Under the pieces are notes generated by a model. The model searched no databases. It saw nothing but the letters and a program-made list of their open reading frames with translations, and was not told the origin of the DNA. From an uncultured Chloroflexia bacterium (lineage in GTDB: Bacteria > Chloroflexota > Limnocylindria > Limnocylindrales > CSP1-4), in NCBI GenBank assembly GCA_963813535.1, contig CAWEZH010000002.1:1888001-1952000 (forward strand): a stretch of 64,000 bases of DNA, read 5' to 3'. Every line of letters begins with the position of its first letter. Positions within the stretch are counted from its first letter, which is position 1. Positions 1 to 64,000 of this stretch are shown one piece after another. The translations under genes were made by a program, and so were the position numbers.

Positions 1-861
1 CACGAACTGGCGTTGCGAGCGCCGGATGATGAGGACCGTCACGACCATGGAGGCCGGGACGGCGAGCAGCGAGACGACGGCGAGGATCGGGCTGATCGAC
101 ACCATCAGGATCAGCACGCCGATGATCGTGAGCAGTGACGTGATCAGCTGCGTCAGGCTCTGCTGGAGCGACTGCCCGATGTTGTCGATGTCATTGGTGA
201 CGCGGCTGAGCAGATCGCCGCGAGGCCGCGAATCGAAGGTCCGTAGCGGTAACCGTCCGAGCTTCGCGTCGACATCGGCGCGGAGCCGCAGCACCGTTCG
301 CTGCGTGACCCCGGTCATGACGTAGGCCTGCATCCAGGCGAACAGCGAACTGAGCACGTACACCGCGACAAGGATCAGCACGATCCGGCCGAGCGCCTCG
401 AAGTCGATCCCGCTGCCGGGCGTCAACGACATGTGGGACAGCATCTCGGCCTGCTGGGCCTGGCCCTGCGCCTGGAGGCCGGCGACGACCTGCTCCGTCG
501 TCACGCCGGCGGGCAACTGGGCACTGATGGCGCCCTCGAAGATCAGGTTGATCGCATCACCGAGGATGCGCGGCCCAAGGACGGCAAAGGTGACGCTGAC
601 CACCGCGAGGACGATGACAACGGCCACCAGCGGAGCCTCGGGCCGCAGCCCGCCGAGCAGGCGGCGGAGCGAACCGCCGAAATCACGGGCCTTGGCGGGC
701 GGCAGGCCCATGCCCATGCCCATCATCATCCCGCCCCGAGCGCCGGGGGCAGGTCGACCGCCGGGGCCCCCTGCCGGACCTCCGGCCGCGGGACCCCCGC
801 CCGCCGGGGCCCCGCCTGTGGGACTTCCGCTCGCCGGACCTCCGCCGAGACGCCCGCTCAT
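1..861 (-). CDS. ABC exporter, fused permease/ATPase subunit B (partial, runs off window start)
   Basis: Manual translation from ATG 861: Gly/Pro-rich N-terminus, then KARDFGGSLRRLL...GPRILGDAIN...RGDLLSRVTNDIDNI, typical of the second subunit of heterodimeric multidrug ABC exporters. Confidence 0.9.
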   Translation of the reverse strand, partial: MSGRLGGGPASGSPTGGAPAGGGPAAGGPAGGPGGRPAPGARGGMMMGMGMGLPPAKARDFGGSLRRLLGGLRPEAPLVAVVIVLAVVSVTFAVLGPRILGDAINLIFEGAISAQLPAGVTTEQVVAGLQAQGQAQQAEMLSHMSLTPGSGIDFEALGRIVLILVAVYVLSSLFAWMQAYVMTGVTQRTVLRLRADVDAKLGRLPLRTFDSRPRGDLLSRVTNDIDNIGQSLQQSLTQLITSLLTIIGVLILMVSISPILAVVSLLAVPASMVVTVLIIRRSQRQFV

Positions 862-2598
862 GCGGCGGCCTCCGCCTCGGACAGCTGCGAGTACACGATC
901 TCCCGATAGGTCTCGTTCGAATTCGAGCAGCTCGTCGTGCTTGCCCATGCCGACGATCCGCCCGCCGTCCATCACGATGATCCGGTCGGCCCGCATGATC
1001 GTCGCTACGCGCTGGGCCACGATGATCACGGTGGCGCGTTCGAGCTCACCGGCGAGTGCCGCGCGCAGGCGCGCATCGGTCGCGACGTCGAGGGCCGAGA
1101 AGCTGTCGTCGAAGACGACGATGTCGGCGGCGCGCACGATCGCCCGGGCGATCGCCAGCCGCTGGCGCTGACCGCCGGAGACGTTCGTGCCGCCTTGTGC
1201 GATTGGTGACTCCAGCCCGGCGGGCATCTCGGCCACGAAGTCACGGGCCTGGGCCGTGGTCAATGCGCGCCACAGAGCCTCGTCGGACGCGTCCGCGTCC
1301 CCGAACCGCAGGTTGCTGGCAACGGTGCCGCCGAAGAGGAATGCCTTCTGCGGGACGAGCGCGATGCGCTTCCACAGGGCGTCGCGGTCCTGGTCGCGCA
1401 CGTCCACGCCGTCGACGAGCAGGGTTCCCGCCGTGATGTCGTAGAAGCGCGGGATGAGGTTGATCAAGGTGGTCTTGCCCGATCCGGTACTGCCGACGAT
1501 GGCCGTCGTCTCACCCGGCGCGGCCGTGAACGACAGATCGCGGAGCACCGGGTCCTCGGCACCGGGATACCGGAACTCGACGCCCCGGAACTCCACGACC
1601 CCACGCTGGTCGGGGTCCGATGGGACGACCGGCGAGTCGGGGTCGTGGATCATCGGCTGGGTCGCGAGGACCTCGTTGATGCGTCCAGAGGAGACAGCCG
1701 CTCGCGGGATCAGGATGAACATGAACACGGCGGTCAGGACCGCGAAGAGGATCTGGGTCAGGTACTGCAGAAAGGCTGTCAGGCTGCCGATCTGCATCGC
1801 GCCCTCGGCCACCCGCATCGCGCCGAACCACACGACGGCGACGGTGGAGAGGTTGAGGATCGCGGTCATGATCGGGATCGTCACCGCGAACAGCCGGCCG
1901 ACCCGCAGGGTCGTGTCGTACAGGTCGCGGCTCGCGACGTCGAAGCGCTCTTCCTCGTGACGCGTCCTGACGAATGCGCGGATGACCCGCACGCCGGCAA
2001 GCGTCTCGCGCATTACCTGGTTGATCCGGTCGATCATGGCCTGGGTCGCCTGGAACAACGGGATCGCGCGTGACATCACGAGCCCGATCACGAGCGCCAT
2101 CAAGGGCAGGACGACGACGAGCAGCCCCGATAGAGCGACGTCGGTCCGGAGCGCCATGATGATCCCGCCGACGATGAGGAGAGGTGCGGACACGATCACC
2201 GTCAGACCCAGGAACACGACGATGAGGACCTGCTGGACGTCGTTCGTGTTGCGCGTGATCAACGACGCTGGACCGAAGGTGTTGACCTCGACCTGCGAGA
2301 ACGTCTCGACCTTGGCGAAGATCGCCCGCCGGACGTCGCGCCCGAAGCCCATGGCGATCCGGGCACTCAGGTAGACCCCGATCACGGCCGCGATGCCGAG
2401 CACCGCCGTGACGAGCAGCATCAGCCCGCCGACCCGGAGGATGTAGTCGGTATCGCCCTTCACGACGCCGTTGTCGATGATGTCGGCATTGAGGACCGGC
2501 AGGTAAAGGTTCCCGAGGGCTTGCACGAGGAGCAGCACGAGCACGACGGCGATCTGCGCCGCATACGGTCGAAGGAACCGCCGGAACAAGGTGATCAC
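858..2598 (-). CDS. ABC exporter, fused permease/ATPase subunit A (apparent +1 frameshift near 921)
   Basis: GTG 2598 MITLFRRFLRPY...LYLPVLNADIID; Walker A GSTGSGKTT; signature VSGGQRQRL; FDDSFSALD. The expected C-terminus (SNETYREIVYSQLSEAEAAA-TGA at 858-860) lies in a shifted frame. Confidence 0.88.
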
Positions 2599-3104
2599 GG
2601 TCGATCACTCCCACCGGTCGTCGCAGCCGCCGCGGCCATCTCGAGCATCTCGGTCCGGACTCGGCGCAGGGCTCGCAATCCGACGAGGAAGCTCTCGAGC
2701 TCGTCGTCGGTCATCCGGTCGAGTAGCGGCTCGAGGTCCTTCCGGCGCTCCACAGCCATCTCGGTGAACACCGCAGCGCCGGCATCGGTCGTGTAGACGA
2801 GGACCACGCGCCGATCGCCTGGCTCGCGCCGGCGCCCCACGAGGCCGCGGTCCTCCATCCGGTCGATGATCCCGGTCAGGCTCGCGACCGACACGTCCAG
2901 CGCGTCGGCGAGCTTGGACATGGGCATGGGGCCGTGGGCTTCGAGGACGGTCAGGACGTGCAGGTGGACGAGGCTGAGCGAACCGCGCAGCCACTGCCGG
3001 AAGGCGCCGGCACGCTCCCGCGGCCCCCATGCGGTCAGCTCGTCGAGCAGGTCGTCGACCGTCCGCCGACGGACGGACCGTCGGGGGTTTTTATTCAATG
3101 GCAC
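2595..3104 (-). CDS. MarR family transcriptional regulator
   Basis: wHTH pattern MSKLADALDVSVASLTGIIDRMEDRGLV..DRRVVLV; GTGA overlap with the ABC gene. Confidence 0.9.
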   Translation of the reverse strand: MPLNKNPRRSVRRRTVDDLLDELTAWGPRERAGAFRQWLRGSLSLVHLHVLTVLEAHGPMPMSKLADALDVSVASLTGIIDRMEDRGLVGRRREPGDRRVVLVYTTDAGAAVFTEMAVERRKDLEPLLDRMTDDELESFLVGLRALRRVRTEMLEMAAAAATTGGSDRP

Positions 3105-3106
3105 AT

Positions 3107-3140
3107 TGACAATCTATGTCAGATGTACCGTTCTAGTCAA
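3107..3140 (-). promoter_or_regulatory. sigma70-type leaderless promoter of marR-ABC operon with overlapping inverted repeat
   Basis: Minus strand TTGACT (3140-3135), 18 bp, TAGATT (3116-3111), 6 nt, GTG start; TGACA-N5-TGTCA palindrome at 3107-3121. Confidence 0.7.
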
Positions 3141-3160
3141 CCGCCGCCGCGGGCAGGGTG

Positions 3161-3940
3161 TCAGCTCCGGCGGGCGCCGCCGATCGTCGCTGGATCGGGC
3201 GTGAAGTAGCGCATCCGGCGCCCGAGCAGGAGCACCTCGCGCTCGAGCAAGGCGACCAACCCGTCGAGGCGCTCGACGGTCGTGCGCGCCTCGAGCAAGG
3301 CCTGGCGGCGCGGCAGCTCGACCTGGACGATGCCGGACAGCAGGTAGGACAGGACCGTCGGATCGTCGGGGATGTCCAGATCGTGCCGGCTCGGCCTGTC
3401 GGTGTCTGTCATGAGCTGGGGTTCGGCCGTCGCGAGTGGGTCGGCGTCCGGATCCGGCTCGCCGACCGTGGCTTCGATCTCGACGCGGATGTCGAGGAGC
3501 TCCGATGACTCGCCGTCCCTCGCACGCATCAGATCGAGGTAGCGGACGAAGCGACGGATGGCACGCGCAGCCAATCGCTCGGCCCGCAGCTCGTCACCGA
3601 CTTCGTCGTCGAGTGGTGTGACATCGGCCAGCAGGTAGGGCTCGCGCTGCGCATCGACGGACTCGATCGCGAACCGACCCGTCGCCGCGGCCAGCAGGTC
3701 GAACCGCCCGTCCGGATAGCGGCCCGCCTCGCGGATCTCGGCGAAGGCGCCGACACCGGCGAGCGTCGCGACGCCCTTCGTGCCGACCTCCCGACCATCA
3801 CGGATCAGGACGACGCCGAATGGCTGGCCCGTGTCGAGGCAATGCTGGGTCATCGCCTGGTAGCGGTCTTCGAAGATATGGAGGGGCAGGACGATGCCGG
3901 GGCACAGGACCTGGTGCAGCGGGAAGAGCGGGATCTCCAT
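3161..3940 (-). CDS. LON peptidase N-terminal substrate-binding domain protein
   Basis: IPLFPLHQVLCPGIVLPLHIFEDRY...PFGVVLIRDGREVG...RQALLEA, the stand-alone Lon-N pattern. Confidence 0.9.
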   Translation of the reverse strand: MEIPLFPLHQVLCPGIVLPLHIFEDRYQAMTQHCLDTGQPFGVVLIRDGREVGTKGVATLAGVGAFAEIREAGRYPDGRFDLLAAATGRFAIESVDAQREPYLLADVTPLDDEVGDELRAERLAARAIRRFVRYLDLMRARDGESSELLDIRVEIEATVGEPDPDADPLATAEPQLMTDTDRPSRHDLDIPDDPTVLSYLLSGIVQVELPRRQALLEARTTVERLDGLVALLEREVLLLGRRMRYFTPDPATIGGARRS

Positions 3941-3952
3941 CGCCGCCCGAGT

Positions 3953-5554
3953 CTATCCGGGTTCCGGCCCGAGGGCCGTCCGGCCCACGGCGGGCTTGCG
4001 GAACGACAGCCGACGGCGCGACGCGCCCTCGGCGACGCGTCCGGTGGCGGCCTCGTTGTCGATGACGTCGTCGGGGTCGAACAGGTGGTAGCGGCCCTTG
4101 CCCTGTGCCTTGGCGCGATACATCGCGATGTCCGCCTGGCCCATCAGGGCGTCAGCGCCGGTCGTCCCCAGCGTATCAAGCGCGATACCGATGCTCGCGC
4201 CGGCGGCGACGGGTTCGCCGGCGATCTCGATCGGCCGCTCGAGCGACACGAGCAGGCGCGACGCCGTGTCGACGGCCTCGGACACGTCCCCGACATCGGT
4301 GAGCAGGATGCCGAACTCGTCACCGCCCAGGCGTGCCGCGACATCGGTCGGCCGGACACCGCTCCGGATCCGGTCGGCGACAGCCGCCAGGAGATCGTCA
4401 CCGGCCGCGTGGCCGAGGCCATCGTTAACGGTCTTGAAGTCGTCGAGGTCCAGGAACAGCACAGCGAGTGATCCGGGCGTCCTGCGCACGGCGAGTGCCG
4501 CCGTGGTCGCCTCGACGAACCGGCGACGGTTGGCGAGCTCGGTCAGTGGGTCGTGGTAGGCCTGATAGGTCAGCCGTGCCTCCAGGACGCGACGCGCTGC
4601 AACGTCACGCTCGAGCAGACCGACGAGACCGGCCAGTCGCATCAATACGAGCAGCGAGAGCAGCGCGGTCCCGGCCGCCACGACCATGAGCGTGCCATCG
4701 CCCTGCGGGCCAAGCGTGACGAGGAACGGGCCTGTGATCATCGCCGCCGCGAGGCAGACCAGGCGCACGGGTCCCAGCCATGTGACGACGACAGGGTGCG
4801 GATCGGTGAGACGGCGCATCGACGGATGGAGCGCAGATGCTCCGAACAGCAGGTAGGCCATGAGATAGAGGGAATCGATCCAGCCGCCGCTGACATACGA
4901 CCCCTCGAGCGTCTGAAGCGCGTAGATCTGATCGGCGACCAGCAGGAGCACGAGATTGGCGCCGAGCAGCCGGAACGAGACGGTCCGGGCACCGGGCGTC
5001 GTCAGCAGGCCCATCGCCACGCCGATGAGGAGCAGGTCCGCGAGCGGGTAGGCGAGGCTGATGGCAAGGCTGAGCGGGTCGAGATCGGTCGCCACGACCT
5101 GCGGCTGGATCAGGAAGGTCCAGGACAGGATCGCGACGGCTGTCGTGAGGATCGCCGCATCGACCAGCCCGCCGCGGTCGCCACCGGCGAGCCGACGACG
5201 GATCAGCTGCAACAGGCCAAGGGCGATGAACGGGTAGCCGGCGAGGTACAGGACGTCGGCGATCGATGGGAACGGGTCCTCTCCGATGATCTCGAACCAG
5301 TTCCAGACGAGATCGCCGGCCACGAACAGGGCCTGCCCGAATGCCATGAGGAGCCACGGGGCGACCCGCTCCGGCCGGTGGCGGCGGACACCGAGAAGGA
5401 CCATGGCGATCGCAGACGCGCCGATCGCGTCGTACAGGAAGCTCTGGGGCAGCGATCCGGTCTCGAGCAGCGTGTGCACGACGAGCGCGAACGCACCGGC
5501 AGCGAGATACGCCACCCATGTCGGGATGCGCGGGGATGAACGGCGGTCGGACAT
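3953..5554 (-). CDS. Membrane-bound diguanylate cyclase (GGDEF)
   Basis: Many hydrophobic helices, then HDPLTELANRR, FLDLDDFKTVNDGLGHAAGD and an intact RLGGDEF; start placed at ATG 5554 (uncertain). Confidence 0.9.
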   Translation of the reverse strand: MSDRRSSPRIPTWVAYLAAGAFALVVHTLLETGSLPQSFLYDAIGASAIAMVLLGVRRHRPERVAPWLLMAFGQALFVAGDLVWNWFEIIGEDPFPSIADVLYLAGYPFIALGLLQLIRRRLAGGDRGGLVDAAILTTAVAILSWTFLIQPQVVATDLDPLSLAISLAYPLADLLLIGVAMGLLTTPGARTVSFRLLGANLVLLLVADQIYALQTLEGSYVSGGWIDSLYLMAYLLFGASALHPSMRRLTDPHPVVVTWLGPVRLVCLAAAMITGPFLVTLGPQGDGTLMVVAAGTALLSLLVLMRLAGLVGLLERDVAARRVLEARLTYQAYHDPLTELANRRRFVEATTAALAVRRTPGSLAVLFLDLDDFKTVNDGLGHAAGDDLLAAVADRIRSGVRPTDVAARLGGDEFGILLTDVGDVSEAVDTASRLLVSLERPIEIAGEPVAAGASIGIALDTLGTTGADALMGQADIAMYRAKAQGKGRYHLFDPDDVIDNEAATGRVAEGASRRRLSFRKPAVGRTALGPEPG

Positions 5555-5651
5555 CGGTTCGATGGACAGTGTCGGTACCGTCGTCCGTAGCGCCCATGAC
5601 CCGACCGTACCGGCCACGATGGGACGCCCAGCCGAACGCGGTCCCGGAAAC

Positions 5652-5684
5652 GACGAAGCCGCCGGTCGCCCGGCGGCTTTCGTT
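5652..5684 (-). terminator. Hairpin, likely intrinsic terminator of iscA/erpA
   Basis: GAAGCCGCCGG-TCGC-CCGGCGGCTTT stem 27 bp past the stop, followed on the minus strand by TCGTTT. Confidence 0.6.
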
Positions 5685-5710
5685 CAGCTGGTCAGTGCCT
5701 CAGGCGATGG

Positions 5711-6118
5711 TCAATGCGCGCAGCCGCGCGGTGCACCCTCATCGTCGGCGGTCCGGAAGCTGGAGCCGCAGCCGCACGCTGCGACCGCGTTGGGATTGTT
5801 CACCGTGAAGCCGGCGCCCATCAGGGTGTCGACATAGTCGATCTCCGAGCCCTGCAGCAACGAGATGCTCTGACCGTCGACGTAGACCTTGATCCCACTC
5901 ACATCGAGGACGTTGTCCTCGGGCGTGGGCGCGTCCTCGAGCATCATCCCGTACCGGAAACCGGAGCAACCGCCGGAATACACGTACACCCGCAGACCGA
6001 TATCGGGATTGGTCTCTTCCTTGGTCAGCTCGCTGAGCTTCGCGACCGCGGCGTCGGAGAGGGATACGACCGTGCCCGGCGGGGTCGGCTCGATGACCAT
6101 CGGCTGCTGGTCGATCAT
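5711..6118 (-). CDS. erpA: A-type Fe-S carrier (HesB/IscA/ErpA family)
   Basis: LRVYVYSGGCSGFRY and NPNAVAACGCGSSF motifs; SD AAGGAGG upstream of ATG 6118. Confidence 0.92.
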   Translation of the reverse strand: MIDQQPMVIEPTPPGTVVSLSDAAVAKLSELTKEETNPDIGLRVYVYSGGCSGFRYGMMLEDAPTPEDNVLDVSGIKVYVDGQSISLLQGSEIDYVDTLMGAGFTVNNPNAVAACGCGSSFRTADDEGAPRGCAH

Positions 6119-6257
6119 GTGTCGGTTCGTCCTCCTTGGACGCGAGATCGGCTGTTCGGGCGCCGCGGTGGCGGTGAATGATCCCATCGTACGCAGCGCA
6201 ACAGGTTTCGACAAGCGTGCCGCCGAAATCCGATGGTCCTGTCGGGCGACAGTGTCG

Positions 6258-7496
<1,239 letters not shown>

Positions 7497-7566
7497 GCGG
7501 CCGATCGTAACGGCTCCCTCGCGTCCCGGTCGTCCGGCCGTCGATCCGGCCGACGCGGACCCATCG

Positions 7567-8631
7567 TCAGATCGTCGAGAGGAATCGCTCCGGATAGGCG
7601 ACGCCCAGGCGCAACGCGGTGACGATGTCGGCGCGCGGAGCGACGTCCTCGTCGATCGCGAAGCGCACCTCGTCCACGATGGCCGCTTCGATCCGCTTGC
7701 GGATCTGGTCCGAACCGAGCCCCCGGGCCGGGCCTTCGTCGAACTCCGCGTCGACGGACCCGCGGCGACCGTCGTCATACCGGTAGAACCCGCCGCCGGA
7801 CTTGCGGCCGAGGCGACCGGCGGCGACCAACCGTTCCTGGATCGGCGAGGGTGTGAGCCGCTCCGGACGACCGAGCCCCTCCCACACCCCCCGCGCCGCA
7901 GCGAGGTTGACGTCGAGGCCCGCCAGATCCATGACTTCGAACGGCCCCATCGGGAACCCGCCCGCGCGCATCGCCTCGTCGATCGCGCTGACACTCGCCG
8001 CGCCCTCTTCGAGGATCCGCAGCGCCTCGATCGTGAACGGGCGATTGACGCGGTTGACGATGAACCCCGGCCGGTCGGCACTCCGGATCGGCGTCTTGCC
8101 CCACTCCCGGACGATCGCCTCGGCGGTCTCGGCGGTGGACTGGGAGGTCTTCACCCCGGGCACGACCTCCACGAGCGGCATCAACGGCACGGGATTGAAG
8201 AAATGCAGCCCGACCACGCGCTCCGCGTGCACCGTCGATCCGGCGATGTCCGTGATCGACAACGCGCTCGTGTTGCTCGCGAGGATGACATCGGGCGCGG
8301 CCTCGGCATCGAGCGCCCGGAAGATCGTCCCCTTGAGCTCGACGTCCTCCAGCGCGGCCTCGACGATCAGCGCCGCCTCGGTCGCCAGCCCGTCGAGCGT
8401 GTGGGCGTGGCGGAGCTTGTCCATGCGGCCATCTGCCCACTCGTCGATCGAGTCGGCATCGAGGTCGAGCTTGGCGGCCCGTCGGGCGAGGCCGTCGCGG
8501 ATCCGCTCGGCTGCCCGCGCGATGGCGTCCTCGTCGACGTCGTGCAGGACGACCTCCCAGCCGGCCTCGAGGGCGACCTGCCCGATGCCGGCACCCATCA
8601 CGCCGGCCCCGACGATCCCGACGATCGTCAC
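7567..8631 (-). CDS. paaH: 3-hydroxyacyl-CoA dehydrogenase
   Basis: GTG 8631 overlapping paaD stop; [48 protein letters not shown]. Confidence 0.88.
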
Positions 8632-9092
8632 ACCGACTTCAGCGCCTCGAACGGCTGGCGGCACCCACGGCAGTAGAACAGTGACCGGCACTGGGTCGGG
8701 CCGAACGCGCTGTCCATGACGACGTCGGCGCTGTCGCAGAGCGGGCAACGCATCCGGCTGGGGTCATCCGGCGGTGCGATCCCGGCCTGTCGGAGGGCGG
8801 CCCGGCCGGCGGTCGAGATGCGGTCCGATGTCCACGGCACCTCGAACGTGGTCTCGACCCGGACCGGCCGATCGAACCGCTCCGACAGGGTATCGGCGAT
8901 CGAGGTGCGGATCACGTCCAGGGCCGGGCAGCCGACGAATGTCGGCAGGATCGCGACATCGATCGCGTCGGGGCGGATGGCGACACGGTGCACGATGCCG
9001 AGGTCGACCACCGACAGGACGGGGATCTCCGGGTCGGGCACGGTCGCGAGCACCGCGCGGACATCCCGCTCCGATGGCCCGGCGTCGATCAC
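8628..9092 (-). CDS. paaD: Phenylacetyl-CoA epoxidase subunit PaaD
   Basis: VPDPEIPVLSVVDLGIV, PTFVGCPA, WTSDRIS, CPLCDS...FGPTQCRSLFYCRGCRQPFEALK. Confidence 0.92.
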   Translation of the reverse strand: MIDAGPSERDVRAVLATVPDPEIPVLSVVDLGIVHRVAIRPDAIDVAILPTFVGCPALDVIRTSIADTLSERFDRPVRVETTFEVPWTSDRISTAGRAALRQAGIAPPDDPSRMRCPLCDSADVVMDSAFGPTQCRSLFYCRGCRQPFEALKSV

Positions 9093-9853
9093 CACGTGGC
9101 CGCTGGATCGCTGTGTCGCACAGCCGTGAACTCGCCCCACAACCAGCGGAACGGCTCGCCGTGATCGGTCCGGCCAGACCACGGATCGATCGTCGCAGGG
9201 GCTAGCGGGAGCCCCAGTCGCTCGAACACCGGCTCGACGCGTGCTCGCCAGGTGCGCTCCAGGTCGGCCATCGGGCGGGCGAGCACCCCAACCTCGACGA
9301 GCGCGCCTTCCCCACTCAACGGCGTGAACACCGTCCCGGCATGGGGTCCGAGGGTGTCGAGGGCGACCAGCAGGCGCTCACGCGGCTCGCCGTCCGCGAC
9401 GGCCAAACGCTCGAGCCACGAACTGATGTGCATCTCGTGATAGCGCTCCTCGCGACGGAGCTTGGCGACCAGGTCGGCCAGCGGCGCCCAGGAACCGTCG
9501 ACGAGCGCCTCGAGTCGCACGGCGTCTGCGGTCTCGTACAGGTAGCGGCGCGCGATGGTCATCGCCCAGTCGCCGCGCCCGTGGTCGAGCAGGCGAGCGT
9601 GCCGGTACTCCGCGGGCTGGCGATCGTAGGCGATGGCGTCGGCGTCACCGGCGGTCGTCCGCGCGAGCAGCTCGTATAGGGCGGCGGCGTGGCCCAGCTC
9701 GTCCTGGGACAGCGAGCTCATCGCCACGTCCTCTTCAAGCAGCGGCGCGATCCCGGTCCACTCGGAATCGCTGAAGCCGATGACGAACTCGTCGTCGGCC
9801 ATGGTCAGCAGGAGCTCATCCAGACCGACGATGGCCGGTATCGCCGTGCTCAT
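9089..9853 (-). CDS. paaC: Phenylacetyl-CoA epoxidase subunit PaaC
   Basis: MADDEFVIG..SEWTGIAPLLEEDVAMSSLSQDELGHA...REERYH; ATGA coupling to paaB. Confidence 0.92.
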   Translation of the reverse strand: MSTAIPAIVGLDELLLTMADDEFVIGFSDSEWTGIAPLLEEDVAMSSLSQDELGHAAALYELLARTTAGDADAIAYDRQPAEYRHARLLDHGRGDWAMTIARRYLYETADAVRLEALVDGSWAPLADLVAKLRREERYHEMHISSWLERLAVADGEPRERLLVALDTLGPHAGTVFTPLSGEGALVEVGVLARPMADLERTWRARVEPVFERLGLPLAPATIDPWSGRTDHGEPFRWLWGEFTAVRHSDPAATW

Positions 9854-10185
9854 CGGTTGCGCGCCTTCGGTTTCGCCTGACCCGCCGCCTCCCGCGCGGC
9901 GGCCAGCTTGTCGCGCATCACGTAGCCGCCGGGCTTCTTGAAGGACCGGTCGAGCGGCGGCTGGAGCAGGTCGGGGTCCTCCAGGTCGATGATGTCGGCA
10001 CGGCGGACGACCCACAGACGGACGCTCTCCTGACGACGGCCGTACATCTCGCGGGCGTAGTGGGTGGCGAGCTCGGCGTCGGGCGCCATGACGCTGCCCC
10101 CGTGCCGCATCGGGTCGCCTTCCTTCTCCTGCCGGAAGACCTCCCAGGCCTCGATCTCGGGGCCGCCCGCCCCGTCGTCCTTCAC
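9850..10185 (-). CDS. paaB: Phenylacetyl-CoA epoxidase subunit PaaB
   Basis: WEVFRQ..HGGSVMAPDAELA..AREMYGRRQE..LWVV. Confidence 0.88.
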   Translation of the reverse strand: MKDDGAGGPEIEAWEVFRQEKEGDPMRHGGSVMAPDAELATHYAREMYGRRQESVRLWVVRRADIIDLEDPDLLQPPLDRSFKKPGGYVMRDKLAAAREAAGQAKPKARNR

Positions 10186-11180
10186 GCCGCGACGGCGGGC
10201 ACGCCCAGGATCGCCTCGCGCACCCACCTCGTCTCTTCACGGGCGAGCCGGCGGAACTCGAGCCGGGCCTCCGACATGGGCCCGTGGTTGGTGACCACCG
10301 TTCGGAGCTCGTTCCAGTCGGGCTCGGTGTAGCGCCACTCCCCCGCGTCCTCGTCGAACACGAGCTCAGGGTCGGGGATGACGAGTCCGAGCTCGCGGAT
10401 GCGCGGCACGTAGATCGTCAGGAACTCCTGCCGCAGCTCTTCGGACGACTTGGCCTTGATGCGCCAGCGCAGGTCCATGTCCTTCTCGCGTGGTGTCCGC
10501 GGACCGTGCATCTGCATCAACGGTCCCCACCACCGGTCGAGGGCGTCCTGGATGGCGGCGCGCTGGCCCGGCGTGCCCGTGACCATCGTCACCACGACGT
10601 CGCGACCGTGCATGATGTGGACCGACTCTTCCCAGCAGATCTTGCGCATCGTCCGGGCGTACGGCGCATAACTCGAGTCGCGCAGTGCCTGCTGGGCCAC
10701 GATCGCCGCCGCATCGACGAGCCAGGCGATCATCCCCACGTCGGCCCAGCCGACGGTCGGGTAATGGAAGACGTTGTGGAACTTCGTCTTGCCCGCCAGA
10801 AGGTCGTCGAACATCGCCTCGCGCGGCTTGCCGAGGTCCTCCGCGATCCGGTAGAGGAGCTGGGCGTGACCGACCTCGTCCTGCACCTTGGCCGTCAGCG
10901 CGAGCTTTCGCTTCAGGGTCGGTGCGCGCATGAGCCACTCGCGCTCGGGGAGGACGCCCATCAGCTCGGAGTTGGCGTGCATCTCGACGAACCGCAGGAC
11001 GGCCGTGCGGTACTCGTCGGGCATCGCGTCGACCGCCTCGACCTTGCCGCCATCCATGACGTGCGACTCGAATCGCTCGAACCACGCGTCGTAGGCCTCG
11101 TCGTGCGCGCGGACCGGCGCGCCACCGCTCGAGCGTTCTGACGGCGACAGGACCGGATCGAGCGCCAATGGGTCGGTCAT
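10182..11180 (-). CDS. paaA: Phenylacetyl-CoA epoxidase catalytic subunit PaaA
   Basis: MPDEYR, HANSELMG.LPE.EW..RAPTLKRK..L.AKVQDEVGH, KICWEESVH di-iron motifs. Confidence 0.94.
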   Translation of the reverse strand: MTDPLALDPVLSPSERSSGGAPVRAHDEAYDAWFERFESHVMDGGKVEAVDAMPDEYRTAVLRFVEMHANSELMGVLPEREWLMRAPTLKRKLALTAKVQDEVGHAQLLYRIAEDLGKPREAMFDDLLAGKTKFHNVFHYPTVGWADVGMIAWLVDAAAIVAQQALRDSSYAPYARTMRKICWEESVHIMHGRDVVVTMVTGTPGQRAAIQDALDRWWGPLMQMHGPRTPREKDMDLRWRIKAKSSEELRQEFLTIYVPRIRELGLVIPDPELVFDEDAGEWRYTEPDWNELRTVVTNHGPMSEARLEFRRLAREETRWVREAILGVPAVAA

Positions 11181-11211
11181 GGCATCAGCCTACGCCCATG
11201 GGCCTGTGTCG

Positions 11212-11991
11212 TCAGGAGCCCGTGAAACGCGGCGGGCGCTTCTCGCGGAAGGCGGCCAAGCCTTCGGCGTGATCGGCAGACGCTCCGGCGATGCCCTGCA
11301 GTTTGGCTTCGCCCTCGAGGGCCTCGTCGAGGTCGATCGTCAGCGAGCGCTGCAATGCGCTCTTCGCGAGCGACAGTGCGAGCGGCGCACCCTGAGCGAG
11401 CCGATCGGCCAGAGCGCGCGCTTCGGCCATCAGTCGATCGCCCGGCACGACACGCGAGACGAGTCCGAGACGGAGCGCCTCGGCGGCATCGACCGGGTCG
11501 CCGATGAGGGCCAGCTCGGCCGCCTTCGCCGATCCGACCAGCCGTGGCAGGAACCACGTCGCGCCGCTGTCGGGGACGAGCCCGATCCGTCCGAATGCGA
11601 GGACGAATCGCGCATCGTCCGCCGCGAGTCGGATATCGCAGGCGAAGGCGAGCGACGCACCGGCCCCCGCCGCAACGCCGTTGACGGCCGCGATCACCGG
11701 CTGGTCCATCGACCTGAGCGTCCGGATGATGGGGTTGTACCGCTCGCGGACCTCGACCTCGAGGGGAGCCGCGTCGGGCTGCTCTCGCTCCGCCAGGTCC
11801 TGGCCGGCGCAGAAGGCGCGACCGGCACCAGTCAGGATGACGGCCCGCACGGAACGATCCGCCGCGAGCGACGCCAACGCCTCCCGGAGGGCGACCTTGA
11901 CCGGCACGGTGAGCGCGTTCAGCGAGTCCGGCCGGTCCAGCGTGAGGGTCGCGACCGGCCCGTCGACCTCGACGCGCAGGCCTTCGGTCAC
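11212..11991 (-). CDS. paaG: Enoyl-CoA hydratase family, ring-1,2-epoxyphenylacetyl-CoA isomerase-like
   Basis: AFCAGQDL, AAGAGASLAFACD, GLVPDSGATWFLPRLVG (PaaG-type Asp). Confidence 0.85.
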   Translation of the reverse strand: MTEGLRVEVDGPVATLTLDRPDSLNALTVPVKVALREALASLAADRSVRAVILTGAGRAFCAGQDLAEREQPDAAPLEVEVRERYNPIIRTLRSMDQPVIAAVNGVAAGAGASLAFACDIRLAADDARFVLAFGRIGLVPDSGATWFLPRLVGSAKAAELALIGDPVDAAEALRLGLVSRVVPGDRLMAEARALADRLAQGAPLALSLAKSALQRSLTIDLDEALEGEAKLQGIAGASADHAEGLAAFREKRPPRFTGS

Positions 11992-12008
11992 CGAGTGACG
12001 CTCGCCGA

Positions 12009-12797
12009 TCAGGTGAACTCGACCAATCGGCCGTCGACCAGCTCGAACAGTCGTCGATCGACGGGCTCGTCCGCGCCGCCCGACTGCTCGATCGCGAACT
12101 CGCTGAACATCGCAGCGAAACCGGCATCATCGGGACGCAGCGCCGCCGCGGCGAGCACGTGGCGCTCCGGGATGGCGACGAGCACGCGCCCGTCCCCGCC
12201 GAGCTCTCGCGTGAGGTGTTCGATCGTCTCCGGCAGCAGGATGCGCACGGCGTCGAGGCCGTCACCCGTGTCCGAGCTGATCAGCCGTCGATCACCGTCC
12301 CGCTCGTCGGTCCACGGGGCGCTCGCAGCCCACGCTCCCAGGTTGGCCATCGCGGCATCCTGCAGCTCGCTCGGCTCGATGCCCCACGACAACAGATGGT
12401 CGCCGTTCACCACGATGTCGAACCCGTCGGCCGGCAAGGTGTACACCACGGGGATCCCGGCCGGGCCCATGTCGAGCAACGGCTGGGAGTGACTCTGCAT
12501 CGAGTGCTGCGCGAGCGAGTCGCGATCGACCGACTCGATCGGGAGGCCGGCCGTCCCGACCGGCCGGAACGCGGGTCGCACGAGCGGGCGCGCCAGGCCC
12601 CAATCGTGCTCCGGCGCGTCGATGGCCGAACCCGCCGACTCCGGCGTCGGGACGTGGCCGCTGACCGGCGAGGTCTCGTCGATGGGCGAGAGGATGTCCG
12701 GCGGGGCGTCGCGGATGGCCGGTGGTGGCTCGTCAGCGAGGTCGCGGACGGTGTCGCGCCCCACGTCCCTTCCGCCCTCGTTCGGGTCACGCTCCAT
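12009..12797 (-). CDS. Hypothetical protein, DUF1444/YtpQ-like
   Basis: Pattern LLSWGIEPSELQDAAMANL...DGLDAVRILLP...VLVAIPERHVL recalls DUF1444; SD GAGGGAGG. Confidence 0.55.
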   Translation of the reverse strand: MERDPNEGGRDVGRDTVRDLADEPPPAIRDAPPDILSPIDETSPVSGHVPTPESAGSAIDAPEHDWGLARPLVRPAFRPVGTAGLPIESVDRDSLAQHSMQSHSQPLLDMGPAGIPVVYTLPADGFDIVVNGDHLLSWGIEPSELQDAAMANLGAWAASAPWTDERDGDRRLISSDTGDGLDAVRILLPETIEHLTRELGGDGRVLVAIPERHVLAAAALRPDDAGFAAMFSEFAIEQSGGADEPVDRRLFELVDGRLVEFT

Positions 12798-12830
12798 CGT
12801 CGTTGGTCCTCCCTCGAAGCCTGGGCCCGG

Positions 12831-13634
12831 TCATCTGCCGGTCCAGGTCGGTGGTCGTTTCTCCTGGAATGCGCGCATCCCTTCGCGCTGGTCGTCGGTC
12901 GCAAAGAGGTCGAAGAATGCCTCACGCTCGGCGCGGAGGCCGGCGCTCAGCGGCAGCTCGGCCGCCGCGAGCACGGAACGTTTGGCGGCACGCACCGCGA
13001 GCGGCGGCATCGCTGCGATGCGGTCGCCGAGCTCGAGCGCCGCATCGACGACATCCGCCGCCGGCGCGATCGACGTCACGAGGCCGGTCGCGTGCGCCTC
13101 GGCCGCGCCCATCGTCCGACCCGTCAGCACCAGCTCCATGGCGCGTGCCAGCCCGACGGCCCGTGTCAGCCGCTGGGTCCCGCCGGCGCCGGGCATGACG
13201 CCGATGCGGATCTCCGGCTGACCGAACTGCGCGTCGTCACCCGCGACGATGAGGTCGCACGTCATGGCCAGCTCGCAGCCACCACCCAGCGCGAAGCCGC
13301 GGACCGCGGCGATGAGGGGGATACCGATCGCGCCGAGCCTGTCCCACGCGTCGAAGTTGCCCTCGGATCGCAGACGCTCAGGGGTCTGGTCGGCCAGCTC
13401 GACGATGTCGGCGCCCGCCGCGAAGGCCCGGTCGCCCGCGCCCGTGATGACCACGACACGCGTCAGGCCATCCCGATCCATCTTCTCGAGCTCGTCGGCC
13501 AACTCGGCCAGCAGCGTGAAGCTCAGCGCATTGCGCGCCTCGGGTCGGTCGATCGTCGCCAGCGCCACGCCGGTGTGGCCCTCGACCGGGGCATCGACGC
13601 GGATGAAGCGGGTCGTCGGCATGGCGTCGGTCAC
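12831..13634 (-). CDS. paaF: Enoyl-CoA hydratase (2,3-dehydroadipyl-CoA hydratase-like)
   Basis: AFAAGADI, GFALGGGCELAMTCD, FGQPEIRIGVMPGAGGTQRL with both catalytic Glu; start could be 13640 or 13634. Confidence 0.85.
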   Translation of the reverse strand: MTDAMPTTRFIRVDAPVEGHTGVALATIDRPEARNALSFTLLAELADELEKMDRDGLTRVVVITGAGDRAFAAGADIVELADQTPERLRSEGNFDAWDRLGAIGIPLIAAVRGFALGGGCELAMTCDLIVAGDDAQFGQPEIRIGVMPGAGGTQRLTRAVGLARAMELVLTGRTMGAAEAHATGLVTSIAPAADVVDAALELGDRIAAMPPLAVRAAKRSVLAAAELPLSAGLRAEREAFFDLFATDDQREGMRAFQEKRPPTWTGR

Positions 13635-13730
13635 GCGCACTCCTCGCGGCTCGTCGGGCAAGTATCCACGACCCGGGAAGTCGGCACCGGGCGTCCAACC
13701 GCGTTGCGGGCCACGACGGCGGCCTCTGTC

Positions 13731-14057
13731 TCAGCCGTTCAGGTCGTCCGCATCCTCGAGGACCAGCAGCGTCGCGAGTCCGGGCGCGATCTCGCGCAGG
13801 CTGCGGCCGGCAGCGCGCATCGCATCCGATGCCAGGCCGGCGTCGAGTGCCGCGCGGTCATCGAACTGCATCGCCGTGACCATGACGAGGTCAGTCTCGC
13901 CCCCGAGCGCCTCGGCGACCCGACGGACGTCCGTGGAGCGGAGACCGGGCGTCTGTGCGACCAGCGGCAGGTGCTCTGCCGCGTATCGCCGCTCGAACTC
14001 GGCGAGGGCCGGCTCGCCACCCTCGGGACGGCGGTACAAGGCGAGGAGCGTCGTCAT
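13731..14057 (-). CDS. EthD family protein
   Basis: LLALYRRP...FERRYAAEHLPLVAQTPGL...MQFDDRAALDAGLAS. Confidence 0.85.
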   Translation of the reverse strand: MTTLLALYRRPEGGEPALAEFERRYAAEHLPLVAQTPGLRSTDVRRVAEALGGETDLVMVTAMQFDDRAALDAGLASDAMRAAGRSLREIAPGLATLLVLEDADDLNG

Positions 14058-14860
14058 GTCGGGACCTCCGTGGTCAGTGGCTCGTGGGCGCGGGCGCGCG
14101 CGATGGACTCGGTCGACCGGTAGAAGTCGGTGAGCGCAGCCTCGAGGAGTGGCAGGTGCTCGCCCAGTGGATCATGGCCGACGTCGGGCAGCACGAGAAG
14201 GCGACCATCCTGGACCTGGCGCGCCAGCGCCGCTGCCTGGGGGATCGGCACGAACGGGTCGCGGTCACCGTCCACCACCAGCGTCGGCGCATCGATCGCC
14301 CGCAGGTCACGCGGCGTGAGCAGCGGTTGCGCCGCGATATCCGAGACGATCGCGTCGAGCAGTCGCCGCCAGCTGCCCGAACCGTGGGCGGGGTCGTGCC
14401 GGGCCGCCAGTCGGGCCGCCCATCCGGGATCCTCACGCTCGATGGTCTCGGTATCCATGAGCGCCCGCCCGACGGCCAGGCGGGGCTCGCGCTCGGGCCC
14501 GATGCTGATCGCCACCAGCGTCCTGATCCGATCGGGGAAGCGCGCGGCGTAGTGGAGCGCGGTCATCCCACCCATCGAATATCCGAGCAGGTGGAACGTG
14601 GTGAGCCCGACCGCATCGACGTACGCGTCGAGATCGGCCACCAGGTCAGTGGTGGTCCAGCTCTCGTTCGCGTCCCAGGCCGTCCCACCATGACCGCGCG
14701 CGTCCGGCATGTAGCAGCGGAATGCCTCCGCGAGCACGGGCCGGAGTCCCGCGAAGTGGTCGCCCCCGCTGCCGGTCGCACCATGGAGCAGCACGAGCGG
14801 CGGTCCGGCGCCGTCGACTTGGTAGGCGGTCACGCGTCCGTCGGCATCGATCGTCGGCAT
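14054..14860 (-). CDS. Alpha/beta fold hydrolase
   Basis: PLVLLHGATG, DARGHG, GYSMGG nucleophile elbow, GDRDPFV, GH; TAGCAT -10 8 nt upstream of ATG 14860. Confidence 0.9.
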   Translation of the reverse strand: MPTIDADGRVTAYQVDGAGPPLVLLHGATGSGGDHFAGLRPVLAEAFRCYMPDARGHGGTAWDANESWTTTDLVADLDAYVDAVGLTTFHLLGYSMGGMTALHYAARFPDRIRTLVAISIGPEREPRLAVGRALMDTETIEREDPGWAARLAARHDPAHGSGSWRRLLDAIVSDIAAQPLLTPRDLRAIDAPTLVVDGDRDPFVPIPQAAALARQVQDGRLLVLPDVGHDPLGEHLPLLEAALTDFYRSTESIARARAHEPLTTEVPT

Positions 14861-14894
14861 CGGGTCGGATGCTAGCCCAGCTATCCTCCGGCGG

Positions 14895-15809
14895 ATGCTC
14901 ACCCATCGACCGGCGGCCGATGTCGAGGACCTCTCGACCGCGGCGGCCCTGATGTCCGCCGCATGGCAGGCCGACGCCCCGCACGTCGCCGAGACGCCGG
15001 CGGCGATCGAGTGGTGGTACACGGTGACGTATCCGGATCCACTCGCCGACCACCTCCGGTTGTGGTTCGACGACGGCCGTCCGGTCGCCTGGACGTGGCA
15101 CGAGCCGCCGGAGCTCGAGTGCCACGTCTGGACCGGCGATGCCGATACCGAAGCGGAGGTCTTCGGGGCCATCATCCAGGCGGTCGACGCGGACGCCGGC
15201 GATGCCGAGCTGGCGGCGTTCGCGGCAGATGACGACCCCGCCGCGATCGACGCCCTCCGCGGACGTGGCTTCGAGCCGGCCGGTCGCATCCTGACGCAGT
15301 GGCAATTCGGTGTCGCTGACGGCGTCCCCGGGCCCGCGGTCATGCCCGAGGGCTACCGCATCCGAGGGCTCCGCGGGCCGGACGAATTCCCGGCCCGCGT
15401 CGACGTGCACCGCGCGGCGTTCCCGACCTCACGCCTGACGTCCGAGAAATACGGGCGGCTCCTGACCGTGCCCCATTACCGGTTGGACGACGACCTCGTC
15501 GTCGAGGCGTCCGATGGGGCGCTGGCCGCGTTCGCCCTGACCTGGTACGACCCGATCGGGCGGGTCGGCGAGCTCGAGCCGGTCGGGACGCATCCGGACC
15601 ACCAGCGGCGCGGCCTGTCGCGGGCGATCGTCACGGCCGGGGTCGACCGGCTGTTCGAGCGCGGTGCACGGACCGTCCAGGTCTATTCGGATGCCTCGGA
15701 GGCGCCGGCCGAAGCGCTCTACGCAGCGGCAGGCTTCCGTCGCCGGGCCACCCATCGCCGGTACACCATCCGGTCGCCGCGCTCCGCGGACGCTACGATC
15801 GACGCATGA
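14895..15809 (+). CDS. GNAT family N-acetyltransferase
   Basis: C-terminal EPVGTHPDHQRRGLSRA...ALYAAAGF acetyl-CoA motif. Confidence 0.85.
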   Translation: MLTHRPAADVEDLSTAAALMSAAWQADAPHVAETPAAIEWWYTVTYPDPLADHLRLWFDDGRPVAWTWHEPPELECHVWTGDADTEAEVFGAIIQAVDADAGDAELAAFAADDDPAAIDALRGRGFEPAGRILTQWQFGVADGVPGPAVMPEGYRIRGLRGPDEFPARVDVHRAAFPTSRLTSEKYGRLLTVPHYRLDDDLVVEASDGALAAFALTWYDPIGRVGELEPVGTHPDHQRRGLSRAIVTAGVDRLFERGARTVQVYSDASEAPAEALYAAAGFRRRATHRRYTIRSPRSADATIDA

Positions 15810-17215
15810 CCGACGATCGCGAGGGATCCAGGATCGAACGCGATTCGATGGGTGAGATGGCCGTCCCCGCGGACGCCCTGTACGGCGCGTCGACCCAACG
15901 TGCCGTCCTCAACTTCCCGATCTCCGGCCAGCGCTTCCCGCGGCGGTTCATCCGCGTCCTGGCGCTGATCAAGCTCGCCGCGGCGGACACGAACAGCGAG
16001 CTGGGTCTCCTCGACGCCGGCGTCGCGCGGGCGATCGCCGGCGCAGCAGCGACCGTCGCCGACGGCGACCACGACGACCAGTTCCCGATCGACATCTACC
16101 AGACGGGATCGGGCACATCGACCAATACGAACATGAACGAGGTCGTGGCCCACCTCGCGACTGCGCGGCTCGGCTCGGACCGGCGCGTCCATCCCAACGA
16201 CGACGTCAATCGCTGCCAGAGCTCCAACGACGACATCCCGACCGCTCTCCAGCTCAGCGCCGCGCTGGCCATCGAGGAGGCGCTCATCCCGGCGCTGGTG
16301 CATCTCCAGCGAGCCCTGGCCGCGAAGGCGGAGGAGTTCTGGCCCGTCGTCAAGACCGGCCGGACCCACCTCCAGGACGCGACGCCGATCCGACTCGGCC
16401 AGGAATTCGAGGGCTATGCCGGCCAGGTGGAGGAGGCCATCCGGCGGGTGCAGACCGCGCGCGACGAGCTGCTCACGGTGCCCCTCGGCGGGACGGCCGT
16501 CGGAACGGGCATCAACGCCCATCCCGAGTTCGCCGCTCGAACGTGCGCGCGGCTCACCGAGCTGCTGAACCTACCCGTCCGCGAAGCCCCGAACCACTTC
16601 CATGCGCAGGCGACGCTCGATGTCCCGATCGCGGCCCACGGCGCCGTCCGGACGACCGCACTGGGCCTGTGGAAGATCGCGTCGGACATCCGACTGATGG
16701 GTATGGGACCACGCGCGGGGATCGGGGAGCTGGCACTTCCCGAGACACAGCCCGGCTCGTCGATCATGCCCGGCAAGGTGAACCCGGTGATCATCGAGAG
16801 CCTGACGATGGTCACGGCGCGCGTCGTCGGCAACGACGCCACCATCGCGTTCGCCCAGACCGGCTCGTTGCTGGAGCTCAACGTGATGCTGCCGGTGACG
16901 GCCGTTTCGCTGCTCGAGTCGATCGAGCTGCTCGCCGCCGCGGCGCGGAACTTCGCCGATCGGACCGTGAGCGGACTTTCGGCCACGGGTCGCGGCCCCG
17001 CGCTGGTCGAGCAGGGGCTGATGCTGGCGACCGCGCTGGCGCCGGTGATCGGCTACGACGATGCGGCAGCTCTGGCCAAGGAGGCGCTCAAGTCGGGTCG
17101 GACGATCCGCGAGCTCGCGCTCGAGCGGGGCATGGCCGCCGACGATCTCGACCGTCTGCTGGACCCGGCCTCGATGACCGAGCCCGGTCTCGGGAGTGGC
17201 TCGGCCGGCGGCTGA
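15806..17215 (+). CDS. fumC: Class II fumarate hydratase
   Basis: RIERDSMGE, YQTGSGTSTNTNMNEV, KTGRTHLQDATP, GSSIMPGKVNPV signature. Confidence 0.9.
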   Translation: MTDDREGSRIERDSMGEMAVPADALYGASTQRAVLNFPISGQRFPRRFIRVLALIKLAAADTNSELGLLDAGVARAIAGAAATVADGDHDDQFPIDIYQTGSGTSTNTNMNEVVAHLATARLGSDRRVHPNDDVNRCQSSNDDIPTALQLSAALAIEEALIPALVHLQRALAAKAEEFWPVVKTGRTHLQDATPIRLGQEFEGYAGQVEEAIRRVQTARDELLTVPLGGTAVGTGINAHPEFAARTCARLTELLNLPVREAPNHFHAQATLDVPIAAHGAVRTTALGLWKIASDIRLMGMGPRAGIGELALPETQPGSSIMPGKVNPVIIESLTMVTARVVGNDATIAFAQTGSLLELNVMLPVTAVSLLESIELLAAAARNFADRTVSGLSATGRGPALVEQGLMLATALAPVIGYDDAAALAKEALKSGRTIRELALERGMAADDLDRLLDPASMTEPGLGSGSAGG

Positions 17216-17248
17216 ACCCTGCGGGCCGGATCCCGACGCGCCCGATCC

Positions 17249-18655
17249 CTACGGCGCCTGATCCAGGAGTCGTTCAGCCGCGTCGATCCCCGACAACCAC
17301 GCTCCGTGGACTGTCGATGGGAAGCGCACGCTGGTCGCCTCGCCGGCCAGCGTGAGGCGAGGGCCGAGTGGCTCGGCGAGCGCGGCCCTGTCCTCCGGCG
17401 ACGACCCGAGCCCCAGGAAGGAGTAGGCGCCCCGGGCCAGCGGATCCTTCCCCCAACGCGTGACGACCGCCGCCGACGGCCGTTCCGTCGACTCGGCGAC
17501 GACAGCGCGATACGCCGTGAGTGCCTCGGCGACGACGGTGGCGTCATCGAGCCGTTCCAGACGCCGTGCCTCGGATCCAGTGGCGAACCCGACGACGATC
17601 GGCTCGTTCGTGACCGGTTGGAGATCGATCCACTCGCGGAACGTCGGCTCGCCGACCCGGCCGAGCCAGTCGGCGCCACCCGGGAAATCACGCTCCGGGA
17701 AGCGCATGGCGACTTTCAGGAAGCTGCCCATGCCAAGCCGCCCGATCGCGTCGGCCACGGCTCCCGGCAGCGCCGGCCGGAACGTGACGTCGCCGGCCTT
17801 GAGGACGCCCAGCGGGAGCGTCACGATCGCCCGATCCACGGACAGCCGTCCGCCATCGGTCGTCACCACGACGGCTGCATCGGTCACCTCGATCGACGTC
17901 ACCCGCTGTCCGAGGCGGATGTCGAGGGTCTCCGCGATCGGGTCGAAGACGGAGCGATACCCGCCCTCGAGCATGACCCACAGCCCCTCGAGCGACTCGC
18001 CATCAAGCAGCGTCCTGACCGATAGCTCGGTCAGGTCGGCGGCGTGATCCGCGCCGATCTCGACGTCGGCCGCCCAGCGGAGGTATCGGTCGAGGAGCGC
18101 AGGATCGACGTCGGTCGGTGCGGGACCCGCAGCCTGCGTCGCGCGCTCCAGGGCGTCCGCGACGGGTTCATCGGCAGGACCGGATCCCGCGTGTCGTGTG
18201 ACGTCGCCCAGGACCGCCTGATATCTCGTCCACAACGGCTCCTCGTCCCGCCACGGCATGCGTCGCCCATCCTGGTCGTACGTCGCGAAGCGGTCGAACG
18301 ACGTCCGCGTGAACCGAGTGCCGGCCGCTCGCGCGAGCGGCACGAGCGGATTCCCCGTGGTGCCGTGGATCCACGACGCCCCGAGATCGAGCGGAGGTCC
18401 GAGCGCATCCGATGTCCAGGCACGTCCACCGATCCGGTCGCGGGCCTCGAGGACGGTGACGGTCTGCCCGGCCTCGGTCAATCGCCGCGCCGCCCCGAGA
18501 CCGGCCGCGCCGGCGCCGATGACGAGCGCAGTGCCGGGGACCGGATCCTGTCTGCGTGGCGTCGCGCAGCCCGCGAGGGCGAGGGCACCCGAGCCAAGCA
18601 CCGCTGCGCGGAGGAACGATCGTCGGTCCAGACAGAGGAGCGTTCGGGATGTCAA
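17249..18655 (-). CDS. Flavin monoamine oxidase family protein, Tat-exported lipoprotein
   Basis: TTG 18655 overlapping upstream stop; DRRSFL Tat motif, LAGC lipobox; GAGAAG, EARDRIGGR, DLGASWIHG, RWGKDPLARGAYS, AGEAT...STVHGAWLSG. Confidence 0.88.
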   Translation of the reverse strand: MTSRTLLCLDRRSFLRAAVLGSGALALAGCATPRRQDPVPGTALVIGAGAAGLGAARRLTEAGQTVTVLEARDRIGGRAWTSDALGPPLDLGASWIHGTTGNPLVPLARAAGTRFTRTSFDRFATYDQDGRRMPWRDEEPLWTRYQAVLGDVTRHAGSGPADEPVADALERATQAAGPAPTDVDPALLDRYLRWAADVEIGADHAADLTELSVRTLLDGESLEGLWVMLEGGYRSVFDPIAETLDIRLGQRVTSIEVTDAAVVVTTDGGRLSVDRAIVTLPLGVLKAGDVTFRPALPGAVADAIGRLGMGSFLKVAMRFPERDFPGGADWLGRVGEPTFREWIDLQPVTNEPIVVGFATGSEARRLERLDDATVVAEALTAYRAVVAESTERPSAAVVTRWGKDPLARGAYSFLGLGSSPEDRAALAEPLGPRLTLAGEATSVRFPSTVHGAWLSGIDAAERLLDQAP

Positions 18656-19344
18656 GCCCGCCTCGGTGGCAGCGACGGGACGATCGCGGTGAGGGCCAGG
18701 ACGATCCAGGCGCCCCCGGCGATGGCCCACGCGAGCGGGGTCGGCACGAGCATGGCGGCCCCCGCGACGAGCACGATCTCCCCGATCGGATGATCCCGGG
18801 CGTTCCAGCGGACGAGGCCCACCGCGACGGTCGCGATCGCGGCGAGGGACTGGCACGCCCCGGTGATCGCGCCGTACGGGCCGCCGATGGCGGCGACCAG
18901 CAGCGCGGCGACCCACAGGCCATACGCAGCGAGGGTCAGCAACAGGGCGAGGTCCGCACCGCGAGGCGGCTCGAGCCCCGACCGCCGATCCACGGCGATC
19001 ACGACGACGGCCGTCGCGACCGCACCGACGACGCCGACGGGGACGGTCTCGAGCAGGAAGCCCGGCCAGTCCGGCGCCGTGGGCTGCAGCGCACTCGCCA
19101 ACCCACAGACGATCCACGCGGCGCCACCGACGATCGCGGCGACCCATGGCAGTGGCGGTGGTGTCCGGGGATGCAGCCGGGCGTCGAGCGCTCCACGCAC
19201 GAGATCGAGCCGCATCCGGCGATCGAGCGGCCGTGCCTCGAGGATGGCGCGCATCTCCGGTTCGTACCGGTCGCGCCAGTCACGCGGATACAGCCGCAAC
19301 CAGCCGGCGCCGTTGATGCCCGTTGCTCGATCCCTCAGACGCAT
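18652..19344 (-). CDS. PadR-associated membrane protein
   Basis: WLRLYPRDWRDRYEPEM N-terminal motif typical of genes following padR, plus about 5-6 TM segments. Confidence 0.7.
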   Translation of the reverse strand: MRLRDRATGINGAGWLRLYPRDWRDRYEPEMRAILEARPLDRRMRLDLVRGALDARLHPRTPPPLPWVAAIVGGAAWIVCGLASALQPTAPDWPGFLLETVPVGVVGAVATAVVVIAVDRRSGLEPPRGADLALLLTLAAYGLWVAALLVAAIGGPYGAITGACQSLAAIATVAVGLVRWNARDHPIGEIVLVAGAAMLVPTPLAWAIAGGAWIVLALTAIVPSLPPRRA

Positions 19345-19994
19345 CCGTTCTCGACCAGCGGCGGGATCACCCCCGGCTGGCCGAGCGCTACGGGCAACGG
19401 CCCGAGGGTGACGGTGCTTGTGTCGACGAACAGTACTCCGCGCTCATCGACGCGCACGGCGAACCGATCCATGCCCCGCTCGGCCGGGCCGTAGCGCAAG
19501 CCGTCGACCTTGATGCCGAGGCGGTCATACCGCGATTGGTGGCACGGGCAGCGCATCCAGAAGTCCTCGAGGCAGGGGTTCGGGCGGCACCCGAGATGCG
19601 GGCAGATCTGCGACAGGGCGCGCACGTTGAGCGCTCGACCGTCACCCGTCGGGTCGTCGCCGGGCGACCAGCCGCCGCGGCTGGGATCGACGATGACGAT
19701 GAATCCCTTGGCATCGGCGACGTACGCGGGGAAGCCTTCCCCGAACGGCAGGGCCGCGTTCGCGGCGAGCAGCTCTGGGTATGTCCCGATCCGAACGACA
19801 CCGGTGGCGTTCCGGCCCGCCGACCAGGCGAAGCCGACGGTGCCCGCGAGGGCCTCGATGGCCAACAGCCCCACCGCCGTCCCGAGGGCACGCCGCAACA
19901 GGGTCCGCCGCGACAGCCCGGACGGGACCGCGTCTCGCCTGGCCCGGATGGCCGGGCCGGCGATGGTGGTGCTCGGCACCGGCTCGTGACTCAC
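19335..19994 (-). CDS. Rieske 2Fe-2S protein with Tat signal/anchor
   Basis: SRRTLL Tat motif + TM helix; CPHLGC and CPCHQSRY Rieske boxes; GPAERGMDRF; GTGA coupling to padR. Confidence 0.9.
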   Translation of the reverse strand: MSHEPVPSTTIAGPAIRARRDAVPSGLSRRTLLRRALGTAVGLLAIEALAGTVGFAWSAGRNATGVVRIGTYPELLAANAALPFGEGFPAYVADAKGFIVIVDPSRGGWSPGDDPTGDGRALNVRALSQICPHLGCRPNPCLEDFWMRCPCHQSRYDRLGIKVDGLRYGPAERGMDRFAVRVDERGVLFVDTSTVTLGPLPVALGQPGVIPPLVENGCV

Positions 19995-20314
19995 GGCTCC
20001 GTGCGCCCCAGACGTCGCAGGGCGGTCCGGGTGAAGCCGCGCATGCTCTCGAGCTGCGCGCGGAGGGTCGTCGCCCCGAGCGTCGTGAGGCGATACGGCC
20101 GACGGCGGTCCACCGGTTCCAGCGCTTCGATGAGGCCGCGCCCCTCGAGCCGCGCGAGCGCGGCGTACAGCGTGCCGGGGCCGAGCGGCGACCCCGAGAT
20201 GTCCTCGACATCGGTCATGATCGCGTAGCCGTGCTTGGGCCCCTCGCTGAGCGACAGCAGGATGTACAACGATGGCTCGGCAAATCGCCCGAACTCCGGG
20301 ATCCCATCCGTCAC
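19991..20314 (-). CDS. PadR family transcriptional regulator
   Basis: ILLSLSEGPKHGYAIM...LGPGTLYAALARLEGRGLI...RRRPYRLT. Confidence 0.92.
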   Translation of the reverse strand: MTDGIPEFGRFAEPSLYILLSLSEGPKHGYAIMTDVEDISGSPLGPGTLYAALARLEGRGLIEALEPVDRRRPYRLTTLGATTLRAQLESMRGFTRTALRRLGRTEP

Positions 20315-20324
20315 CCTGCACCTC

Positions 20325-20381
20325 TGTATCGCGGTACGCTATATCGTGATACGATATACGCCCGAAGATGACGCGTGTCAA
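20325..20381 (-). promoter_or_regulatory. padR operon promoter with tandem palindromic operator
   Basis: Minus strand TTGACA (20381-20376), 17 bp, TATATC; perfect palindrome TATATCGT-GAT-ACGATATA (20340-20358) and a degenerate copy at 20325-20343. Confidence 0.75.
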
Positions 20382-20425
20382 GCGCCGTCACGGCGCGAGA
20401 GTCGTCACCGGTACAATCCGGCGCG

Positions 20426-21205
20426 ATGACCGATACCCGTCTCTGGGATCGCGCCGCGGTCGCCGTCGTCGCCGAGGGCAGACGGTTCCCGGCCGTCACG
20501 TCCCTGCAGCCCGGTCTGCCGACGGTCGAAGAGCTGTTCGACTTCATGCGTGACGCCGAGTTGCGCTTCGCCACGCTGCGGATGCGGATCGTCGAGCGCG
20601 CGGTCACGGCGCGCGGCGAGGACGCCACCCAGGTCGACGTGATGCTCCGCCACCCGGGTCAGGCGAAGGTCACGACGAGCCGGCCCGGCGAAGAGGTGGG
20701 CGGACCGTACGAGATCTGGATCACCGACGGCGAGATCGTCCGGACCTATGTCGCGGCCCACAAGCTCGGCACGCAACGACCGATCCGGAACCGACCGCGC
20801 GGGCTCGAGGACCCCGATTTTCCCGGCATGTCCCGCATCTACGACCCGGTGACGCCGCTCCCGATGGAGACGCTGCCCGACACGTTCGTGCACCCGGCGG
20901 GCTTCTGTCAGAACGTGCTGTCGACCGGCCGCTGCAGGATCACCGGGAGTGCCACGGTCGCCGGCCGAGCGACGATCCACCTCCGCTGCGACCACCCGCG
21001 GACCATCGAACTTCCTGCCGACCGTCCCGATCACGCGATCGAGATCGCCGTCGACCGCGACACCGGTGTCATCGTCCGGCTGATCCAGACCATCGGTGAC
21101 GCCGTCACGCGCGACGCCGTGGTCAGCGTCCTGGAGCCGGACGCCAAGCTCCCGCCGACAGCCTTCGAGTTCGTCTTCCCGACCGGTACGACGATGCTGT
21201 TCTAG
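20426..21205 (+). CDS. Hypothetical protein, LolA/RseB-like beta fold, no signal peptide
   Basis: IWITDGEIVRTY, ATVAGRATIHL, IAVDRDTGVIVR, LPPTAFEFVFPTGT patterns; TACAAT 8 nt upstream of ATG. Confidence 0.6.
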   Translation: MTDTRLWDRAAVAVVAEGRRFPAVTSLQPGLPTVEELFDFMRDAELRFATLRMRIVERAVTARGEDATQVDVMLRHPGQAKVTTSRPGEEVGGPYEIWITDGEIVRTYVAAHKLGTQRPIRNRPRGLEDPDFPGMSRIYDPVTPLPMETLPDTFVHPAGFCQNVLSTGRCRITGSATVAGRATIHLRCDHPRTIELPADRPDHAIEIAVDRDTGVIVRLIQTIGDAVTRDAVVSVLEPDAKLPPTAFEFVFPTGTTMLF

Positions 21206-21266
21206 GGCCCTCGACGGGGCCGGTCCCCGCAGGTGGGACCCTCTTCCTCACGCCCGGACCGGCGCG

Positions 21267-21443
21267 TATAGTCGGCGCAGCCGTACCAACCCCAGCGTCA
21301 TCCAGGCATCCGCGCAAGGCGCACCGCAGCGACAGCACCTGCGGTAGCAGCCGACGCAGGATCGGGCCGTGGTAGGGACCCGATCGGCAGGGCGACCTCC
21401 GCCACCCCAGGACGGAGGCTCCGCTCACGTGAGGGAGGTATCG
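21267..21443 (+). promoter_or_regulatory. Promoter and structured 5' leader of the permease gene (candidate cis-regulatory RNA)
   Basis: TATAGT at 21267-21272; hairpins 21323-21345, 21360-21385 and 21396-21418; anti-SD ACCTCC 21395-21400 complementary to SD GGAGGT 21434-21439. Confidence 0.5.
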
Positions 21444-23099
21444 ATGACCCAGCCGCGTTCGCACGACGATGTCGTCCAGCAGGACATCGCCGACCTGCAC
21501 CAGCTTGGTTACGCGCAGGAGCTGCTCCGCTCGATGGGCGGGTTCAGCAACTTCGCGATCAGCTTCAGCATCATCAGCATCCTGACCGGCGCGGTCATCC
21601 TGTACGACTACGGTCTGGCCTGGGCCGGCACCGCGGCCGTGATGATCGGCTGGCCGCTCGTGACGGTCTTCGTGGTTGCCATCGCCGCCTCGATGGCGGA
21701 GGTCGCGTCGGCCTACCCGACCGCCGGCGGGCTGTACTACTGGGCCAGCCGGATGAAGAACAAGAACTGGGGCTGGTGGACGGCGTGGCTGAACCTCATC
21801 GGCCAGTTCGCGATCGTGGCCGGCATCAACTACGCGGCCGCCGGTTTCCTGAACGCGACGCTCATCACGCCGCTCCTGAGCAACGTCGGCGTCGACTTCC
21901 AGAACACGAGCACGTTCTTCGGTGTCCTCAATGGCCAGCTGGTGACGATGGGCATCCTGATGCTCGTCGAGCTCGCCATGAACATCGCCGGCATCAACCT
22001 CGTGGCGATCCTCAACCAGGTCAGTGTCTGGTGGCACATCGTGATCGTGGCCGCCGTCGTCTTGCTCGTTTTCCTGGCCGGCAAGCCCGATGAGTCCGGC
22101 CTGACGCTCTTCGCGGTGCAACCGCTCGATACGGCCGGGTCGTGGGATAACAACCTCGGCTTCCTGCACCTGACGTACGGACCGGCGATCACCTACCCGC
22201 TCATCCTTGCGTTCTTCTTCTCGCTGCTCCAGGCGAACTGGACGTACACGGGCTATGACGCCTCGGCGCATGTGGCGGAGGAGACGGTCGGCGCTCGCGT
22301 GGCGAGCGCGTGGGGCATCTTCCTGTCGGTCGCGGTGTCGGCAGTCGTCGGCTTCATCTTCCTGCTCGCGCTGACGACCCACCTGCCCGATCTGTCGACG
22401 CTGTTCCCGCCGTCCCTGGACAATTCCGCGACCTACAGCCAGTACTACTTCGGCGGTGGCGTCGCGGTCATCGACATCCTGCGCTACAACCTCGGGAGCA
22501 TCGGCGACCTGTTGAGCGCGGGCATCGCGATCGCGATGGCGTTCTGCGGCCTGTCATCGGTGGCTTCGGCCGGCCGGATGCTCTACGCCTTCAGCCGCGA
22601 CGACGGCCTGCCGGGCTCGGGCTGGCTCAAGAAGGTCTCGCACCGCTATCGCACGCCGGCGAACTCGCTGACCGCGATCGTGGTGATCTCCTGGTTGTTC
22701 AGCGTCGCGGCGTTCATCGTCGGGACCGGCACCGCCATCGTGATCATCACGGCCATCAGCACGATCTTCCTGTACGCCGCGTACGGCGTCGTCATCTACC
22801 TGGGTGCCACGACGACCGACTGGCTGCAGGAACGCGTGTGGAGCCTCGGCCGGTTCTCGAAGCCGATCGCCTGGATCGCGGTCGCCTGGATCGTCGTGCT
22901 CATGGTCCTCTTCTCGTGGCCGACCTCGGGCAACATCTCGTGGCCGTTCATGGTCGGGACCGTGGTGCTCCTGGTCATCTACTACTTCGGCTGGGCGCGG
23001 ACGCGCTTCAAGGGCCCGCGATCGATGGGTGACAGCGCCGCGCTGACTGAGATCGAGCGCGAGTTCGACAAGGCCGCCGAGGAGTTGCAGCCCGCCTGA
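21444..23099 (+). CDS. APC superfamily amino acid/amine permease
   Basis: LGYAQELLRSMGGFSNFAISFSIISILTG, AEVASAYPTAGGLYYWAS, WTYTGYDASAHVAEET, RMLYAFSRD; about 12 TMs. Confidence 0.93.
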   Translation: MTQPRSHDDVVQQDIADLHQLGYAQELLRSMGGFSNFAISFSIISILTGAVILYDYGLAWAGTAAVMIGWPLVTVFVVAIAASMAEVASAYPTAGGLYYWASRMKNKNWGWWTAWLNLIGQFAIVAGINYAAAGFLNATLITPLLSNVGVDFQNTSTFFGVLNGQLVTMGILMLVELAMNIAGINLVAILNQVSVWWHIVIVAAVVLLVFLAGKPDESGLTLFAVQPLDTAGSWDNNLGFLHLTYGPAITYPLILAFFFSLLQANWTYTGYDASAHVAEETVGARVASAWGIFLSVAVSAVVGFIFLLALTTHLPDLSTLFPPSLDNSATYSQYYFGGGVAVIDILRYNLGSIGDLLSAGIAIAMAFCGLSSVASAGRMLYAFSRDDGLPGSGWLKKVSHRYRTPANSLTAIVVISWLFSVAAFIVGTGTAIVIITAISTIFLYAAYGVVIYLGATTTDWLQERVWSLGRFSKPIAWIAVAWIVVLMVLFSWPTSGNISWPFMVGTVVLLVIYYFGWARTRFKGPRSMGDSAALTEIEREFDKAAEELQPA

Positions 23100-23128
23100 G
23101 ACGTCATCACCGTCGGATCGAGACGTAG

Positions 23129-23158
23129 GGCCGGCCCGGCACCGCCGGGCCGGCCTTT
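23129..23158 (+). terminator. GC-rich hairpin between permease and glnA-like gene (weak terminator or stabiliser)
   Basis: GGCCGGCCCGGC-ACC-GCCGGGCCGGCC followed by TTT. Confidence 0.55.
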
Positions 23159-23192
23159 CGACCCGTCACTTGCACGCGGAGGAGGACCGACC

Positions 23193-24605
23193 ATGAGCGA
23201 CGGCGCAGGCGAGCACGGCCACGCGACGAAGCACCCGCGCCTCGCCGAGCTCGAGGGCATGGTCCGCGACGGCAGCATCGACACCATCGTCGTGGCCTTC
23301 ACCGACATGCAGGGGCGGCTCATGGGCAAGCGCGTCCATGGCCAGGCGTTCCTCGACGGCGTGATCGCCCACGGCGCCCACTTCTGCACGTACCTGCTCG
23401 GCACGGACATGGAGATGAACACGCCGGAAGGGTTCCGGCTCATGAACTGGGAGACCGGCTACGGTGACTGGATCGCCGAGCCGATCTGGGACCAGTTGCG
23501 CGTGCTGCCCTGGCTACCCGGCACGGCGCTCGTGCTGAGCGACACGATCGACGAGGAGACGGGCCGCGAGATCCCGGTCTCACCGCGGACGATCCTCAAG
23601 CGCCAGGTGGCCGCCGCGACCGACGCCGGTTTCGCGATCAAGGCCGGGTCGGAGTTCGAGTTCTACGTCCTGAAGGACTCCTGGGAGTCACTCGCCGAGC
23701 AGGGCTGGCCGACACCGAAGCCCTTCGGCTACTACAACGAGGACTACCACCTTCTGCAGGCCACCAAGGCCGAGCCACTGCATCACCTGTTGCGCACGCA
23801 GATGAGCGCGGCCAACGTGCCGATCGAGTTCAGCAAGGGTGAGGCCGCCAACGGCCAGCACGAGGTGAACATCCGCTACGACCACGTCCTCGAGTCGGCC
23901 GACCGGAGCGTCGTGTTCAAGCACGGCGCGAAGGAGATCGCCTACCTCAACGGCTGGGGGATCACGTTCATGGCCAAGCCCGACCACCGGTGGACGGGCT
24001 CGTCCGGGCATCTCCACATGAGCGTCTGGGACCTGGCGAAGGACGTGCCGGTGATGCATGCGACGGGCCGCGAGAAGGGCGGGGCGTACGGGCTGTCGAA
24101 GGTCGGTCAGCAATTCATGGCCGGGATGATGGCGTTGTCCCGGGAGCTGGCGGTGTTCGTCGCGCCGTTCATCAACTCGTACAAGCGCTACGCGTCGTTG
24201 TCATGGGCACCGGTCAACGTGGTCTGGGGACGCGACAACCGGACGACCGGCTTCCGACTGGTCGGCCACGGGCCGTCGCTGCACGTCGAGAACCGCTTCC
24301 CAGGTGGGGACATGAACGCGTACCTGACCTACGCGGCGATGGTCGGCGCGGGACTGTACGGGATCCGCCACGGGCTCAAGCTCGAGGATGAGTTCAAGGG
24401 CAACGGCTATCTTGCGACGGGGCACCCGCGCATGCCGCGCGCCCTGTACGAGGCGATCTGGGAGCTGGAGCGGTCGCAGGCGGCGGTCGAGATCTTCGGG
24501 CAGGACGTCATCGATCACTATCTCAATGCGGCGCGCGTGGAGCAGGAGACGTACGATTCGATCGTCCACCCCTGGGACCGCGAGCGCTACCTCGAACGAG
24601 GCTGA
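23193..24605 (+). CDS. Glutamine synthetase family gamma-glutamyl-amine ligase (GlnA4/PuuA-like)
   Basis: FTDMQGRLMGKR, WETGYGD, SKGEAANGQHEVN, TFMAKP, GSSGHLHMS, INSYKRY, WGRDNRT, VENRFPGGD. Confidence 0.88.
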   Translation: MSDGAGEHGHATKHPRLAELEGMVRDGSIDTIVVAFTDMQGRLMGKRVHGQAFLDGVIAHGAHFCTYLLGTDMEMNTPEGFRLMNWETGYGDWIAEPIWDQLRVLPWLPGTALVLSDTIDEETGREIPVSPRTILKRQVAAATDAGFAIKAGSEFEFYVLKDSWESLAEQGWPTPKPFGYYNEDYHLLQATKAEPLHHLLRTQMSAANVPIEFSKGEAANGQHEVNIRYDHVLESADRSVVFKHGAKEIAYLNGWGITFMAKPDHRWTGSSGHLHMSVWDLAKDVPVMHATGREKGGAYGLSKVGQQFMAGMMALSRELAVFVAPFINSYKRYASLSWAPVNVVWGRDNRTTGFRLVGHGPSLHVENRFPGGDMNAYLTYAAMVGAGLYGIRHGLKLEDEFKGNGYLATGHPRMPRALYEAIWELERSQAAVEIFGQDVIDHYLNAARVEQETYDSIVHPWDRERYLERG

Positions 24606-24617
24606 CGAAGGAGGCCG

Positions 24618-27600
24618 GTGACACAGCTCGATCCGGCCACGCAGCCCCAGGTCGCCGCCGCATCGAAGATCCAGTCGGCGCTCTATCGGATCGCCGAGGC
24701 GGCCAGCTCGGCTGAGGACCTCCACGCCTTCTTCGCCCGGATCCACGAGATCGTGGCCGAGCTCATGTTCGCGCGGAGCTTCTACGTCGCGCTGTATGAC
24801 GACCAACGCGAGCGGATCAACTTCCCCTACTACGTCGACGAGGTCGATGTGGATATCCCCGATCCGCGGGCGTGGGAGCCGTTCGGTGTCGGCAACGCGC
24901 GGGGGTTGACGGGTTACGTCATCCGGTCTCGACGGCCGGAGCTCTTCACCCGCGCTCGCTGGCAGGCCCTCGTCGAGACCGGTGAGATCGGGGCCGTCGG
25001 CGAGGAGGGCGAGGACTGGCTCGGCGTCCCGCTCCTGGCCGACGACCGCGTCATCGGGCTGGTCGTCGTCCAGACGTATGCCGCCGACGAGCACTACAGC
25101 GAACAGGACGTGGAGGTCCTCTCGTTCGTCGGCCAGCACATCGCATCGGCGCTCACCCGCGCCCGCGCGATCGAGGAGACGCGGGAGCGCAACGCCGAGC
25201 TGTCGGTGATCAACGAGATCGGCGAGGCGCTCGCGCGCCAGCTCGACTTCGGCGCCATCACTGAGCTGGTCGGCGAGCGCGTGCGCACGATCTTCGAAGC
25301 ATCCAGCATGTTCATCGCGTTCTATGACCCGGCGACGGACCTGCAGTCGTACCCCTACACGATCGACGACGGCCAGCGCTTCGACCGGCCCGATGTCCCG
25401 ATGGGGCAGGGCCTGACCTCGCGGATCATCACGACGGGCCGCCCCGTCCGCGTCGGCTCTGACGCCGAGGCGGTCCGGCTGGGTGCCGTCCAACTGGGCG
25501 GGTCGCCGACCGAATCGTTCCTCGGCGTGCCCATCGTCGCCGGCGACCGGGTGATCGGCGTCATCGCCATGGAGCGCCTGGAGCTCGACGCCTACACCGA
25601 GGCCGATGAGCGGCTCCTGTCCACGCTCGCGTCGAGCATGGGCGTGGCTCTCGAAAACGCCCGCCTCTTCGGGGAGACCAAACGCCTCCTTGCCGAATCC
25701 GACCAACGGGCGGCGGAGCTGGCCGTCGTCAACGAGATCGGCACGGCGCTCGCCAAACAGCTCGACTTCGACGAGATCTGCGAGCTTGTCGGTGAGCGCG
25801 TCCGGGCGATCTTTCGGGCCCCGTCCGTCGCGATCGGGCTACTCGACGAGTCGAAGCGAACGATCTCATTCCCCTACGAGCTCGATGACGGCGAGCGCAT
25901 CCATTCCGATCCCCTGGAGCTCGGTATCGGACTGACGTCGATCGTCATCTCGAGCCGCCAGCCCCTGCGCGCCGGCACGACGGAAGAGCTGCAGGCACTC
26001 GGAGCGTTGGTGATAGGCGTGACCGTCAGCGCGTCATGGCTCGGGGTCCCGATCCTGAGTGGTGAGCGGGTGATCGGGCTCATCAATCTCGAAAGCACGG
26101 AACCGAACGTCTTCTCCGCATCCGACGAGCGCCTGCTCGTGACGATCGCGGCCAGCATGGGAGTGGCCCTCGAGAACGCCCGCCTGTTCGACGAGACCAA
26201 GCGACTGCTCACGGAGACCGACGAACGAGCCGCGGAGCTGGCGATCATCAACTCGGTCCAGCAGGGTCTCGCCGCACAACTCGACCTGCAGGCCATGTAC
26301 GACCTCGTCGGCGACAAGATCCAGGAAACGTTCGATGCGCAGGTCGTCGACATCGCGATCCCGGAGCACGGGTCGGACGTTGTCCATTTCGTGTACACGA
26401 TCGAGCGGGGCGTGCGGTATCCCGACGATCCGCGTCCGATCGCCAACAGCGTCCGCGGGCTGGCCATGGAGACCCGACGCCCCGTGAAGGTCGACCGCGA
26501 TCTCAGGGGATTCGCCGCGGACCACGGGTTCGACTGGTACATCCAGGACGGGACCGAGGAACCGAAGTCGGCCGTGTGGGTGCCGCTCGTCGCCGGCGAT
26601 GAGCCGCGAGGCGTGATCTCGCTCCAGAATCTCGATCGTGAGGCGGCGTTCACCGACGCCGACGTCGAGCTGCTGATGACGATCGCAGCCAGCCTTAGCG
26701 TGGCCCTCGAGAACGCCCGCCTGTTCGACGAGACCAAGCGGCTGCTGACCGAGACCGACGAGCGCGCTGCGGAGCTGGCGATCATCAACGAGGTCCAACG
26801 CGGCCTGGCCGAACAGCTCGACATGCAGGCCATGTACGAGGTCGTCGGGGAGAAGATCCAGGAGATCTTCGACGCCCAGGTCGCCGACATCGGGATCTAC
26901 GACCACGCGGCTGAGGTCACCCACTATCCCTACGCGATCGAGCGCGGCGAGCGGTACCCCGACGAGGCGGTGCCGTTCAATGAGATCACCCGGGGCTTCA
27001 TCGCCGGTCGTCGGACCGTCGTCCACGACGACATCCCCGCGTACGAACGGGAACACGGCGCGATGCCGGTCATCCAGGGCGAGCCAGCCCTGTCGATGGT
27101 CCGCGTCCCGCTGATGATCGGCGACGAGGTCCGCGGCAGCATCTCGCTGCAGAACCTCGATCGGACGCACGCGTTCTCGGACGGGGATGTGCGGCTCCTG
27201 ACGACCCTCGCGGCCAGCCTCAGCGTCGCGCTCGAGAACGCGCGGCTGATCGACGAGACGCGCCAGCGTGTCGCGGAGCTCGACACGATCAACCGGGTCA
27301 GCCAGGCGATCTCGTCGCAGCTCGACCTCACGACGCTGCTCGAGCTGGTCGGCGAGCAGATGCGCCAGACCTTCTCGGCCGACATCGCATTCGTGGCCCT
27401 CAAGGACGAGGCCGAGGACGTCATCCGGTTCCCGTATCACATCGAGCACGGCCTCCGCGAACCGCAGGATCCGATGCCGATGGGCAGCGGTCTGACGTCG
27501 CGCATCCTGACGACGCGAGAGCCGCTCTTGCTCAACCGGGCGTCGCAGTTCGACCGGCTCGCGATGCCGTCCATCGGGACACCGGCGCTGTCCTGGGTCG

Positions 27601-29889
27601 GCGTCCCGATCGTGGTCGGCGACGAGGCCATCGGCGTCATCAGCGTCCAGAGCACCAGCGACGAGGGACGCTTCGGCGAGGCCGACGTGCGGCTCCTGGG
27701 CACGATCGCGGCCAACGTCGGCGTCGCCATCCAGAACGCCCGGCTGTTCCGTGAGAGCCACCGGCGTGCCACCGAGATGGCCGCCCTCGCGGACGTCGGT
27801 CGCGAGCTGTCGGCGACCCTCGACCCGACGGCTGTCCTCGACCGCATCGCCGAGCACGCCATGGACCTGCTCTCGGCCGCATCGAGTGCCGTTTACCTCG
27901 CCCAGCCCGACGGGCGCACGTTCCGTGCCATCGTCGGTCGCGGCGAGATCGCCGAGCAGCTCCTGGCCGACACGATCAACCTCGGCGAAGGCATCGTCGG
28001 GAGCGTCCTGCGCGATCGCCGCGCCGAGATGGTCAACGACGTCCTGGCCGATCCGCGGACGCGCATCATCCCCGGCACCGACCCCGACGAGAACGACCGC
28101 TTGATGGTTGCACCGCTGGTCGCGCACGACGTCGTCATCGGGGCCATGGCCGTCTGGCGACCGATCCCAGGGGCACCGTACGTCCAGAGCGAGCTCGACC
28201 TGCTGATCGGCCTGTCGCAGCACGCGGCGATCGCCATCGAGAACGCCCGCCTGTACCGCGAGACGCAGGAGGCGCGCGACGCCGCCCAAGACGCGGATCG
28301 GGCCAAGAGCACGTTCCTCGCGGCCATGAGTCACGAGATCCGGACGCCGATGAACGCGATCATCGGTATGAGCGGGCTGATGCTCGACACGGCGCTGACC
28401 GACGAGCAGCGCGACTATGCGGAGACGATCCGCACCTCGGGTGACGCCCTCCTCACGATCATCAACGACATCCTCGACTTCTCGAAGATCGAGGCCGGCA
28501 AGGTCGATCTCGACCGGGAGCCGTTCGACCTCCGCGCATGTATCGAGGGCGCGGTGGACGTGCTGGCGCCATCCGCCGCTGCGAAGCACCTCGAGCTCCT
28601 CTACACGGTCGACGATGACCTGCCGCGCACGATCGTCGGCGACCAGGGCCGCGTTCGCCAGGTCGTCCTCAACCTGCTCTCGAACGCGATCAAGTTCACC
28701 GAGCGTGGTGAGGTGGAACTCTCGGCGACCGGCCGGCCGATCGGGGGCGACGCTTCCGGTGGAGGCGCACTCTGGTCGATCTCGATCGCCGTCCGCGACA
28801 CCGGTATCGGCATCCCGGCGGACCGGATGGACCGGCTATTCCAGTCCTTCAGCCAGGCCGACGCATCGATCTCGCGGCGCTACGGCGGGACGGGCCTGGG
28901 CCTGGCCATCAGCCGACGCCTGGCCGAACTCATGGGTGGCACGTTGCTTGCCACGAGCGACGGTGTCGCCGGTCGCGGCAGCACCTTCGAATTGACGATC
29001 CTCGCCGACGCGGCTCCCGATCAGATCGCGTCGGCACCCGTTCGACTCCTCGACCTGAGCGGCCGCCGCATCCTCGTCGTCGATGACAACGCGACGAACC
29101 GGCGGATCCTGCGGACGCTGGTCGAGCGATGGGGCATGAGCGCCCGCGACAGTCGAGTCCCCTCGGGAGGCCCTCGGCTGGGTCGTGGCCGGCGAGCGGT
29201 TCGATCTGGTCATCGCCGACCTGCACATGCCCGAGCTCGACGGCATCGCCCTCGCCACGGCCTTACGGGCGGCCGACGCCGGCACGGGCACGCCCGTCAT
29301 CGTGCTGTCGTCGATCGGCGTCCACGATCGCGAGAACGACGCGGTCGCGGCGTCGCTCGTCAAGCCGGTCAAACCGTCGGCGCTGTACGACACGATCGCG
29401 ACGGTCCTCGCCGGCCAGTCCGCGGCCGTCGCCGTCCGGCCGTCCGGGGTTGGCATCGACCATGGCCTCGGGGCGCGTCATCCGCTCCGGATCCTTCTCG
29501 CCGAGGACAACCCGGTGAACCAGAAGCTCGCGCTCCGGCTGCTCGAGCGGATGGGGTATCGCGCCGACGTCGTCGAGGACGGATCGGCCGCGGTCGCCGC
29601 GGTCGAGGGAAGCACCTATGACGTGATCCTCATGGACGTCCAGATGCCGGAGCTCGACGGGATGGAGGCGACGCGCCGCATCCGGCACCGCTGGCCGGGC
29701 GAGACGCCTCGGATCGTGGCCATGACCGCCAACGCGATGGACGGCGACCGCGAGGCGTGCCTCGCGGCTGGCATGGACGACTACATCGCCAAGCCGATCT
29801 CGCCGGAGGCGCTCCAGGCAAGCCTCGTCGCCGCGGCACCGGCGACGGAGCGTGGGGCGTCCGCCGTCGGCGATGGAGCGACCGCATGA
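24618..29889 (+). CDS. Hybrid sensor histidine kinase: 7xGAF-HisKA-HATPase-REC-REC (apparent +1 frameshift near 29152)
   Basis: Seven GAF repeats, six ending in (E/Q)NARL; [18 protein letters not shown]; [28 protein letters not shown]1 (ILVVDDN) continues in a shifted frame (ORF 29185-29889: [11 protein letters not shown], then ILLAEDN...LMDVQMP). Confidence 0.9.
26163..26789 (+). repeat. Intragenic direct repeat between GAF units
   Basis: About 90 bp at 26163-26252 and 26700-26789 are nearly identical, both encoding [30 protein letters not shown]. Confidence 0.8.
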
Positions 29890-31004
29890 CGTCGTCGCGC
29901 ATCCTCGTCGTGGATGACACGCCGTTCAACCGGCGGCTGCTCGTCCGCCTGCTCGAGGGGATCGGCCATACCGCGGTGGAGGCCCCCGACGGGCGCCAGG
30001 CGCTCGACCGGCTGCGTGACGCCGACGCCGAGCCGATCGACCTCGTCCTGCTGGACATCGTCATGCCCGACATGGACGGCCACGAGACGCTGGCGGCGCT
30101 CAAGGCGGACGGCGCCCTGCGCGATCTACCGGTCATCGTCATCTCGGGCGTCGACGAGCTCGACAGCGTCGTCCGCTGCATCCGGATGGGGGCCGCGGAT
30201 TATCTGCCCAAGACGGTCGACCCCGAGATCCTGCGTGCCCGGATCGACGCCTCCCTCGCCCAGAAGCGGCTGCGCGACAACGAGCGCGAATTGCTCGCGA
30301 CCATCGATCGCCAGCGCTCGCAGCTCGCGCGCTTCCTGTCGCCGCAGGTCGCGGCCCTCGTCTCGAGCGCGGACGGTGAACAGATGCTGGCCGGCCACCG
30401 GCGCGAGATCACGGCGATGTTCTGCGACCTGCGCAACTTCACGGCCTTCTCGGAAACGGCCGAGCCCGAGGAGGTGCTCGGCTTCCTGCGGGCCTACCAC
30501 GCCGCGATGGGGGCCCTGATCGTCGAGCACGACGCGACACTCGAGCATTTCGCGGGCGACGGCTTCATGACGTTCTTCAACGATCCCGTGCTCCAGCCGG
30601 ATCACGCGGCACGGGCGATCGCCCTGGCCGTGGCGATGCGCGAGGAGTTCGTCGCGCTGGCGGCCGATTGGCGGCGGCGCGGCCACGTGCTCGAGCTGGG
30701 GATCGGCATCGCGACGGGCTACGCGACGCTCGGCCGGATCGGCTTCGAGGGTCGGTACGACTACGGGGCCATCGGCAACGCGATCATCCTGGCCTCGCGC
30801 CTCAGCGGCGAGGCCGCGGGCGGAGAGATCCTCGTCGCGGCACGGACCTTCGCAGAAGCGGAGGCGGAGGCCTCGATCATCGCCGAGCCGGGTGGTGACC
30901 GGATGCTCAAGGGCTTCAGCCGATCGGTCCCGACGTTCCTGATCACCGGCATCGGCGATCGCGCGGGCGGACAGGAGCGGGCCCCAGAAGGCGCGCCCAC
31001 ATGA
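29886..31004 (+). CDS. Response regulator with class III nucleotidyl cyclase domain
   Basis: ATG 29886 overlaps kinase stop; REC ILVVDD..LLDIVMP..K; cyclase [32 protein letters not shown]. Confidence 0.9.
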
Positions 31005-31348
31005 CGCTCGAACCGGAGGCGATGGCTCGCCTCCTCGAGATCACCGGGGACGATCAGGCCTTCGTCGATGAACTCATCGACACGTTCCTCGACGACGCGG
31101 CGACCCAGCTCGTGGCGCTCCGGGCGGCCGGCGAGGCCGACGACATCGCGGGGGTCGTCCGGCCCGCCCACTCCCTGAAGTCGAACAGCGTCAACGTCGG
31201 GGCGACGGTCCTCGCGGAGCTGTGTCGATCGCTGGAGGCGGACGCTCGCGCCGGCGCCGTGCCCGACATGCAGGCGCGGATCGCGGCCGCAGATGCGGAG
31301 TTCGCCGAAGTCAGGGATGCGTTGCTGGCGGAGCGCAGGGCGCGCTGA
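31001..31348 (+). CDS. Hpt (histidine phosphotransfer) domain protein
   Basis: ELIDTFLDD...RPAHSLKSNSVNVGA..LAELCRSLE. Confidence 0.9.
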   Translation: MTLEPEAMARLLEITGDDQAFVDELIDTFLDDAATQLVALRAAGEADDIAGVVRPAHSLKSNSVNVGATVLAELCRSLEADARAGAVPDMQARIAAADAEFAEVRDALLAERRAR

Positions 31349-31450
31349 GCGGCCCGGCGCGGGTCTCTGCCGGCTCCCCCTCTCGCTCTTCCCCCTGACA
31401 CGCCTCATCTTCGAGGCCGGGAGCGCTCCGCGGCGAGTAGGACGAACGTC

Positions 31451-32146
31451 CTATCCGTCGTCGGCCGAAGGTCCTGGTCGCCGTTCGGTCGCGACCTGCC
31501 GCAGCCGGCGCGCCACGTCGGGATGGCCGGCCGCCTCAGCCAGATCGGCCGGCGTGCCGCCCTCGGCCACGGCGACCGTCGGATCGGCGCCGGCGGACAG
31601 GAAGAGCTCGACCATCTCCACGTCGCCGTGCTGCGCGGCTTCATGGAGCGGCGTGTAGCCACCATGCTGGGTGGCATCGACGTCGGCGCCCGCCGCAAGC
31701 AGGACTCGACAGACCTCGAGGTGCCTGCCCGCGGCCGCCGCGTGGAGCGGCTGGTTCGCGAACGCATTGGTCGTGTAGGTGTCGACGGACGCGCCCGCGT
31801 CGAGCAGGATCTTGGCCACCTCGGGCTTGCCGAAGAAGGCCGCCAGGTGGAGCGCGGTGTAGCCGTCCGGGGACAGCCGCGAAACGGCTTCCGGGTCGTC
31901 GAGGATGGCCGAGCGGACGCGGTCGATGCGACCAAGGGCAGCAGCCTCGAAGAGGTCGAGATCCGGATCCGCCGCCAGGAGGGCATCCATGGTCGGCCGG
32001 TCGAAGCGGTAGCGGGCCAACAGCACGGCCGAGACACCATCGTCCCCGCGGGCCATCGCCAGGGACGGGTCCTCGGCGAGCAGGCCCTGGACCCGCTCCG
32101 TGTCACCGGCGGTCACGGCCGCGATCATGTCCGCCGGGCTGACCAT
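31451..32146 (-). CDS. Ankyrin repeat protein
   Basis: GYTALHLAAFFG, NQPLHAAAAG, GYTPLHEAAQHG repeats; TAGGCT 6 nt upstream of ATG. Confidence 0.92.
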   Translation of the reverse strand: MVSPADMIAAVTAGDTERVQGLLAEDPSLAMARGDDGVSAVLLARYRFDRPTMDALLAADPDLDLFEAAALGRIDRVRSAILDDPEAVSRLSPDGYTALHLAAFFGKPEVAKILLDAGASVDTYTTNAFANQPLHAAAAGRHLEVCRVLLAAGADVDATQHGGYTPLHEAAQHGDVEMVELFLSAGADPTVAVAEGGTPADLAEAAGHPDVARRLRQVATERRPGPSADDG

Positions 32147-32214
32147 GCGCGGAGCCTACCGCAGCGGCCACGGACCGCGGGTACGATGGCGGGCGAGAGG
32201 GAGGTTCAGCCAGG

Positions 32215-32982
32215 ATGCGACTCGCGGACAAGGTCACGATCATCACCGGCGGGGGCGGCGGGATGGGCCGCGTCGCGGCGCGGATGTTCGCGGAGCAGGG
32301 AGCCCGGGTCGTCGTCGCGGAGTACGGCGAAGACGCCGGGCGCGAGACCGTCGACCAGATCACGAGCGCGGGAGGCGACGCGACCTTCGTGCGAGCCGAC
32401 GTGTCGAACGAGACCGACGCGAAGGCGATGGTCGACCATGCGCTGTCGACCTTCGGGCGGCTCGATGTCCTCTACAACAATGCCGGGGTCATGCCCGAGG
32501 CCGACCATTCGGTGACCGACACGGCGGTCGATGTCTGGGACCAGGTCATGGCCGTCAACGTCCGCGGCGTGTTCCTCGGTTGCAAGTACGCCGTCCCTGC
32601 CATGGAGGCGGCCGGCGGCGGATCGATCATCAATATCGCCAGCTTCGTCGCGCTCGTCGGCTGCTCGGTCCCACAGGACGCGTACACCGCCTCGAAGGGC
32701 GCCGTCCTGAGTCTGACCCGCAGCCTGGCCGTCCAGTTCGGGCCGAAGGGCATCCGGACGAACGCGATCTGTCCGGGACCGGTCGAGACGCCGCTCTTGA
32801 TGGACTGGCTCGTCAAGGATGAGGAGGCCAAGCGCATCCGCCTGGCCCGCAACCCGTCGGGCCGCTTCGGCAAGCCCGAGGAGATCGTCAACATGGCCGT
32901 CTACCTCGCCTCGGACGAGTCGCGCTGGACGAATGGCGCGTCGCTCGTCGTGGACGGTGGGATCACGGTCAACTACTTCTGA
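32215..32982 (+). CDS. Short-chain dehydrogenase/reductase
   Basis: TGGGGGMG, NNAG, S..AYTASKG, CPGPVETP. Confidence 0.92.
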   Translation: MRLADKVTIITGGGGGMGRVAARMFAEQGARVVVAEYGEDAGRETVDQITSAGGDATFVRADVSNETDAKAMVDHALSTFGRLDVLYNNAGVMPEADHSVTDTAVDVWDQVMAVNVRGVFLGCKYAVPAMEAAGGGSIINIASFVALVGCSVPQDAYTASKGAVLSLTRSLAVQFGPKGIRTNAICPGPVETPLLMDWLVKDEEAKRIRLARNPSGRFGKPEEIVNMAVYLASDESRWTNGASLVVDGGITVNYF

Positions 32983-32992
32983 GGGACGGGCG

Positions 32993-33844
32993 ATGACTGA
33001 CGAACCGACCCCATCACAGCCCGCGTCGGGGCCGCTGGCCATCGGCGTCGACGTCGGCGGGAGCGGCATCAAGGCCGCCGTGGTCGACACTGGCACGGGC
33101 GAGTTGCGCTCCGAGCGACTGCGGGTCCCGACACCGAACCCGTCGACACCGGACAAGGTCGCCGCATCCATCGGCCGCCTCGTCCGCCGCCTGGCTGAGA
33201 CCGCCGATCTGCCGACGGACGCGCCGATCGGCGTCGGCCTGCCGGGCGTGGCCATCGACGGTCGCCTCATGACGGCCGCCAACATCGACCCTGCCTGGGT
33301 CGACTACCCGATCGCCGAGAAGCTGTCCAGGGCGCTCAAGCGGCGGGTCGAGATCGTCAACGATGCCGACGCGGCCGGCATCGCCGAGATGCGTCACGGC
33401 GTGGGTGCGGGCAGGCCCGGTACGGTCATCTTCCTGACCCTGGGAACCGGCGTGGGATCGGGCGTCTTCGTCGACGGGCACCTCGTCCCCAACACGGAGT
33501 TCGGCCAGATGGAGATCCGCGGCCGGCCGGCGGAACGTCGCTCGGCCTCGGCGGCGCGGCAACGGCGCGGCCTGTCGTGGAAAGCGTGGGCGCAGGACCT
33601 CGACGAGCACCTGCAGCGGATCGAGGACCTGATGTGGCCCAACCTGTTCATCCTCGGCGGTGGGGTCAGCAAGAACGCCGACAAGTTCGTGCCGAAGCTC
33701 ACGCTTCGCACACCGGTCGTTCCGGCGCAACTCCGCAACGATGCCGGGATCGTCGGATCGGCGATCGTCGCGGTCGAGGGGCTGTGGGATGCGAAGTCGA
33801 CCTGGGACGACCTGCCAGAAGACTCGGCGGCGGCGTCGGCCTAG
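32993..33844 (+). CDS. ppgK: Polyphosphate glucokinase (ROK family)
   Basis: GVDVGGSGIKAAVVD, TPNPSTP, TAANID, NDADAAGIAE, TLGTGVGS, PNTEFG, ILGGGVSK. Confidence 0.85.
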   Translation: MTDEPTPSQPASGPLAIGVDVGGSGIKAAVVDTGTGELRSERLRVPTPNPSTPDKVAASIGRLVRRLAETADLPTDAPIGVGLPGVAIDGRLMTAANIDPAWVDYPIAEKLSRALKRRVEIVNDADAAGIAEMRHGVGAGRPGTVIFLTLGTGVGSGVFVDGHLVPNTEFGQMEIRGRPAERRSASAARQRRGLSWKAWAQDLDEHLQRIEDLMWPNLFILGGGVSKNADKFVPKLTLRTPVVPAQLRNDAGIVGSAIVAVEGLWDAKSTWDDLPEDSAAASA

Positions 33845-33910
33845 GGAGGTCCGGGCGTATCATCGGGGCCCATTCCCGCCCCTCCGGCAGCGCACCCTGA
33901 GGTCCCGCTC

Positions 33911-35401
33911 ATGACGACCGAATCCACGGCTCCGGCCGCACGCACCGAGGCGCCCACCGCGACGCGGATGATGATCGGTGGCGAGTCCGTCGAGGCGGCC
34001 GACGGTCAGACCTTCGACCTCGTCGATCCCGCCACGGGCACGACGATCGCCACCGCGCCGCTCGGCGGGCGCGCCGACGTCGACCGCGCGGTCGAGGCTG
34101 CCCAGACCGCCTTCGAGGAGCGCAAGGGCTGGGCGAACTGGGCCGCCGGCAAGCGTGGCCGGTCCCTTGCCAAGCTGGCCGACCTGCTCAAGAAGAACAG
34201 CGAGGAGCTGGCCTGGCTCGAGAGCCGCAACGGTGGCAAGCCGATCACCTCGGCGCGGGGCGAGATCATCGGGGCGAGCCTGGTCTTCGACTACTACGCG
34301 GGCGCGGCGAACAAGGTCTATGGCCAGACGATCCCGGTCTCGAAGCCGGGCATCGACATGACCCTCCGCGAGCCGATCGGCGTCGTGGGCCTGATCGTGC
34401 CGTGGAACTTCCCGCTGTTGATGGCCGCCTGGAAGGTCGCGCCGGCGCTGGCGGCCGGCAACACCGCGATCCTCAAGCCCGCGTCGTACACCCCGCTGAC
34501 GGCGATCCGCCTGGGCGAACTTGCACTCGAGGCGGGCATCCCGGCCGGCGTGCTCAACGTGGTGACCGGACCGGGCGGCACGGTGGGCGCGTCGATCGCC
34601 GGCCATCCAGACATCGGCAAGGTGGCATTCACGGGCGAAACGACGACGGGCCAGGAGATCATGCGACTGGCATCGGGCAACGTGAAGAAGATCTCGCTCG
34701 AGCTCGGCGGCAAGAGCCCCAATATCGTCTTCGCCGATGCGGACCTCGAGCGGTTCGCCAAGGAATCGCCCTACAGCGTCTTCGACAACTGCGGCCAGGA
34801 CTGCTGCGCTCGAAGCCGGATCCTGGTCGAGCGGTCGGTGCATGAGCGAGTCGTCGAGCTGTTCGCCGACGCCACACGCAACGTGAAGGTCGGCGACCCG
34901 GCCGACGACGCGACCGAGGTCGGGCCGCTGGTCAGCGCCAAGCAGCGCGACCGCGTGAAGGACTACATCGAGATCGGGCTGGGCGAGGGCGCGACGCTCG
35001 TCGTCGGCGGCGCGGCGCCCGACGATCCGACCCTGGCCGGCGGGGCGTATCTCCTACCGACGGTGTTCGACGGCGTAAGCAACGACATGCGCATCGCCCG
35101 CGAGGAGATCTTCGGTCCTGTCGTGTCGGTCATCCCGTTCGAGACCGAGGACGAGGCGCTCAGGCTGGCCAACGCGACGCCGTACGGCCTGTCCGGATCG
35201 ATCTGGAGCCGCGACATCGGCAAGGCGATGCGGGCCGCGAAGGCGCTGCAGTCGGGGGTCATCAGCATCAACTCGAACAGCTCGGTCCATACCGAGGCCC
35301 CGTTCGGCGGCTACAAGATGTCGGGCATCGGACGCGAGCTGGGGATGGCCGCCCTTGACCTCTACACGGAGACGAAGAACGTCTTCATCGACATCAGCTG
35401 A
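33911..35401 (+). CDS. Aldehyde dehydrogenase (gamma-glutamyl-aminoaldehyde dehydrogenase-like)
   Basis: PWNFP, KPA, FTG, LELGGKSP, GQDCCARSR, EEIFGP, PFGGYKMSG. Confidence 0.92.
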   Translation: MTTESTAPAARTEAPTATRMMIGGESVEAADGQTFDLVDPATGTTIATAPLGGRADVDRAVEAAQTAFEERKGWANWAAGKRGRSLAKLADLLKKNSEELAWLESRNGGKPITSARGEIIGASLVFDYYAGAANKVYGQTIPVSKPGIDMTLREPIGVVGLIVPWNFPLLMAAWKVAPALAAGNTAILKPASYTPLTAIRLGELALEAGIPAGVLNVVTGPGGTVGASIAGHPDIGKVAFTGETTTGQEIMRLASGNVKKISLELGGKSPNIVFADADLERFAKESPYSVFDNCGQDCCARSRILVERSVHERVVELFADATRNVKVGDPADDATEVGPLVSAKQRDRVKDYIEIGLGEGATLVVGGAAPDDPTLAGGAYLLPTVFDGVSNDMRIAREEIFGPVVSVIPFETEDEALRLANATPYGLSGSIWSRDIGKAMRAAKALQSGVISINSNSSVHTEAPFGGYKMSGIGRELGMAALDLYTETKNVFIDIS

Positions 35402-35440
35402 GTCTGGGCCTCCCGATCGAGCGCGGCAGATCGCCGCTCA

Positions 35441-35538
35441 GGCGCGCTCAGCGCAAGGCGGCGACGAGGACGCGAACGAGCGCACGTTCAGTGCGTGAGC
35501 GAGCGGCCGCAGGAGCCAACGCGGCGATGAGCCGCATC
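35441..35538. repeat. Putative dispersed imperfect-palindromic element
   Basis: Outer GCTCA/TGAGC, inner GCGCAC-GTTCA-GTGCGT, bounded by GCAAGGCG...CAACGC; only one copy seen in the window. Confidence 0.4.
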
Positions 35539-36189
35539 AGCGAGCGAGATGCAAGCGAGCATCGGGGGGACCGGACTCCAACCTCGTTCCACGGTCGGCT
35601 GGACCCGTCCGGGCGGGGTCGACGCGGGCGCGGCGCGATCGCCCTCGTCGGCTGGGTCGTGGGTCTCGGGGCGGTGATCGCCCTCGCCACACAGGGCGGT
35701 GCAACTCCGGAGCGGGCGGCTCCGTCCGCTGCGGCGGTCGTGACCTCGTCGTCGAGCGCTCCGGTGGGGCGGCGTCAGCTCGCGCTCGATCAGCCGGCGA
35801 GACGCGGCGATGTCGTGACGACCCGCGAGCTGATCGTGCGTGGCCGGGTCGCCCGAGCTGCCGGCGAGGTCCGGATCATGCTCGAATCGAGGGGCGGCAA
35901 GCCCGTCGCGACGGCTGCCATCGATCCCATCGGGTACGGACACGGCGACTGGATCCCGTTCGAGAGCCGGTTCCGGCTGGAGATGCCCCGACCTGCGGGC
36001 GACATGACCCTGTTCATCGTCGCCGTCGACGGCGCCGGCATCCCCATCGACGCGGTCCGTCGCCGCTTCACGATCGGGGCGATCATCGACATCTCCGCCG
36101 TCTCCGGCGGCCGACGCTCACGCTCCAACGGCGAGGACGGGCTCATGGGCGGGATCCCGTTCGGGACGAACGTGCTGCCCGGCACCTGA
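35527..36189 (+). CDS. Single-pass membrane protein with Ig-like (Gmad2-like) domain
   Basis: TM AIALVGWVVGLGAVIALAT, Ala/Ser linker, beta-rich domain LIVRGRV..VRIMLE..PFESRFRL; start uncertain. Confidence 0.55.
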   Translation: MSRISERDASEHRGDRTPTSFHGRLDPSGRGRRGRGAIALVGWVVGLGAVIALATQGGATPERAAPSAAAVVTSSSSAPVGRRQLALDQPARRGDVVTTRELIVRGRVARAAGEVRIMLESRGGKPVATAAIDPIGYGHGDWIPFESRFRLEMPRPAGDMTLFIVAVDGAGIPIDAVRRRFTIGAIIDISAVSGGRRSRSNGEDGLMGGIPFGTNVLPGT

Positions 36190-36192
36190 CGG

Positions 36193-36807
36193 TCAGGAGC
36201 CGAGGTCGCCCTCGGGCCACGTGAGGTCGGGTCGCCGTCGCTCGATCCAGTCGCGGAGCATCCACATCGTCGTCCGGAACGCCAACCCGGACCAGGGGAT
36301 GTCCTCGGGCGCGAACGTCGCGATCTCGAGCGCCTCGGGCGTCGGCATCGCGGTCCCGCCGACTACCCGGGACTCGAACGCGATCGTCACGACGGCCGCC
36401 TCGAGGCGCGTGTACAGGCCGATGATCTCGCCCGGTTCGATGATCAGCCCGGTCTCCTCGAGCGTCTCGCGGATGGCGGCCTGGTGGACGGTCTCGTCGA
36501 CCTCGAGGAAGCCGCCGGGCTGGGCCCATGCCCCGCGGCCGGGTTCGATGCCGCGCCGGAGGAGGACCAGCTCGCCGTCCTCGGTGACCGGCAGCGTGGT
36601 CACCACGAGCCGCGGGTTGACGTAGGCGATGTGGCCGCACGAAGGACACGACAGGCGGTCGCGATCCTCACCCTCGATCGAGCCGAAACGGAGAGCCGAG
36701 CCGCAGCTCGAGCAGAAGTTGAGCGTCCGCGCGATCCAGTCCGGGACGCCTCGCCCTGGGGCGAGATCGGTCGAGCGCCCGTCAGGCCCGAGGTCGAACG
36801 CGTCCAC
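36193..36807 (-). CDS. NUDIX hydrolase with N-terminal zinc ribbon
   Basis: FCSSCG...CPSCGHIAYVNP; Nudix box GGFLEVDETVHQAAIRETLEETGL. Confidence 0.92.
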   Translation of the reverse strand: MDAFDLGPDGRSTDLAPGRGVPDWIARTLNFCSSCGSALRFGSIEGEDRDRLSCPSCGHIAYVNPRLVVTTLPVTEDGELVLLRRGIEPGRGAWAQPGGFLEVDETVHQAAIRETLEETGLIIEPGEIIGLYTRLEAAVVTIAFESRVVGGTAMPTPEALEIATFAPEDIPWSGLAFRTTMWMLRDWIERRRPDLTWPEGDLGS

Positions 36808-36809
36808 GC

Positions 36810-37235
36810 CTAGGCGAGCAGCACGACGACGGCCGCGCCGATCAGCAGCATCAACCCGATCAGGCTGACCGCGACCCACGCCAGTCGGAACCAGCCCTTG
36901 CCGCGATCCACCGGCATCCACGCCCAGGCCGAACGCCAGATGCGGACGATCGCGTCGGCCGTGGTGATCACGAGGAGCGGGGCGGCGATGATGACGCACA
37001 GCTTGACCAACGGATCGCCGAGGCTGGCGCCGAGATTGAGCGCGGTGATGGCGACGGCGCCGCAGATCAGGACCGGCACAGACAGGTTGATGTAGTGCTT
37101 CTGCAGCGGCGTCGGGGCCACCTCCGGTACGGACCGCGGGGGCAGACCCACGAGGCTCGGAGGCAGGGTGGACGGCTGGACTGGTTGGCGATCGAGCACC
37201 GGCATGCCCGGCTCCCAGCGTTCGTCGTCTGTCAC
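36810..37235 (-). CDS. Hypothetical membrane protein (3 TM)
   Basis: GTG 37235 with TACACT 6 nt upstream; Pro-rich N-terminus and three hydrophobic segments. Confidence 0.7.
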   Translation of the reverse strand: MTDDERWEPGMPVLDRQPVQPSTLPPSLVGLPPRSVPEVAPTPLQKHYINLSVPVLICGAVAITALNLGASLGDPLVKLCVIIAAPLLVITTADAIVRIWRSAWAWMPVDRGKGWFRLAWVAVSLIGLMLLIGAAVVVLLA

Positions 37236-37266
37236 GGTTCGAGTGTAGTCGGGGTCGCGGTCTCCC

Positions 37267-37704
37267 TTAGAGGATCCGCTCGTCGCGGGCGTCCGATGCG
37301 TCGACGATCGTCGTGCAGGTCGGACAGAAGTAGCGAGCCTCGAGTGGCGTCCCGCAGACGCCATGCCGCAGCGGCTCGACGTCGTTCGAGCGGCGGGCAC
37401 CCCAGTCCGCGAGCAGGCGCAACGCCGATGCGAGGGCGCGACCGTCGGCGGTGAGCTCGTATGCGTACCGCGTCGGACGCTCCTGGTAAGGGCTTGACCT
37501 GAGGATGCCTGCCCGCTCGAGTCGGCGCAGGCGGTCGGTGAGGATGTTCGGCGCGATCCCTGGCAGTGCCTCGCCGAGGTCACCGAACCGGCGAGACCCG
37601 TCGAGCAGCGCTTCGACCAGCAGGAGGCTCCATCTGTCACCGACCCGGTCGAGGGCGGCCTCGAGCGGCAGCGGGCGACGATCGGTGGACGTGGTGTCGG
37701 TCAT
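37267..37704 (-). CDS. HxlR family transcriptional regulator
   Basis: ALDRVGDRWSLLLV...RRFGDL...ILTDRLRRLE...YELTADG; C-terminal HxxCG...CPTC. Confidence 0.9.
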   Translation of the reverse strand: MTDTTSTDRRPLPLEAALDRVGDRWSLLLVEALLDGSRRFGDLGEALPGIAPNILTDRLRRLERAGILRSSPYQERPTRYAYELTADGRALASALRLLADWGARRSNDVEPLRHGVCGTPLEARYFCPTCTTIVDASDARDERIL

Positions 37705-37753
37705 GGTCGGTCGATGGTAGCCGGTGGGAGGACTTGTCAGACGGACGTGTCGG

Positions 37754-37773
37754 TAGTAACTTGCAAGTCACTA
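37754..37773. promoter_or_regulatory. Inverted repeat, probable HxlR operator
   Basis: TAGTAACTT-GC-AAGTCACTA (one mismatch), an AT-rich island between divergent hxlR and protease genes. Confidence 0.65.
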
Positions 37774-37810
37774 GCGACACCCCTCTCTCACCCGGCAAGG
37801 AGCACATCAT

Positions 37811-38716
37811 ATGGGCAGCATCGAAGAGCTCGGCACGTCGATCGCCGCGGTCGCCGACCGCGTCGGACCGTCGATCGTGGGGGTCGGTCGGGACGGCCGC
37901 GGGTCCGGCGTCGTCGTCGCCGACGGCCAGGTCCTGACCAACGCGCACAACCTTCGTGGTCGTGAGGTCACCGTCACGTTCAGCGACGGGCGCTCGACCC
38001 GTGGTGAGGTCCGCGGCGTCGACCCGGATGGCGACCTTGCAGTCATCGCGGTCGACACGGCCGGATCCACGGCCATCGCCTGGGGTTCCGGGGATGGGGC
38101 GTCGATCGGCGACCCTGTGTTCGGCGCGGCGGCGACCTACGGCGGCGGCACACGCGTCACGGTCGGCTTCGTGTCGTCGGTCGCGCGTTCGTTCCGCGGA
38201 CCGGGTGGCCGGCGCATCTCCGGAAGTATCGAGCACACCGCTCCGCTGGCACCGGGCTCGTCTGGCGGGGCGCTGGTCGACGCCGAGGGCAAGCTGGTCG
38301 GTCTCAACACGAACCGGATCGGCGAGGGGTTCTACCTGGCCTTGCCGGCCGAAGCAGGTCTGCAGGCCCGCATCGAGGCGCTGGGCAAGGGCGAATCGGT
38401 CGAGCGGCCGCGGCTCGGTGTCGCGATCGCGCCGAACCACGTCGCGCGCCGCCTGCGCCGTTCGGTGGGGCTGCCGGAGCGTGACGGGATCCTGGTCCGG
38501 GGCGTCGAGGACGGCAGTGCCGCCGCCTCGGCGGGTGTCGAGGTCGGCGACCTGATCGTTTCGGCCGGCGGCCGGCCGATCGCCGACGCGGATGATCTGC
38601 AGGACGCGCTCGGGAGCCTTGATCTGCCGTACGACCTGGTCGTCGTGCGGGGCGCGGACGAGATGACCCTGAAGGTCACCGCTGCCAAGCAGGAGCGCAC
38701 ACCGGGCGACGCATGA
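37811..38716 (+). CDS. HtrA-like S1C serine protease with PDZ domain, no signal peptide
   Basis: GSGVV, LTNAH, DLAV, PGSSGG catalytic triad; PDZ RLGVAI...GDLIVS. Confidence 0.9.
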   Translation: MGSIEELGTSIAAVADRVGPSIVGVGRDGRGSGVVVADGQVLTNAHNLRGREVTVTFSDGRSTRGEVRGVDPDGDLAVIAVDTAGSTAIAWGSGDGASIGDPVFGAAATYGGGTRVTVGFVSSVARSFRGPGGRRISGSIEHTAPLAPGSSGGALVDAEGKLVGLNTNRIGEGFYLALPAEAGLQARIEALGKGESVERPRLGVAIAPNHVARRLRRSVGLPERDGILVRGVEDGSAAASAGVEVGDLIVSAGGRPIADADDLQDALGSLDLPYDLVVVRGADEMTLKVTAAKQERTPGDA

Positions 38717-38777
38717 CCGGGGCGACCTGTCACCAGGAAGGGCTGAGCACTCGCCCCTGAACCGCTAGCATCCGCGC

Positions 38778-39461
38778 GTGGATCGGATCCTCGCCTGGTA
38801 CCGGCTGGGCTCGTCGCTCGGAGCGGTCATCGCCCTCGTCGCCGCGAACCTCATCCCGCTGCTCGGCGTGCTGTTCCTCGACTGGAGTGTCTGGAACATC
38901 CTGGTCATCTACTGGCTGGAGAACGGCATCGTCGGGTTCATCAACGTCCTGAAGATGATGGCCGCGACCGGCGAGGACGCCGGGCCAGGACCGGCGATCA
39001 CCGTCAACGGTCAGCCGGCGACCGCGATGTCGAAGCCGGCGCTCGTCCCGTTCTTCGTCGTCCACTACGGGATCTTCTGGTTCGTGCATGGCATCTTCGT
39101 GCTCACGCTACCGGTGTTCCTGATGTTCGGTTCGGGAACGACGAGCATGGATCTCGACCCGGGGGCGGTGCTCGTCGCGGCGATCGCGCTTGCGATCAGT
39201 CACGGGCTGTCGTTCCTGTGGAACTTCCTGCACGGCGGCGAGTACCGGCGCGTGACGGCGGCCGGCCTGATGTTCGCGCCCTATCGGCGGCTGATCGCCC
39301 TGCACCTGACGATCATCTTCGGCGCCCTGGCGGTGATGCTCACCGGCGCACCCACGGCCGTCGTCGCGATCCTGGTCGCGGTCAAGACGCTGCTCGACCT
39401 CGGCTTGCACCTCGCGGAGCACCGAGGCGTCGGTCAGCCGAGCATCGCCCTCACGAACTGA
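38778..39461 (+). CDS. Membrane protein, DUF6498-like
   Basis: [14 protein letters not shown]...YWLEN...FFVVHYG.F..VHG...[15 protein letters not shown]. Confidence 0.75.
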
Positions 39462-39963
39462 GATCGTCTCCCGCGTTCGACGGGTCGTCCATCACCGACG
39501 CGGTCATACGCGAGCGCCACTCGGCGAGGCGCGCCGCGAGCCCCTCGTCGGCGAGGGCCAGGATCGACGCGGCCAGAAGCCCTGCGTTGACGGCGTTCCC
39601 GATCGCCACGGTCGCGACCGGGATCCCGCGGGGCATCTGGACGATCGACAGCAATGAGTCCATCCCACCCAGGTGCTGGGTGGGGATCGGCACACCGATG
39701 ACCGGCAGCGTCGTCTTGGCCGCGAGCATGCCGGGCAGGTGCGCCGCCCCACCAGCCCCGGCGATGATCACCCGGATCCCGCGACCGGCGGCCTCCTCGG
39801 CATAGCGGAAGAGATGGTCCGGTGTCCGGTGCGCGGAGACGACCCGGAGCTCCGCCGGCACGCCGAGCGCGCGAAGGGTCTCGACCGCCTCCTCGAGCAC
39901 GGGAAAATCCGATCGGCTCCCACCGACCACACCGACCACGGGGCTCGGCGCGTCGGCGCTCAC
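39451..39963 (-). CDS. purE: N5-CAIR mutase
   Basis: [48 protein letters not shown]. Confidence 0.96.
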
Positions 39964-41687
39964 GGCGGCCCATCTCGTTGCTCGTCGGTGTCGCCGTCCT
40001 CCCAGCGGAGGAGCTCGATCGCGGCGCGGGCGCGAGCCAGCGCCTCCTCGCTCGATGGTCCGATGACGGTCACGTGACCCATCTTGCGGCGCTCGAAGAC
40101 CTGCCGCTTGTCGTACAGGTGCAGGTGCACGGCCGGGTCCGCCATGGCGCGTGCCAGCCCGAGCGGTTCGAGGCGAGCCGGGCGGGCCGGACCCGTGCCG
40201 AGGAGGTTGACCATCGCGGTCGGGGCGAGCGCCTCGGTCGAGCCGAGGTCGAGGCCGCAGACCGCCCGGACGTGCTGTTCGAACTGCGACGTCACGGCAC
40301 CTTCGATCGTCCAGTGCCCGCTGTTGTGGACGCGCGGCGCGAGCTCGTTGGCCACGAGCCGCTGGTCGGGCATCAGGAAGAGCTCGACGGTGAGCATCCC
40401 GGTCACGCCCATCATCACCGCTAGCCGCTCCCCGATCGAAGCGGCACGTTCGGCGACCTCCGGATCGACCGCGGCGGGCGCCACGCTCTCGACGAGGATG
40501 CCTGCGTCATGCCGGTTGCAGGCGAGCGGGTAGGTCGCGATGCTACCGACCGAGCTGCGCGCGACGACGATCGACAGTTCAGCCTGGAACGCGAGCTCGG
40601 CCTCTGCCAGCAACACCTCCCCGGCGGGACGCCCCAGCCGGTCGAGGGCATCGTCGAGCTCGCGGTGGTCACCGACCCGCACCTGGCCCCGACCGTCGTA
40701 GCCGCCGGTCGCCACCTTGATCCGCATCGGCAGCCCGATCGCATCGGCGGCGGCGTGCAGGTCCTCGGTCGTCCGGATCTCGCGCCAGGGAGCCACGGCG
40801 ACCCCGGCCGTCTCGAGGAACCGACGCTCCGCGATCCGGTCCTGGGTCACGTGCAGCGGCAACCGGCCGGGACGGACAGATCGCACCGCGTCGACCGCGT
40901 CGACGACCTCGGTCGCGATGTGTTCGAGCTCATACGTCACGACGTCGCTCCACCCGGCCAGGCGGAGCGCCCCACCGACATCGTCATAGCCGGAAACGAC
41001 GACCCGATCGGCGATGCTGACCGCCGGACTGTCAGGATCCGGATCGAGGACGGCGACCCTGTAGCCCATCGTCCGGGCCGCCATGCCGATCATCCGCCCG
41101 AGCTGGCCACCGCCGAGGATGCCGATCGTGGCCGGCGGCACGACGGGCGGACGCTCGACGCCGATGCGGCGATGGACCTCGGAGATCCACGCCTGCTTGC
41201 GGTACGTGTACTGGTGCGGCTCGATCGGGCCGTCGGACACGATGCCGGTCTTGAGCTCCGCGTAGCCCTCGACGAGGGTGGGATCGGCAAGCAGCGCGTC
41301 GCGGAACGCCACGTCGCGTTGGAGCTCCTCGGTGTCGGGCAGGACGTGGCAATGGATGCGGAACGTCGTGCCGCCACGGACGAGGGAGCCCACCAGCATC
41401 GGCCGGCTCGGTGGCCATGGATCGGGACCTGGCTGCGGTCCGAACCCCAGCTCCCGGAGCATCGCCGCGACAGCCGGGACGTCCTCGGGAGTGGTCGCGA
41501 TCGCGAGATCCACGATGCCCTTGCCGGGCAATCCGGGGACGGCCGTGCTGCCGATGTGCTCGACCACCAGGTCCGGACGGCGCTCGCCGATGAGCTCGGT
41601 GACGGCGCCCGCGACCTCGATCGTCCGAGGATCCCACGGCTCGACCGTCGCGGGCAGTCGGACGTACGGCCCGATCGGCGGGTTCAC
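39960..41687 (-). CDS. purK: N5-CAIR synthase PurK with N-terminal GrpB (UPF0157) domain
   Basis: N-terminus [33 protein letters not shown] (GrpB); then [48 protein letters not shown]; TACACT 6 nt upstream of GTG 41687. Confidence 0.9.
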
Positions 41688-41711
41688 CGGGGGAGTGTAG
41701 ACTGCGCCCCC

Positions 41712-42344
41712 ATGCGACACGTCATCGGCCGACACGCCCTCGAGGTGGACGTCGGATAAGTCACCGAACTGATCGCCCGGGCCGACCGGGTGATCGTGGA
41801 TCTCGGCACGGGCGACGGCCGTGCCGTGATCGCTCGCGCGACAGGGGACTCTCGCGCGCTGGTCATCGGCATCGACGCCGCGGCGGCATCGATGGCCGAG
41901 TCGTCGCGCCGTGCCGACCGGCGCGGACCGCACAACGCCCTCTTCCTGGCGGCCCGCGCAGCTGCGCTCGACGCGACACCGCTCGCGGGCCAGGCCGACG
42001 TCGTGACCGTCACGTTCCCCTGGGGCTCGCTGCTCCGCGGCGTGCTCGGTCGTGACGAGGCGTCGCTCCGTGGCATCGCGTCGATCGTCCGACCCGGCGG
42101 TCGCGTCGAGGTGCTGGCGTCGGTCGTGCCGGCCGATCGGGTGGACGGCATCGACTGCCTCGACACATCGATCCGTCCGGCGCTGACGGACGCTTGGCTG
42201 GCCGCCGGACTCCGGCTCATCGATCTGCGGCCTGCCACGTCTACCGAGGTCGCGGCGACGGGCTCGACCTGGGCGCGGCGGCTCGGCGCCGGGCGGCCCG
42301 TGTGGCGGCTGACAGGTGTCCGCTCGGCTAGCATCGAGCCATGA
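41712..42344 (+). pseudogene. 16S rRNA m1A1408 methyltransferase (KamB/NpmA-like) with in-frame TAA at codon 16
   Basis: MRHVIGRHALEVDVG*VTELIARADRVIVDLGTGDG...FPWGSLL...STWARRL; TAA at 41757-41759; the ORF track restarts at GTG 41790. Confidence 0.75.
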
Positions 42345-43417
42345 GCGGACACGCTGCCACCACGCCGCTGATCCTCGATGTCGACACGGGCATCGACGAC
42401 AGCCTCGCGCTGCTCTACGCGGTCGCGTCCCCGGAGGCCGAGATCGTCGCGGTGACGTGCGTGTCCGGCAACGTCGAGGCGCGGCAGGTCGCGACGAATA
42501 CCCTCGCCGTGCTCGAGCTGGCCGGTCGCACCGACATCGACGTGGCCGTCGGGCGCGAGATCCCTCTCGTACGGGCGCTCGAGACGACGCCCGAGACGCA
42601 CGGCCCGGCGGGCATCGGCTACGGGGAGCTGCCAACACCGCGGCGCCCGGTCGGCGACCGTCACGGCGTCGACGTGATCGTCGATGCCGCTCGCGCTCGG
42701 CCCGGTGAGATCACCCTGGTCACCCTCGGCCCGCTGACCAACCTCGCGGTCGCACTGGAGCGCGAACCCGCCCTGCCGCGCCTGCTGCGACGGCACGTGC
42801 TGATGGGCGGCGCGTTCGGTGCTCCCGGCAATACGACCCCGACCACCGAGTGGAACGTCCATTGCGATCCGGAAGCGGCGCGGATCGCCTTCCGGGCCTG
42901 GGGCGAGGCCATCGCCGCGGACCCGTCGGTGCCACGACCGCTCGCTCTCGGCCTCGACGTCACCGAGCAGGCGCGGATCGGGCCCGAGCACGTGGTCGCC
43001 CTCGCCCGCCGCGCCGGCAGCACGCCCGACGATTCGCTGGGCACGCCCGCCGACGACCCGCTCGCGCCGGCTCGCTCGGTCGCGTCGAACGCGATCATCC
43101 GGTTCGTCGCCGACGCCCTGCGCTTCTACTTCGAGTTCCATGAACGCTATGACGGCTTCTACGGGGCGTTCATCCACGACCCGCTGGCGGTCGCCGCGGC
43201 CCTCGACCCGCGGCTCGTCACCACCGAGGCGCTCTACGTCGACGTGGAGACGAGCGGCGAGCTGACGACCGGCATGACCGTCGCCGACCGTCGGCGGCTC
43301 ACCGGGAAGCCACCGAATCTCGACGTGGCAGCGACTGCCGACGTCGAAACGTTCCTCGATCGCATGATCGAGCGGGTGGGCAGCCTTGCCGCCGATCGGG
43401 CCGGCGTCCCGACGTAG
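42341..43417 (+). CDS. Inosine/uridine-preferring nucleoside hydrolase family
   Basis: DVDTGIDD, ETHG, LGPLTNLA, EWNVHCDPEAA, GLDVT, HDPLA. Confidence 0.93.
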   Translation: MSGHAATTPLILDVDTGIDDSLALLYAVASPEAEIVAVTCVSGNVEARQVATNTLAVLELAGRTDIDVAVGREIPLVRALETTPETHGPAGIGYGELPTPRRPVGDRHGVDVIVDAARARPGEITLVTLGPLTNLAVALEREPALPRLLRRHVLMGGAFGAPGNTTPTTEWNVHCDPEAARIAFRAWGEAIAADPSVPRPLALGLDVTEQARIGPEHVVALARRAGSTPDDSLGTPADDPLAPARSVASNAIIRFVADALRFYFEFHERYDGFYGAFIHDPLAVAAALDPRLVTTEALYVDVETSGELTTGMTVADRRRLTGKPPNLDVAATADVETFLDRMIERVGSLAADRAGVPT

Positions 43418-43451
43418 CCGGACCGCGCGGGCGGCGGCTCGCCATCTCGAC

Positions 43452-43850
43452 CTAGCGCCCCCGGCCGACGACCAGCAGCAGGAACGAGGTCTCGATCACG
43501 TCGATGCCGGCGATGACTGCGGCGATGATCAGCGGCAACGGGTTGGCCAACGCCCAGCCGACACCGGCAGCGAACGCCGCCACGGCGAGGAACGCCAGCC
43601 TGACGGCGCGGATGAGACCCGGGACGTCGGTCTGGCCGGATGCCTCCATGCGCGACACCGAGCGCATGAGCAGCATCACCCCGACGGCCACGGCGACCCC
43701 GACCAGGAACGCGCGCACCAGCGGCGGCGGGCTGACGATCGCGTCGAGCCATCCGGCGTTCCAGCCGGCCACCGTGGCGAGGACGACCGCGAGGAGCCCG
43801 AGCGCGATAGCGATCGACGCGCCGAGCCGTGGCCGAGACGCCTGCGTCAT
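43452..43850 (-). CDS. Hypothetical membrane protein (about 4 TM)
   Basis: ATGA-coupled to mec; four hydrophobic segments. Confidence 0.65.
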   Translation of the reverse strand: MTQASRPRLGASIAIALGLLAVVLATVAGWNAGWLDAIVSPPPLVRAFLVGVAVAVGVMLLMRSVSRMEASGQTDVPGLIRAVRLAFLAVAAFAAGVGWALANPLPLIIAAVIAGIDVIETSFLLLVVGRGR

Positions 43851-44311
43851 CCCTCGACGACGTCGAGGACCACCTCGTGGACCGACTCGTCGACGATCCG
43901 CCACGCCCTGACGCTCGGCGTACCGGAGGCCGGATCGGCCTCGTCATCCGACAGCGAGACCAGCACGTACAGCGCGTCCGGATAGAACGCCAGGCCCACA
44001 TCCGTCGGTGAGGGCACCGCGGGCGAGTGCGTGTGCGAATGGACGATGCCCCAGAACACCTCGTCGGCATCATCGGTGGCGACGGTCAGCCGGAACAGGT
44101 CGTCCGGATGGATCTCGTAGCGGTACGGGGAGCCGGCAGCGTTGCGGGTCGGCTCGAACCGGAGCGCTCGGCCGCCGGCTGCCGCCGGACCGTCGCCCAC
44201 GATGAGCCCGCACGCTTCGTTCGGGGCGCCCGCGCGTGCGTGGTCGATGAGTGACTGGACCATCGTCGCCGGGATCGCGGCTGCCGCCGGACCGGGATGG
44301 ACCGGGATCAC
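43847..44311 (-). CDS. mec: JAB/M67 metallopeptidase (CysO-cysteine peptidase)
   Basis: PNEACG and HSHTHSPAVPSPTD JAMM motif; downstream of cysM. Confidence 0.9.
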   Translation of the reverse strand: MIPVHPGPAAAAIPATMVQSLIDHARAGAPNEACGLIVGDGPAAAGGRALRFEPTRNAAGSPYRYEIHPDDLFRLTVATDDADEVFWGIVHSHTHSPAVPSPTDVGLAFYPDALYVLVSLSDDEADPASGTPSVRAWRIVDESVHEVVLDVVEG

Positions 44312-45321
44312 CACCAGTTGACGCCGCCCTCGAGTGCCTCCTGCATCTCGTCGAAGGAGGTCGTGAACGTGCCGGCCGACAGGTACTTCCACCCGCCGTC
44401 CGGAAGGAGGGCGACGATGGTCCCCGCCCGCATGCGGGCCGCCTCGCGTGCAGCCGCGACCAGCACGGCTCCGCACGACGGACCGCCGAAGATGCCCTCG
44501 CGGAAGACCAGCTCGCGAAGGGCGGTCAGGGCGTCGAGGTTCGAGACGAGGTACTTCGCATCGAGCGCCTCGGGCTCGAGGATCTCGGGGATGAACCCCT
44601 CGTCGAGGGAGCGGAGACCCTGCACCTGCTCACCGGGCAGAGGCTCGGCGGCCACGATGCGGACGCCCGGCTTGTGCTCGCGCAGGAAGCGCGACACGCC
44701 CATCAACGTGCCGGCAGTCCCAAGGCCGGCGACGAAGACGTCGATCTCCGGGCAGTCGGCCAGGATCTCCGGACCGGTCGTCTCGTAATGCGCCTGCGGG
44801 TTCGCGGGATTGCCGTACTGGTACGGCATGACGAAGCGGTCGTCCTTCCCGACGAGGTGCTTGGCGAGCGCGATCGCGCCGTTCGAACCGAGCGCGCCCG
44901 GCGAATCGATGACCTCGGCGCCGAACAGGGCCGCCATCTGCCGACGTTCGTTCGTCACGTTGTCGGGCATGACGAGGGCGACTCGATAGCCCTTGCGGCG
45001 ACCGATCATCGCGAGCGCGATGCCGGTGTTGCCGGACGTCGGCTCGAGGATGATCGAGTCGTCGCGGAGCAGCCCGCGCTCCTCGAGGTCCTCGATGAGG
45101 TACTTCGCGACACGGTCCTTGACCGACCCGGTCGGGTTGAGCATCTCGAGCTTGGCGAAGATGCGCACTGACGGGTTCGGACTCATCCGCGGGATCTCGA
45201 CCAGCGGCGTATGCCCGATCGCGTCGAGGATGTCCGCGTAGCGGCCGCCGTGGGGCGCCAGGTCTTCGTGAGCGTGGTGATGGTCGTGGGCGGCCTCGTC
45301 GATCCGCCACGGGACGGCCAC
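44308..45321 (-). CDS. cysM: PLP-dependent cysteine synthase, CysO-thiocarboxylate type
   Basis: AKLEMLNPTGSVKDR, EPTSGNTG, YQYGNPAN, GLGTAGT, PDGGWKYLS; flanked by cysO and mec. Confidence 0.9.
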   Translation of the reverse strand: MAVPWRIDEAAHDHHHAHEDLAPHGGRYADILDAIGHTPLVEIPRMSPNPSVRIFAKLEMLNPTGSVKDRVAKYLIEDLEERGLLRDDSIILEPTSGNTGIALAMIGRRKGYRVALVMPDNVTNERRQMAALFGAEVIDSPGALGSNGAIALAKHLVGKDDRFVMPYQYGNPANPQAHYETTGPEILADCPEIDVFVAGLGTAGTLMGVSRFLREHKPGVRIVAAEPLPGEQVQGLRSLDEGFIPEILEPEALDAKYLVSNLDALTALRELVFREGIFGGPSCGAVLVAAAREAARMRAGTIVALLPDGGWKYLSAGTFTTSFDEMQEALEGGVNWW

Positions 45322-45322
45322 G

Positions 45323-45595
45323 TCAGCCGCCGGCCATCGCCGGCAGGAGCCGGACCTCGTCGCTCCCGGCCACCGGGGTATCGAGACCGGCGAGGTAGCG
45401 TACGTCCTGCCCGTTCACGTAGACGTTGACGAACCGGTTGAGGTCACCATCGTCCGTCAGCAGCTGACCGCCGAGCGACGGATGCCGCTCGATCAGGCCG
45501 TTCACGACCGTGCGGATGGAGTCGCCCTCGATCACCACCGACTTCGCGCCACCAACGGTCGCGCGAAGGACGGACGGGATGTAGACGGTGCTCAC
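45323..45595 (-). CDS. cysO: Ubiquitin-like sulfur carrier (MoaD/CysO)
   Basis: VYIPSVLR...RFVNVYVNGQDVRYL...LPAMAGG with C-terminal GG. Confidence 0.9.
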   Translation of the reverse strand: MSTVYIPSVLRATVGGAKSVVIEGDSIRTVVNGLIERHPSLGGQLLTDDGDLNRFVNVYVNGQDVRYLAGLDTPVAGSDEVRLLPAMAGG

Positions 45596-46818
45596 GCGCG
45601 CGCCTCGGGCGAGACCGAACCGGCCAAGCCGGTGGTCGTCATGAGGAACGGCGCGTCACCACCGACATTCGCGACGGACGACGGGCGCCCGGCCTTGCGA
45701 GCCTCGACCGCGGCGTCCGAGCACACCGGGCACTGCGGGTCGCGCCGGAGCTGCAACTCGGTGAACTCGGTCTCGAGCGCGTCGAACAGCACGAGCCTAC
45801 CGGCGAGCGTGTTGCCGATACCGAGCAACACCTTGAGCGCCTCGTTGGTCTGGAGGAGACCGAGGATGCCGGGAACGACCCCAAGCACGCCCGCGACCGA
45901 GCAGCCCGGGGCGAGCTCGGGCGGTGGCGGGGTCGGGTACAGGCAGCGATAGCACGGCCCCTCGTAGGGGATGAACGTCGTGAGCTGGCCCTCGAAGCGG
46001 AAGACGCTCGCGTGCATGACCGGGATGCCGGCAGCGACCGCGGCATCGTTGAGGACATAGCGCGTCTCGAACGTGTCGGTGCCGTCGAGGATGACGTCGT
46101 AGCCCTCGATGAGCCGCTGCACGTTGTCGGCCGTCAGCATCTCCTCGTGCTCGACGACCTTCACGTCCGGGTTGAGGGCATTGATCGCGATCCGTGCCGA
46201 CTCGACCTTGCGTTCGCCGATCCGGTCGGTGGTGTGGATGATCTGGCGCTGGAGGTTGCTGAGGTCGACGACGTCGAAGTCGACCAGGCCGATCGTGCCG
46301 ACACCGGCCGCGGCCAGATACAGGGCGGCCGGGCTGCCCAGGCCGCCGGCGCCGATGAGCAGCGCCTTCGACTCGAGCAGCTTCTGCTGCCCAGCCGATC
46401 CGACCTCGGGGATCAGGAGATGGCGGCTATAGCGCTGCTTCTGCTCCGGGCCCAGGACGACGGGCGTCTCGAAGTCGAAGCCCGCGCCCTTCCAGCCCTG
46501 GAAGCCACCGGACATGCTCGCAACATCGGTGTAGCCCATGTCGGCCAGGGTCTGGGCGGCGAAGAGTGAGCGGATGCCACCCGCGCAGTACAGGATGACC
46601 GGGGCGTCGTGGTCCGGCGCGGCGGCCTCGATCTGCTGCTCGATGTAACTCTTCGAGACGTGCTGGGCGCCAGGGATGTAGCCCTGATCCCACTCGGACG
46701 CCTCGCGCACGTCGACGATCGTCGCGGCGCCGGCCGGCAGGGATTCGACCTCCTGGGGCGTGACCTCGCGGATCTGGCTGCGGGCCTCCCGAAGGAGGTC
46801 GGCGTAGGACTTCGGCAT
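45592..46818 (-). CDS. moeZ: Rhodanese-MoeB fusion sulfur-carrier adenylyltransferase/sulfurtransferase
   Basis: N-terminal rhodanese (DVREASEW, YCAGGIRS); RYSRHL, GAGGLGSP, SNLQRQ, CYRC, CPVC. Confidence 0.9.
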   Translation of the reverse strand: MPKSYADLLREARSQIREVTPQEVESLPAGAATIVDVREASEWDQGYIPGAQHVSKSYIEQQIEAAAPDHDAPVILYCAGGIRSLFAAQTLADMGYTDVASMSGGFQGWKGAGFDFETPVVLGPEQKQRYSRHLLIPEVGSAGQQKLLESKALLIGAGGLGSPAALYLAAAGVGTIGLVDFDVVDLSNLQRQIIHTTDRIGERKVESARIAINALNPDVKVVEHEEMLTADNVQRLIEGYDVILDGTDTFETRYVLNDAAVAAGIPVMHASVFRFEGQLTTFIPYEGPCYRCLYPTPPPPELAPGCSVAGVLGVVPGILGLLQTNEALKVLLGIGNTLAGRLVLFDALETEFTELQLRRDPQCPVCSDAAVEARKAGRPSSVANVGGDAPFLMTTTGLAGSVSPEARA

Positions 46819-46907
46819 GGGGCTGATGGTGACTCCGGTGTTCGACGGGCTGGCTCGCGCATGGCGGCCAGGGCGGTGGTGGGGCTGGGGTCGCGACGCG
46901 CGCCGGC

Positions 46908-46952
46908 TCAGGCCGGCCGGCGACACCTGCAGCGGCGCTCGATCCCGTTCAC
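46908..46952 (-). CDS. Candidate Cys-containing leader peptide MNGIERRCRCRRPA
   Basis: GTG 46952 overlaps the sufU stop (GTGA), with GGAG upstream; Cys codons TGC and TGT; sits in the leader of moeZ-cysO-cysM-mec. Confidence 0.55.
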   Translation of the reverse strand: MNGIERRCRCRRPA

Positions 46953-47356
46953 GCCTGGCTCCCCTGGGCCGTCGCGCTCTCGCGAGCGACACCGAGGTCG
47001 CCAAGGACATGCTGGAGGCTCTCGTGGCTGAGCATCGCGCACTTGAGGCGCGCGGGGCTGATGTCGATGCCGAGCAGCTCGAGCAGGTCGTCTGCGCCGA
47101 TCGCCGCCACGTCCTTGAGCGGCTTGCCCTTGATCTCGTCGGTCAGGAGGCTCGCGCTCGCCTGGCTGATGGCGCAGCCACGGCCGGTGAACCCGACGCG
47201 ATCGACGACGCCGTCCTTGACACCGACCATGAGCGTGATCCGATCGCCGCACAGCGGGTTCGAACCCTCATAGCTGGCATCGGCATCCTCGACCACCCCG
47301 AAGTTGTGGGGCTGGCGATAGTGCTCGAGGATGTAGTCGCGGTACAGGTCGTCCAT
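46949..47356 (-). CDS. sufU: Fe-S assembly sulfur-transfer/scaffold protein SufU/IscU
   Basis: LYRDYILEHYRQPHNFG, NPLCGD, GCAISQASAS, RLKCA. Confidence 0.92.
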   Translation of the reverse strand: MDDLYRDYILEHYRQPHNFGVVEDADASYEGSNPLCGDRITLMVGVKDGVVDRVGFTGRGCAISQASASLLTDEIKGKPLKDVAAIGADDLLELLGIDISPARLKCAMLSHESLQHVLGDLGVARESATAQGSQA

Positions 47357-47383
47357 CGAACATCGAGTGTAGCGCGGAACGGC

Positions 47384-47408
47384 AATCCCGACCACTGGGG
47401 TCGGGATT
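47384..47408. promoter_or_regulatory. Palindromic operator, probable Rrf2 site upstream of sufU
   Basis: AATCCCGA-N9-TCGGGATT, overlapping the -35 region of the sufU promoter (-10 TACACT at 47371-47366). Confidence 0.7.
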
Positions 47409-47546
47409 ATCTGGATCTGCTGGTTCGAACGCTTGGCGATGCCTCGGGTCGGGCGCACGTGCGTCGCGGGGCCTCGGTGCCTGCCTGCAACGGACCGTTG
47501 TGCCGCCCTCGCTGGTACGAGCGGACAGGCGCCCACGGGTGGGTCC

Positions 47547-48848
47547 GTGGCTATCGTCTTGGGGGTGGCCACGAACGTCGCAGACGCCCTAGGCGTCGCC
47601 CTCGGCGGACTCGCGCAGAAGCGCGGGCTGATCCCGCGCGTCCCGGACGGCGATCGGTTGCTGGCCGATGCCGCCGTCTGGCTGAACGGCGAGTACGCCG
47701 ACGCCGTCCGCTCCACCCACCAGCGGACGCTGCCTGGCGGCGAGATCGCGCTGGCGGTCGACCTCCATCCCGCCGCGTCCCCGCTCCTCCTGACCGCGGA
47801 CGACGAGGGGCGTGTCACGGTCGCGGCCGAGACCGGCGCCGCGGGTCCCGGCTATCACCGCTTCGTCGGTCGAGTCCTCGAGCGACTCAGCGGGGAGCTC
47901 GCCATCCAGTGGACCGATGGCGACGGCGCGACGGCGTTCGTCGACCGCCAGGGAGCGGAGCAGCTCTACCTCGGCTGGCTGGGTCCGCAGCTTGCCGCGT
48001 CGCTGGCGCGAGCGCGGCGCGGCGAGCGGGGCATCCCGCTCGGGATGCCGGGCGGGACGCGCGTCACGACAGAGGCGGCGATGGCGACCGTGATGGGTCC
48101 GCGCGACGAGGCCTGGCTCGAGGCGGCCATCGCCGATCCGCGGGTCGCCCTGGGCATGACGCCGTGGTGGGCCGACGCGACCGATGGTCAGTATCTCCTC
48201 AACAGGGCACTCGTGCTGATGTGGCTGCAGGTCCGCTGGCGGACGCCGGCGATGGAGGGCGAGGCCGACCTGTTCGACGAAGTCCATCGACTGCTGTCGC
48301 GCGCCTATCCGTTCGATCCCGGCCTCGAGTACCCGTGGCACGCATGGACCGAGTTGACGGGGCTGCGCGGCATCGACGACCCGATGGCCCGCCAGGCCGC
48401 TGAGCGCGCGAGCGCGGTCTCCCCGGAGGACCCGCCGGTGGGCTATCGCCGCGACTCGGTGGTCATCAGCCACGAGGGCTGGGCGCTCGAGGTCCCGGGG
48501 GCGTTCGCCGAGCGCCGTTCGCCCGAGGAATGGTGGGGTGGCGGCACGGGCCGGAGCATCACGCTGGCCGCGACGGCGACGGGCGACGCCGACGGGACGC
48601 CGATGGGTGCCCACGATTTCATCGACCAGTTCGCGGTCGACCTCGGGCCGGATGCGATCGCGCATCGCTCGGGCGAGGTGCTGGGCCGGGCGAGGCTCGT
48701 GACCGACGCCTCCTCCGGCGTCGAGGTCGGGATCCTCGAGGGCTACTCGGCGGTGAGCGGCTCGGGCGCTGCGATCAAGATCGAGTTCGATGACCCGGCC
48801 GACTGGCAGTGGGCCCTCGACATGTGGCGGTCGCTCGCCCCGGGTTGA
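47547..48848 (+). CDS. Hypothetical protein (about 433 aa)
   Basis: Long ORF with genome-like codon usage, Trp-rich, filling the space between sufU and flp; start uncertain. Confidence 0.75.
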   Translation: MAIVLGVATNVADALGVALGGLAQKRGLIPRVPDGDRLLADAAVWLNGEYADAVRSTHQRTLPGGEIALAVDLHPAASPLLLTADDEGRVTVAAETGAAGPGYHRFVGRVLERLSGELAIQWTDGDGATAFVDRQGAEQLYLGWLGPQLAASLARARRGERGIPLGMPGGTRVTTEAAMATVMGPRDEAWLEAAIADPRVALGMTPWWADATDGQYLLNRALVLMWLQVRWRTPAMEGEADLFDEVHRLLSRAYPFDPGLEYPWHAWTELTGLRGIDDPMARQAAERASAVSPEDPPVGYRRDSVVISHEGWALEVPGAFAERRSPEEWWGGGTGRSITLAATATGDADGTPMGAHDFIDQFAVDLGPDAIAHRSGEVLGRARLVTDASSGVEVGILEGYSAVSGSGAAIKIEFDDPADWQWALDMWRSLAPG

Positions 48849-48863
48849 CCGTGTGGGTAGGCC

Positions 48864-48892
48864 GCCGGTGCCCTCCCCTCGCGGGCACCGGC
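48864..48892. terminator. Hairpin between convergent genes
   Basis: GCCGGTGCCC-N9-GGGCACCGGC; no U-tract. Confidence 0.45.
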
Positions 48893-48903
48893 CGCCCGCG
48901 GGA

Positions 48904-49074
48904 TCAGACCGAGTTGCTCACGGTCGTAATGATGTGGCTGACCTGGCTCCCGAGGAAGATGAGGGCCACGATGGCGATGATCGCGATCAGCGCGAGGATG
49001 AGGGCGTATTCGGCCAGTCCCTGACCGGCATCGCCGTTGGCGATCCGCAGCCGCGCGTTCCGGAACCGTTCCAT
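48904..49074 (-). CDS. flp: Flp family type IVb pilin
   Basis: MERF...AG/QGLAEYALILALIAIIAIVALIFLG: prepilin Gly, E5 and Y6; SD CAGGAG. Confidence 0.92.
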   Translation of the reverse strand: MERFRNARLRIANGDAGQGLAEYALILALIAIIAIVALIFLGSQVSHIITTVSNSV

Positions 49075-49214
49075 GACAATCTCCTGCTGGGTGCCTCGTC
49101 GCCGAGGCCGCACCCGGTTTTCGACCGGGCGCCGGCAGCATCACGTCGCTCGGGCGGTGCCCGAAATCGGGGTTCTGACGGGGTACGCGTTGCGGGTCGT
49201 CCCGCAATGTCTGA

Positions 49215-50522
49215 TCAGACCGCCGGCCAGTCGAAGGTCACGATCGTGCCGATGCCGCCGTCACGGCGACCGGAACGAACCGATGCCCCGCACAGCTTCG
49301 CCTCGGTGACCATGTCGGCCAGACCCCGCCCGCCGTCCCTCAGGGCCACACCCTCGGTATCGACCGGGAGACCCGGTCCGTCGTCCTCGATGCACAGGCG
49401 GAGGTGGTCTGCGCCCGCGGCGACCACGAGCCTGACCGTCGCGTCCGGGGCGTGGCGCATCACGTTGTCAAGTGCCAGCGTGGCGACTCGCAGCGCGGCC
49501 CGGTCGACGTCGGTCGGGGGCGGCCCGGGGCGTGGTGCCGGACCGTCGGCGACATCGATGGTCACGCGGACGCCCGATCGGTCCTCGACCCGCTCGGCCA
49601 GCGACTCGAGCGCCGGAACCAACCCGCCGATCTCGAGACCGATCGCGTCGCGCGTCTCGATCATCGCTTCGATCTGCTGGAAGGCCTCTCGGAGCGAGCG
49701 GGCCAGGCGATCCACCGAGCCGACACGTTCTGCCTCACGAATCGCGCGCCGCAGGTCCGGCACGACGACCGCGTGCAGGTCACGGGCGATCCGCGCGCGT
49801 TCCGTCATCGCCGCTCGCCGCTCACGTGCCCGACTCGGGGTGAGCTCCTCGCCGAAGGCTCGGAGCCAGTCGATGACGTAACGGATCGCGCCGCTGGCGC
49901 CCGCAGATCGGCCGCGTTCCGTCGCAAGGCGTCGTGTCGCGCGACCAGCTGCGGGTCGAAGGTCGCTCGCCAGCCCAAGGACCACCAGGCCGACCGTGAT
50001 CAGGAGGAACGCTCGCGTCACGAGGCGCAGGTCACCGAGGGGCGAGACGCCGCCGACCGTGGCGGTCTCCGGGTCCGGGCTCGCGATCGCCCACAATCCG
50101 ATCGCGAACACGGCAGCCACGGCGCCCACCCCCAGCACCGCCAGACCGGGCGGCGGCCGTCGCGCGGGATCCGACGCATATCCGGCTGCCGCAGCGACGG
50201 CACCCGAGGCGGCCAGGACGAGCGCGATGGCGATCCAGCGCCACGTGTCGGCAGGGATCAGAGGGCGCTGTTCGCGGGCGAACGTCGCGAGGTCGATGGT
50301 CATCGTGGACAGCGCCAGGATCAACGCGAGCCACGCTGCCGTGGGATGGCGCCGGACGGTGAGACCGAAGACGCACAGCGCTGCGGCCGCGATGAGGAGC
50401 GGCAGCATGGCTTCCGGGGACGTGCTCGACCTGCCTCCGACCGAGATCCGAAGGACGCCCAATGCGACGACAAGCCCCAGCGCCCAGATACCGAGCAACG
50501 CGCCAAGCCACGGCCGGCTCAT
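49215..50522 (-). CDS. Membrane sensor histidine kinase (HisKA_3 type)
   Basis: About 6 TMs; ERARIARDLH; LDNVMRHA, IEDDGPG, GRGL. Confidence 0.85.
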   Translation of the reverse strand: MSRPWLGALLGIWALGLVVALGVLRISVGGRSSTSPEAMLPLLIAAAALCVFGLTVRRHPTAAWLALILALSTMTIDLATFAREQRPLIPADTWRWIAIALVLAASGAVAAAAGYASDPARRPPPGLAVLGVGAVAAVFAIGLWAIASPDPETATVGGVSPLGDLRLVTRAFLLITVGLVVLGLASDLRPAAGRATRRLATERGRSAGASGAIRYVIDWLRAFGEELTPSRARERRAAMTERARIARDLHAVVVPDLRRAIREAERVGSVDRLARSLREAFQQIEAMIETRDAIGLEIGGLVPALESLAERVEDRSGVRVTIDVADGPAPRPGPPPTDVDRAALRVATLALDNVMRHAPDATVRLVVAAGADHLRLCIEDDGPGLPVDTEGVALRDGGRGLADMVTEAKLCGASVRSGRRDGGIGTIVTFDWPAV

Positions 50523-51181
50523 CGGTGCTGCCGTCGATCCGCCGCCCAGCCTTCCTCGATGGCGAGCACCGCCAGTTCGGTCCGGGACAGCAACCCGTAG
50601 CGATCGAAGAGGCGGCGCAGATGGCTTTCCACGGTCTTCTCCGAAAGACCGAGGGCGGAGGCGATCTCGGCGTTGGTGGCGCCCTCGACGATCAGGCCGA
50701 TGACTTGCAGTTCGCGATCAGATGGCCGCCGACGTGCGTCGCGCGAGCCGTGGAGTGCCGCCGCCGAGTAGGCCGTGCCGCCGCCGGCGAGCGTGCGGAT
50801 CGCGGCGACGATCTCGTCGAGGTCGGCTGATTTGTCGAGGTAGCCGGACGCACCGTCGTCGAGCGCGGCGCGGATCAGAGAGGGGTAGCCGTATCCGGAC
50901 AGGAACAGGACCGCCGGGACCGCATCGCTCCGCTCGGCACGCGGGTCGTTGATCGCGCGAAGGACGTGCAGGCCCTCGGCGCCTCCCGCCAGGTTCATGT
51001 CGCACACGAGAACATCGACCATGGACGCGAGCCCGATGGCCTCATCGACGGTTCGTGCCGTTCCGATCAGGTCGAGGTCCGCGCTATCGCCGACGGCTGA
51101 CGCGATCGACGCGAGGACTGTCGGATGGTCGTCGACCACCCCGACCCGTACGAGGCGGCGGGAGGTGCGGTCGTCCCTGAT
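50519..51181 (-). CDS. NarL/LuxR family response regulator
   Basis: VRVGVVDDHP, VCDMNL, GYLDK, SDRELQVI..GATNAEIA..LSEKTVESH; start uncertain (GTG 51139 or ATC 51181). Confidence 0.9.
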   Translation of the reverse strand: MRDDRTSRRLVRVGVVDDHPTVLASIASAVGDSADLDLIGTARTVDEAIGLASMVDVLVCDMNLAGGAEGLHVLRAINDPRAERSDAVPAVLFLSGYGYPSLIRAALDDGASGYLDKSADLDEIVAAIRTLAGGGTAYSAAALHGSRDARRRPSDRELQVIGLIVEGATNAEIASALGLSEKTVESHLRRLFDRYGLLSRTELAVLAIEEGWAADRRQHR

Positions 51182-51291
51182 GTCAGCCCCCTCTCCGATG
51201 ACGGCAGCCTAGCGCCACCAGAGTGCCGGGGATCCTCCCGCGCTCACATCCGGTGGAATCCCGCAACGGCAGGATCAACCGAGGGCGAGGG

Positions 51292-52551
51292 CTACCGGTC
51301 GAAGAGGCGCGAGACCTCCTGCAGACCGGTCGCGAGACGGTCGATGTCGTCGGTCGTCGTATAGACGCTGAAGCTCGCGCGGGCGGTGGCCGCAAGATCG
51401 AGACGCTCGTGGAGGGGCATCGTGCAGTGGTGCCCGGCACGGACGGCGATGCCGTACCGATCGAGCACCTGCGCCACATCGTGCGGATGGATGCCCGGCA
51501 GGTTGAACGGGACGACACCGCCCCGACGGTCCGGGTCGAGTGGCCCATAGAGCTCGATCTGCGGCACCTGGCGTGGCAGCACATCGAGGGCGTACGTCAC
51601 GAGCGACCGCTCGTGCTCGCGGACGGCATCCATACCCAGGCCCATCAGGTAGTCCGCCGCGACCCCGAGCCCGATGGCATCGGCCACGGCCGGCGTCCCC
51701 GCCTCGAACTTCCAGGGCACCTCGTTGAACTCGCTGCGCCGGAGGTGGACCTCCCGGATCATCTCGCCACCGGCGAGGAACGGGGGCATCGACTCGAGCA
51801 GCTCCCGTCGCGCCCACAGCGCGCCCGAGCCCATCGGCGCCAGCATCTTGTGGCCGCTGAAGGCGTAGAAGTCGCAGCCGATCTCCTGGACGTCGACGGG
51901 CACGTGCGGCACGGCCTGGGCACCGTCGACGAGGACCAGCGCCCCCGCCGCATGGGCCATCTCGGTCATCTCGCGGACCGGGTTGATGGTGCCCAGCGTG
52001 TTCGAGACGTGCGTGAACGCGACCAGCTTCGGCTTGAGACGGAGCAGCACCTCGAAGACATCGAGGCGCAGCTCGCCGTCATCGGTGATGGGGATGAACT
52101 CGAGGTCGCCGTCCTGTTCCTGCACGAGGAGCTGCCACGGGACGAGGTTGGCGTGATGCTCCATCTCGGTCAGGACGATCGCATCGCCGCGCGAGATGTT
52201 GCGCCGGCCCCACGAGTACGAGACGAGGTTGATCGCCTCGGTCGCGTTGCGGGTGAAGACGATCTCGTGGCTGTCGGGGGCGTTGATGAACCGAGCGACC
52301 GTGGCTCGCGCCGCCTCGTACGCCGCCGTCGCGCGCTCGCCGATCGTGTAGATCCCGCGATGGACGTTGGCGTTGTACTCGCGGTAGTAGTCGGCGACCG
52401 CGTCGATCACGACCGCCGGCTTCTGGCTGCTCGACGCGGAGTCGAGGTAGGTCAGGGGATGGCCGTTGATGATCTGCGACAGGATCGGGAAGTCGCGGCG
52501 CAGCGCGACCGGGTCGAGGGTGGGCCTGGGAGTGGACGCCTCGACGGCCAA
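51292..52551 (-). CDS. sufS: Cysteine desulfurase SufS
   Basis: YLDSASSSQKP, ANVHRG, EHHAN, DGAQ, SGHKM, FEAGTP, RAGHHC. Confidence 0.95.
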   Translation of the reverse strand: MAVEASTPRPTLDPVALRRDFPILSQIINGHPLTYLDSASSSQKPAVVIDAVADYYREYNANVHRGIYTIGERATAAYEAARATVARFINAPDSHEIVFTRNATEAINLVSYSWGRRNISRGDAIVLTEMEHHANLVPWQLLVQEQDGDLEFIPITDDGELRLDVFEVLLRLKPKLVAFTHVSNTLGTINPVREMTEMAHAAGALVLVDGAQAVPHVPVDVQEIGCDFYAFSGHKMLAPMGSGALWARRELLESMPPFLAGGEMIREVHLRRSEFNEVPWKFEAGTPAVADAIGLGVAADYLMGLGMDAVREHERSLVTYALDVLPRQVPQIELYGPLDPDRRGGVVPFNLPGIHPHDVAQVLDRYGIAVRAGHHCTMPLHERLDLAATARASFSVYTTTDDIDRLATGLQEVSRLFDR

Positions 52552-52565
52552 TGTCGTGCGCCCGG

Positions 52566-53477
52566 CTAGCGGGCGGCCTCCACCGGCTCGCGGTCGAGGT
52601 CGAGGTCCGGACCCTTGGGCACGAGGAGCGCCTCGTCCGGGAGCTCAGGCTCGAGACCAGCGGCACGCAGGATCGGGCCGTAGCCCTCGTCCTCGAGCCG
52701 GAGCGCCAGCTCGCGGCCACCGCTCTTGACGATGCGGCCCTGGGCGAGCACGTGGACGACGTCCGGCTTGATGTGGTTCAGCAACCGCTGGTAGTGCGTG
52801 ATCAGCAGCACGCCGAGGTTCGGGTTGAGCATCGCGTTGACGCCCTCGGCGACGATCCGCAACGCGTCGATGTCGAGGCCGGAGTCGGTCTCGTCGAGGA
52901 TCGCCATCTCGGGTTCGATGACCGCCATCTGCAGCATCTCGAGTCGCTTCTTCTCGCCGCCGGAGAAGCCCTCGTTGACGTAGCGGCTGGCGAAGCCCTC
53001 GTCCATCCGGAGAAGGGCCATCTTCTCGCGCATCTTGGTGCGGAAGTCGCGCATCGACACGCCGCCCTTGACCGGATCGGTCGGGTCGATGTCGGCGTCC
53101 TTGTCGATGCCCTGCAGCTTGGCGTTCAGCGCGCTCCGGATGAAGGATGCGACGCTCAGGCCGGGGACGGCCGTCGGGTACTGGAATGCGAGGAACATGC
53201 CGAGGCGGGCGCGCTTGTCCGGCGACAGCTTGAGGATGTCGCGGCCCTTCCAGAGGACTTCGCCTGCGGTGACGACGTAGGCCGGGTGGCCCATCAGCGC
53301 ATACGCGAGCGTCGTCTTGCCCGAGCCGTTGGGGCCCATGATCGCGTGGACTTCGCCCTTCCCGACCGTCAGGTCGATCCCCTGGAGGATCTCCTGGTCG
53401 GGATGGCCGAGCGGCGCGACACGCAGGCCGCGGATGACGAGTTGCTGGTCGGAGGCGGCGGTCGACTGGTCGGTCAC
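52566..53477 (-). CDS. sufC: Fe-S assembly ATPase SufC
   Basis: MGPNGSGKTT, FLAFQYP, NEGFSGGEKKR, LDETDSGLDIDAL, ITHYQRLL. Confidence 0.95.
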   Translation of the reverse strand: MTDQSTAASDQQLVIRGLRVAPLGHPDQEILQGIDLTVGKGEVHAIMGPNGSGKTTLAYALMGHPAYVVTAGEVLWKGRDILKLSPDKRARLGMFLAFQYPTAVPGLSVASFIRSALNAKLQGIDKDADIDPTDPVKGGVSMRDFRTKMREKMALLRMDEGFASRYVNEGFSGGEKKRLEMLQMAVIEPEMAILDETDSGLDIDALRIVAEGVNAMLNPNLGVLLITHYQRLLNHIKPDVVHVLAQGRIVKSGGRELALRLEDEGYGPILRAAGLEPELPDEALLVPKGPDLDLDREPVEAAR

Positions 53478-53932
53478 GGGGTGATCAGGGCTCCTTGGGG
53501 GTCGTCGACGGAGGCGACGCGCGGTGGGGCGAGGTCGGCGAGGGTCATCGAATCGAGCGTCGAGGTGATCGCATCGCGCACACGCACCCAGAGGATGTTG
53601 ACCGTGCAGCGCGACGAACGGTCGCAGGTCGTGGCGTGTTCCGGGTCGTCGGTCGCGCAGAACATCGGGGCGATCGGACCTTCCAGGGCGCGGAGGACCT
53701 CGCTCATCGGGATCAGGCCCGGCGCCCGCGTCAGCTCGTAGCCGCCATGGGCGCCGCGAGTGCTGACGACGAGTCCCGCCTCGCGCAGGTTGACGACGAG
53801 CTGCTCGAGGTACGCGCGCGGCAGGTCCTCCTCTGCCGCGATCCCGGCCAGGCTGGCCGGCCCGGTGCCGTAGTGGCGGGCGAGCTGCACCATCAACCGC
53901 ACGCCGTACTCGCCCTTCGTCGAAAAGGACAC
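53474..53932 (-). CDS. Rrf2 family regulator with three Cys (IscR-like)
   Basis: STKGEYG, YLEQL, STRGAHGGYEL, LEG...C-x10-C-x5-C. Confidence 0.92.
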   Translation of the reverse strand: MSFSTKGEYGVRLMVQLARHYGTGPASLAGIAAEEDLPRAYLEQLVVNLREAGLVVSTRGAHGGYELTRAPGLIPMSEVLRALEGPIAPMFCATDDPEHATTCDRSSRCTVNILWVRVRDAITSTLDSMTLADLAPPRVASVDDPQGALITP

Positions 53933-54009
53933 GGCGCCTGAGCCGTGGTAGGCCGGGCGCTGGGCGGGCTGAGGCTGGGAGCCGGTCGTGGCAGTCAGGG
54001 CGGAAGGAC

Positions 54010-54069
54010 CTCGATATCCGAGTGATTTCGTCGGATATCGAGTCTAGGCCCGCAGGGCCGGGGCGTCAA
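54010..54069 (-). promoter_or_regulatory. rrf2-sufC-sufS promoter and operator
   Basis: TTGACG (54069-54064), 17 bp, TAGACT (54046-54041), followed by palindrome CTCGATATCCGA-N9-TCGGATATCGAG (54010-54042). Confidence 0.8.
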
Positions 54070-55996
54070 CGCGAGCGGCGGGCATGGCACGAAGCCGGCG
54101 GACGAGCTCGGCGGCCTGCTCGTAGCGCCCGAACGACGGCATGACGTAGGTGCCGGCCACCCGGTCGCCGACGACCGCCAGCAACTCCTCGGTGATGCGC
54201 AGCCCGACCTCCGCGCCGCGCTCACCGGCCTCCCGCAGCGCGTCACGCGTCGCGTCCGGGATCGTGATGCCGGGCACCTCGTGGTGGAGGAACTCGGCGT
54301 GGCGGGACGACTGGAGCGGCAGCACTCCGAGCAGCACCGGGATGGGGAAACCGGCCGGACCGAAGCGGCGACACGCCTCGCGGAACATGGCCTCGACCTG
54401 CGCCTCCGAGTAGAGCGGCTGGGTCATGATCAGGTGCGCACCCGCGGCGATCTTGCGGTCCAGGCGATCCCACTCCGTGGCCGCGTCGGCGGCCGTCGGG
54501 TCGAGGGCACAGGCGATCGTGAACGAGGCCGGCTGGCCGATCGGCGAGCCGGCCGCATCCTCGCCACGGTTGAGGCGGGCCAGGATCTCGACCAGCCCGA
54601 TCGAATCGACGTCCCACACGCCGGTCGCCCCGGGCAGGTCACCGATCCGCGGCGGGTCCCCGGTGAGCGCCAGGATGTCGCGCACACCGAGCGCGTGGGC
54701 GCCGAGCAGCTCCGACTCGAGCGCCATCAGGTTCCGGTCGCGGGTCGTGACGTGGACGACGCATTCGACGTCGAGGTCGTGCTGGATCCCGAACGCGACG
54801 GCCAGCGCCCCCATACGCACCCGCGCCATCGCCGAATCGCTGACATTGACGATGTCGACGCCGGCGTCCTGCAGCATGCGCGCCGCCTCGATCGTTCGCT
54901 CGATGCGCACGGAGCGCGGCGGATCGATCTCGACCGAGATCACGTATCGGCCGTCGGCGAGGGCCCGGGCCAGCCGCGACGGCGGTGCGGTCGTGTCCGC
55001 CGATGCGGCGACCTCGGCGCGGATCGTCGTGGAGGCGGCCCCTGCGTACGCAGGGGCGGGCGCCGGAGCGACCTCGTTCGGGGCGGTCCCGGCCCGCGCG
55101 TCGATCGCCACGCGCATCGCCGCGATGTGTTCCGGCGTCGTCCCGCAGCAGCCGCCGACGATGGCCGCACCCGCGTCGAGCATGTCGCCGACCATCCGAC
55201 CGAGATAGTCGGGGCCGGCGGCGTAGACGAACTGTCCCTCGATCCGTTGCGGCAGGCCTGCGTTCGGGAGGATCGCGTGGGGGATCGCACCGCCGTCATG
55301 GGCCATGGCCGCGAGCGCCTCGAGGCAGCCGACCGGCCCCGCGCCGCAGTTGACGCCGATGACGTCGACATCGATCCGACCGGCCAGCGCCGCTGCCGCA
55401 GCGCCGGGACTCGTCCCATCGGGCAGCGCGGCCTCCTCGCCGAAGGTCAGCAGCGCCACGACCGGCAGGTCGGCGGCAGCCGCGCGGGCCTCCTCGACCG
55501 CGACCGCGAGGTGGTCGATGAGACCGAATGTCTCGAACCAGAACACATCGACACCGCCCTCGAGCAGCCCCTCGATGGTCTCACGGAACGCGGCGCGGAC
55601 AGCGTCCTCGGAGAGCTGCACGATCTCGCGTGTCGGTGGACCGAGCGGCCCGATCGAGCCTGCCACCAGCACGTCGCGGCCGGCCACATCACGGGCCTCG
55701 CGGGCGAGCTGGGCACCACGGCGGGCCAGCCTGGCGGCACGCTCGGCGAGCCCGTGCGGCGCGAGGCGGACGCGGTTCGCTCCGAACGTCGCCGTCTCGA
55801 TGATGTCCGAGCCGACGTCGAGGTACTCGCGATGGATCGCGCCGATGAGGTCCGGCCGGGTCGCGACCAGGTCGTCAAGCACGGCGCGCTGCGGGATGCC
55901 TCGGCTGAACAGCAGCGTGCCCATGGCGCCGTCGGCGAGGAGCGGTCCGCTCGCCAGCCGCTCGCGGAAGCGGGTGCGCGCGTCGCCGACCGTCAT
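54044..55996 (-). CDS. Bifunctional homocysteine S-methyltransferase / methylenetetrahydrofolate reductase (YitJ-like)
   Basis: [28 protein letters not shown]; then [34 protein letters not shown]. Confidence 0.92.
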
Positions 55997-58900
55997 GCCC
56001 GCTCCCGCAGGTTCGGCGCGAGCCACCGTTCCGCCTCGGCGAGGGGGATCCCTTTGCGAGCGGCGTAATCCTCGAGCTGGTCCCGGTCGATCCGGCCGAC
56101 GCCGAAGTAGTGGCTCGCCGGGTTCCACAGGTAGTAGCCGGACACCGACGCCCCGGGCAGCATCGCGCACGACTCCGTCAACTCGATGCCGGCGCGTGCC
56201 GTCGCATCGAGGAGCTCGAACAGCGTCTGCTTCTCGGTGTGATCGGGGCAGGCCGGATAGCCGGGCGCGGGACGGATGCCCTGGTAGCGCTCAGCGATCA
56301 GCTCGCTGTTGGACAGGGCCTCATCCGGCGCATAGCCCCAGAGCTCGCGCCGGACGCGCTCGTGGAGGCGCTCGGCGAACGCCTCGGCCAGGCGGTCGGC
56401 CAGTGCCTTCGCGAGGATCGCCGAGTAGTCGTCATGCGCTGTGGTGAACTCGGCGACCAGCCCGTCCGGACCGTCCAGACCGTGGCCTGCCGTGACCGCG
56501 AACGCGCCGACGTGATCGACGAGCCCGCTGCCGATCGGAGCGACGAAATCGGCCAGCGCGACGTTCGGTCGAGCGTCGGTCTTGGCCATCTGCTGACGGA
56601 GCGTCCGGAACGTGGCCAGCCGGTCGTGGCGCTCCTCATCACGCCACACGGCGATGTCGTCGACCTCGGCGTTGGCCGGCCAGAACCCGACGACGCCGCT
56701 CGCACGGATCTGCGTCTCGGAGACGATGCGATCCAGCAGACGCCGCGCGTCGTCGTACAGGTCGCGCGCCGCCGCGCCGACCTTGGGGTCGTCGAGGATC
56801 GCGGGGTACGCACCGCGCAGCTCCCAGGTCGCGAAGAAGGGCGTCCAGTCGATCCGCTCGACGAGCTCGGCGAGTGGGTAGTCGTCGAACGTCCGGACGC
56901 CGAGGAACGCAGGGCGCGGTGGCGTGACCGTCGACCAGTCGATCGGCACCCGGTTCGCCCGGGCCTCGCCGATCGTCAGGTAGCGCTCCTTCGCCTGGCG
57001 GCCGGCACGATCGAGGCGGATGGCCTCGTACTCGTCGTGGACGCCAGTGGCGTAGGCGGGCCGCCGGTTGCTGTCTACGAGCGCGCCCGCGACGCCGACC
57101 GCCCGTGACGCATCGAGCACGTGGACGACCGGCCCCGAGTACGCGGGCGCGATCTTCACGGCCGTGTGCATGCGCGAGGTGGTCGCCCCGCCGATGAGCA
57201 GCGGGGTCGTCATGCCGAGCCGCTCCATCTCGGACGCGACGTGGACCATCTCGTCGAGTGACGGCGTGATCAGCCCCGACAGTCCGATCAGGTCCGCGTC
57301 ATGCTCGGCGGCGGTCTCCAGGATCCGTGCGGCCGGCACCATCACGCCTAGGTCGATGACCTCGTAGTCGTTGCACCCCAGGACGACCCCGACGATGTTC
57401 TTGCCGATGTCATGAACGTCGCCCTTGACGGTGGCAGTCACGATCGTGCCGGCCTTGCGGACGCCGGTGCCCTCACGCTCTTCCTCGAGATACGGCACGA
57501 GGTGAGCAACGGCCTTCTTCATGACCCGGGCGCTCTTGACGACCTGGGGCAGGAACATCCGCCCGGAGCCGAACAAGTCGCCGACGACGTTCATCCCGTC
57601 CATCAGCGGGCCTTCGATGACCTCGAGGGGACGGCTTGCCGCCAGGCGAGCCTCCTCGGTGTCCTCGACGATCCAGGTGTCGATACCCTCGACCAATGCG
57701 TGGGTGAGTCGCTCCCCGACGGGGCGCTCGCGCCACGCGAGGTCCTCCGCCGGCCGGTCCATTCCGGCACTGCCTTCGTACTGCCTCGCGATCTCCAGCA
57801 GGCGCTCTGTGGCGTCGGCGCGGCGGTTGAGCACGACGTCCTCGACGCGCTCTCGAAGGTCCGGCTCGATATCGTCATACACCGGCAGCACACCGGCATT
57901 CACGATGGCCATGTCCAGCCCGGCCCCCTTGGCGTGGTACAGGAAGACCGAATGGATCGCCTCGCGCACGCGATCGTTGCCGCGGAACGCGAAGGACACG
58001 TTCGACACGCCGCCTGACGTGCGCGTGCCGGGTAGTTCGGCCTTCAGCCGCTGTACGGCCTCGATGAACGACACGGCATAGGCGTTGTGCTCCTCGATGC
58101 CGGTCGCGATGGCGAAGATGTTGGCGTCGAGGATGATGTCCTCCGGGGCAAAGCCGACGACCTCGGTCAGGAGCTTGTGCGCACGCTTGAGGACGCCCAC
58201 CCTGCGCTCGACCGAGTCTGCCTGGCCCTGCTCATCGAACGCCATGACGACCACCGCTGCGCCATAGCGCTTGCACAGGCGCGCCTGGCGCAGGAACTCG
58301 GCCTCGCCCTCCTTGAGCGAGATGGAGTTCACGACGCCCTTGCCCTGGAGCTGCTGCAGCCCGGCTTCGATGACCGACCACTTCGAGCTGTCGACCATGA
58401 CCGGCACCGTCGCGATGTCGGGCTCGGCGGCAACGCGGCGCAGGAACCGGGTCATCGCCGCGACGCCATCGAGCATCGCCTCGTCCATGTTCACGTCGAT
58501 GAGCTGGGCGCCGTTGGCGACCTGCTCGCGGGCGATGTCGATCGCCTCGTCCTCGCCGCCTTCAGCCATGAGCCTCGCGAACTTGCGCGAGCCGGTCACG
58601 TTGGTCCGCTCGCCGACGTTGACGAACGTGTCGCCGGGCGGTGGGATGACGACGGGCTCGAGGCCGGAGAGGCGGGTCTTCGCCGGCGGTCGGACGATCG
58701 GGCGCGGGGCGGCACCGGCGACGGCGGCTGCGATCGCCTCGATGTGCTCCGGCGTCGTCCCGCAACAGCCGCCGGCGATGTTCAGCAGGCCGTGGCTGGC
58801 CCACTCGCCCAGCGCGTCGGCCATCGCCTCCGGCGTCTCGTCGTAGCCTCCGAGTTCATTCGGCAGGCCGGCGTTCGGATAGGCCGACACCGGTCGGTCG

Positions 58901-59772
58901 GCGACGCGTGCGAGCACGTCGAGGTGCTCGCGCAGCTGCTTGGGCCCGAGCGCGCAGTTGAGTCCGACGACCAGCGGGTCGGCGTGGCGGATGCTATGCC
59001 AGAACGCCTCGACCGTCTGTCCGGACAGCGTCCGTCCGGACGCGTCGACGATCGTCCCGGACACGATGACCGGCAGCCGCTCGCCGAGCTCGTCGAACAA
59101 CGTCTCGACGGCGAAGATCGCAGCCTTCGCGTTGAGCGTGTCGAAGATCGTCTCGATCAGCAGGATGTCGGCGCCACCTTCGACCAGACCGGCCGCCGCG
59201 TCGTGGTAGGCGTCCTGCAGCTCGGCCCAGCTGATCGCCCGGGCCGCCGGATCGCCCACGTCCGGGCTGATGGACGCGGTCCGGTTCGTGGGGCCGAGGG
59301 CACCCGCGACGAACCGAGGCCGACCAGGGTCGCGTGCTTCGGCCACGTCGGCGGCGGCGCGCGCCAGTCGGGCGGCGGTGACGTTGAGGTCGCGGACGAC
59401 CGCGTCGTCGAGCCCGTAGTCGGCCTGGGCGATCCGCGTGGAGGTGAAGGTGTTGGTCGAGACGATGTCCGCGCCGGCGTCCAGATAGGCCGCGTGTACG
59501 GCCCGGACCGCGTCGGGCTGCGTCAGCGTCAGGAGATCGTTGTTACCACGCAGGTCGCGGGGATGCTCGCGGAAGCGGTCACCCCGGTAGCCTCCCTCAT
59601 CGAACCCGTACGCCTGCAGCATCGTGCCCATCGCGCCATCGAGGACAAGGATGCGTTCCGCGAGCATGCCGGAGAGCCGGGCGCGTCGGCTCGTGCGCGC
59701 GAACGGCGCGGCGGCGTCCGCCTCGGACGTGCGCGACTCGCCAAGTGGCGGCGATAGGGTGCGGTTCGACAC
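55993..59772 (-). CDS. metH: Cobalamin-dependent methionine synthase
   Basis: [46 protein letters not shown]12 motif, [12 protein letters not shown] activation domain. Confidence 0.97.
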
Positions 59773-59864
59773 TGGCAGCTCCGGGCCTCGCGGCGCAGCG
59801 GCAGGACACGGCCCGTGGACCCGGACGACCTGGTCGCTTCGAGGGAGCTCCGAAGGGAGTGTCC

Positions 59865-59968
59865 CTTATCTCGCAGGAGGACCTGCCCGGATTTGGCACC
59901 TTGCCGACGTCGCGTCGGTAGGTTGTCGTGGCATCGACGGGCCGGTCCCTCCGCCACTCTGGATAAGC
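59865..59968 (-). ncRNA. SAM-I riboswitch (S-box)
   Basis: Minus strand CTTATCCAGAG-TGGCGGAGGGACCGGCCC...GACAACC...GGTGCCAAATCC...GAGATAAG upstream of metH. One P3 mismatch (GACAACC vs usual GGCAACC). No U-rich terminator; AGCTCC (59849-59844) can pair with SD GGAGCT (59782-59777), suggesting translational control. Confidence 0.92.
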
Positions 59969-60052
59969 ACTTCTTCGGTTGTGAACCGATGATGCCCGTC
60001 CCGCGTGCGCTCCGCAAGGGGGAGGAACGTCAGCCAGCGGCGAACCTTTCCT

Positions 60053-60259
60053 TTAGGCCCGGCGAGCCGCCCGCCACCGAACCGCGAGGTCGCGCACGAC
60101 CGTGATGTCGTGCGTCGCGGAGGCGTTGCTACTGCCAGTGCGCAACTTGGAGCCCGGCTTGAGCATCGCCCGCAGGTCGCGATCCACCGCGGCCTTCGAG
60201 CGGCCAGCCGGCGTCCCGCCCTTTGCGGCGCGGATTGCCTGGAGCTGTTCGCGATCCAT
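60053..60259 (-). CDS. Small basic hypothetical protein (68 aa)
   Basis: ATG 9 bp after the upstream stop; fills the gap; no recognised domain. Confidence 0.45.
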   Translation of the reverse strand: MDREQLQAIRAAKGGTPAGRSKAAVDRDLRAMLKPGSKLRTGSSNASATHDITVVRDLAVRWRAARRA

Positions 60260-60268
60260 GACGCCGGC

Positions 60269-61009
60269 CTAGTTGACGACGAACCAGGCGACGTACGTCG
60301 CCGAGGTCACCGTCGTGTTGAGGTAGATCGTGAACGACCCGGTCGTCGGGACGACTGCCCGGACGTAGCGCCCGGAACGGTTCGAATGCAGGACCGCGAA
60401 GATGCGGCTGTTGCCCGACACGCCGGCCAGGTTGATCTTCAGGCTCGACTTGCCGGTGCCGATCGTGTTCTTACCGGAACGGCTGAACATGACCTTGCCG
60501 TCCACGCGAAGTGCTACGTCGGTGGCAGAGTCGCCGACGGCGTACACGCCGATGCCACCAGGATCGCCGATGCCGACGACGCCGGCACCACCGAGGCCGA
60601 GCACCCCGTAACTGCCGGTACCGACGACTCCCGAGTCCGGGCTGTCGCCCCAGACACCCGAGCCGAGGACATCCACGGGGTCCGCCTCGGACCAGCCGTA
60701 CACGCCGGTGAATGGTGTGTCCTCTGCGGCGAGCGTCTCATCGCCGGCCGAGCCGATCACCCCGGCAGCGTCGGCGCCGGTGTTGTGCCCGCGGAATGCG
60801 GCCTGTGCATCGTTGACGGGGTCCGCCGACGTGATGACAAGGCTTGTCTCGTTCGCTCCCGTGAACTCGTTGCCGACCGTCACGGTGTCGCCGTCGGCGG
60901 CGGCTGCGGTCAGGGGCAGGGCGGCCGAGGCGGCCATCGCGGCAGCGCCACCGGCGGCGGCGGCGAGCAAGGCACGGCGGGAGCGGGGCGCGGTCGGGTC
61001 GGACGCCAT
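60269..61009 (-). CDS. Tat-exported Gly-rich repeat (beta-helix-like) protein
   Basis: RSRRALL Tat signal with AAA/AD cleavage site; repeated GVIG/GVYG/GVWG/GVVG/GVLG units; SD AAGGAGG. Confidence 0.8.
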   Translation of the reverse strand: MASDPTAPRSRRALLAAAAGGAAAMAASAALPLTAAAADGDTVTVGNEFTGANETSLVITSADPVNDAQAAFRGHNTGADAAGVIGSAGDETLAAEDTPFTGVYGWSEADPVDVLGSGVWGDSPDSGVVGTGSYGVLGLGGAGVVGIGDPGGIGVYAVGDSATDVALRVDGKVMFSRSGKNTIGTGKSSLKINLAGVSGNSRIFAVLHSNRSGRYVRAVVPTTGSFTIYLNTTVTSATYVAWFVVN

Positions 61010-61123
61010 CAGGGTCCCCTCCTTGATGATGGCGAGGATCGGGCCCCCGCCTGCAGCGGCATTCTGCCATGCAGGGATGCGCCCGAACGTTACAGATCGC
61101 GCCGACGGCGGGATCGGATGGTC

Positions 61124-61561
61124 CTAGCCCAGGCCCGCCAGGTGCTCGTTGTCGTGGTCGACCGCGTTGCGCAGCACGCCGGCAACGTCGAGCGGGCCGA
61201 AGGTGGCGTGCTGACCCGATCTGGCCCAGCCCGCCTCTTCGAGAGCGTCAACCATGGCCAGCGTCGCGCCACGGAGTGAACTGAACCGTCGCAACACGCC
61301 GTCCAGGTCAAGGTCCGGCTCGCCCGACCAGGGACCGGGCTCGGTCCATGTCCAGCGCGGTGCATCGATCGTGGCGAGGTCGCGCAGTCGCGCCTGGTGG
61401 ACGTCGGTCTCGACCGCGACGAGGTGACGGACCACCTGCTCGGTCGTCCACTCGCCGGGCGGGTAAGGACGGGAGATCGCGCCTCGAACCGCCGCGGCCA
61501 CACGATCCGGGAAGTCGGCGAGCGATGCGAGCAGGTCGTCACGCGTCGGCGGTTCGCTCAT
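61124..61561 (-). CDS. DinB family protein
   Basis: GEWTTEQVVRHL...VDHDNEH His triad; ATGA-coupled to metF. Confidence 0.82.
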   Translation of the reverse strand: MSEPPTRDDLLASLADFPDRVAAAVRGAISRPYPPGEWTTEQVVRHLVAVETDVHQARLRDLATIDAPRWTWTEPGPWSGEPDLDLDGVLRRFSSLRGATLAMVDALEEAGWARSGQHATFGPLDVAGVLRNAVDHDNEHLAGLG

Positions 61562-62427
61562 CGCGACTCCAAGGTCTCCAGCTTGGCCTGGCGCCAGCGC
61601 TCGGTGACCTCGACCGCGTTGAACAGGTACAGGTGGAAGCTCGTGATGTCCGCCGCCGGGTCGGCGACCGTCGGGGCGATCCCCTCGAGCAGGGCATCCG
61701 GCCGGTAGAAGCCGCCGGAGCGGACGAGTCGCGCGACGAAGCGCACATTCTTCGCGAGGAATCGGTGCGTGTCAGCTACCCCGATCCGCGCCGCAAGCGC
61801 GAGCAGCTTCTGCGGTTCGGCGACACCGGGCACGCCGACGTGGACGGGCAACATCAGCCCCTCAGCGCGGCGCGCGGCGAGCCAGGTCGAGATGGCCGCC
61901 GGATCGAAGCAGAGCTGAGTCGTCATGTACTGCGCGAACTCGGCCTTGGCCCGGAGCGCGTCCAGCAACGGGCCGTCGGCGATGAACGAATGCCCCTGCG
62001 GGTACGCCGGGACGCCGACATGGCGGAACGGGTGGCCGATCTCGGCCAGCTCACGGAGCAGCGACAACCCGTCGACATATGCCCCGGGTTCCTTCTCGTC
62101 GCCACCGACCACGAACGCCCGATCGATGCCGGCGTCTTCGAGTGCTGCGACGAGCGACGTCAGGTGCGCACGGTCACGGACCATCCGTGCCGACAGGTGC
62201 GGGACGACCGTGAAGCCCGCCAGACGGAGCTGCGCCGCTAGTTCCACCGTGGCCTCGAGCCCTTTGGTCGGGGAGGCGGTCACCGACACCGTCGCTCCGG
62301 GTGGCAGGTACTCGGCCTGGTCCATGGCGTTCTTGAGCGGGATGAGCTCGAACGTCGGGGCGCGCAGCCGCGACCACAGGGCCTCGCGGGCGCTCGCTGA
62401 CAGGCGAGCATGGCGGCGGAACAGCAC
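61558..62427 (-). CDS. metF: Methylenetetrahydrofolate reductase
   Basis: SVTASP, VPHLSAR, FVVGGD, YPQGH, TTQLCFD, FHLYLFN. Confidence 0.85.
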   Translation of the reverse strand: MLFRRHARLSASAREALWSRLRAPTFELIPLKNAMDQAEYLPPGATVSVTASPTKGLEATVELAAQLRLAGFTVVPHLSARMVRDRAHLTSLVAALEDAGIDRAFVVGGDEKEPGAYVDGLSLLRELAEIGHPFRHVGVPAYPQGHSFIADGPLLDALRAKAEFAQYMTTQLCFDPAAISTWLAARRAEGLMLPVHVGVPGVAEPQKLLALAARIGVADTHRFLAKNVRFVARLVRSGGFYRPDALLEGIAPTVADPAADITSFHLYLFNAVEVTERWRQAKLETLESR

Positions 62428-62430
62428 AGC

Positions 62431-63972
62431 TCAGACCTCGGAGTCGGGCATCGACGCCTTGCGCCGGATCATGAACTCGAGCAGCTCCTCGTCGAGCGCC
62501 TGGTCGAGCGGCGGAGCCTCGTACTCCGCGAGCATCCGCTTCCAGATCGCGTTGGCGCGCTGCGCGGCGTCGAGCCCGCCATCCTCGCTCCACTGCTCGA
62601 ACGAGTTGTTGTCGGCCACCTCGGAGCGGTAGAACGCGGTCTCGAAATTGGCGAGCGTGTGGGCCGTGCCGAGGAAATGCTGCCCCGGCGGGTTCGCCCG
62701 GATCGCGTCGAGAGCCTGGCCGTTCTCGGACATGTCGACGCCCTTCACGAAGACGGCCATCATCCCGCACTGGTCGGCGTCGAGGATGAACTTCTCGTAC
62801 CCGACGGTCAGCCCGCCCTCGAGCCAGCCGGCGGCATGGAGCACGAAGTTCACGCCGCCGAGCACGGTCGGCTGGAGCGTGGCCGCACTCTCGTAGGCGG
62901 CCTGCGCGTCGGGGATCTTGGAGGCGCACAGCGAACCGCCGGAGCGGAACGGCACGCCGAGCCGCCGAGCGAGCGAGGCCATCGTGTAGAGCACCAGTGC
63001 CGGTTCCGGCGTCCCGAACGTCGGCGCTCCCGATTGCATCGACATCGAGCTCGCGAAGCTGCCGAGGACGACCGGCGCGCCGGGCCGCACCAGCTGCACG
63101 AAGGTCATGCCGGCGAGCGCCTCGGCGAGGGTCTGGGCGGCGACGCCCGCGGCGGTCACCGGCGCCATCGCCCCGGCCAGGATGAACGGCGTCAGCAGGG
63201 TCGCCTGGTTGGCCTCGGCGTAGGCTCGCGCCGCGCCGAGCATCGTCGCGTCCCAGACCAGCGGCGAGTTGGCGTTGATCAGCGACAGGACGACCGCGTG
63301 GTCGTCGAGGTAGTCGGCGCCGAACAGGATCCGCGCCATGTCGACGGTGTCGCGCGCCCGCTCGGGCGCCGTGACGGAGCCCATGAACGGCTTGTCCGAG
63401 AAGCGCATGTGCGAATAGACCATGTCGAGGTGGCGCTTGTTGACCGGGACGTCGACCGGCTCGCAGACCGTCCCGCCGCTGTGATGGAGATGCGGCGAGA
63501 GATAGGTCAGCTTCACGAGGTTCCGGAAGTCCTCGATCGTGCCGTAGCGGCGGCCGCGGTCGAGGTCGCGCACGAACGGTGAGCCGTAGTTCGGCGCGAA
63601 GACCGTGTGCGCTCCACCGATCTCGACGCTGTTCGCCTCGTTGCGGGCGTACTGGGTGAACTGGCGTGGGGCGGTCGCCTGGACGATCGTGCGGCACATG
63701 CCACGCGGGAAGCGAACGAGCTCGCCGTCCACATCCGCGCCAGCATCGTGCAGCAACCGGACGGCCTCTGGATCGCCGCGGAACACGACGCCGACCTCCT
63801 CGAGGATGGTGTCGGCGTTGTGCTCGATGAGCGACAGGCCCTCCTCGTCGAGCACCTCGAAGGGCGCCAGCGTCCGCGTCAGGAACGGCGTCCGTTCGAG
63901 CTGCGCGTGGAGACGTGCCGCCCGCCGAGCGTCGCGGCCGCCACTGCGGCGCGTCGGCACCGGATCGCTCAT
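62431..63972 (-). CDS. mttB: Non-pyrrolysine trimethylamine methyltransferase family (MttB/MtgB-like)
   Basis: ILEEVG, FAPNYGSPFV, SGGTVCEPVD, SDKPFMG, INANSPL, TPFILAGAMAP, SGAPTFGTPE, HAAGWLEGG, HFLG; no in-frame TAG. Confidence 0.92.
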   Translation of the reverse strand: MSDPVPTRRSGGRDARRAARLHAQLERTPFLTRTLAPFEVLDEEGLSLIEHNADTILEEVGVVFRGDPEAVRLLHDAGADVDGELVRFPRGMCRTIVQATAPRQFTQYARNEANSVEIGGAHTVFAPNYGSPFVRDLDRGRRYGTIEDFRNLVKLTYLSPHLHHSGGTVCEPVDVPVNKRHLDMVYSHMRFSDKPFMGSVTAPERARDTVDMARILFGADYLDDHAVVLSLINANSPLVWDATMLGAARAYAEANQATLLTPFILAGAMAPVTAAGVAAQTLAEALAGMTFVQLVRPGAPVVLGSFASSMSMQSGAPTFGTPEPALVLYTMASLARRLGVPFRSGGSLCASKIPDAQAAYESAATLQPTVLGGVNFVLHAAGWLEGGLTVGYEKFILDADQCGMMAVFVKGVDMSENGQALDAIRANPPGQHFLGTAHTLANFETAFYRSEVADNNSFEQWSEDGGLDAAQRANAIWKRMLAEYEAPPLDQALDEELLEFMIRRKASMPDSEV

Positions 63973-64000
63973 CGCTCGTCACCGGGCACGGCCCGGAGGG

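Follow-up and report, generated by a model that had tools for sequence, protein, structure and literature searches.

The locus lies on the minus strand of a 64,000-nt stretch of DNA, analysed as a whole and hereafter called the window. It consists of sufU, a short intercistronic leader and four genes related to moeZ, cysO, cysM and mec (Table 1). The product of sufU scores 109.3 bits against the NCBIfam SufU equivalog TIGR01994, for a cut-off of 92.5. The moeZ-like protein joins an N-terminal rhodanese domain to a ThiF/MoeB adenylyltransferase domain. It exceeds the cut-off of NCBIfam NF006444 (544.7 vs. 449) and falls under that of the MoeZ equivalog NF005902 (357 vs. 647). An N-terminally longer form of this protein was rejected because 110 of the 120 MoeZ relatives listed have a start equivalent to its MPKSY, because the upstream read-outs differ in length, and because the relatives carry the same nucleotide blocks in different frames. 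Two apparent SufU-MoeZ fusions (P0003 and P0004) were also discarded as evidence, since both predictions show frameshift junk elsewhere. The cysO-like gene encodes a sulfur carrier of the ThiS/MoaD fold and its GTG start overlaps the moeZ stop (GTGA). It is followed by genes for a PLP-dependent cysteine synthase (327 bits against the NCBIfam cysKM subfamily, under the cut-off of 344) and for a JAMM/JAB metalloprotease. These four genes are co-oriented, their stops and starts overlap or adjoin, and their predicted domains are those of the CysO-type cysteine pathway.

Between sufU and moeZ, the original prediction had placed a 14-codon open reading frame (ORF) with two Cys codons, beginning at GTG 46952 on the sufU stop. 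We confirmed these coordinates on the minus strand. The GTG (46952-46950) overlaps the sufU stop TGA (46951-46949) as GTGA, and the codons read GTG AAC GGG ATC GAG CGC CGC TGC AGG TGT CGC CGG CCG GCC TGA, the stop being at 46910-46908. The two Cys codons, TGC (46931-46929) and TGT (46925-46923), are separated by the rare AGG. In the genes of the window, Cys accounts for 0.73% of the codons, TGT for 15 of the 129 Cys codons and AGG for 7.7% of the Arg codons. Inspection by eye found no slippery heptamer for a programmed -1 frameshift from sufU into the frame of the mini-ORF.

Table 1. Genes and leader features of the sufU-moeZ region, in order of transcription
Feature	Position	Strand	Description	Basis
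sufU	46949..47356	-	135 aa, ATG 47356 to TGA 46951-46949	Pfam NifU_N, E 1.4e-24
Shine-Dalgarno-like hexamer	46959..46964	-	GGGGAG, 6 nt 5' of the mini-ORF GTG, within the final sufU codons	
Mini-ORF	46908..46952	-	14 codons, MNGIERRCRCRRPA	Read from window DNA
Hairpin 1	46890..46924	-	GUCGC-CG-GCCGGC / loop CUGA / GCCGGC-G-CG-(CGUC)-GCGAC	Mini-ORF stop in loop
C-rich, G-poor spacer	46819..46891	-	From hairpin 1 to the moeZ start	Base composition
Hairpin 2	46850..46871	-	CUGGCCGC / loop / GCG-A-GCCAG	In RNAalifold consensus
Pre-Shine-Dalgarno box	46833..46845	-	UCGAACACC, then moeZ Shine-Dalgarno GGAG (46836-46833)	Identical in L001
moeZ-like	45592..46818	-	408 aa, ATG 46818	Pfam Rhodanese 21-111, ThiF 130-365
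cysO-like	45323..45595	-	Sulfur carrier, 90 aa	Pfam ThiS
cysM-like	44308..45321	-	Cysteine synthase, 337 aa	Pfam PALP
mec-like	43847..44257	-	Metalloprotease, 136 aa, ATG 44257	Pfam Prok-JAB, E 1.1e-19

Conservation of the mini-ORF in close relatives

We then estimated how often such an ORF occurs by chance. A start overlapping the preceding stop as RTGA is found at 26 of the 59 genes of the window (16 GTGA and 10 ATGA). Real pairs such as moeZ>cysO and Rrf2>sufC are among them, this overlap being the usual coupling device of the genome. Among the 112 short ORFs of 10-20 codons in the window, 8 contain at least two Cys codons and none contains CC or CxC. From the frequency of Cys codons in all frames (0.0217), CC or CxC is expected in any one 14-codon frame in about 1% of cases. 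Short ORFs with clustered Cys codons are not in excess upstream of the moeZ/cysO clusters of other loci, from other phyla (7/186 vs. 11/159 on the opposite strand, for loci with at least 260 nt upstream). Since RTGA overlaps and two-Cys short ORFs are common in the window, the mini-ORF is, in a single sequence, suggestive and short of significance. The reservation of the original prediction about chance with only two Cys codons therefore holds for the window taken alone; conservation in relatives, described below, raises the mini-ORF above chance.

Two sources of relatives were used, namely one further locus (L001), which with the window provides full DNA, and amino-acid read-outs of mis-framed protein predictions, whose contigs clearly carry indels. 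All of them are closely related (their first 75 SufU residues are 91-97% identical). Among the 80 loci fetched, L001 is the only one with the same gene order and sufU directly upstream of moeZ; its MoeZ is 91% identical to that of the window. The mini-ORF is identical at 44 of 45 nt, with a single change (GAG>GGG), against 57-76% identity at the third codon positions of the five flanking genes and 84% overall. Stretches of 57 nt with at most one mismatch occur at only 4 places in 5426 aligned positions, and the mini-ORF site is one of them. The GTGA overlap is present in both sequences, and the GGGGAG hexamer has its equivalent (GGGGAC) at the same position in L001.

Four frameshifted SufU predictions read the frame of the mini-ORF, and all end in ...ERRCRC(R/L)(P/Q)PA-stop. 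Their read-outs are ...M-IGPSPRATTA-IERRCRCRPPA (P0121), M-TR-IERRCRCRQPA (P0127 and P0129) and M-TPITPRN-ERRCRCLPPA (P0128). In all four, Met is followed by Thr or Ile, so that the DNA reads ATGA and the TGA begins at the second base of the start codon, like that in the GTGA of the window. The distance from start to core varies among these predictions (3, 7 or 11 codons), with the frame and the start/stop overlap kept. Thus, the ORF, both Cys codons, the stop and the TGA-overlapping start are present in 6/6 readable sequences (window, L001 and the four predictions). Lack of conservation of the ORF or its Cys codons was one of the refuting observations named with the original prediction, and the comparison did not refute it. 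The Cys pattern is C-R-C in all six and never CC.

An exhaustive search with the off-frame 114-aa translation gave five matches, among which P0121 alone reaches the core. Neither the rest of the window nor the other 79 loci showed a further copy of the element.

The pattern of variation is uneven. The N-terminal part of the mini-ORF and the tail of SufU vary in length among close relatives, and the last six SufU codons are conserved despite a 12-nt indel in the tail before them. Changes inside the mini-ORF are all nonsynonymous (E>G, R>P/Q and R>L). Its core appears invariant at the nucleotide level, third codon positions included. Of the five relatives that extend to the overlapping read-out in the moeZ frame, DRAPLQVS, four keep it unaltered and P0010 has RRAPLRVS. 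Such nucleotide-level invariance implies a constraint that is not, or not only, on the Cys codons. Re-initiation on the mini-ORF by ribosomes leaving sufU, as originally proposed, is a reasonable reading in view of the conserved ORF, its TGA-overlapping start and the C-rich spacer that follows in 8/8 relatives.

Structure of the leader

From the stop of the mini-ORF to the ATG of moeZ, the spacer measures 89 nt (46907-46819), in line with the C-rich leader of about 90 nt first described. With 39 C and 19 G, positions 46897..46820 rank at the 99.8th percentile when all 78-nt windows of the two strands are compared, and positions 46891..46814 (C/G of 2.35 over 78 nt) come third among the non-overlapping windows of the 64 kb. 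In relatives, the spacer is 90-123 nt long and likewise C-rich and G-poor (8/8; C:G of about 2:1 at determinable codon positions).

Hairpin 1 has a local folding energy of -23.3 kcal/mol and is present in the RNAalifold consensus of the window and L001. Its inner 6-bp arms appear invariant in the off-frame read-outs of all relatives, and P0002, P0003 and P0007 probably carry a 1-nt insertion in its loop. The sequence 3' of this hairpin, CCCCAGCCCC, contains no U-run. Hairpin 2 is much weaker (-7.4 kcal/mol locally); three adjacent substitutions between the window and L001 sit in its loop. The box preceding the moeZ Shine-Dalgarno (SD) sequence reads ASPS(T/N)(T/I)G in the moeZ frame of 8/8 read-outs, and the GGAG itself lies 14 nt before the ATG.

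Overall, the leader is no more stable than shuffled sequences (z = +1.20 and +1.14), and neither shuffle-controlled folding nor RNAalifold found a stable alternative fold or competing hairpin in it. Consensus scans of positions 45300-47900 detected no terminator-like and no promoter-like site; because they were also blank upstream of sufU, these scans may lack sensitivity for this organism. A Pfam scan of 57 window proteins revealed no rho gene.

We also looked for pairing between the mini-ORF and the moeZ start. The variation in relatives is weakly compatible with pairing of the mini-ORF core with the moeZ start region. The best duplex that the core forms with the moeZ initiation region has a predicted energy of -22.9 kcal/mol, and 29% and 23% of the shuffled sequences do as well. 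For the 5' part of the mini-ORF and this region, the energy is -15.3 kcal/mol, a value equalled in 44% and 39% of shuffles and in 69% of 3199 genomic 39-mers. RNAalifold detected no compensatory pair between the window and L001, and the pair probability of the candidate helix GGUGUCG:CGA-N-CACC does not exceed 0.16 in the window and is 0 in L001. Two candidate SD-sequestering helices were not supported, as pairing of the core with the pre-SD box was no better than in shuffled controls, and pairing of the 5' part with the pre-SD box and AUG (RNAalifold) no better than in shuffled or genomic controls. Masking the footprint of a stalled ribosome shifted the predicted accessibility of the moeZ start inconsistently between the window and L001.

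No known RNA family reached its threshold between positions 40000 and 54000 at E<=1, the sub-threshold matches being npcTB_6715 (26 bits vs. 72) and ilvB-OMG, and none was found in L001. Among 20 loci searched, the only matches were SAM riboswitches (L043 and L072) and a cobalamin riboswitch (L043).

Competing explanations of the element

The explanation that we tentatively prefer, with a probability of about 0.4, is a translated regulatory mini-ORF within a conserved RNA leader that connects sufU to the rhodanese-MoeZ/CysO/CysM/Mec genes in Candidatus Limnocylindria (Chloroflexota). Cysteine sensing by this mini-ORF is plausible, and it makes a credible but unproven candidate for a cysteine-sensing switch.

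A rather unlikely alternative is a non-coding RNA or DNA element in which the ORF is incidental, the core, both hairpins and the pre-SD box forming an intercistronic structure. Such a structure might control the stability or processing of the mRNA, bring about partial termination in the sufU-moeZ interval, or serve as a protein-binding site. The core is indeed nucleotide-invariant beyond coding needs, and hairpin 1 is strong with invariant inner arms. Moreover, conserved blocks are read in different frames (HRPGRH in the window vs. TALAA in P0003, P0007 and P0100), as is typical of non-coding RNA, and variable sites seem to concentrate at the stem junction and loop of hairpin 1. The GCCGGC-N4-GCCGGC motif is also a DNA repeat with a 10-bp spacing. 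However, this explanation does not account for an in-frame start that overlaps the TGA in 6/6 sequences, with no intervening stop and at a varying distance from the core. It also fits poorly with an element that occurs once in the window and in none of the other 79 loci, has no Rfam match and is no better folded overall than shuffled sequences.

The mini-ORF could also be translated as a constitutive coupling device, which we consider unlikely. It would carry ribosomes from sufU through hairpin 1, keeping the leader open, shielding it from Rho or RNases, or fixing the SufU:MoeZ ratio, and its Cys codons would matter as RNA sequence and not as a sensor. Coupling by RTGA is frequent in this genome (26/59 genes), and the mini-ORF stop lies in the loop of hairpin 1, so any translating ribosome melts the hairpin. 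In addition, the two-Cys signal is weak and no structure was found that separates a stalled from a passing ribosome. On the other hand, all readable relatives retain, directly upstream of cysteine-synthesis genes, two codons for an amino acid at 0.73%, including the rare TGT, and a plain coupling device has no need of a 90-120 nt spacer.

A functional micropeptide is very unlikely. According to this explanation, the basic CxC peptide of 14-22 residues acts itself, for example by binding a metal or a persulfide, or as a partner of SufU or of the MoeZ rhodanese domain. Its ERRCRC...PA core is invariant with a variable N-terminus and it is placed between two sulfur-transfer genes; yet the core shows no synonymous variation and its C-terminal residues coincide with a hairpin arm. 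Finally, an off-frame ORF typical of 70% G+C DNA and conserved only through close kinship is highly improbable and disfavoured: RTGA overlaps and Arg/Cys-rich off-frame ORFs are common and the relatives are all close, but 44 of 45 nt are identical, against 57-76% at neutral-like third positions, and the ORF is kept in four more relatives with differing N-terminal lengths.

Possible mechanism and relation to known leader peptides

If the mini-ORF is a regulatory leader, ribosomes ending sufU would re-initiate on it, and how long they pause on UGC-AGG-UGU, which combines a scarce amino acid with a rare Arg codon and the rare Cys codon, would depend on charged tRNA-Cys. With low cysteine, a ribosome held at the Cys codons would keep hairpin 1 and the 5' leader unfolded and raise the expression of moeZ-cysO-cysM-mec. 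Judged by footprint geometry, a ribosome stalled at codons 8-10 would cover the RNA to about the stop codon and leave a gap of about 20 nt to the C-rich tract, a point against the model. With ample cysteine, the ribosome would leave at the UGA and the leader would refold, after which the untranslated C-rich spacer may be open to Rho, or moeZ may be poorly initiated. The full form of this proposal is an intra-operon ribosome relay in which dwell time on a sufU-fed C-R-C mini-ORF (14-22 codons) decides whether the CysO pathway is shut off by the hairpin and the Rho-suited spacer; we regard it as possible and rather doubtful.

To our knowledge, mycobacteria, with their leaderless polycysteine ORFs, are so far the only organisms in which control by ribosome-sensed cysteine has been demonstrated. 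Mycobacterial short ORFs with Cys codons regulate cys operons via stalled ribosomes (bioRxiv 10.1101/834739). Canestrari et al. describe there a "Cys ribulon" of polycysteine leaderless short ORFs and a pairing of the Cys tract with the SD of the following gene (bioRxiv 10.1101/834739). The likeness with our mini-ORF is clear in several respects: Cys codons near the 3' end and upstream of cysteine-metabolism genes, a similar distance from leader ORF to gene (97 nt there, 89 nt here), a constraint on both nucleotide sequence and codon identity, and a ribosome slowed at Cys codons as the proposed sensor. The differences are also marked. The mycobacterial ORF is leaderless and the first cistron, whereas the mini-ORF starts on the sufU stop behind the SD-like GGGGAG, a layout shared by L001. 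The mycobacterial ORFs have at least two and up to eight consecutive Cys codons, against C-R-C here, and their Cys tract pairs with the SD, whereas for the mini-ORF we found no pairing better than in shuffles. Furthermore, the phyla differ (Actinomycetota vs. Chloroflexota). The mycobacterial precedent invoked in the original prediction thus departs from the mini-ORF in features that define it, namely the leaderless start and the consecutive Cys codons.

Seliverstov et al. (2005) predicted cys leader peptides in Actinobacteria with Cys codons near the stop; these leaders have no terminator hairpin, and Rho-dependent termination is proposed by analogy with tna (PMC1262725). The mini-ORF shares with them, as described there, the Cys codons near the stop and the lack of a terminator (PMC1262725). 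They carry Cys runs at the 5' end of a cys or cbs operon, whereas the mini-ORF is intra-operonic, with two Cys codons that are spaced apart and a strong downstream hairpin in which its stop is located. The mini-ORF is therefore related to the actinobacterial Cys leader peptide family, but outside it.

The tnaC-tnaA leader of E. coli is Rho-dependent and controlled by a leader peptide, TnaC sensing free tryptophan via the nascent peptide at the stop codon. The arrangement is alike, with a short ORF, a long untranslated spacer suited to Rho loading and then the gene, and the spacer following the mini-ORF has the C-rich, G-poor unstructured tract 3' of the stop that marks the tna type. The signal differs, being free tryptophan for tnaC and, as a candidate, Cys-codon decoding for the mini-ORF. 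With trpL-type attenuators, the mini-ORF shares a 14-codon leader peptide, two codons for a rare amino acid and a hairpin directly after. Unlike the trpL type, for which an intrinsic terminator and a competing antiterminator are usual, its leader contains neither as far as we could find, and it would be fed by re-initiation from the upstream gene. The 4-nt same-strand overlap (RTGA) of termination-reinitiation coupling is present at the mini-ORF. Against a match with known attenuators, we noted only two Cys codons, not adjacent, no terminator-like site and a fold no better than in shuffles.

If the relay proposal is true, the mini-ORF would be the first leader peptide in Chloroflexota that senses an amino acid, and the first fed by termination-reinitiation rather than from its own 5' end. 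A conserved Cys-codon mini-ORF of another design, in an uncultured freshwater and soil lineage of Chloroflexota, would point to more than one origin of this logic. It would also show that an ORF of this kind can lie between two genes and receive its ribosomes by re-initiation, a place that gene callers and leader-peptide searches do not examine. For annotation, the lesson is that the mis-framed predictions of large protein sets give access to frames that are not annotated. Cysteine supply would then be tied directly to the translation of sufU, a cysteine-consuming Fe-S gene. The physical and translational link between a SufU-type sulfur-transfer gene and the CysO/MoeZ pathway would also give a hint on the sulfur source or balance of this pathway.

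Features of the leader and of the downstream genes

As originally predicted, the short ORF starts with a GTG on the sufU TGA, runs for exactly 14 codons (MNGIERRCRCRRPA) and is followed after 89 nt by the moeZ ATG, a start whose equivalent is used in 110 of the 120 relatives listed. The C-rich leader was also borne out, few parts of the window having a stronger excess of C over G than the spacer: 46891..46814 ranks third by C/G ratio (2.35), and 46897..46820 reaches the 99.8th percentile for this skew. Other extreme stretches of the minus strand (C/G 2.3-2.7) are 37757..37680, 53545..53468 and 52523..52446; two of them sit at the Rrf2/sufC and sufC/sufS junctions.

Several features had escaped that prediction. 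GGGGAG lies 6 nt upstream of the GTG, a GC hairpin (hairpin 1; local fold -23.3 kcal/mol) holds the stop codon in its CUGA loop, and a second small hairpin (hairpin 2) is present. Moreover, two rare codons occur in UGC-AGG-UGU of the short ORF: TGT for Cys (15 of 129 Cys codons) and AGG for Arg (7.7% of Arg codons).

Pfam and NCBIfam describe five consecutive minus-strand genes (see table). The moeZ-like product scores under the cut-off of the NCBIfam MoeZ equivalog. A rhodanese-ThiF protein, a ThiS carrier, a PALP enzyme and a JAB protease are the gene set of the CysO-type cysteine pathway, and the names first given (moeZ-cysO-cysM-mec) are therefore functionally apt. Within the moeZ coding region, a sub-threshold Rfam match to the Mycobacterium sRNA npcTB_6715 is probably coding-sequence similarity.

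Features of the sufU-moeZ region and its surroundings in the window
Feature	Coordinates	Strand	Assignment
sufU	47356-46949	minus	NifU_N (Pfam); SufU equivalog TIGR01994, 109 bits (cut-off 92.5)
Short ORF	GTG 46952; stop 46910-46908	minus	
Hairpin 1	46924-46890	minus	
Hairpin 2	46871-46850	minus	
moeZ-like, 408 aa	46818-45592	minus	N-terminal rhodanese and ThiF/MoeB; passes NF006444
ThiS-fold carrier	45595-45323	minus	Pfam/NCBIfam
PALP cysteine synthase	45321-44308	minus	Pfam/NCBIfam
JAB protease	44257-43847	minus	Pfam/NCBIfam
npcTB_6715 match	46381..46550	minus	26 bits (gathering score 72), E 0.0025
Inverted repeat	47385..47407		perfect, 9 bp: ATCCCGACC-N5-GGTCGGGAT
471-aa ORF, divergent from sufU	47433..48848	plus	no Pfam or NCBIfam match
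sufS and sufC	51292-53477		

Conservation of the short ORF in relatives

Our MoeZ scan of genome contigs yielded 80 loci, and sufU lies directly upstream in only one of them (L001, a close relative with the same gene order). The two sequences share 84% identity over 5.4 kb, the third codon positions of the five genes being 57-76% identical. The 45-nt short ORF shows a single mismatch (GAG>GGG), and the remaining spacer, once properly gapped, 7 substitutions and two 2-nt indels. Stretches of 57 nt with at most one mismatch occur at only 4 places in the alignment, the other three within coding regions. The sufU-moeZ leader is thus under selection.

The 471-aa ORF is also kept in L001 (about 84% nucleotide identity). 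So are the inverted repeat, single-copy in the window, and the GATAAT hexamer whose 3' end it overlaps, roughly 30 nt ahead of the sufU ATG; sequence farther upstream is not alignable. This repeat may serve as an operator or form a stem-loop at the 5' end of the sufU-moeZ transcript.

Protein collections were then used as read-outs of non-annotated frames of relatives. With the moeZ frame extended upstream as query, we recovered relatives with predicted N-termini that extend across the leader. Five of them reach the core, four reading (P)DRAPLQVS-x-AG(L/V) and the fifth (P0010) RRAPLRVS; two more start at (V/M)S-x-AGL. All seven, like the window, carry ASPS(T/N)(T/I)G-like residues just before MPKSY, and a variable 30-41 residues separate these from the core. 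The same nucleotide blocks are read in different frames, as HRPGRH in the window and TALAA in P0003, P0007 and P0100. Likewise, AGLSRRA in the window faces AG(L/V)TPAR in P0002, P0003 and P0007, which would fit a 1-nt insertion in the hairpin 1 loop. The moeZ frame upstream of MPKSY is thus non-coding; the conserved parts of the leader are nucleotide blocks split by an indel-tolerant spacer.

The second query was a 114-aa off-frame translation ending in the short ORF, followed by the tail of its best match. Four SufU predictions slip into the short-ORF frame, ending in ...RMIGPSPRATTAIERRCRCRPPA, ...RMTRIERRCRCRQPA (twice) and ...GMTPITPRNERRCRCLPPA, with a stop codon at this point in each. 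The check for conservation, run on L001 and these four, was thus positive: short ORF, both Cys codons and stop are kept. Each of the four has a Met 3, 3, 7 or 11 codons ahead of the E of ERRCRC, with Thr or Ile as the next residue; the DNA must therefore read ATGA, a start overlapping a next-frame TGA, like the GTGA of the window. P0127 matches the window in the length (25 residues) of the off-frame stretch that leads from the conserved SufU part to this Met, which places the TGA at the sufU end. Frames far from the core are unreliable because the relatives' contigs carry indels. All relatives are close (SufU N-terminus identities of 42/46 to 73/75), and an exhaustive representative search gave no additional sequence reaching the core.

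Tests of the mechanism and competing explanations

The short ORF and the leader element are real and conserved. The attenuator proposed originally has partial support: there is good evidence for a conserved Cys-codon ORF that is coupled to sufU and lies in a conserved leader; cysteine sensing and Rho involvement are no more than plausible inferences. We give the full attenuator reading a probability of about 0.4. Start, frame, stop and sufU-stop overlap persist despite length changes in the N-terminal part of the ORF and in the SufU tail, which suggests that the short ORF is translated.

The mechanism tests on the leader gave no positive result. Neither terminator-like nor sigma-70-like sites were found in 45300-47900, nor any Rfam match for the leader. 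The fold of the leader is weaker than that of shuffled sequences (z = +1.20 and +1.14), consistent with a C-rich unstructured tract. An RNAalifold consensus from two sequences (window and L001) contains a small hairpin across the Cys codons, hairpins 1 and 2, and a long-range helix pairing the ORF start region with the moeZ start region (GGCGUG-CAUGCC; CGGG-A-UCGA with UCGA-A-C-A-CCG), with no compensatory pair and two one-sided changes that keep pairing. Neither duplex exceeds its controls: that of the ORF core with the moeZ start region (-22.9 kcal/mol) is equalled by 29% and 23% of shuffles. The ORF 5' part with the moeZ start region gives -15.3 kcal/mol, a value that 44% and 39% of shuffles reach, as do 69% of 3199 genomic 39-mers. 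Masking a ribosome at Cys8, Cys10 or the stop gave modest, inconsistent shifts in predicted accessibility of the moeZ start region. From footprint geometry, a ribosome stalled at codons 8-10 would cover the 5' arm of hairpin 1 and not the C-rich tract.

The conservation pattern also favours an RNA or DNA constraint in addition to translation. When both read-out frames are put together, each base in a stretch of about 21 nt around the Cys codons would be that of the window, ORF third positions included. The substitutions that do occur within the short ORF (E>G, R>P/Q, R>L) are nonsynonymous and cluster at the hairpin 1 junction and loop. For Ms5788A, Canestrari et al. (10.1101/834739) report experimentally that Cys codons and their nucleotides both matter. 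Such a double constraint on codons and nucleotides matches Ms5788A and fits an RNA element with an incidental ORF equally well. An RNA element acting alone is a rather unlikely alternative.

Constitutive coupling is slightly less likely still. A start codon overlapping a TGA (RTGA) is found for 26 of the 59 genes of the window, most of these starts belonging to real downstream genes, and is the usual coupling of real neighbours in this genome. Further short overlapping ORFs, both of 15 codons, follow 12831..13661 and 37811..38716. A micropeptide is improbable.

Chance is the least credible explanation given the relatives, and a single copy of the short ORF is not beyond it. RTGA overlaps are frequent, as noted above, and Arg/Cys-rich off-frame ORFs are common at 70% G+C, the value of the window. 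Among its 112 short ORFs of 10-20 codons, 8 have at least two Cys and none has CC or CxC. From the Cys-codon frequency (0.0217), we put the probability that a given frame of 14 codons contains CC or CxC at about 1%, which is not compelling after reading 64 kb.

Known leader peptides and the place of sufU

The stop codon ahead of a C-rich spacer is reminiscent of tnaC, and the two regulatory codons in 14 of trpL. Among the papers listed by full-text searches of a library lacking most subscription journals, none described such an element in Chloroflexota. The short ORF comes closest to two systems, which it resembles in outline of working: the polycysteine leaderless ORFs of mycobacteria (10.1101/834739) and the predicted actinobacterial cys leader peptides (PMC1262725). 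Unlike the mycobacterial ORFs, it is not leaderless, does not form the first cistron and lacks consecutive Cys codons; for SD pairing, a trait of those ORFs, the duplexes with the moeZ start region here are equalled by 23-44% of shuffles. Because two defining features are missing, we do not file it in the mycobacterial family. Separately, an uncultured Megasphaera locus (L043) has a short ORF at 1955..2023 (MRYLKILTIICCSCRMCSYQRV; four Cys in seven residues, AGGAG 9 nt upstream), then a SAM riboswitch at 2082..2180 (91.7 bits in Rfam), both upstream of a ThiF-type gene; here a Cys-codon leader of independent origin may be joined to a riboswitch.

The rhodanese domain is N-terminal in the window MoeZ-like enzyme and in the compared loci L001-L030; in many other phyla (L039, L041, L044, L048, L049 and others) the match follows the ThiF domain. 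Four MoeZ relatives of 491-502 aa (P0006, P0008, P0033, P0087) have an additional ThiS domain and were read as MoeZ-CysO fusions, either real or read-through from assembly errors; the window has a GTGA at which the cysO start overlaps the stop of moeZ.

The nearest genome is a Candidatus Limnocylindrales MAG (class Limnocylindria, Chloroflexota). SufU-like genes also occur in Anaerolineae and Caldilineaceae loci (L013, 384-731; L014, 192-539), 1.7-1.9 kb upstream of the cysO-moeZ pair. In the window, sufS and sufC lie away from sufU, separated from it by a two-component system and the 471-aa gene on the opposite strand. The attachment of sufU to the CysO-type cluster, apart from sufS/sufC, hints at a SufU-to-rhodanese sulfur relay.
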